Shown: one piece after another, positions 1 through 64,000 of the stretch
Numbering within the stretch: position 1 is the stretch's first letter
Layout: every line of letters starts with the position of its first letter
Assembly (NCBI RefSeq): GCF_018977255.1
Contig: NW_024704759.1
Span: forward strand, 11,470,001-11,534,000
From: Callorhinchus milii
Taxonomy: Eukaryota
Direction: 5' to 3'
Length of the DNA stretch: 64,000 nt
Translations under genes and position numbers: made by a program
Notes under the pieces: generated by a model
Database searches by the model: none
Told to the model about the DNA's origin: nothing
What the model saw: the letters and a program-made list of their open reading frames with translations, nothing else

Positions 1-11706
<11,706 letters not shown>

Positions 11707-12754
11707 ACTTCCAAGACCTCACTGGGTATATTTGATAATTCAACTCTTGTTGGTTGGACTGTGGGGTTGAGTTGATCGAGGGAGATTGACACCTTCTCCG
11801 GGAGCCCAGCTAACGTCCTTCACTGTGTTGGTCATCAGTGTGTGTCTGAGGGGGAATGGGTTGGGGGTTGTGTGTGTGGGGGTTGAGGGGTGGGGGGTGG
11901 GGTGATGCATTTGAGATGGGGGTCTTTTCCAATGAACTTTAGATCACAATTTTAAACCAGAAGCCACTGCCGTACTAAGACATAAAACAGCAATTTATCC
12001 ACATCCAACAATTTCCCGTAGATCTTAAACTTCACTCTTCGGTCATTTCAAGAAATGAACAGGATCAAGAACTCAATATTCTTGAACCAGGACTTTAGTC
12101 AAATAATCAACCAGAAACCAACCCAATAATCAACCGAGCTTCCCATCAAGCAACGAGACTCATCTTAAATGAAAATGTAAGATGAAGCACTCCGGGACGT
12201 TACCCCATGTGAAGGGCGCTATATAAATGCAAGTGGTGGTTGTTGTTGTTGAAAATATTGTATTCACCCTATGTTCATTATTATACATTCAGTATCAGAT
12301 ATTTGAGACAGAATCAGTTCTCAGAACAATTTAAAATAAAATTGTGCCTAATTGGCCACTTGGGGGAGGTTTGTATGCTCAGTCCAAATCGTTTCCTCAG
12401 GAAACCTTTAACTTGTCCATTACATTAGAGCAAACTGGGCAGAATTTACTCCATAAATGTTGTTCTTGTCTCTATTCCCAAGAGCTTGGCTCAGTGAGTA
12501 GCAGAGGTTCATCTCAGAAATGTTTAATGTTTGCTTCGTGCAAATTGAATTTGTGCTGTTGCAGCACGTGGGTTTTTACCAATATTGCTAGAACAGTTCT
12601 ACAATGCCTGTTCCCACGTTTTGTTAAAAATGTGGGTTTCTAAAAATGACAAAGCACTGAAATTTTACGGTTTTTCAAATCAGCTTCAAACCCAAACCGG
12701 TCTGAGTCAGCTATGAGTGGGTTAAAGAAATGTGGCTTCGAACACGCTCGGCTG

Positions 12755-12818
12755 CAAATGTTCCTGTGTGCCTTGTATCAGGGTGTGCTGCGTGATACAA
12801 GGCACACAGTAACATTTG
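12755..12818. repeat. Hairpin with a 26-bp stem (1 mismatch) and 12-nt loop
   Basis: CAAATGTTCCTGTGTGCCTTGTATCA / TGATACAAGGCACACAGTAACATTTG. Confidence 0.85.
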
Positions 12819-12829
12819 TGCGCTGAAAT

Positions 12830-13305
12830 ACTGAATGCTGTTGCGGGTTTTTTTTAAAAGGGCGACAGCAGAAGGTGGAGGGTTGGAAAGCATCAACTTT
12901 TCCTGTGTCCATGTCATAACAAGTTTAACAAAACCTGCACACGTACATTTTCTACTTGATTTACTGTTAATTCATCTACTCTACATACATACTGAAGATA
13001 TCCTTATCGCTCTCTCTCAGTCACCCTTTGTTACATTTTATTTGGTAAATGTTCTGGTTAAGGGAGGCTAGGAACCGCAAATTTGCACCAATGTGACAAC
13101 TTGAATGTCAACCGTGGGTTGTGGGCCTCAAGTTTTATTGAAAAAAACATATTTTGGGGTTTCTGCTTTCTCGTCAGTACATCATCAATATTGCACTGGT
13201 CGCAGTTATTTCAAGATTGTGCACTGCCAACCTTACGTATCAAAGGAGAGACGCAGCAACTGGTCAAATAGTGACATGTGAGCAGTGTCCACCAGGGACA
13301 TTTGT
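12830..13305 (+). pseudogene. TNFRSF6B: Partial duplicate of TNFRSF6B intron 1 (3' part) and the start of exon 2
   Basis: 13178-13305 matches 18132-18259 with 2 substitutions. The upstream intronic sequence aligns, with more divergence, to about 17550-18131. Truncated by a retroposon 3' tail at 13306. Confidence 0.9.
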
Positions 13306-13688
13306 AAAGCGCCTTTCACGTCGGGAGGATTCAACCAAACTGAGAATTCCAGTTGCATCCCATTTACTCATGGAAATTCCAGAGATAAATTGTTTATTTG
13401 CTGTGGAGTACTGCGGACACGCCTGACTCAGCAACCGGGTTACTCGGGGCTGGCTCGAGTGTGACGTTCCGTTGCCGAACACATCATCTTGGAGCTGGTT
13501 CAGCACCAAGGAGACTCGCTTATATTCCAAGGAGACCTCGATTCCAGTAAAAGGGGGTGGGAACCCATTGGCTTTTAAGATTGTTTCTGGAATCGGGTTG
13601 AATCTAGAAGAGCTGCTTGACTGTTTCTCAATGGTACCATGTGCTATTAAGTCTTGGCAATCAATTTCTTTTATCTTTTTTGCAATAG

Positions 13689-14236
13689 AAACCTTAAACT
13701 TTCTGGGTAACTGGGTTCTTAGTAGAAGAATTGGTGCCATTTAAACGTCAAGCCTGTGAATTCACCTGCTGCAGGGCTCGAACCAATTTGTAAAGGTCAG
13801 ACGAGCTTGGCAATATATATTTGAAAAGAGCCTGATCAACAAATTTAGTTCAAACTGCTTAGTTTGCAGATAAAGAGGGCGAGGAAGGATAACTCCACAA
13901 TTTACAAAGGAAACTTCACGACTGGAAAAGTTACCAGAAATGTTACCATCTGCTGAGGTTCAGTTTCATTCAAAAGGTTTATAAAGTAAAAAAGACCCAG
14001 TTTGACACAGTCTGAAGCACGGGAAAGCCATGTTCATTTAAACATTGGCAATCCTATCATCTTTACAGAAAAGTAAAAAGTGTCCAGGGAGCAAAGGAAC
14101 CATCGGCAGAAGGTACCTGAAGCAAGTTTTCTTTTATAATAAAATTCTGCTTGTGAAGCGACAGACAGGCTCTTATCAAAAGATATTGTTTGTAGACCTT
14201 GGCCCTGAAGACACTTTGTCTCCCAGGAAATATTAG
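13689..14236 (+). pseudogene. RTEL1: Degenerate RTEL1 C4C4 RING-finger exons (13689-13795 and 14069-14236)
   Basis: Pyrimidine tract + AG before 13689, donor AAG|GTCAGA after 13795, acceptor CTTTACAG before 14069. Relic peptides EELVPFKRQACEFTCCRA and KSKKCPGSKGTIGRRYLKQVFF resemble the recalled human RTEL1 long-isoform tail EDVVPFQCPACDFQRCQAC..ASRMCPAC..MQVFW. Frameshifts, an in-frame stop and Cys losses are present. AATAAA at 14138 and 14468. Confidence 0.75.
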
Positions 14237-16404
14237 TATGAAATGTATGGGTTCTGCACAATCAAGGTTAGGAACTGGTCTACGTGAAATCATGCCACGA
14301 ACCAGAAAATATTATTAGTACTTTTACTTCTGTATGAATGTTATTTAAACTTTTTTAAAAGAAGACAATATTTGACAATATAACTTTGCAATCAAGACAA
14401 TTAAAGTTGCACACATGTTTTTACCAGATATGAAGATTATGCTGTAAATACACATTAAGGATATGTGAATAAAAAACATTTGACAAGCACTATTGTACAA
14501 GTGTGATTAATATGTGTTTTTTAAAGACCAGTGCCATGGAGGTAAGTTCACGTGCAGATTTGAATTCGCATTGCACCCGAGTTCCTGATCCTAATCACAC
14601 TGCTGCCGTATAATGTTCTATTTTATGGGCAATAATTATCAGATTAAATAGAAATGTTATGGAAATATTCTGATTCGTGGAAACCCACGGAAATTCTTGG
14701 TTAGTGTATGATCTATATATCTTCAGGTTCTTCTTTGAAATGTTTAATGTTTGTTTTACACAGGTTGATTTTGCATAGTTGCAGTGTATGGGTTTTTAAC
14801 CATATTGCTCGACCAGTTCTGCAATACTGGGTCACACCATTCTTGTTAAAAGAGTTGGTTTCCCCCAAAAAATCACAAGGCATTGAAAATTTAAGAGGTT
14901 TTTCAAATTAGCCCCAAATCCAAACTTTTTGAGGGTTTTTCAAGGTTTTTGCTGCTTCACAAAAGTATGCAGCTCATTTAGTATTATTCATCCACCGAAA
15001 TTCAATTCTAAACTTATTTTAACTTAATTAATAATAATCCTTGCATTTGATATAACACTTCCCACATCAAGAGACTGTCTGTAATTGCTTCACAGGAATT
15101 TATTGTAAAGTGACCAGTACATTTGTAGGCAGACTTTTTTGTATATAAAATCCAGGAGAATCTAAATAAAACTGCAAAACCAGATATAAAATCGGATTAA
15201 CATTTAAGAAGGGAAAACCGGTAATTGTTCAGAAATTCCTGGTTTACTCTTTGCCTGAATTGTGTTGGGTGACTGGATAACTTTTAAAAATATTACATCC
15301 CCAATTAAGATACAGCTGGTTTCCTAACCATTTCATTGATATTGGAAACGGTTTAAAATAAACCTTCAGGATTTAATGAATAGAATACGGTCTTTTTGTT
15401 AAAAATACTGTATATTGATTGGCATTGGCCATCACAACTCAACAGTTAGTGCAGTTAATGAACTGAAATAGTTCACAGTAATTTTGATTATAGCTGTAGC
15501 AATTGACAATTTTAAAAAAATCTGGAAGAACTTATGCATGATCATCAAAGTATATTAAAATGCATTTGATTGAACAGGTGTGAGGGTGTATTTAAAATAG
15601 AATAATCCTTGCATTTTATATCACGCCTTATCATTGTCTAGATGTCTCAAAGAGCTTCACAAGTGGTGTGACTGTTTTGTGGGTCATCACAACAGCCCAT
15701 TTGCCCACAGTGACAGTCATGGAATGAGTGATCAATTGTTTTTTTGGGGGGTGGAGGGGCAATTGTTAGCCAAGACTCAAAAGAGAGACCTTTTCTCTAT
15801 ATCTAGTGTTAATGAGTCAGTGTGTAAAAAAAGAGAATAGTTTTTTGCATGAGTCATTGTCATTAACGGATGAAGATTACTGGGAAATGTGAGTCATTTT
15901 ATCGATGAAACAGATTAAGTAATATGTATACTTGCATATATTGGTAAATATATTGTATAAATATTGCTAATATAAAATAATTTTATCTGGCAGAAATTTT
16001 CTTTGGTCCATCCTGAAAACAAGAGAAAGGCAAATGGATGTTTTCCAAGCTGGATGGATCCTTTTTTCCATTTGAACAAAACATCTGAATCCGTGTATTT
16101 GCACGTAACACTAAAATACAACTAAAATTTGCATTTTTTATAGCGCCTTCACATCAGGAGGACGTCCCAAGGCAGTGTAGCACAGCTGGGCATTGATTTA
16201 ATGCAGGGATTTTCAGCCTGATGTGTGTACACCCCTCGGGATTTCTCTAAGCGTCACAGTGCTTAAGCAGGACGACTTAGAAATGCGAAAGCAAACATAC
16301 AAGGTTGGTGCGTAACTGATGGGCAAGGCAGGAGGCGGGGGAACTGTTTCCAATTGAATTGTTGCTTGTGATCAGTCACACTTGAGATTCAGCGCGGTCA
16401 GTTC

Positions 16405-16605
16405 AAAAGGAGAGAGGGAAAAAAGAGCCTGAGTCAGAAAGAAAAAGAAAAAACAAGAAAGAGACCGTGAGGAAGAAAGAGAGACCGAAAGATAAAATGA
16501 CAGAGGAAGGGAGGGAGAAAGAGACTGAGAAAGAGACTTGAGAGAAAACGAGACAGGGAGAAAGAAAGGGAAAGAGAAAGGAGACAGAGAAAAAGATACA
16601 GACAC
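16405..16605 (+). repeat. GA-rich low-complexity purine tract
   Basis: Almost entirely A/G for about 200 bp. Confidence 0.8.
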
Positions 16606-16904
16606 ACCGATTCCAAATGTGGAACCATTCAGTGGAACAAAAGTTGTAAAGGGGGTACCTGAGCAGGAATCTTCAGTAGAAGCGGAACTTTTTTTAAAAA
16701 AAGGTTGAAAACCACTGACTCAGCAGATTGTGTAATTTAATACATAGAACGTATTTGGGGGAAGAAGCAGAAAATGTGAATGAAAATAGTAAAGCTTTAA
16801 GTGAAGCAAATCAATAATAACCAGTTTATTTGACATTAGCGCCTTTTCACCGGGAGAGGTATAGCTCAGTTCTTCACAGGAACAATAATAATCTATGATT
16901 GTAA

Positions 16905-17015
16905 TTTCGGGGGAAGTGAGACAGCATTCCCAGATTACTATTAGAGATGGCCACTCATGCTCTGAATCACGTCAGACACCGGAGTGAGTCATAGAAACTC
17001 ACCGTTTATAAGTCG
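16905..17015 (+). promoter_or_regulatory. Putative TNFRSF6B core promoter
   Basis: TATA-like TTATAAG at about 17006, AP-1 site TGAGTCA at 16985-16991, CRE-like CACGTCA near 16968 and ETS-like GGGGAAGT near 16910, all just upstream of the MMLK exon. Confidence 0.5.
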
Positions 17016-17071
17016 TCAGAAACCTCCAGTGGCAGTCACAGCTGTTCACAGCCCTGAACAATCACATCACT

Positions 17072-20000
17072 ATGATGCTGAAGGTAAGCATTGCAAACGC
17101 AATGAAGCCAAGCCAGCCCTGCACTGGAGCCTAGATTGTGTTTTGTTTTAATATTATTTAGATATATATATTGTTCTGTTAAAACACTGTTTGGTGAGCA
17201 GTTGGAAACTCAAGATCCCTGCTTGGCAATTATATTCAATATGTTTCAGGTTGTAAATCACTTTGTTTTATGTCACCACTGACTCCCAGCTGAGCGGGTT
17301 TCGTTTTTATCAATTTGTAGGGAAGTTTATTTCAGAGCTCTTGGAGCCACCAGAACATACGTGGCTGTGTCTGGGATCAGTCGTGACACATTTCTGAGTG
17401 GCACATTTCATAAGTCGTGTGGGTGAGTGCGTGTGCGCGTGCGTGAGTGCGTGTGCGTGCGAGAGCTAAGAATAGCTTGAAAGAATGCAGCTCGTAAGGC
17501 ACTTGATTGCAAATTCCCTGTGTCAGGGAACACGTGTGCATTTTAAGTACTGAACCCTGCAGCAGTTTATTTAAGGGTGTCGGCAGGAGACGGTAACGGG
17601 TTGGGAAGCATTAACTTTTCCTGTAACCGTGTCATAAATCACAAGTTTTTTTTAAAAAAAACCTGCACTTATGCATGGGTACATTTTCTGCTTGATATGC
17701 TGTTCAATCTGCTATAATAACAACAATAATAATCTTTGCATTTGATATAGCGCCTTATCACTTGTTTGAGGTGTCTCAAAGCGCTTCACAGAATATACTG
17801 TAAAGTATAATGACTGTATTTTTGGGCAAAAAGCAGCAGCCAATTGTGCACAGCTGTGTCCCACAAACAGTCATGGATTGAGTGACATACATACATGCCT
17901 GCATACATTTTGTTATAATTATACCATTAACTGTATGTATCCTTCTCAATGTCTCTCAGTCACCACTTGTCACAAAATTTTATTTGGTAAATGTTCTGGT
18001 TAAGGGAGGCTAGGAAGCAGATTATTTTGTGCAGAGTTCGCACTAACGTGACAACTTGAATGTCAAATGTCGGTTGTGGGCCGCAAGTTTTATTAAAAAA
18101 ACACGTTTTGGGGTTTCTGCTTTCTCACCAGTACGTCATCAATATTGCACTGGTCGCAGTTATTTCAAGATTGTGCACTGCCAACCTTACGTATCAAAGG
18201 AGAGACGCAGCAACTGGTCAAATGGTGACATGTGAGCAGTGTCCACCAGGGACATTTGTGAAAACCCACTGCACAAGTGTCCAGCGGACAGTATGCGAAG
18301 GCTGCCCGCAACTACATTACACACAATACTGGAACTATCTCATGAAATGTCGCTACTGTAATGTCTTCTGTGCAGAACATCAGTATGAAAAACACCAGTG
18401 TAATGCTACACACAACCGTGTGTGTGAATGTAAAGCTGGTTATTATTTGGACTTTCAGTTCTGCCTGAAACACTCCAGTTGCCCTCCGAGTTATGGCGTG
18501 GCCGAGTTGGGTAGGTTTAATCTTTCCACTTTTATAAATAGCATTGAATAACCTTCATTTTTAGTTTCATGCAATGTACTTCCACAAAACATTTCTCTCT
18601 GCGAAGCAGTTCTAGAAAATATGTAGGGTTTAGGGTGTTGGGAAGTACATCAATAAAAGAATTGTCAAAGAGATGTCTAACCAGCTGCCAAACTAATCCT
18701 TGTTATTCCTGAAATTCAAAAAAATCATAATATACATCCACCATGAGCAAGAGTAGTACTAATGTTTAATAGTCTCCTCTGTAAATCAACTGCAAGGAAC
18801 CAGGCCATTTCTTGGAATAATTTGCTGTCTTTCCCCCAGAAGAATGACCAGCAAGTACTTTGGGTTAATTCAGTGAGATGCACAAGGAAACAAAATTGCT
18901 GAGTAAATCAATAGTAAAGGAGGACACGGATTGGGAAAATACTGATTCACCATGATGTTATTGGAAGTTTTTTTTAAATTCATAATCAGTCGCATTTTGT
19001 AACAGTGATACCATACACAAACTATTGTTATGAACTGGTTGAAAATAGAATAGGGGAAGTGTCTCCAACAGAACTTGTGGTAACGCAAATGCCTAGTTAC
19101 TGAGAAATTTCAGAGTGGTTTAAAAACTACTGCCTCTGTCTACCTTTTGCATGTTAAATGGGTCTGGAAGCTAAAGTGGGCTCAAGTAACAAGTGGTTTA
19201 TGTCTGAGCCCAAACCATTTTTACCTATTAGTGGATATTTAATCATATTTAATATTTAATAATATTTAACCAATATCAATTGGTCAATTTTTAATATTTA
19301 ATAATATTTAACCAATATCAATTGGTCAAACAGGGAGATGGGCCTCTTGAGAAGACAGCCAAAATATCTGAAGGATCTGACTTTTTGAACTGTGGGTAAA
19401 ATTTGTGTAAAGGATTTCCTGTGAATGAATACTCGTTAAAATTAGAATGTCTGGCCATTTGACTCGAATATAATAAATTGTTGACACGAATCACACAAGA
19501 AAATCAATTGGCAACAGCAAAGTAAAATCAGCGGTTTGATTTCATTTCGAATTATTTTATTAGTGTAAGTTAAAGTCTTCGCAACCAACAATATTTGTGC
19601 ACTTTGTTTTTCTAGGAACTGCGTACGCTGACACAAAATGTGAAAAGTGTAGCAAGACTTCCTTTTCTTCCACGAGCTCCAGTACAGAGACTTGCATTGC
19701 TCACAGGAACTGCACTGCGCAAGATTTGGAGGTCAATGTCCCAGGTGATCGACATCATGACACTCTGTGTACACCATGCAAGAAGCACGAGGATAATAAC
19801 ATTTTTGCAAATACTTCAGGTCGGTGAATTTAAATTGATTGAAATATTGCAATAGCAGAGTACAGTACATCCCCAGCCCACGTAGCTTGCAACATGTATT
19901 AAACATATAATTAAACCATTGTCGTTTTTTTTTCCCAAATACAATGTGAAGTTTAGTTGTGTCTCAATCTACAGGGTGAGGTTGGAACCTTTCTGCCCTT

Positions 20001-20588
20001 GTGCAGAGGACAGTGGTTTGTGAGTGGTGCAGCAAATATAGGCAGCCAGTGAAAGCAAAAGGACACTTAAGATAGATACAAAGGCAATTTTAGTTCATTG
20101 TGGCATTGGGAAATAGCTCAATCAAATCTACGTTTGTGAATTTGAGCAGAAAGCTTACTTATTTTGCTCACAAAATATACAGTCAATTCACTTTACAGTA
20201 TAACCTGTGAAGCCCTTTGAGATGTGATAAGGCGCTATATCAAATGCAAGGTTTATTATTACTTATCGAAATCTAATGGATTATGATTTCTTTTCTTCTG
20301 ACAGCTGTTTCCATCTGTGACGAAGCAATGATAGAGTTTGTGGCATACCAGAAAATCCCACAAAGGAAACTCAAGCGATTCATATTCTTACTTCGAATCC
20401 AAAACACAAGGCAATTCAGAAAAGAACTCCAAGGCCACGGCAAGCCGGAAATTTATGAAATCCTTCATTCTCTTTTGTTAAAGTGGAAGGAAGGGATCAA
20501 AGAAAATGTATTGGAAAACATGACAGATATACTTAAAAAAGCAAAGTTAAAGTCAATTGAAATGAAAGTAAGGGAACGTTTTATGTAA
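17072..20588 (+). CDS. TNFRSF6B: TNFRSF6B / decoy receptor 3 (secreted TNFR of the OPG/DcR3 family), about 292 aa
   Basis: Exons: 17072-17083 (ATG ATG CTG AAG|GTAAGC, MMLK), 18132-18510 (rest of signal peptide + CRDs [43 protein letters not shown]), 19616-19819 ([22 protein letters not shown]), 20305-20588 ([10 protein letters not shown].., basic C-terminus, TAA). No transmembrane segment. Lies between RTEL1 and ARFRP1 as in other vertebrates. The 12-nt first exon is less certain. Confidence 0.9.
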
Positions 20589-21419
20589 AGAAGTAATTAA
20601 CCTCTCAAATTAATCGCAGGGGTAAGGTCAAGAAAACATGTCTCATTTATAGAATCATAGAAATTTACAGAGCAGAAAGAGGCCAATCAAGTCTTCATTG
20701 GCTCTCAGAGCCAAAACTTTATTGCATTTCACTGCCTGCCTTGGCAGGGCATTCCACATCACGAGTTAAACATTTCTCGTATGCTATTTCCACTGAATCC
20801 CTACCCATAGCTGTCAGAACTGACCTATTTCAGTAAATAACAATGTGCACTGCCATTATGCTTTATCTTCCTTTAATGTCCAGCTCCTCTTTATTGACAT
20901 TCTCTGATCTTTGCTACGGTCTGTCCAACTCTCTGTTACTCAATGTCAGGGTTCCTTCTTGGTTCTCAGCTGACCATTTGTTACAAATATGCAGTATTTC
21001 TAAAAACATGTGTTTTTCCTCTGGTACCCTGGATCTAATTTTCCTTTCAAAACTAGAAGCTTAAAATTCTCACTCATTGCAGAGAAATTAGTAAGCAAGA
21101 CATCAAAATACTTTTATTGAAAATACAGAACAGTATTTACAATAAAAGAATCGGGACCAGCTTCTCAGTGTTACTGTGTTGAATATTGAATTCTTATTGA
21201 ATATGATGTGTATTTTTTCACTATTGAAACAAACAATGTTGAATGTTACAATGTACGATTAGAGATGTATTTTATATTTTTTTTACAAAATAAAATTGTC
21301 TGGCAGCTAGAAAAAAAGTTACAGTTGATGTCTACTATATATTAAAACCAGTCCGACAAGAGGTCAATGATGAACGTTGGATACTGATGAATGAATGTTG
21401 GATATTTACTGTCACTGTT

Positions 21420-21760
21420 CGGGGCGAGAGGAGCTGGGTTTGATTCCCGACAGGGTGAAAGGTTGAGCAAGTTTCTTTACTCCACATGCCTCTGTTTACC
21501 TAGCATTAAGTAGGAACCTGGTTATTAGTCGATTGTCGGATCTCTTTTCCGGGGGTAATAATCTCTTCAAAAAAAATTAAATAAAGAATAATAATTTGGT
21601 CACTCAATCCATGACTGTTTGTGGGACACTGCTGTACGCAATTGGCTGCCCCGTTTCGTCCACAAAATATACAGTCAATTTACTTTACACTATATGCTTT
21701 GAGACGTCTCAAAGACGTGATAAGGCTCTATATCAAATGCAGGGATTATTATTATATTAT
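21420..21760 (+). mobile_element. Older tRNA-derived SINE copy
   Basis: Partial head (GGTTTGATTCCC), core CAATTGGCTGCC, tail ATCAAATGCAGGGATTATT. Confidence 0.75.
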
Positions 21761-22249
21761 AATGCCATAAATCAAGAAATAACCAAGAAAAAAACAGAAA
21801 CCAAACATTGATTTAAGAGAAACTCACTTAAGACTAATGTGAGTCATCTCCGGCCTCTAAGAATGAAGTAAACTGGGCACAGAGCTCCATGGAGGGAGTG
21901 TACATCCACTCCAGGCAAAATGGTAGTGTCATACATGTATGGATCTCTGTAATTTGGATTCTTTCAAGCATAGTAATGAGTTTTCACAGGAATCAGAAAC
22001 TTGGATGATCCCTGCAAAAAACAGAACTGTTTGAACCCATTAATACTAGTCTGCAAGAGATTCCAAGAACTCAAAGAACAAAGCTTGGGCTGATACAATT
22101 TACATTTTTGTAGCGTGTTTTGCATCTCGATGATGTTTTGAAGTGACTCACTTTACTGGATGGGCATCTGAGCTGGGCATGAGAGCCAAGGAGTTGGGGA
22201 GCTGATGATTGAAACGTGGTCAAAGAGCTACGTCTTGAAATGGATCTTG

Positions 22250-22565
22250 AATTCATTGATCATCAGTTAAAGATCAGCAAATTTGGACTCTGAGGGACCC
22301 GGTTGCTCCCTTCGCTCAGCATACATCAGCCTGCTTCATGCCCTGTGCGCAATCTGCCCCACTGTTGATGGAAAGAGCAAGTTGGAGGGACTCCGGGATG
22401 GAGTTTCAAAGAGCAGGGACACAATGGCTGAAAACCACCACCCCTCCATTTATAGTGGGACAGATTGGACAGGAAACATGAATCAGGCTGATGCAACCTG
22501 AGTAAAGGGCGACCGGGTTCCTCAAAGTCCAAATTTGCTGATCTTTAACTGATGCTAAATGAATT
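22250..22565. mobile_element. MITE-like element with 50-60 bp terminal inverted repeats
   Basis: CATCAGTTAAAGATCAGCAAATTTGGACT.. from 22261 is the reverse complement of ..AGTCCAAATTTGCTGATCTTTAACTGATG ending at 22554. Non-coding interior of about 190 bp. Confidence 0.6.
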
Positions 22566-22950
22566 TCTAGTTAATATATAGGTTTCCTCCTATCTGAGAA
22601 AAAATGTTTGGACTAAACATTTCCCACCTCAGGTAACTTAAAACATCATTATACTTGGCTACTTTTTCTGAGAAAACCGGCAATGTTTTTAAACAAGTGA
22701 AGTTCCGAAACACCAGAAAAAAGATTTTTTAAAATTTTATCTATTAAACACGACTAAGCAAATTTAAAAATAGAAAGTTTGCACTAGACGCAATCGTTAA
22801 GAGAAACTGCAGAAAGTAGAAGAGTAGGCAACACGTGTTGTGTCAAGTTCCACAGGAAGCAAAACCCTTTAGTCATACTCCAACAGTCATTAATCATGCT
22901 CCAGGTCTCTGTTTTTCACCTATCGTCTATAGCTGCACATAGTATTTTAA

Positions 22951-23469
22951 TGACGTTGATTGCTGAACTCAAAACCCACCTGTAAAACCTGCGGGTATAT
23001 TATTCTCAGCTGAATCTTGTTTTGGAGGTGAAGAACTGTAATACCACATCAGTCACAAGACAATTTTTCCAGTACTTCCAAAAAACATGAGACTTAAAGA
23101 TATTTATAAATATGAATGCTGTGCGCATTGGCTGCTCAGTCTCGTCCACACAATGTAGTCAATTCACTTTACAGTATGTTCTGTGAAGCGCTTTGAGACG
23201 TCTCAAAGACGTGATAAGGCGCTACATCAATTGCAAAGACTTTATATATTGTAAAAACTATATTTTGGGGCGAAACACGGAAGCCAATGCACAGAGCAGT
23301 GTCCCACTTTATATACATCTTTATGTCTCATGTTTTTAAGAAGTACTGGAAAAATTGCCCTGTGACTGATGTGGGATTACAGTGCCTTACCTCCGAAGCA
23401 AGATGCAGCTGAGAAGAAAATGCACCCACAGGTTTCACAGGTGGGTTTTGAGTTACTGTAATCAACGTA
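22951..23469. repeat. Long imperfect inverted repeat
   Basis: 22951-23110 is the diverged reverse complement of 23308-23469. Inverted SINE cores extend the arms inward. Confidence 0.85.
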
Positions 23470-23622
23470 AAAATTTCGAAGAGCAGCTAGAGACGAGGTA
23501 ATCCGAAGGCCCTTTGTGTTATTTTAAGAGATTTTTGTTTGTGCAATAAAAAAAGTATTGTTAAGTTATTAAAGACAAGTAACTCATGCCGTGAAATAAA
23601 CCACATGTATTTCAATTTAAGG

Positions 23623-23945
23623 TAATAATAATAATAATAATAATCCTTGCATTTGATATAGCGTTTTTCACGTCGGGAGGACGTCCCAAAGCGCTTCACA
23701 GAACACACTGTAAAGTGAATTGACTGTATATTTGTGGGCGAACGCGGCAGCCAATTGCGCACAGCAATGTCCCACAAACAGTCGTAGATTGAAAATGACC
23801 AATTTATTATTGTTTTTGGTTTTGGAGGGATTATTATTAGGCTCTGTGTGGAGTAAGGAAACTTGCCCAAGGTTTCGCCCTCTGCCTGGAATTGAACTCA
23901 GGTCTCTCACTTGCAAAGCGAGTGCTCTAACCACTGAGCTACAGG
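23623..23945 (-). mobile_element. Full-length tRNA-derived SINE (young family)
   Basis: Near-identical to 48988-49315. Confidence 0.9.
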
Positions 23946-26659
23946 TACTGTATTTCACATTCAAAAAGTTAGTAAGTATCACAGGATCACACTCTTACAC
24001 AATGTTCACAACACAAAACAGGAATCTAATTATAGTCTGGCAAATCCCTCCTCCACTTACTGGGGTCATGAATTTATCATCTGCTATTGGGAGGCAGTCT
24101 CCGCATGACTGCTTTTTTCAATGGCTTAATTTAATTTACGTGATTTTTGTGCCTATGGAAATTTCATTTCGATCTGATCTTGAATGAAACTTAACTATAT
24201 CAAAACATGCCTATTCACACCAATTCGATCATACACAAAATCAAGGAGCTTGTCGTTTCCTATTCAACATTTATCTTCACCGAATTGAAAAGATCATTTC
24301 ATGCAGGGAAAACCAAAACAAAGTGAAAATATCACGAGATGGAAATATAATGTTCAGAAATTTCATCTTGAGAAAACTGCTGACTCCAGATGACTAGATA
24401 ACATAAGATCAGGGTTTGATTTCAAAAATGTCAAGTTACCCTACCGATTCTCATTCTGATTGCAAAACAAGATAAAAGCACACTTATTCGTGTTCGTTTT
24501 TAAGAATGCTGGAACTGAGTCAAATGAAACACAAAGTTCAACTTGTACCAAAAGGTTTGATGTACGCCTCTGAACATTTTCCAGTGCCTTATTACTACAA
24601 TTGATAATGCTTACGGCTTAGTTTCACCCCAGCTAATGAACATAATAATTTCATTTGATATCACAACGTATCATGCTGAAACATCTCAAGAGTAGAGTTT
24701 CTCTGTAAAGTGTAGTGACTTGCCTATGTCAGCCAGCATAGCAGTCAAATTGTACAGATACGGTGTCACAAATAGTTTTGAAATTGAAGATTTTTATGTG
24801 GATGGGGGAAATTGGGTCAATATTGTGGCAATCTGGTTCCGTTAGTCGTGCTCTTACTTCTGAGCCAGAAGGTTGTGACTTCAAGCCCAACATCTTCCCG
24901 ACATGTGTTACCAAATGCACGTAAAATTATTATTATTGTCTCAAGGACACCGGGAGAAATTGCCTTCTCTTTTCAAACAGTGCCACAACATCTTTACTGT
25001 CCACCTAAATCGACAGTTGGGACCTCGATTCAAAGTCTCATCACTTATGACAATGCTTCCTCAGCATTGCTTTGGAGTGTCAGCCTTATCTGTGAGCTCC
25101 CAACGTGGGGCTTGAACCAACAACCTTCTGACGCAGAAGCAAGACTGCTACCAACAGAGCCAGATTGACGCAACTTGCCAAGTAAGCCGTAAGCAAAGTT
25201 AATCGTAAGGAACATTAACACAGAGCTTGTGATGTCCCTTATTCGTTTTGGTGTGTCACTGGTTTATGTCTTAACCTAGCTCAATTGGTTAGCACTCTTA
25301 CCTTTGAGTCCCATGTGAGTCTAGGATGAGGTAAGCAACTCTATTTCAGTGCCATTGTAGGGATCTGTAATGAGCAAATTTACTCGACAATATCTTGTAA
25401 AGAATTTGATTGTCAACAACAGTCTCAAATCCAAATAGGTTTCCTTTCTTACACAAGTTCTCAAGTCAATGGTTATACACATACTACACAGTCTCTGAAT
25501 TTCTAGATAGTTGCGACTAACACAGGAGAAGCAGTAGTGATCAGTTACCCTTTCCCATGGGAGAGCTCAGGTAGTGTCTTGCTCCTCAATTTCTTTCGTC
25601 TGGACTCACTCTCTCTCTCTCTCTCTCGTGTTTGCAGTCCATATGTACGTAGTCAGCCTGTTTCTCCCCAAATGTGACAACTCCCAGAATGTTCCCTGGG
25701 TTCAGCCCACATTCCTTAACGCCATCTATGCCTCAATATTGTGCATCTCATTTATAGGCGCAAGGTGCACCAAGGAAACAGTCCTAGTGAGATACATCAG
25801 AGCTTTTTAAGGTTTGGGAAGTGAACAAAGGGAAATCGTCTCTGTGAGATAAACTAACTCATTTCCTGAAAGTCGGTTTTCTCACACCAACAAGCAGACT
25901 TGTGGCAACTAGCTATTTCTCGTGTCTTTTCAGTTAGGATTTTGTATTACCTCTTTCCTTACGCCATAGGAATTGTCCTTTGAATTAAACTTTACATCAT
26001 TTGCCCTGCTCGAGTAGATGTTAAAGATCCAATGGCACTATTTGAAAAGAGAAGGGAGTTTCTCCTGGTGTCCTGGTCAAATAAAATCATCCATTCACTT
26101 CATGGCTGTTTTGTGGGACTTATTAAGATGTATTGAATTACACTGCTATTCATTCATTTACTTTTAAGTTTCAATGAATTGTGAGCCTTTAAATGCATTA
26201 CTGAATTTAAACTAGGATTTTAAATAGCATTCCCAGGCTCTGAGGAGTAAACCCTCAGTAGACACTGAAGTCCTCGAGTAAATCTGTTGGCACTGAAGGC
26301 ACAGGATGTGTTATGTTATTGTAATTTCCCAAATAGTTTTCCCAAAAACATCACAGTGTTTATTTTGAGGCGGAGTGAATGACTGCATTTGTATGCAAAG
26401 AAATAAACCACCGGAGGGTACAACGAATCAGGAAATAGTAAAGGGGAATGACACTTACAGCATTTATGATTCAGGATTATATTCAATAGTTTGTTATTTC
26501 CATGTGTTACAACTAGCATTACTTAGTTTGACATTTCGATAGAAGTTCATATTACCTAGAGGGTTTTTCCCAGCCTATCCTTTAGCCTACTAAATATTAA
26601 TTACAGTCACACAGTTAATTTTTTGCTGACTGATTCATTCTAAGAGGAACATAATTAAA

Positions 26660-27190
26660 ACATTATATAAGATTGCACTTGACCTTTTGAAATTTCTGAA
26701 AGCATTGCAAAAAGGGGAGCCGCTCACGAGTGATGACATGAGTATCATAAAGTTCAAAATGGTTTTAGAAAAGGAGAAAGACAAGACAAGGACCTTTATT
26801 GTAAAATAGTTAACTATAATGGTAGGAAGAATGAACTCAATGAGGTAGACTGGAAGGAAAAAATTGCAAAAACAAAAACATTGAGCAACAATGGAAGATT
26901 CTTTAAGAAGGTAGAAAACATGAGGGGGGAACATATTCAATTAAGAAATAATGGAAACTTAAGTAATAAAGGGATGACGTAGATGAATAAGGAAACTAAG
27001 ACAAAACTATAGCCAAGGAAAAAAGCATTTGAAATTTCCAGAATAGATAACAGAGAAGAAAACGGGTGAGTACAGCAAACTTAGGAAAAAGGTTAAAAAG
27101 ACGATTAGGAAGGCAAAGAGTTACTGCTATCAGGAGAGACTGGATAGGATAGGCTTTTTTTTCCCCTAGAGAAGAGACTTTTAAGGAGGG
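26660..27190 (+). mobile_element. CR1-like LINE remnant
   Basis: Purine-rich decayed ORF2-like sequence (SIIKFKM.., KKVKKTIRKAK) ending in a TTTTCCCTAGAGAAGAGA segment typical of CR1 3' regions. Confidence 0.5.
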
Positions 27191-27669
27191 ATGTCAAGTC
27201 AGTGGAGTTGGGCAAGGATGGGAGTGATAGTATAGATCATTCAACAGGAAGCTTGATGTTCACATGAGGGAGGGGAATTCAAGCGTACGAGAGGGAATAA
27301 GGAGTGGGTGTGAGTATAAATACCGGCCCAGACTGGTTGGCCTGAGTGACTTGTTTCTATGCCGTCCATTCTTTTTAATCCTTTAATATCAAATGTGGAA
27401 ACTTGATAACGTTGAGTCAAAATAAATGTGTACTTTGACAATTTAGAAGATTGAAATACAATCTTTTCGGAAACGTTGCGCATGTTATAAAACAAATGTG
27501 CTTGGTTTAAAGCCACACCTTTCACTGAGCTCACAAGGAAGCAAGATTTGAACTCATGATTATGCTAAGAATAGTTTTGTCCTTTTTTCAGAATTATCCT
27601 ATTCAAATAAACAATGCCCTTTTCTTCTGTCTTTAAGTTGTGCCTTAAAATCTACCTAAGTCCGCTGCC

Positions 27670-27845
27670 CACATAATCACCCACTCCGTACTCCAATCAC
27701 ACCAGCTCTAACCAGGCTTCATTAGCACCTAATCACTGAACGGATCAACTTCAAGATCTTCTCATGCGTCTTCAAATGCCTTTATGCTCCGGCAACTGCC
27801 TACGTTGAGAAGACATGAAAAGCGCAATATCAAATGCAAGGATTA

Positions 27846-27870
<25 letters not shown>
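27670..27870 (+). mobile_element. L2 ORF2 C-terminal fragment plus retroposon tail and (TTA)n
   Basis: Encodes TPITPALTRLH*..ERINFKI-like sequence, followed by AAAGCGCAATATCAAATGCAAGGATT and ATT repeats. Confidence 0.6.
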
Positions 27871-27877
<7 letters not shown>

Positions 27878-28497
27878 CACTACCTCCGCTTGACTGGTTC
27901 CGGCCTTGATCACTGATAGGAAGTTCACTTCTGTGTATAATAAATGTTAAATGACTACATGATAAAAGCTTGTGTGATTGCTAGAAATTAATTTGGAGGG
28001 GATCAGTGCTTTAGGGATTTTTTTTAAAAAAAACTTTATTTTGTCTTCCACAAAATGCATTACAACCGAGATCATCACAACTTTGTTCAATCTAAAAGAC
28101 AAAAGTTATTAACAGAACTTCTGTGCAAAACAAGGAGACAGTGAGTTTCAAATCCCATATTTTTAGACAACTATTTCTGAAATAAAGGAATATTAGTACA
28201 CAAAAAATCTCTGCATTTAAAAAAAGGCTAACAAGAACGTATTATTGTTGCTCAGATATTTAATATTAATGAATCTTTATCCAGTCAACCCACACTGCTA
28301 GTGTTGAAAAAGGTCCCTCTCATATTGACTGTCTTGAAACAGCACTTACTTACATAGTCATAGATGTAACATCTTCAACTTTTATCAGCAATAGTCAGCA
28401 AAGGTAAGAAAGCTCCACATAAGAGTGTAAGCTTCAATACGGATTGCTTCCAGCTAGTGGAACTACTGTGCAGCAACTCTGACAAAACAGGTGACTT

Positions 28498-31400
28498 CTA
28501 TGTGATATCCTTCTGTCTTGGTGGCCTGTGAATGTTTCTGATTACACACTTGACCATCCATTCGATCCCATCATTTACACCTTCCCTACAATAAAAGAAA
28601 GAAATATTTTTGTCCCTAAACAATCCGGGATAATTTTAAAAAGGAAATGTAGAATAGTTAGCAATAGCTTACTGGAATTCAAGTTTGAAGAATATCCGCA
28701 GGCCATTCAGGCAATATTTTTGGCTTTCCCTTCCAGAAACATAACAACATTTACACAGCAACTTTTTCACGTCGGAAGGATGTCTCAAATCCCTCGTCAC
28801 CGATCGCTGCGCGCATCCAAGCTAGGGGTGAGAAGGGAGAGAGATTGGGGAAAAGATGACCGAAAGCACAGTCAAAGATTTGGGTCTTGACGTGCCTTGA
28901 AGGAGGGGAGGAAGGGAGAAAGGTAGTCGAAGGGGACTCTGGGAATAAAGTTCCAGAGAGTGGGGACAAAATGGTGATGAGGGACTTCCTGATACACTGC
29001 AGCAACTCCGCATGCATTGAGCTGCTGTAATGAGTGGATGGTTCGCCAGGGAGAGGAGAGTGCGCTCCGAAGTTGGAAATGGTTTGAGTCAGATGAAATA
29101 ATCCCCCGGGCCAGATGAGGCCCATGGGCCACCAGGTGGGCCACCCTACCCTAAACTATCAAGGAAAATGATGTGAATACATTAACAGAAATATTTAAGT
29201 AAATTTAGGTCAGGTTTGCATCACTGCAAACAATGTAGATGTAGGAAGCTGGTGTCAGTGCAATGGCAAGTTACATAAGTGACCTTCAGTACAATAGCAA
29301 GCAAGGAGGAGCACACATAGAGATAAGGTCATGATGAAAGACAAGTAATATCATTGGGCAACACTGCACGCAATGCTAACAATGCACCAAACATACTAGT
29401 CAAGTCCAAAGAGAAGGAATTATCCTTCAGTTCCTCCTTGCTAATGTTACCCAGTTAAACCTGTAATGTGCTTTTCTGTTTGGTTGCCTTGGTTGCCTTC
29501 GAATCTGTCTCGCACTCCTCTCATCACCACTACAACCGGCATGAAACCGACCACCTGCTCCCTCAACCCCATCCCCAACCCTCTCCTTACCTCCCAGTTC
29601 TACCTCTTTGCCCCTCTACTTACAGACATCATAAACCTCTCCTTGTTCACTGGTACCTTTCCCACCCCTGTAAAAATGGCTGTCATCACTCCTATCCTTA
29701 AAAAAACCCTCCCTGGACCCATTCCTGCTCTCAAACTACCACCCCATCTCTAACCTCCCTTTCCTCTCCAAGGTCCTGGAATGAGTTGTTGCTTCCCACC
29801 TTCACTCCTTCCTCTTCCGCCACTCCCTTCACGGACCCCTCCAATCGGGTTTCTGTGACGCCCACAGCACAGAAACAGCTATGGTCAAAGTGACAAATGA
29901 CATTCTGTCCATCTGTGACCAGAGCGCCCTCTGCTTTTTCGACCTGCTTGACCTCTTTGCTGCCTTTGACACCATTGATCATTCTATCCTCATCCACCGC
30001 CTCTCTTCTCACTCAAACTTCACAGTCTTGTCCTTGAATGGATCATACCTCTCACACCGCCTTCACTTCATCTCCACAAATGGTTTCTCCTCTAGCCCCC
30101 GCACCGTCTCGTGCAGTGTCCCCTAGGGCTCTGTCCTTGGTCCCCTCCTCTTCAACATCTATATGCTCCCTTTTGGTGACATCATCCGCAGACATGGGGT
30201 CAACTTCCACATGTATGCGGATGACACCCGACTCTACCTCTCTGCCTCCAACCTTAACTCCAGGGCCACTGCTGTCCCGAGAGACTGTCTGTCAGACATC
30301 AAGTCCTGGATGAGAGCTAACTTTCTTCAGTTGAATGTCAACAAGACCGAGACTTTCCTGATTGGCTCCTGTCAGAGCCTTCACACCACAGGCGCTGACA
30401 GAATCACCATCCATGGTGGCACACTCCACCATACTAAGCCAGTCCAGAACCTTGGGGTTGTGTTTAACCCTCAATTGTCCTCTCTACCCCACATCCGTGC
30501 CATGATCCGCTCTGCCTTCCCCCACCTCCGCAACATTGCCAGCTCCACCAGTCTCACACCACAGGCCACCGAAACCCTCATACACGCATTCATAACATTG
30601 AGGCTGGACAATGCAAACTCCTTTCTTGTCGGCCTCCCCAACTCCTCCCTCTATAGGCTGCAGATCATCCAGAATTCTGCAACCATGTCCTCTCCTGCAC
30701 CAGGCTCTGTGTCCCTATCACCCCATCCTCGCCAGACTCCATGTCAATTCACTTTACAGTATATTCTGTGAAGCTCTTTGAGATGTCTCGAAGACGTAAT
30801 AAGGCGCTATATCAAATGCAAGGATTATTATTATAATTATATGCTCCCTCTCTTCCTCTTGCCCAATTCTGGCAGTAATATAGTATAAGTGGACAACGTA
30901 ACCAATACTTACCCAGTAAGTGCTGAGCATGGTTGTACTAAACAATCTCTCTTCCCAATTTTTGGGGCACAATCACTAAAAGCAGTTTTAATGTCTCCAA
31001 CAGAAAGGCAGCTCTATCATAGAGAAAAACATGAAAGGGGAGCAACAAAAGAGCAAATTAAATCTTCAGAAATAGTTTCCATCATTCATCATCCGGATGC
31101 TTGAAAAAAAAGGAATAGAATGACTAAAATATCTGTTGTCTTAATGGAAATACTGAACCAATTTTAATCTGAAATGCAGACAGCAATATTACTATAAGTT
31201 AACCTTGGTGTGCAGTCAGAAACAGATCTCTCTGCATTACTGCACTGGATAAAAGGCTGACAGAGTCGGCAGGCAGGACTGAATAGATCAACTGTGCGCA
31301 TACACAGTGAAACCAGCTGCAGTGATGGTTGGGATTTTATGATCCCAAATACAATGTTATAATGAGGCTCTGCTGTATACATGCAGAAACAGCAACAACT

Positions 31401-33057
31401 TGCATTTAATATAGTGCCCTTCACACCGGACAGCATCTTGGAGCACTTTAATAATAATTAAAAAAGGAGTTATTTGAACATACAGTTGGCTAGACAGAAC
31501 AAATGTAACTGCTAAATTATATTACCGAAGAGGACTTACCTCAACATCCTGTTTGTTAGCCAATACTAACAATGGAACCCCATCAAGCACTTCGCTGGTG
31601 ATCATTTTTTCTGAAAGGGGGGGGGAAATTATTCAAACGATTAGTTAAGTTATTCCTGGAGCCATTAGAAAACAACGATAGATAGATTTTGTGAAGTAAC
31701 ACAAACCTGCAGCAGAATTCAGCAATTCATGACAACCGCATACTGTCTTCAGGCATTATAACGCAATTATTAAACAGATTTTACTCTCCACCATTGCTTG
31801 TGAAAAAACATTAATCAACATAGCATAAAACATTTAGATCGTATTTTAATATCAGTATTTCACATACCAAAGGCTATTTTTGATTCTGACAATCTCTCTT
31901 CATCGGTTGAGTCAATGACATATATTACACCATGTGATTCTGCATAATACTGAAACAAAGAAATTCAGAATTTGTAGATATTTAAAAGATGATTATAGCA
32001 CATAATCTTTAGAAACTACTGCAGTTAAATATTATATAGATCTGCGCACATTTTAAAATAATCGAGAATCATTACAATATGAATCAGTCTAAAATTGTTC
32101 TGTTGTTTATAGAAAACTGGGAAACATTTAAATGTTCTTAGCTGTGTTAAGGATGAAGATTTGTTATCCCTGTAAGCCACACTGCCATCATGTGGTGAGA
32201 AATGTATTGTAAAAAGGCGACATAAAAAAATCCAAAAGCTGAAGGACATTAGCAGAAATAACGCCTAATATGAGTGTGCGGCCACACTTTTATGCATTTA
32301 TTTAAGAAAATGCTTATACTTTCATCATTCCAGGCTGTATTCAAACCCAAATCATAGATTTGCCTGAATCCAATGTGATAGCCCAATGTTCCACCAATAT
32401 GCGCAGTTGTCATTCTTAATACAAGCAGAATATCTTTTTGGCAAATCAAGTTTACATTAAAAGCAGAAATGAACTGGAATGGTACCTTGTCCCACAGAGA
32501 CTGGAGTTCCTCCTGGCCACCGAGATCCCAGAACATAAGTCGTGCTGAAGCAACATCAATAGTTCCAACTAGAAAAAGGAACAAAACATGCTCTAAAAGT
32601 GTACAGACAACAAACAAATGTAAAAGAATAGATACACAAATGTAGTTGACTACTTTCCTCAATCAAAAGAGGTTTGCAAATTGAAACAACTATGACTCTA
32701 GGACATCAGAACATTACATGTAAAATATGAAATATACATATATTGCCCAACAAACTTACTGTTTAAACCAACTGTAGTGGTTATCTTTGATAAACTCATT
32801 CCTTTGTAGTTTCTGTTAAACCTTGTTTTTGTCTGCTCCAGAAAGGTCTAAAGTAACACGAAAAAAAAATCACAATGAAACATACAAATATTCATTTCCT
32901 GTATTATGGCTTCAATTTCCTCATTAACAAATAATTACAGCAAATAGCCTAAATATCAGCTTACAGTTTTGCCTGCATTGTCCAACCCCAAGATCAGAAT
33001 GCAGTATTCATCCTTTTGGAACATGTACTTCCACAGACCTGAGAGTAATGTATACAT
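28498..33057 (-). CDS. ARFRP1: ADP-ribosylation factor-related protein 1, 201 aa
   Basis: Minus-strand exons 33057-32965 ([31 protein letters not shown]), 32847-32760, 32568-32486 ([15 protein letters not shown]), 31949-31868, 31610-31540 (LANKQD), 31013-30913 (CSALTG), 28585-28498 (..[11 protein letters not shown]). They sum to 606 nt. All GTPase G-boxes are intact. Minus-strand AATAAA at 28035-28040. Confidence 0.97.
28760..29125 (-). mobile_element. L2 LINE 3'-end fragment
   Basis: Minus-strand PTLWNFIP-type terminal peptide, then a pyrimidine-rich UTR and a CCGACGTGAAA tail shared with the SINEs. Confidence 0.65.
29490..30740 (+). mobile_element. L2-clade LINE ORF2 (reverse transcriptase) fragment, degenerate, in an ARFRP1 intron
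   Basis: Motifs [66 protein letters not shown], with stops and frameshifts. Confidence 0.92.
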
Positions 33058-33109
33058 CCTACAAAAGAAAGGAATCTGCTGTTAAAAAAGCAAGCCAACA
33101 ACAAAATTA

Positions 33110-33385
33110 ATGAAGGTGGCAAGGGAGGGGGCAAGGTGGAGTGACTGTGGGATGGAGTTCCAGAGCGTGGGGACAGAACGGCTGAAGGCCCCCCCATCAT
33201 CCATGGATGGTGATGCTGTCAGTGCCTGAAGTGTGGAGGCGCTGACAGGAACCAATCAGGAAGACCTCGGACTTGTTGACATTCAACTGAAGAAAGTTGG
33301 CTCTCACCCAGGACTTGATGTCTCACAGACATTCTGTCAGGACAGCAGTGGCCCTGGAGTTGATGGCGGAGAGGTAGAGTTGGCT
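33110..33385 (-). mobile_element. L2 LINE fragments
   Basis: Reverse complement of 33240-33385 matches 30230-30390 (CTCTACCTC..GACATCAAGTCCTGG..CTTCAGTTGAATGTCAACAAG). Confidence 0.8.
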
Positions 33386-34291
33386 AAGCTTTTTGATTGG
33401 CAAACCAAATAAATTGATTGAAAGTAGCCGCCGGCCAATCCCGCGTTTCCAGACCCTACGAAGCCGCAATATCTGTGGTACTGCCACATATGTGAAGAAA
33501 AATTCAATAAAGAAGCATTTATTTGGTTGGCCAGTCTAAAAGATTGTCACCATTGGGTTAGAGCAAGACAGGGATGAGCACCGAACTGAAGCAGAGCAAG
33601 TGTTGAAGTGGCCTGGAAACTCCTCAGCCCTCTTCATCCTGTGACTGTAATAAAGACCCCCCCCTCCCCCCCACCAGCACTAAGCAAAACATTTTTCTCA
33701 TTCTGCAGGACCATTGAGAAATTATACAAGTATGCAAAGTCACTCGTGTTTCTAAAAGTACACAACTAAAATTTAAAGATTTTATAGTGGTTCTCCTCTT
33801 CTTTTACACCCACTTCACAAAGGGCACTTTTGGAAATGCAAGTTGTTGTTGTTTGCAGGTTTGGCGGATTTAACCAAATCAGCGCATTAGGGGCAAGCGA
33901 TAGCCCACAGCTTGGATTGACGTTTGCGGACCAATACACGCTGTCACTCCGTTTGGCAGCAATCCCTGAGAAGCGCTTTGAGACGTCTTTCTGACGCGAC
34001 AGACAGTAAAACCGAACGACAATCCTTGCATTTGAGATGGCGCCTTATCACGCCTTCGGGACATCTCAAAGCGCTTCGCAGGATATACCGAGAAGTGAAT
34101 CGGGAGTGCGTTTCTTTTTGGGAGGCGGGGGGGGTGGGGTGGGGGCGGGGGGGAAGCGAAACGCAAGGATTATCGTTGTAATTATTATCAGGATGACGGT
34201 TACGACGATGACGAACCCGCGTCGAACCTGTGACGTGCGGCGGACGCGCCAGAACCCTGTGCGCGGGCGGGTGTTAACTCGAGGCGCAACC

Positions 34292-34595
34292 GTCCTGGAG
34301 CTCAGCGGCCGGAGCACTCGCTTTGCGAGCGAGAGACCTGGGGGGGGGGGGGGTGGGTGTGCGTGTGCACGTGCCATGCGTGCGGGGGGGGGGGGAGGGT
34401 GGTCTCCGCCGTGCGCCGTCGGGGCTGCCGCGCACCCCCCCACCCACCCACCCACGAAATGCGCAGTCGACGCGCTCGGCAGCGTATCCCGCGAAGCGCT
34501 TTGAGAGGGGTCTCGAAGACGCGATGAAGACGCCGCGTCAAACACCAGGAACATTATCATCATTATCGTTATTATTATTATTATTATTATTATTA
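34292..34595 (+). mobile_element. GC-shifted tRNA-derived SINE at the CpG-island edge
   Basis: GTCCTGGAGCTCAGCGGCCGGAGCACTCGCTTTGCGAGCGAGAGACC head, recognisable core and tail, (TTA)n end. Confidence 0.75.
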
Positions 34596-34894
34596 AGTCA
34601 GTGACGTGTCAGACCCCGAGTGTCGAGCAGCCAGGACCTGTTCGCGAGTCCTGTCACCAACTGCTCGGATGGGGGGTGTGTGTGGGAGGGGGAGAGCCTG
34701 TGAGGAGGCGGTTTGTCAGCCATCAAAAGCCAACAGGCCCCGAATTGTGCCATCGAGCCCTGCCCCCATTTTTGTTTTTTTTAAAAAAAACCCTCCCCTC
34801 TCCTTCTTCTCCCACCGGGACCGGGATGGTGGGGGGGGGGAAGGTTCGAGAAGCCCGTACACCAGCGGCCCACAGCCAGAGAACGAGCTCCTAC

Positions 34895-35005
34895 CTTTAC
34901 GCGCCCCCCTCCATTTAAAGCCGCCTCTAATACTCCCTCCTGTCGCCTCCACCCCCCTCCTCCTCCTCCTCCTCCGTCGTCGTCGTCGTCCTCGTCACCT
35001 CGCAT
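34895..35005 (-). other. Putative non-coding first exon of ARFRP1
   Basis: Strong minus-strand donor AAG|GTAGGA at 34895/34894 inside the CpG island. The first coding exon has an acceptor only 1 nt before its ATG, so an upstream UTR exon is required. The 5' boundary is approximate. Confidence 0.5.
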
Positions 35006-35601
35006 CAGCCCAGTGCGCATGTCTCACGGGACGCCTTCTGGGAGTTGTAGTTCAACTCCCCTCCCGCCCCGCCGCCGCCAACGCCAGGCAGCGGAGAGGA
35101 GGCGACTACAACTCCCAGGCCGCACCGCGCCGACATCCTCTCGCTCGCTCTCTCCCTGCACCGCCCCGTTCTGTTTTGAGACTCGCGACCGGTGCCCAGT
35201 GCGCAGGTCTAGCCAGACGTCTTCTGGGAGTTGTAGTTCCTATTTTCTGCCGCCGTCGAGGGCAGGCAGCGAGCGGGGTGAGAGGGGGCAACTACAACTC
35301 CCATGTTGCACCGCGCCGACGTTTCCTTTCCCGCCCTCCCCGCAGGTTCCTCGACGCTCGGCCCGGCGCCGCGAGGGTGACGCTTCCGGCGGTTTTTCCG
35401 CTTGATTTAAACCGAGCGAAGGTGGAAGTGGAGCCGAGAGGGAATCGCGCGCGGACCCGGGGCGAGGGGGGAAGGGAGCGATGAGGGTGTCCGTCTCCTC
35501 CTCCTCCGCCTGAGGCGGTTCGTTTACGGTCTGCGATGGCGGCGGGAGGCGGCCTCTGAGACGCCGGTAACGGTGACGACCCGAACCCTCGAGCCGAGGC
35601 C

Positions 35602-38600
35602 ATGGATATGGACGAGGCGAGTCTGGAGGCGGCCATCGAGCTGTACAAGGCCCAGGTGCGGCAGGTCGAGAGCGCCCTGGCGGCCGACTCTCAACCCGAG
35701 GCCGAGGCCGCGGCCGGGACCGAAGGCCAGGCCGACCTGCTGAGGCTTCGCGACGACCTGCGGCAGCTGATCCACCTGACCGAGTCCAGCCTCCTGTCGG
35801 TCCGCAAGAGCCAGCTGCTGGAGCGGCTGGACCGAGCGGCCACCGCCGGGCCCGAGCCCGAGGCCGAGGCCGAGCCGGGCCCCGCTCGGGAGGCGCGCTT
35901 AGACGCCGAGTACACGGCCTTCCAGGCGGCGATGAGCGAACCGGGCGGTGAGGAGTACCCGAGGGAGAGAGGAGGAGGAGGAGGAGGAGATGATAACGCC
36001 GCTGATGATGATGATGATGATGAAGATGGAGAAGAGGCGGATGAGAGGGGTGACGAGGAGCTGAGCGGCAGCAGAGTGAGCGCCCCGTACCGCACTCCCT
36101 GGGGTCAGCTCCAGTATCACGACGCCATGATCGTGGGCCCCGAGAGCTCGGAGCCGCCCGAGCCCACCGTCCGGGTCCTGTGGATCCACCCGACTCACCG
36201 CTCCATGAGGCCGTGCCCGTGGTACCTGAGCGGCACCTGCCGCTTCCCCGAGAGCTGCAGGTCAGGGGGCGGTTTGCATTGCAGCCCGAATGAGTGACTT
36301 GCCTTTGAGGTAACGCCTCGTCGGGGGTCTCCCGAGGCGTCCCAAAGCGCTTCGCAGACTATGCTCGTGCTGAAGGTTTTTCGCCCGCGGGCTCACGTTT
36401 ATGGGCTGTTACCTCGAAGCGCTTTGAGACGTCCGCGAAGAGGTGATGAGGTGCTATGTCAAACGCAATTATGATTATGTGCTAAGTGTATTCTGTGGGC
36501 ACACAATGATTCACGTGTCATTGATTTAATTCTTCGGTTTGGTTCTCCCTTTCTTTTTGTTTTTTTTTTTCCTTGACGCCTTTATTCTTCGTGGGTGGAG
36601 GTGGGGGAAGAGGACGTAAGCCGAGGGTCTCCGCGGAGCTGAGGTGAGCCGGCTCCAAGGTGACTCGCTTGGCCATGAAACGTCAGAATCGAGTCGACCC
36701 TCTTTGGTGGTCTCTTGTGGTCGGGTTCCCGAGCCAGGCGCGGGTCTGCATTGACTGCTTAACGAGCGGTCCCATCAGGGAGCAGACTGGGATTCTTCTC
36801 GCTCAGCTCCTGGTAACCTTACAAGCCACAGGGAACTTGCCAAACAGCGCTTTCAGTTGGTTTCTACCCTCTTCAGTTTTAGCTGGTTTAAACTCCAGCA
36901 GCACCCACGTGACGCAGGGATCCCCAAGTCTTGGCTCTCTAAATTGTACCTCATATTCTCCAGAATTAGGTGAGTGGGGTGCATCCCTCCAAGATGAGTC
37001 CATTCCAGACACAGGTGGCATGCGCACGTGGATTGCATAGTTTACCAAACATTTAATAAAATGCATTATAAAACACCAAAGACATTTTGGTGTTTTTTTT
37101 AAAAAAAAGTTTATAATCTATTAAAATATTTGTGTCTGACTAGGTACTCTCATGGAGAGGTTGTGGCTGTGTCTGAATTGCGAGAGGGTCAGGAATTGGA
37201 TCTCAGTTCACTTGAGGTGGGGTCAGCCTGTTTGGCTAAGCATGAAGATGAAATTTGGTACCCGGCTAAAATCCTCGGTAAGTGCAGCTAACATCCTCGC
37301 CGAGTATCTTTAACAATTGGGATGGGTAATCGTGAAGAATTCAGATCTTGTGAAAGTCATTTTGTACTGAAGTACTTTAGTACTAGTTCTGATGAGTGGA
37401 ATGCGAGCATTCTTTGAACCCTATAAATGCTTTGCTGTCTCCAATATCCTACTGTCTTTCATGTTGTATGAATTTTTTAAAGAGAAAAGTTGTTTTGGAA
37501 ACATAGGTAGAGTATTTCCAAGTGGCACACGCACCCTGCCTTAATATCGGGCACTGTTGTAGAATTTTCCTGCATGATCTTCAGTTATTGCAGTTTCATT
37601 ACATAGACTTTAATTGAAATGTTAACATTTTGTGTTGTGTTTAGCTTGTGTTGCGTTAGATGCAATTTACAGCGTGTGTCTTTCAAACTCTTAAAGTCTC
37701 ATAAAATAAAGCAAATACTTTAATGAATTTAGATTTACAAAGCAGATTTTTTTTTAAAAAACTGCTGGAATAGCTTAGTTTCAAGTTATATTGTATGCTG
37801 AATTGATAGCATAGTGGTGTTAATACAATTTTCATTGTATGGATGTTGCGTAATATTCCAAGGATGGTGTTGTGTTTTTCAGACATGGACAGTGGCTATT
37901 TTACAGTAAAATTTGATTCCTTGCTTCAGAAGGAGTTAGTAGTGGAAGGTGATGGGATTATGCCAGTACCTCGTAGTGAGGAGTCCTCTTCCTCCTCAGA
38001 TTCAGAAGATGATGGGGATCAACTTGGTTATGCAAAAGGTAATTGTTACAGCGTGCACGATAGCATTATGCTTTCAGATTGCTATATTACACGTTTTTCA
38101 CCCAGACAAATTATGCACTCGCCTGCTTAAAGCAAATCTGTACAAGAAAACCTTGTTCTATATGTACTCAGTTACACTGGCCTGTTAAGGGCAGTCTCAG
38201 TAATACTCGGGCAGAAGACTGAAACTTTTGAAACTAGTCTTTCTCATTTTGTACCCTTTTTCCCCTCTTTACCTTGTTACCACAGTTTTCGATGCCAATT
38301 CTATGGAGAAAGTAGAATGGACTCCACCCTGCACCTCCACTTTCGCAGGCTGGGAAACTCATACCAGGGGCATGGGTTCCAAACTAATGGCTAAAATGGG
38401 CTACGAGTTTGGAAAAGGTAAGGTTGCAAGGATCTGCAGTGATTCATTTTGTAAATTATTCAGTGTAACGAGCTGCTGATGTGGTTATCTTTGTTTTAAG
38501 GGCTGGGGAAGAATGCTGAAGGCCGGGTGGAGCCTGTAGAAGCAGTAGTTCTACCACCAGGGAAATCTCTCGATCAATGTGCTGAAATCCTGCAGAATAA

Positions 38601-39530
38601 ACGAGAAGGGAAACTGAACCACCTCCATAAAAAGAAGCACAAAAGGAAAGACCAAGGAGGCTTGCGAGTGGCCAAAGTGCACAAATCTCGCCAGACTGTG
38701 TTTGACTTTTTGAACGATAAACTTGGAACTAATGGACAGTCTAGCGGTTCAACACTTCAACCCATGGGGGAGAAGAATAGTAAAGAGTGTTACAAGGGCA
38801 GCACCACGATGAAGAAAACTCTAAATATCAAAGTTTTTCAGATAATGGAAAATATTGAGCACACTGAAAAGGACATTGTTAAAATTACGGAGGCATTATC
38901 AAGAAATGTTGGAAGGTATCTTGTCATATTTTAGCAGAAGTTGGGCAGATTGGGCACTTTTATTCTAGTAAAGACTGGGTTCCTTATACTAGCATCTGTA
39001 CAAACAGAAGTAAATAAGTTACAGTAAAACTTTTATGCACTGGTAATATCAGAGATACACAACATTTACACATCAATTACTTTATTGCCAGAATTGATGC
39101 TTGGCATTCTCTCCATTCCCATTTTCTGTGTTCTTTTAGATCCCTCTAGCAGAATACTTTTAAAATGGGAAGAAAAAATGAAGTACCGCTTTTTGTCTAT
39201 TGAAGAGTTGTAAACACTAAACTGTGTTTGTTCAGGTGCCACCTGAATACTTAGTTGTATAATATGAATGATATCTTAATTCAGTGCTCAATGGGGAAAG
39301 GTTACAATTTACTTATCAGAGGAGCATGGTTTATATGACTCCACTGCATCCACTATGAATCTGTGTTTCAGCTTTCTTTGATTTATTTCAGAGGTAAAGC
39401 ATTAACTGCTCACCTGGAAGAGAAGTTATCCAATGCTAAGAAGCAACTGTCCTATTTAAAGTCACAAGAAGCCAGTGCTCAGCACGAACGAAAGAAAGCA
39501 GACACACATAAGAAGATGACTAAATTCTAA
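35602..39530 (+). CDS. ZGPAT: Zinc finger CCCH-type and G-patch domain-containing protein, about 544 aa
   Basis: Exons 35602-36260 (MDEASLEAAIELYKAQ..HPTHRSMRPCPWYLSGTCRFPESC), 37144-37277 (YSHG; Tudor-like ACLAKHEDEIWYPAKI), 37883-38038, 38286-38417 (G-patch WETHTRGMGSKLMAKMGYEFGK), 38501-38915 (GLGK..VEPVEAVVLPPGKSLDQC), 39392-39530 (..KADTHKKMTKF*). Phases are consistent. AATAAA at 39850. Confidence 0.96.
36605..37025 (+). repeat. Old interspersed repeat of unassigned family (ZGPAT intron 1)
   Basis: Second copy of the 5905-6385 element. Confidence 0.7.
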
Positions 39531-41079
39531 TTTGTTATATTTCCTTGCAATTGTCCACATTTCTGAAGCATACCAATTTGTGCCGTATTTGTTTCTATTT
39601 ATAGTAGAACTATGTTTACAATTGCTGTATTTTACACAGTGTTGGGCCTGGTATTTGTGTTGTCATTTGATGTTTAAATGCTTATTGTGGATGTTCTGGA
39701 TTTCAGCTGAGAATGCAATTTGTTAAATATTGTAAGATGTCAAGATGTGTTGCCATTAACTTTTATAGTGTTTAAAAACTGTGCTTAATTGTTGTATAAT
39801 TTTTAAATACCCTACTGCTACAGCCCTGCAGCTTTTCTTCACCATTTGAAATAAATCAACCGGTCTCCAAATTTTGACTTTTTTTAAACATTGTACAGTA
39901 CAATTTAGAATGAATTCACTTCTACTGTCAGGATAACTTTGTCAGTGTGTATAATCCTTCCTGAAACTGCTAAAGCTCATTTATCATTGATGGCCATAAC
40001 CAAAGTAGTTGTCATTCTAACTCTAGACACCCAACCCTTCATCTTTAGAGATACTAAACTCCCACATCTCACTTAGACTTTTGGCTCAATTAGAGAATGT
40101 TCTGATGTGGAACGTTATAGATTTATGATATTTGTAGGAGGAAAATAGTGAAGGCATTCATCTGTGAAGGTAGTGCAATCTAATATTAATCCTTGTATTT
40201 AATATAGTGCCTATAATGTAGAGAATACTTTTTTGTGTGTATAGTTTAGTGACTATTTGTAGGCAAGCTACCAGCCAAGTTGCACATGCCCCAATGACAG
40301 TCATGTAACCAATTTTATCAGGAGGGTTATTGAGGGAACACTCAGCGATATTCTCATCTTTTAGAATGGGATTTTTAATGTCCACCTGAAGAGGCAGATG
40401 TGACCTCAGTTTAACAACCGAATAACTGTACCTCTGACCATGCAGTGCTCCCAGAGCAATGTACTGGACCAGATTAACCCAAACTATTAGCTCAAAGTAC
40501 TCATGTGCGACTTGAACCCATAATCTTCTGAACCAGAGAGAGTACAACAGACAAAGAGTGTGTGAGGGTGTTAGAGAGTATGATGTTTGAGGGCAGAATA
40601 ACCTGCAACAACCACATTCTTCTCCAATGTAACATTTACACCTTGTTTGAATAAAATTCAGAAGGGTTTAAGCTTTGAAACCTTTTCATTGTGTATCACG
40701 TTCATGATTTTCAGTGGGGTACAGTTCATTTTACAGAAATGGCCTGATGTTCAAGCAACATGCTGGTATAAATAAAAATGACTGATTGAACAAATTACTT
40801 AAAAAAATTGTGAAAGTGCTCAGAACAGAACTAATCTTAATTCTGTATGCCAAAATAAATGGGTTAAGTAAAAGTACAGTATGGTGATATTAGTAAGGTA
40901 ATGTTAGTTATGCTTTGCATTTAATTTCACTTAAAAGTAAAGCACTTTTATAATGTTTAATTTGTCAGACAGTTTATTGATAGAAATCACAATACTATAT
41001 TGTCATTTCTACCCTTAATTTCCTCATTGCACCAAAATAAAATGGGTTTGAAAACATTTGATGATAGCCACCAACCACT

Positions 41080-41098
41080 TGCCGCCAGGTGGTGCTAT
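41080..41098 (+). promoter_or_regulatory. Candidate CTCF site downstream of ZGPAT
   Basis: TGCCGCCAGGTGGTGCTA closely matches the CTCF core consensus. Confidence 0.5.
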
Positions 41099-44000
41099 GT
41101 AAATATCTTTCCACTTCTGGTCATTTGCTTTCAAAATTTGAAAGTTAGTGCGTTTGATAAACTGTATTCTGCGTACTTCAGAAATGTTCTATTGTAAATA
41201 TGCAGCTATTTAAATGCCTTGGTTGGTATCGAGTGCATGCTGTCCATATCTGAGAAGTAAACTTGCAGTTTTGTTTCTTAAAGCAAAATTGAACAAGTTC
41301 TTTACTTCAGTTTCTGTAGTTTTAAGCTGCGTTAATTGCAAAAAGTTTTCCCATTCTGCTTCTAGTTACAACAACCGCGTCCAAATCTTAAGCAGAACCA
41401 TGATTTGCCCTTCCCGGAATCGACAAGAAAACTGTTGGATACTAATTAATAAATAAGGAGCAATTGACTGGGACCAATTGAAGGAAATCAGGAGGGAGGG
41501 AAAGCAGGAAGAACTGAGGAGAGGATGTTGGCTGTGACCGTTGGGTTGTGGAACTGGAGACCTAAAATAAAAAGAGTGTTTTACACATTGTTTGTTGAGA
41601 AAGTAACAAAAATAGACGATTCCAATGGCTTAGCAACATTTTGGTTTCAATGGAGAGAGCAAAGATTTCACAAGGAGAGTTCATGTTACAGATAATTCCC
41701 CAGGCTGACAGTTGCTAATGCAGATCCTAACGCTGACGAGAAGATTGCCACAGAAGGAATGCACCACTCCTATTTTTGATGTTACTGTACGACTCACAAA
41801 ACAGGTACGGGAGGTTTTTATTTAACTCACTGAATTATCAACCAAATTTGAAAAACTTCCAACTTGATATAAATAAATCTGGATGAACACGTGATCGAAA
41901 TTCAAAATTTAGGCTCAAACTTGCACGGAGGTTTCAACCTTTAAATATAAGTTTATGCAGATTAATGGAAAATTAAATTCACTGAAAAGTCAATTTTGTT
42001 TTACACAATCTGGAAAAGCGTCTACCAAATGAAAGCAAATTAATGAATTTTCTACAATTTTGCAACATCTTAATTAAAAAAAAGCTAACATTATTTTAGG
42101 AACATAAATAATTGCGTTACCCAATTAGCAAGGAAAAATAAGAATAGCCATTATTTATGCCTCTAGAAATTAAAGAGCTCTTAGCTGTCCCAGTGTTTGT
42201 AGCCAACAACATTGCTCAATGAAATTCAATTGGATTTTACCATTATGGCAGATGACCTCAGCTCACTTAGACTGACTAGAGAGAAAATAACACCCACCCA
42301 CACTTTCCTGCTACTAACAATGTTTCCCAAAAGCAGTTCAAACGTTGAATTGATTGGGGCACTTATGCAATGGATAACTACTGGCTGAACAAGTAATTAT
42401 CCAAAGGGATTATGTTTATCTGATATTTTTATATTTTGCTCTAAGCAGGATAATGGGAATGGCTCATTAATGGTTCATAAAAAGATTGCATTGTCTTGTA
42501 TGTTTTTTTTAGACATTTGGCATATGGAATCACAGCCTTTTGACTATAGATATATGCAATCTAATGTATGCTGAAAGTATAGATACCTTCTTGTTCTGCA
42601 ATATGTTTTAAAATATGAATGTGCTGCTTGCAAACTTTGAGTTTCCCAAAATGGAAAAAACACACAAGAGACCCTGGAACGCAAAAGACAAAGTGGTGGA
42701 CAAAACACAACTGAGGAACATATACCAATACATCTACAAATGTAATTTTGTGGTTGTAGAATTATCAAGAGTAAATTAGGCTCCTTTACACCACACAGCC
42801 TTCCCTAATCTACAACAAGAGGCCCTGGAACGTACAAACATAGGGTCTTGGTACTGAACAAAAGACTGGTTCACTTCAGCCCATTTGATCTTGTCCTCCA
42901 GAATACCATTCCCCTGGTTCCAGCAATAAGCTGTTTCTTAAATGTGTGTTTATATACCAATTATATGGAGCAAACTTTACATAATAAACATACACATAAA
43001 GGAATGGATGGATCTGCCTATAAACTCCAGGAAATATAAAGGCAATTTTTAGCCTGTTACAAAGACATGCCATGGCAAGTTGTAAGGATGCCAAGCGTTA
43101 CAAAATGAACACAAGAACAGTCTTACAGTGGCAGATCCTCGTTCTTAGCAAGTTTTCACAGGAAATCCCCAGCGCTGGCAAAGAGAGCATTTTGAATTTG
43201 GGTTTATGTTATTTAACAAGCCACTGTGTGGCCTGAAAACTTACGCTCAAAATAAACTTGGAAATATGCAGAACTATATACTGTATAATCAATTTTGCCT
43301 GTTTTGTGCCAGGGTCGTCAGTGTTTGCTGAATTAGGAAAAGTAATCAATAAAATTATAAAGGCAATGTTGCATTTTTAAAGGCTGTCCCACTCACCAAA
43401 AGCAACAAGATTCTAAGCATGAAAAAGAAACGTAGCCAAATATCATACACAGAGATTCTGTGATTCTTGGACTCCCTAAGAATAATTTCAATTATCCAAT
43501 GCGGAATCTACTTTCATGGCCTTACATAATCCCAAACACACCAATATATTTTTTTTACCAAGTTAGGTTCCGTTAAATGTTTGCTTTGGCCTAACAAAAC
43601 ATACAATTTTATTGGCTTAATAGGATATATTTTTCTAAGCGGTTTGCTTTCAAATCTTTTAAAGTGTTCACATTTTTAAAGATTTGTTCACCGCAAAAGA
43701 GAGATCGAGCCACAGCGGCAGCTTTAAAGCACATCAACACATTGCAACTGCAGCTGCGACTCAATTACTTGTCGGTTTAGCTCGGGCTCAACTCAGCTCC
43801 GAAAACCCATGTCACCCCAACTTGCTGGGGGTGTGATTGGCCTGACAGACACCTCGCTACAGCGGAGTGGGATACCTGTCCACTCGGATCGATTGCTCAG
43901 GGACTTGCTGCCAGTTTCCCGGCAACCGAGGAGCTTGTTTGTCCTGCCCAACAATTTCCCAGATAATATTGGTCATTCGTTTCATGGCTGTTTGTGGAGA

Positions 44001-46384
44001 GTCGCTGGGTGCCAATTGACTGCTGCATTTGCCTAGAAACACCACACTTTACAGTACATTCTGCAAGGTGCTTTGAGATGTTTCGACAATGTGATAAGGC
44101 ACAAGATGAAATGCAAGGAACGTTTGTTATTTTCGTTAGCTAACTCTGATGTATATTCGAAAGAATGATACTTCTGAGTGATAACTACTGATGTTGATAG
44201 AATAACTTGATTCATTCGTTTGGAGCTTCAATATATCTCCTGCTCCTGTTGTTTCTCAAATCTTTCACAAATAACAGTCAACAATGGCGAGGAACAATAG
44301 AATCTTAAAAAGTGCATGGAAAAGTTGGGAAAACTAGGGGGGATTAAAGGACATTGATGGGCTTTTATTGAAAATAAATTATGTGTCAATATGCATTGTA
44401 CTCGCCATAGCAATTGAGAATGTACGGTGATGTATTTCATTGGATACAGTTTAAAATGGTTTGTTTGCGGAGTCAACAATTTAACATCGCAGACAGACAC
44501 ACAAATAGGAAATGCAGTTGAATTCTATAATTGAATTCCGAGGAAACTATTTTGTAAATCAATCCATCTAATGGTGTTTGTGAATATTTCAAACCAGCTA
44601 TATCCATTATGATCCCCAAATGTTCCCAGCTATCTGATGGATTTTGATTTAAAGTGCTTTATGTTTAAAGTACTTTAAACATACCAAAATGTGTTATAGT
44701 ATCTCAATTATTGATGAATTTATGACCTCTTAGATACACCTCAAGATTGTGAGCTACAAAAGTCAGGTATAGTAATCAATCGCTGCACTGGTGCCTGAAA
44801 GTTGCGGTCAACTTTACAGTTTAAGACGCTGGAAAGGCAATTAAGGAGGAGGATTCCAGGTCAACATTTAACAGCTAACATAACCATGATAATGTGTCTG
44901 CTAAGGTGAAAATGACGCACATACTCTTGCTCCGTCCAAAGCAAATAACTGGTCTTGGCATTTAAATTCCCATAAAGAGGATAATTCTCCTCTTGTCATC
45001 AGCTTTAATATCACCCGTTCTGTCTGCTGCTGTATGAAATTACAAACACGGCACCCAATGAGATGTTGCTGAAATGAAAGGGGTACATTTGGCTTCATGA
45101 CGGTTAGTAATCCTTACAGTTGGCATTTGGTGTCCTGTTGTGTAATACATTTTCGTACTGTTCTGTTGGTGGGTAGAGAAGGAGTTTAGATTCTATTGAT
45201 CTAGTGATGAAAAATGCATTTGCTAATGTGCTCGCGTTTTACTGGAAATGGGATTGTGAGTGACAAGAAATGGCTCTCTGACATAATTGTCATTTTAATA
45301 GAGTTTACTCTGGTCGATAATGGAAGCCAAGAGCTTGCGCTGCCAAGCAAAGTTGCTTTGTAGCAGAGGGCTGAAACTTTCAGTGCTTACAGAGGGAATG
45401 TTGCACATTGCCATTATCACATCATCTGACATTGATAATTAATGGAAGAGAATGTTTTTTGAATTAAGATTTCTTTGGCATGTATACTGTTTTTTTAAAA
45501 AACTTGATGATATTTTTAGGGTCCAAAAAAGTGGTGGTTCGCAATTGGATTCGGGATTAGTGACTCAGAGTTGCTAATCGGGTTATAGATAGGCTGAATT
45601 TTCTGTACCACCAAGATTCAACCCCATTGCTGACATGTCCTGGAGCTAGATTCAGAGGGATATTGATAGAGACCTGGTAAAAAGTCACTACAAATACTAT
45701 CGAATGGATACACTCTTCAGTTTAGTTTTTAAGAATATTGTTCTCATGGACCAGAAACAGTTCAAGTTTGGCAGGCATCTGCTTCTTCGGTACTCAGGGT
45801 GTGTGTATTGTAATTTTCTGTTGTCAGTCTTCTTAAGTCCTTGAGGAGATAATAACTGCGTCGGTCCATCTAAGACAGGTTGAAATTACTTTAGGAAAAG
45901 TGTTTCGTTTCCTCCTTGGCTGCCTTCTCAGGAAGGTCTGATAAAAGCATTCATGAAACATTTGTCAAATTTAACATGTGTATTGTGCATTGCTTTTATA
46001 CATAGAGTGAATCAAAAGTCTTCACTCATAGGTCAGTATGAGATGCTCAGATGTTTACAACTATCAACTCGGTGACAAAAACGTTCACAGATGCAATGAA
46101 AGCCATCTCCTGTAATAGCTACCCGCTCCCTACAATGTCGTCTTAAAAAAGAACATCATTAAAAAAACCTTATCAGGAATTTCATCTTGTTGAAAGTTCC
46201 ATTAACTAACTGCTGAACCTTGATTCCTGCCGGTTCTCCCATGTTATAAAATATATAACAAGATCACAGGAATGATTTGTTGAATAAGGGCCTTCAGCAC
46301 ATCTACTTTCTGCCACCGTAGCATCAATTTGCTTTTCCAGGATCCAGGTCACAACAACCAACTCTATCACAACAACCAACTCTA

Positions 46385-46760
46385 TTCTGGCAATCTGTTC
46401 CAGTTGTTAATAACCCTCTGGGTAAAGAAAAATGTCCTGACGTCTGTCATGAAATTGACCTTTCTAACTCTGAACCTATGTCCTCTTGTTCTATTGCCCG
46501 GGTACAGTGCAAAGTATTGTTCTGGGTTTATTTTTTCTATCCAATTTGGAATCGTAAACACCTCTATTAGATCCCTCTGAGTCATCTTCTCTCAAAACTG
46601 AGGAGCCGGAGCTTAACTAATTGTTCCTCACAGCTCCATTCCTGTAATACTCTTAACCTCTTCATTGCTCTAGAGCCTGGACCGCTCCTAATATTTCCTA
46701 TTTTTCCCATGTGTAGTACCTTGCATTTATTTCTATTAAACTTAATTTGCCTTAATCAAT
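46385..46760 (-). mobile_element. CR1 LINE 3' fragment
   Basis: ORF 46382-46585 gives DLIEVF..TRGHRFRV..FFTQRVINNWNRLPE, the canonical CR1 ORF2 C-terminus. Confidence 0.85.
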
Positions 46761-48519
46761 TACCATTGCCACCTTTGCCCATTTTATTCTCTCCTTTCCA
46801 AATGGAGGTGACTCACGATAAATTGTATTACAAGCTCTGGTGGCTTTCCAATACCTCACCAACGTGACAAACACCTTTGATAAACACATATGAAAATGTA
46901 GGTGGCAATGTACACATGACTCGATACAGCATATGAGAAGCAACAATTTATCCCATTCTAATAAACTTTGATTTGTTCGATGATATTGGTTCTATACTTG
47001 TTATAACAGCTTTGTAATCTTAAACTATTTACATATGCATCAGCTTATGTTTTTTTTTACAAAATCCCCTTCAACAAAGCGTTTTTGTTCTGAACAGAGC
47101 TCATACTAAGTAAATTAGGTCTTAACTTTGTGTTTGTAGCAGAATTCATTCAGAATTTGGCATTTTTTTAATTCAATCTTGAATGTGAAGTGGATTTTCT
47201 GTATTTCGAAAAAAAACTTACAGAAAACTGACTTCGAAATAATAGTTGTGTCATACTCTGAATGCTCTTAAATGCCTGTTTTTCAATTACTGTATGTTGA
47301 AAGGGGCAATATTTTGAAATTGCATTAATCCTTCAAAGGGTCAAAATAACGTTTAGGTTAAAATTCCATGTTTTATTATTTAATGTGGCAAACAAAATCC
47401 TGATGCAGTCCTTTATTCAGTCTTCTCCTGCCTTAAACCATAGTTTGAAATGAAATCTTATAAAAGCAGAATGTTGAGATCTATTAAAGGAGGCAAAGAA
47501 TTCCAGAATTAGAGAATGTATTTTTTTNAATTAGCAAAAATAACATAAAAGCATCTCAAGCACTGTAAAAAAAACACACTCGTTCAATATTTCTCTGTAC
47601 AAGAAAGCAGAATTAATATTTCCATGTGCTCATTTGATGAAGTAGTATAAGAAGACTAAATGCATAGAACCATATACATTTACAGAAGGCTAATCAAATA
47701 GGCATGAATGTGTTAGTCTCATACCCAATTCCACTATTCCATTAATGGTGGAATTGATTATAGGAACCAACATAAACTGTGAAATATATGTAGTGCAGTA
47801 GAATACATCATTAAAGGATGTGCAATAAAATCTCAATCTCACATGTACAGCATTAGACAAACCCAGGGAACGAAATACCCAAACAAGTTGTTTTCGAGGA
47901 GCATTCCACAGTAGGTGATTGATTATTGTTTGGAGACAGTTACTCTACAAAAAACATTTAAATTCCAAAAATATTGAATAGTAAATATTTCAATATTTTT
48001 TTCACAGCAGAAATCCTCTCATTTGTCAACAAATGAAAAACAAATGGATCAGCAAACAAGGCACAAACAGCATTTAAGTAGCATTTCATAGCGATCAGAA
48101 TTTGGCAAATTGCTGAATTGAGTCTTAACAGTGTTGTTGGTTTTCGGTATTCCTTAAACGAACTTACAGAAAACTTATGCTTGTTGCAGACTTTGAATGT
48201 TCTAAAATGCTTCCTAAGGAGGGTAAATATTGATTCAGGTGGCATTTCCTCCAACAGAATGTTTTATTTGAACTACAAAGAACACAAAGAGTAACTGAAA
48301 TATCTCAATCCACCTGGACTTCAATACTGACTTAGGCAGGAGAGTAGGAAAACATATCCCAAATTGAAAATATTGCCAAAAGTTTGCATTCAAAATGATT
48401 CGCACATAACCGTATGTACTCATGCATCTTTCGCCTAGGAAATGAAAATCTTCTACAAACATCCTTCAAATAAATACAATCTTTTTAAAAAAAATATTTA
48501 TATGCGGCATTCGTGAACG

Positions 48520-48900
48520 TTAGCCTAGTTCAGCTGGTAGCATTCTAGCTTCTGTTGCAAAAGGTATACAAATGTAATCTTGTGGTTGTGGAAACATGTG
48601 GAAGGTTGTGGGAGCTACATCCGAAACTTGGGACTCAGTCTAGTCTGACCCTCCAGTGCGGTGCTGGGGAAGAACTGACTGTTGGAGGTGCAGTCCTTAG
48701 GCTGAGATATTAAACCAAGGTCCTCAGTTCAGCTGGACCTTAAAGATCCCACTTGAAAAGAAAAGGGAGTATCTCCAATGTCCCGGCCAACAAAATATTA
48801 CAGACAATTCACTTTACAGTATATTCTGTGAAGCGCTTTGTGACGTCTCGATGTGATAAGGTGCCATATCGAATGCAAGGATTATTATATTATTATTACT
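48520..48900 (+). mobile_element. Deu-domain SINE
   Basis: Head TAGTTCAGCTGGTAGCA, core GGAGGTGC..TTAAACCAAGGTCC..TAAAGATCCCA, and tail. Confidence 0.65.
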
Positions 48901-48987
48901 ATAACAGTCCCCCAGGTAAAATAGGTTGCCACAATGGTCTCCAAAATACAGTCACTTTGTTTGCACACAGATTTGCATGAATTGAAC

Positions 48988-49315
48988 ATAATAATAATAA
49001 TAATAATCCTTGCATTTGATATAGCGCTTTTCACGTCGGGAGGACGTCCCAAAGCGCTTCACAGAACGCACTGTAAAGTGAATTGACTGTATATTTGTGG
49101 GCGAACGCGGCAGCCAATTGCGCACAGCAATGTCCCACAAACAGTCGTAGATTGAAAATGACCAATTTATTATTGTTTTTGGTTTTTTGGAGGGATTATT
49201 ATTAGGCTCTGTGTGGAGTAAGGAAACTTGCCCAAGGTTTGGCCCTCTGCCTGGAATTGAACTCGGGTCTCTCGCTTGCAAAGCGAGTGCTCTAACCACT
49301 GAGCCTAAGGACTCC
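48988..49315 (-). mobile_element. Full-length tRNA-derived SINE (young family)
   Basis: Near-identical to 23623-23945 and to the reverse complement of 53160-53479. (AAT)n tail. Possible target-site duplication AACATA. Confidence 0.9.
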
Positions 49316-49507
49316 AACATATCAAATAGATATTAAATAATGCAAGGATTATTAATATTATGTTGGTGCTGTTAAGTGGAAAGCATTAGCGAGGAATAAG
49401 AGCTATACTGCCGAAACACGCCTGAGCAAATGCTTCTTTTGTACAGTTCACTGAACAAAAAAAAGAATCTAAAGGCAGAGGGGAAACCACTTATAATGGG
49501 GTAATCT

Positions 49508-64000: not shown

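What the first reader, a model, noticed from the sequence alone, without database searches (positions are those of the whole stretch)
13689..14236. RTEL1 C4C4 RING-finger exons are present but decayed: candidate lineage-specific domain loss
Seen: two exon-like blocks with intact splice signals lie downstream of the PIP-box exon. In the spliced frame, block 1 reads ETLNFLGNWVLSRRIGAI* (TAA 13742-13744). A shifted frame carries EELVPFKRQACEFTCCRA, and block 2 reads KSKKCPGS..LKQVFF. Known (recalled): the long human RTEL1 isoform ends in a C4C4 RING, ..CQGCGAEDVVPFQCPACDFQRCQACW..|ASRMCPAC..QVFW. Inference: only about 3 of 8 ligands survive (apparent TGT>GGT, TGT>CGT, TGC>AGC) and there are two frameshifts, so this animal may make only RING-less RTEL1. 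Skipping block 1 would end the protein ..MEK*, like the short human isoform.
Basis: partly seen in the sequence, partly recalled or inferred. Interest (0 to 1): 0.75.

Follow-up and report, generated by a model that had tools for sequence, protein, structure and literature searches.

The report
Elephant shark RTEL1 lost its RING
In the elephant shark, the two exons for the zinc-binding RING tail of the telomere helicase RTEL1 are broken by frameshifts and cysteine losses, so the animal likely makes only RING-less RTEL1; this tail is needed for telomere upkeep in human cells, yet it was likely lost several times in vertebrates.

Summary
Confirmed, with corrections. The window is the 3' part of Callorhinchus milii RTEL1. 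Blocks 13689-13795 and 14069-14236 are the orthologous RING exons (best window hit in 4 of 4 profile searches). Only 3 of 8 zinc ligands survive and exon 1 has two frameshifts. Contigs from other public runs carry the same lesions, so this is no assembly artefact. The window does lack one base at about 13699; with it the spliced frame stops even earlier. Spliced RNA contigs run through the 11652 donor to a stop at 11705, and the remnants lie on unspliced contigs, likely a long 3' UTR. All 13 shark species sampled keep an intact RING. The loss is not unique: no RING in 61 ray-finned fish, 6 caecilian or 4 newt proteins. The value is a visible, DNA-level case that RTEL1 RING loss is real, not an annotation gap; it makes co-evolution with TRF2 testable. 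Interest 0.42.

The parts
9076..9330 (+). RTEL1 exon, start of the second harmonin-homology domain
   Evidence: 100% identical to C. milii RTEL1 proteins, 63-70% to sharks and rays
9809..10015 (+). RTEL1 exon before the PIP exon
   Evidence: spliced to the PIP exon in contigs X2 record 17 and X9 record 24
11413..11652 (+). RTEL1 PIP-box exon (PIP box 11451-11474), phase-1 donor at 11653
11653..11705 (+). read-through coding tail, TGA at 11703-11705; end of the RefSeq protein P0002
   Evidence: spliced contig X2 record 17 continues unspliced to 11808
12505..13305 (+). old partial duplicate of the RTEL1 3' flank (14725-14925) and the TNFRSF6B-like promoter and 5' half of exon 1 (17464-18259); carries a TAG at 13269-13271
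12748..12826 (.). near-perfect hairpin present only in the duplicate
   Evidence: -51 kcal/mol, z -9; absent from the source promoter
13299..13515 (-). high-copy repeat remnants; the first 7 bases are shared with the end of the duplicate (microhomology)
   Evidence: loose ends and very high depth; match to 5927-6048
13689..13795 (+). decayed RING exon 1: C1, C2, C3 and C6 lost, two frameshifts, C4 and C5 kept; window likely lacks one base at 13698-13699
14069..14236 (+). decayed RING exon 2: C7 kept, C8 is Ser; frame open; gives EK* when joined to the PIP exon
14468..14487 (+). AATAAA (14468-14473) and end of the X2 contig at 14487: likely the retained RTEL1 poly(A) site
   Evidence: one study only, a weak hint
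18060..20588 (+). intact TNF-receptor decoy gene, TNFRSF6B-like (exons to 18510, 19616-19819, 20305-20588), source of the duplicate
   Evidence: Pfam TNFR_c6 E 1.3e-16, ORFs, splice sites; name from its place next to RTEL1 (PMC7367169 passage)

Best explanation
The two blocks are the dead remnants of the exons that encode the C4C4 RING tail of RTEL1, and the elephant shark likely makes only RING-less RTEL1 that keeps the helicase, both harmonin domains and the PIP box. Shown: orthologous position, two frameshifts, loss of 5 of 8 ligands, the same lesions in other samples, and a spliced transcript that runs through the PIP-exon donor to a stop 53 nt later. Inferred: the remnants now sit in a long 3' UTR ending at the old poly(A) site near 14487; a minor skip form ends MEK*; any transcript that includes exon 1 stops inside it, about 85 nt before the next junction, and would be a nonsense-mediated-decay target. 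Inferred cause: short RING-less isoforms already existed in cartilaginous fish (EK and GK endings in sharks and rays), selection on the long form relaxed, and the exons decayed. From human work, such a protein would keep PCNA binding but lose RING-dependent recruitment by TRF2.
For: Orthology. Lesions. Not an assembly or single-animal effect: listed contigs with no differing letter or gap between 13700 and 13795 in X1, X2 and X9, and over the C8 codon in X2, X9 and X11; four studies in all. Relaxed constraint: 7 of 19 RING columns conserved in at least 90% of 42 RING-bearing proteins are broken, against 21 of 531 such columns in the working protein (Fisher p 1.4e-5; 5 of 17 without the deletion, p 7e-4). 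No RING-bearing protein has more than 3 of 19 changed, and only 1 of 15 conserved Cys outside the RING differs in C. milii. RNA: X2 record 17 joins 10014 to 11412 and continues to 11808; further X2 contigs cover 11918-12230, 12206-13305 and 13301-14487; the upstream intron is skipped by contigs in X2 and X9. Outgroups: RING isoform in 13 of 13 shark and 4 of 7 ray/skate species, and in 51 of 74 lobe-fin and tetrapod proteins. 0 of 8 C. milii proteins carry it. Pre-existing short forms: 10 of 13 sharks end EK; 4 of 7 batoids and 6 unnamed assembly-derived proteins of the skate cluster end GK.
Against: No whole genome was available, so an older intact RING copy under 90% identity elsewhere is not excluded. 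Only contigs, not reads, were laid: no single molecule links the PIP exon to 14487, cover breaks at repeats, the joint table was swamped by repeats (745 rows hidden) so the 11652>14069 skip was not seen, and the three RNA-like runs stop at different places (14487, 14391, 14294). Their RNA status is the tool's guess; splicing shows it for X2 and X9 only. Exon 2 is still 64% identical to a shark and keeps an open frame. Absence in other lineages rests on annotated proteins, not DNA. Relaxed selection as the first cause is not separated from the duplication route.
Confidence: 0.85

Rival explanations
1. Same outcome, different cause: a tandem duplication of the RTEL1 3' end plus the TNFRSF6B-like 5' end put a working RING and poly(A) site upstream, which left the present exons idle to decay; a later deletion removed the upstream RING copy. 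Or the duplicate landed in the intron and its promoter or hairpin blocked exon 1 inclusion.
For: Same-orientation duplicate at 12505-13305 of DNA that lies downstream of the RING exons; 7-base microhomology with a repeat at its right end; divergence of its oldest parts 0.22-0.28, half of which (0.11-0.14) matches the rough decay of the RING remnant, 0.14 (assuming 2.3 replacement sites per codon).
Against: No trace of RING exons in 11653-12520: in 7 of 7 local alignments 61 to 200 of 200 shuffles scored as well. The decay estimate is wide (0.04-0.30). Gene conversion blurs the clock (divergence falls to 0.008 at 13183-13305). Other lineages seem to have lost the RING with no known duplication (not tested).
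Confidence: 0.3
2. An intact RING is encoded elsewhere in the genome (older paralogous exons or a stand-alone gene) and supplies the function.
For: None direct; the RING is needed in human cells (PMC7367169 passages; PMC4339303 passages).
Against: No second hit in the 64 kb window; no differing contigs at 90% identity or more over the remnants in the DNA-like run; no C. milii RING among 8 proteins; none of 35 hits to the shark RING among 50%-cluster representatives looks holocephalan, a weak test because close relatives hide behind one representative.
Confidence: 0.05
3. The remnants are kept for a new role, such as a poison exon that tunes RTEL1 levels by nonsense-mediated decay, or a non-coding transcript from the duplicated promoter.
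For: The acceptor at 13688 has a strong pyrimidine tract; exon 2 and the poly(A) signal persist; an X9 contig exact to the duplicate begins at 13014, a weak hint of promoter activity.
Against: No spliced contig using 13688 was among the pieces listed; retention of the terminal exon is expected from the skip form and the poly(A) site alone; lesions look like neutral decay.
Confidence: 0.07
4. Assembly errors or a mutant individual make an intact RING look broken.
For: The window does have single-base errors in base runs nearby (13583 in 4 of 4 runs; 13698-13699 in 3 of 3 covering runs; 12845 in 2).
Against: Correcting them does not open the frame; the Cys substitutions and the 4-nt shortfall recur in contigs of three or four studies.
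Confidence: 0.02

Closest known systems
Human RTEL1 long (1300 aa, v2) and short (1219 aa, v1) isoforms
   Same: Helicase, two harmonin domains and PIP box followed by an optional RING tail; a RING-less form made by alternative processing (PMC11344278 section 2.1; PMC7367169 passages).
   Different: In humans the long form is intact and only it rescued telomere elongation in patient cells (PMC7367169 passages); here the RING exons are disabled in the genome, so no long form can be made from this locus.
Shark and ray RTEL1
   Same: Same exon boundary after the PIP exon and the same short endings (EK by skip, GK by donor read-through).
   Different: 13 of 13 sharks and 4 of 7 batoids keep an 8-Cys RING isoform.
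RTEL1 of ray-finned fish, caecilians and salamandrid newts
   Same: No RING in 61, 6 and 4 proteins.
   Different: Those proteins mostly end near or before the PIP box; whether remnants survive in their DNA was not testable. C. milii keeps recognisable exons.
RTEL1-TNFRSF6B read-through locus
   Same: Neighbouring genes in the same order; one UniProt C. milii model (P0023) runs from the PIP exon into TNFRSF6B-like exon 1 out of frame.
   Different: Here part of the TNFRSF6B-like promoter and exon 1 is also duplicated inside the RTEL1 intron.

Membership tests
RTEL1 (FeS helicase) | DEAD_2, ARCH_RTEL1 and Helicase_C_2 core | tested here: met
   Pfam on P0002, whose 3' exons map to the window
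RTEL1 (FeS helicase) | two harmonin-homology domains | tested here: met
   HHD_RTEL1, 2 stretches; exons 3806-4015 and 9076-9330
RTEL1 (FeS helicase) | PIP box after HHD2 | tested here: met
   motif at 11451-11474; PCNA binding not assayed
RTEL1 C4C4 RING domain (functional) | eight Cys ligands | tested here: not met
   3 of 8 present
RTEL1 C4C4 RING domain (functional) | open frame from the PIP exon through both RING exons | tested here: not met
   stop inside exon 1 in all three alleles; acceptors that are in frame with VPF still meet the 4-nt shortfall
RTEL1 C4C4 RING domain (functional) | metal-dependent TRF2 binding | not testable with these tools
   feature from PMC4339303 passages
Unitary pseudo-exons (lineage domain loss) | homology at the orthologous position | tested here: met
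Unitary pseudo-exons (lineage domain loss) | disabling lesions shared by independent samples | tested here: met
   (contigs, four studies)
Unitary pseudo-exons (lineage domain loss) | relaxed constraint relative to the working gene | tested here: met
   7 of 19 against 21 of 531
Unitary pseudo-exons (lineage domain loss) | no intact copy elsewhere in the genome | tested here: inconclusive
   none in window, proteins or close contigs; genome not held
Unitary pseudo-exons (lineage domain loss) | intact state in outgroups | tested here: met
   sharks, rays, coelacanth, lungfish, tetrapods; a related RING also ends limpet RTEL1

The most novel reading that the evidence does not exclude
The RTEL1 RING, and with it the TRF2-gated t-loop unwinding switch, is an ancient module that vertebrates dropped at least four times (chimaeras, ray-finned fish, caecilians, salamandrid newts), in step with TRF2 losing a telomere-specific role as reported for zebrafish; in the elephant shark the trigger was a local duplication of the neighbouring TNFRSF6B-like gene start, still visible beside the dead exons.
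Probability: 0.2. Interest if true: 0.7.

Novelty: new variant of a known kind. Interest (0 to 1): 0.42.

Why it matters
In human cells the RING binds TRF2 and only the RING-bearing isoform sustained telomere elongation (PMC4339303, PMC7367169). A 2024 structural paper calls the RING's evolutionary pattern confusing and suggests it may reflect poor isoform annotation (PMC11344278). This locus shows at DNA level that at least one jawed vertebrate truly disabled it. The protein survey suggests several more losses. That gives natural knock-outs for asking which part of TRF2 or shelterin changes with the RING, and warns that fish may not model RING-mutation disease. It is a domain loss of a familiar kind, not a new mechanism.

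Tried and rejected
Run search: no RNA holder listed on record. Search for shorter proteins like the C. milii tail: 0 of 596 candidates passed; no second holocephalan RTEL1. Search for RING remnants in 11653-12520: nothing above shuffles in 7 of 7 comparisons. My first idea that 13142-13423 was a long decayed TNF-receptor exon: only 12991-13305 is duplicate, the rest is repeat DNA. The first Fisher test counted 17 columns where the aligner forced the unrelated C. milii tail onto RING columns; these were dropped and the test redone. Uncovered bins and depth steps were not used to rank expression; an X9 contig ending at 11653 and one starting near 14074 only hint at the skip splice. Pfam does not see a RING in either remnant, and only weakly in the shark protein. 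Rfam: two weak miRNA matches far below gathering score, rejected. Literature: 0 papers for RTEL1 + elephant shark, RTEL1 + Callorhinchus, RTEL1 + zebrafish + C4C4; by title and start of abstract nothing on the subject among the listings. Earlier findings: nothing. No fold or complex job was sent.

Full report
Identity. The exon at 9078-9329 is 100% identical to Callorhinchus milii RTEL1 and 63-70% to sharks and rays. The RefSeq protein P0002 maps exon by exon to 1-11702 and carries the helicase core and two harmonin domains. An intact TNF-receptor decoy gene follows at 18060-20588; I call it TNFRSF6B-like from its position. The names ARFRP1 and ZGPAT for the next genes are recalled from their peptides and come from no call.

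The observation. All coordinates and peptides are as stated. Heptranchias RTEL1 hits both blocks in order (E 0.005 and 5.6e-5). Nucleotide profiles from 12 elasmobranch and 31 bony-vertebrate RINGs rank them first in 4 of 4 window searches (E 7e-7, 6e-10, 0.0044, and a non-significant 0.11), with no second copy in 64 kb. Three of eight ligands remain (13755, 13770, 14081). C3 is CGT, C8 is AGC, no TGY exists in 13689-13733, and a 4-nt shortfall removes C6 and the invariant Trp. The 5' part is 45 nt in the window where sharks have 35; its exact lesions are ambiguous.

Artefact test. Contigs of four runs from four studies were laid on 9701-15700 (4 of the 24 runs listed). They expose single-base errors in the window: one base too many at 13583 (4 of 4 runs) and one too few at 13698-13699 (3 of 3 covering runs, T in two, C in one). 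With that base the spliced frame stops after 7 codons instead of 18. No differing letter or gap is listed in 13700-13795 (X1, X2, X9 fully; X11 from 13772) or in 14069-14236 (X2, X11; X9 from 14074). So the Cys losses and both frameshifts are species features, not errors.

What is transcribed. X2 and X9 hold contigs spliced from 10014 to 11412, which shows they contain mRNA. The X2 contig continues through the 11652 donor to 11808, past the TGA at 11703-11705; this is the RefSeq C-terminus. Further X2 contigs cover 11918-12230, 12206-13305 and 13301-14487; the last bridges both remnants and the intron between them unspliced and ends 14 nt after AATAAA 14468-14473. X11 also bridges that intron. 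I infer a long 3' UTR ending at the ancestral poly(A) site, but this is a weak hint: contigs cannot show ends, cover breaks at repeats, and X9 and X11 stop earlier. The skip junction (MEK*) was not seen; the joint table was filled by repeats.

Selection. Of 19 RING columns conserved in at least 90% of 42 RING-bearing proteins, 7 are broken in the remnant; no RING-bearer has more than 3 changed. In the working protein 21 of 531 such columns differ (p 1.4e-5), and 1 of 15 conserved Cys (17 misaligned tail columns dropped). Against this, exon 2 still has an open frame and 64% identity to a shark.

Distribution. A RING isoform was found in 13 of 13 shark species and 4 of 7 batoids (none in Rhinoraja, Amblyraja, Narcine), in coelacanth, lungfish, axolotl, frogs and amniotes (51 of 74 proteins, short isoforms and fragments included), and a related RING ends limpet RTEL1, so the tail is ancestral. 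It is absent from 8 of 8 C. milii, 61 of 61 ray-finned fish (54 of them 900 aa or longer; bichir, sturgeon, gar, bowfin, eels, tarpon, arapaima, salmonids, pipefish), 6 of 6 caecilian and 4 of 4 newt proteins. These come from the best 120 of 1640 hits, the 22 and cluster members; zebrafish and human were not among them. They are annotation-level absences. Short forms predate the loss: 10 of 13 sharks have an EK ending, 4 of 7 batoids a GK ending. No other chimaera was found.

The duplicate. 12505-12697 matches 14725-14925, and 12709-13305 matches the TNFRSF6B-like promoter and exon 1 start at 17464-18259. So DNA from downstream of the RING exons also lies just upstream of them, in the same orientation. 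Divergence falls from 0.28 to 0.008 along it, which suggests gene conversion; the one mismatch in the last 123 bases makes a stop. Its right end shares 7 bases with a repeat tail. A tandem duplication followed by deletion of the first RING copy would explain the layout, and rough dates agree (0.11-0.14 against 0.14, interval 0.04-0.30), but no first-copy RING remnant exists. I give this cause 0.3.

Mechanism. Most likely the elephant shark makes RTEL1 with helicase, harmonin domains and PIP box but no RING, mainly by donor read-through (seen in one study) and perhaps by skipping (predicted). From human work it would keep PCNA binding and lose RING-dependent TRF2 recruitment; nothing about binding was tested here.

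Literature, and what I saw of it. PMC4339303 (passages): the C4C4 motif is sufficient for metal-dependent TRF2 binding. PMC7367169 (passages): the 1300-aa but not the 1219-aa form rescued telomere elongation. PMC11344278 (section 2.1 and passages): RING conservation is called confusing and possibly due to poor isoform annotation; its Figure 1b is not held and may already show RING-less fish. PMC8887477 (abstract and passages): zebrafish TRF2 has no specific telomere-protection role; RTEL1 is not mentioned. [quoted passage not shown] No supplements were read; they may bear on the claim of novelty. Searches for RTEL1 with elephant shark, Callorhinchus, or zebrafish plus C4C4 found 0 papers; the library lacks most subscription journals.

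Verdict. A real, apparently unreported domain loss with visible remnants, one of probably several in vertebrates. New variant of a known kind; interest 0.42.

Noticed in passing
window 12505-13305: Partial same-orientation duplicate of the RTEL1 3' flank and the TNFRSF6B-like promoter and exon 1 start inside the RTEL1 intron, with a divergence gradient 0.28 to 0.008 that suggests gene conversion.
   Followed up: partly
window 12748-12826: Near-perfect 80-nt hairpin (-51 kcal/mol, z -9) found only in the duplicate, not at repeat-like depth; it would lie in the long RTEL1 3' UTR.
   Followed up: partly
window 13583, 13698-13699, 12845, 10067-10076: Single-base differences from other runs in or beside base runs, likely assembly errors; two alleles at 13698-13699.
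   Followed up: yes
proteins P0074-P0205 (ray-finned fish), P0016, P0093, P0142, P0206-P0208 (caecilians), P0070, P0077, P0209, P0210 (newts): No RING; the caecilian, bichir, bowfin and pipefish proteins seen also end without a recognisable PIP box; axolotl keeps the RING.
   Followed up: partly
proteins P0069, P0071, P0211-P0218, P0228-P0230: Rhinoraja, Amblyraja and Narcine have no RING isoform among 4, 3 and 4 annotated proteins; possible further losses in batoids or annotation gaps.
   Followed up: no
window 11562 to 18132; proteins P0023, P0119, P0180: Database models that run RTEL1 into TNFRSF6B-like sequence in elephant shark (out of frame), sturgeon and gar.
   Followed up: no
window about 32250-32660 (-), 35560-38930 (+), 49508-50788 (-): ORFs that look like ARFRP1, ZGPAT and a P2Y-type receptor; names recalled, not checked.
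   Followed up: no
proteins P0238, P0266, P0247, P0066: Invertebrate and unnamed RTEL1-like proteins end in a related RING with His in place of one Cys, so the tail predates vertebrates.
   Followed up: partly
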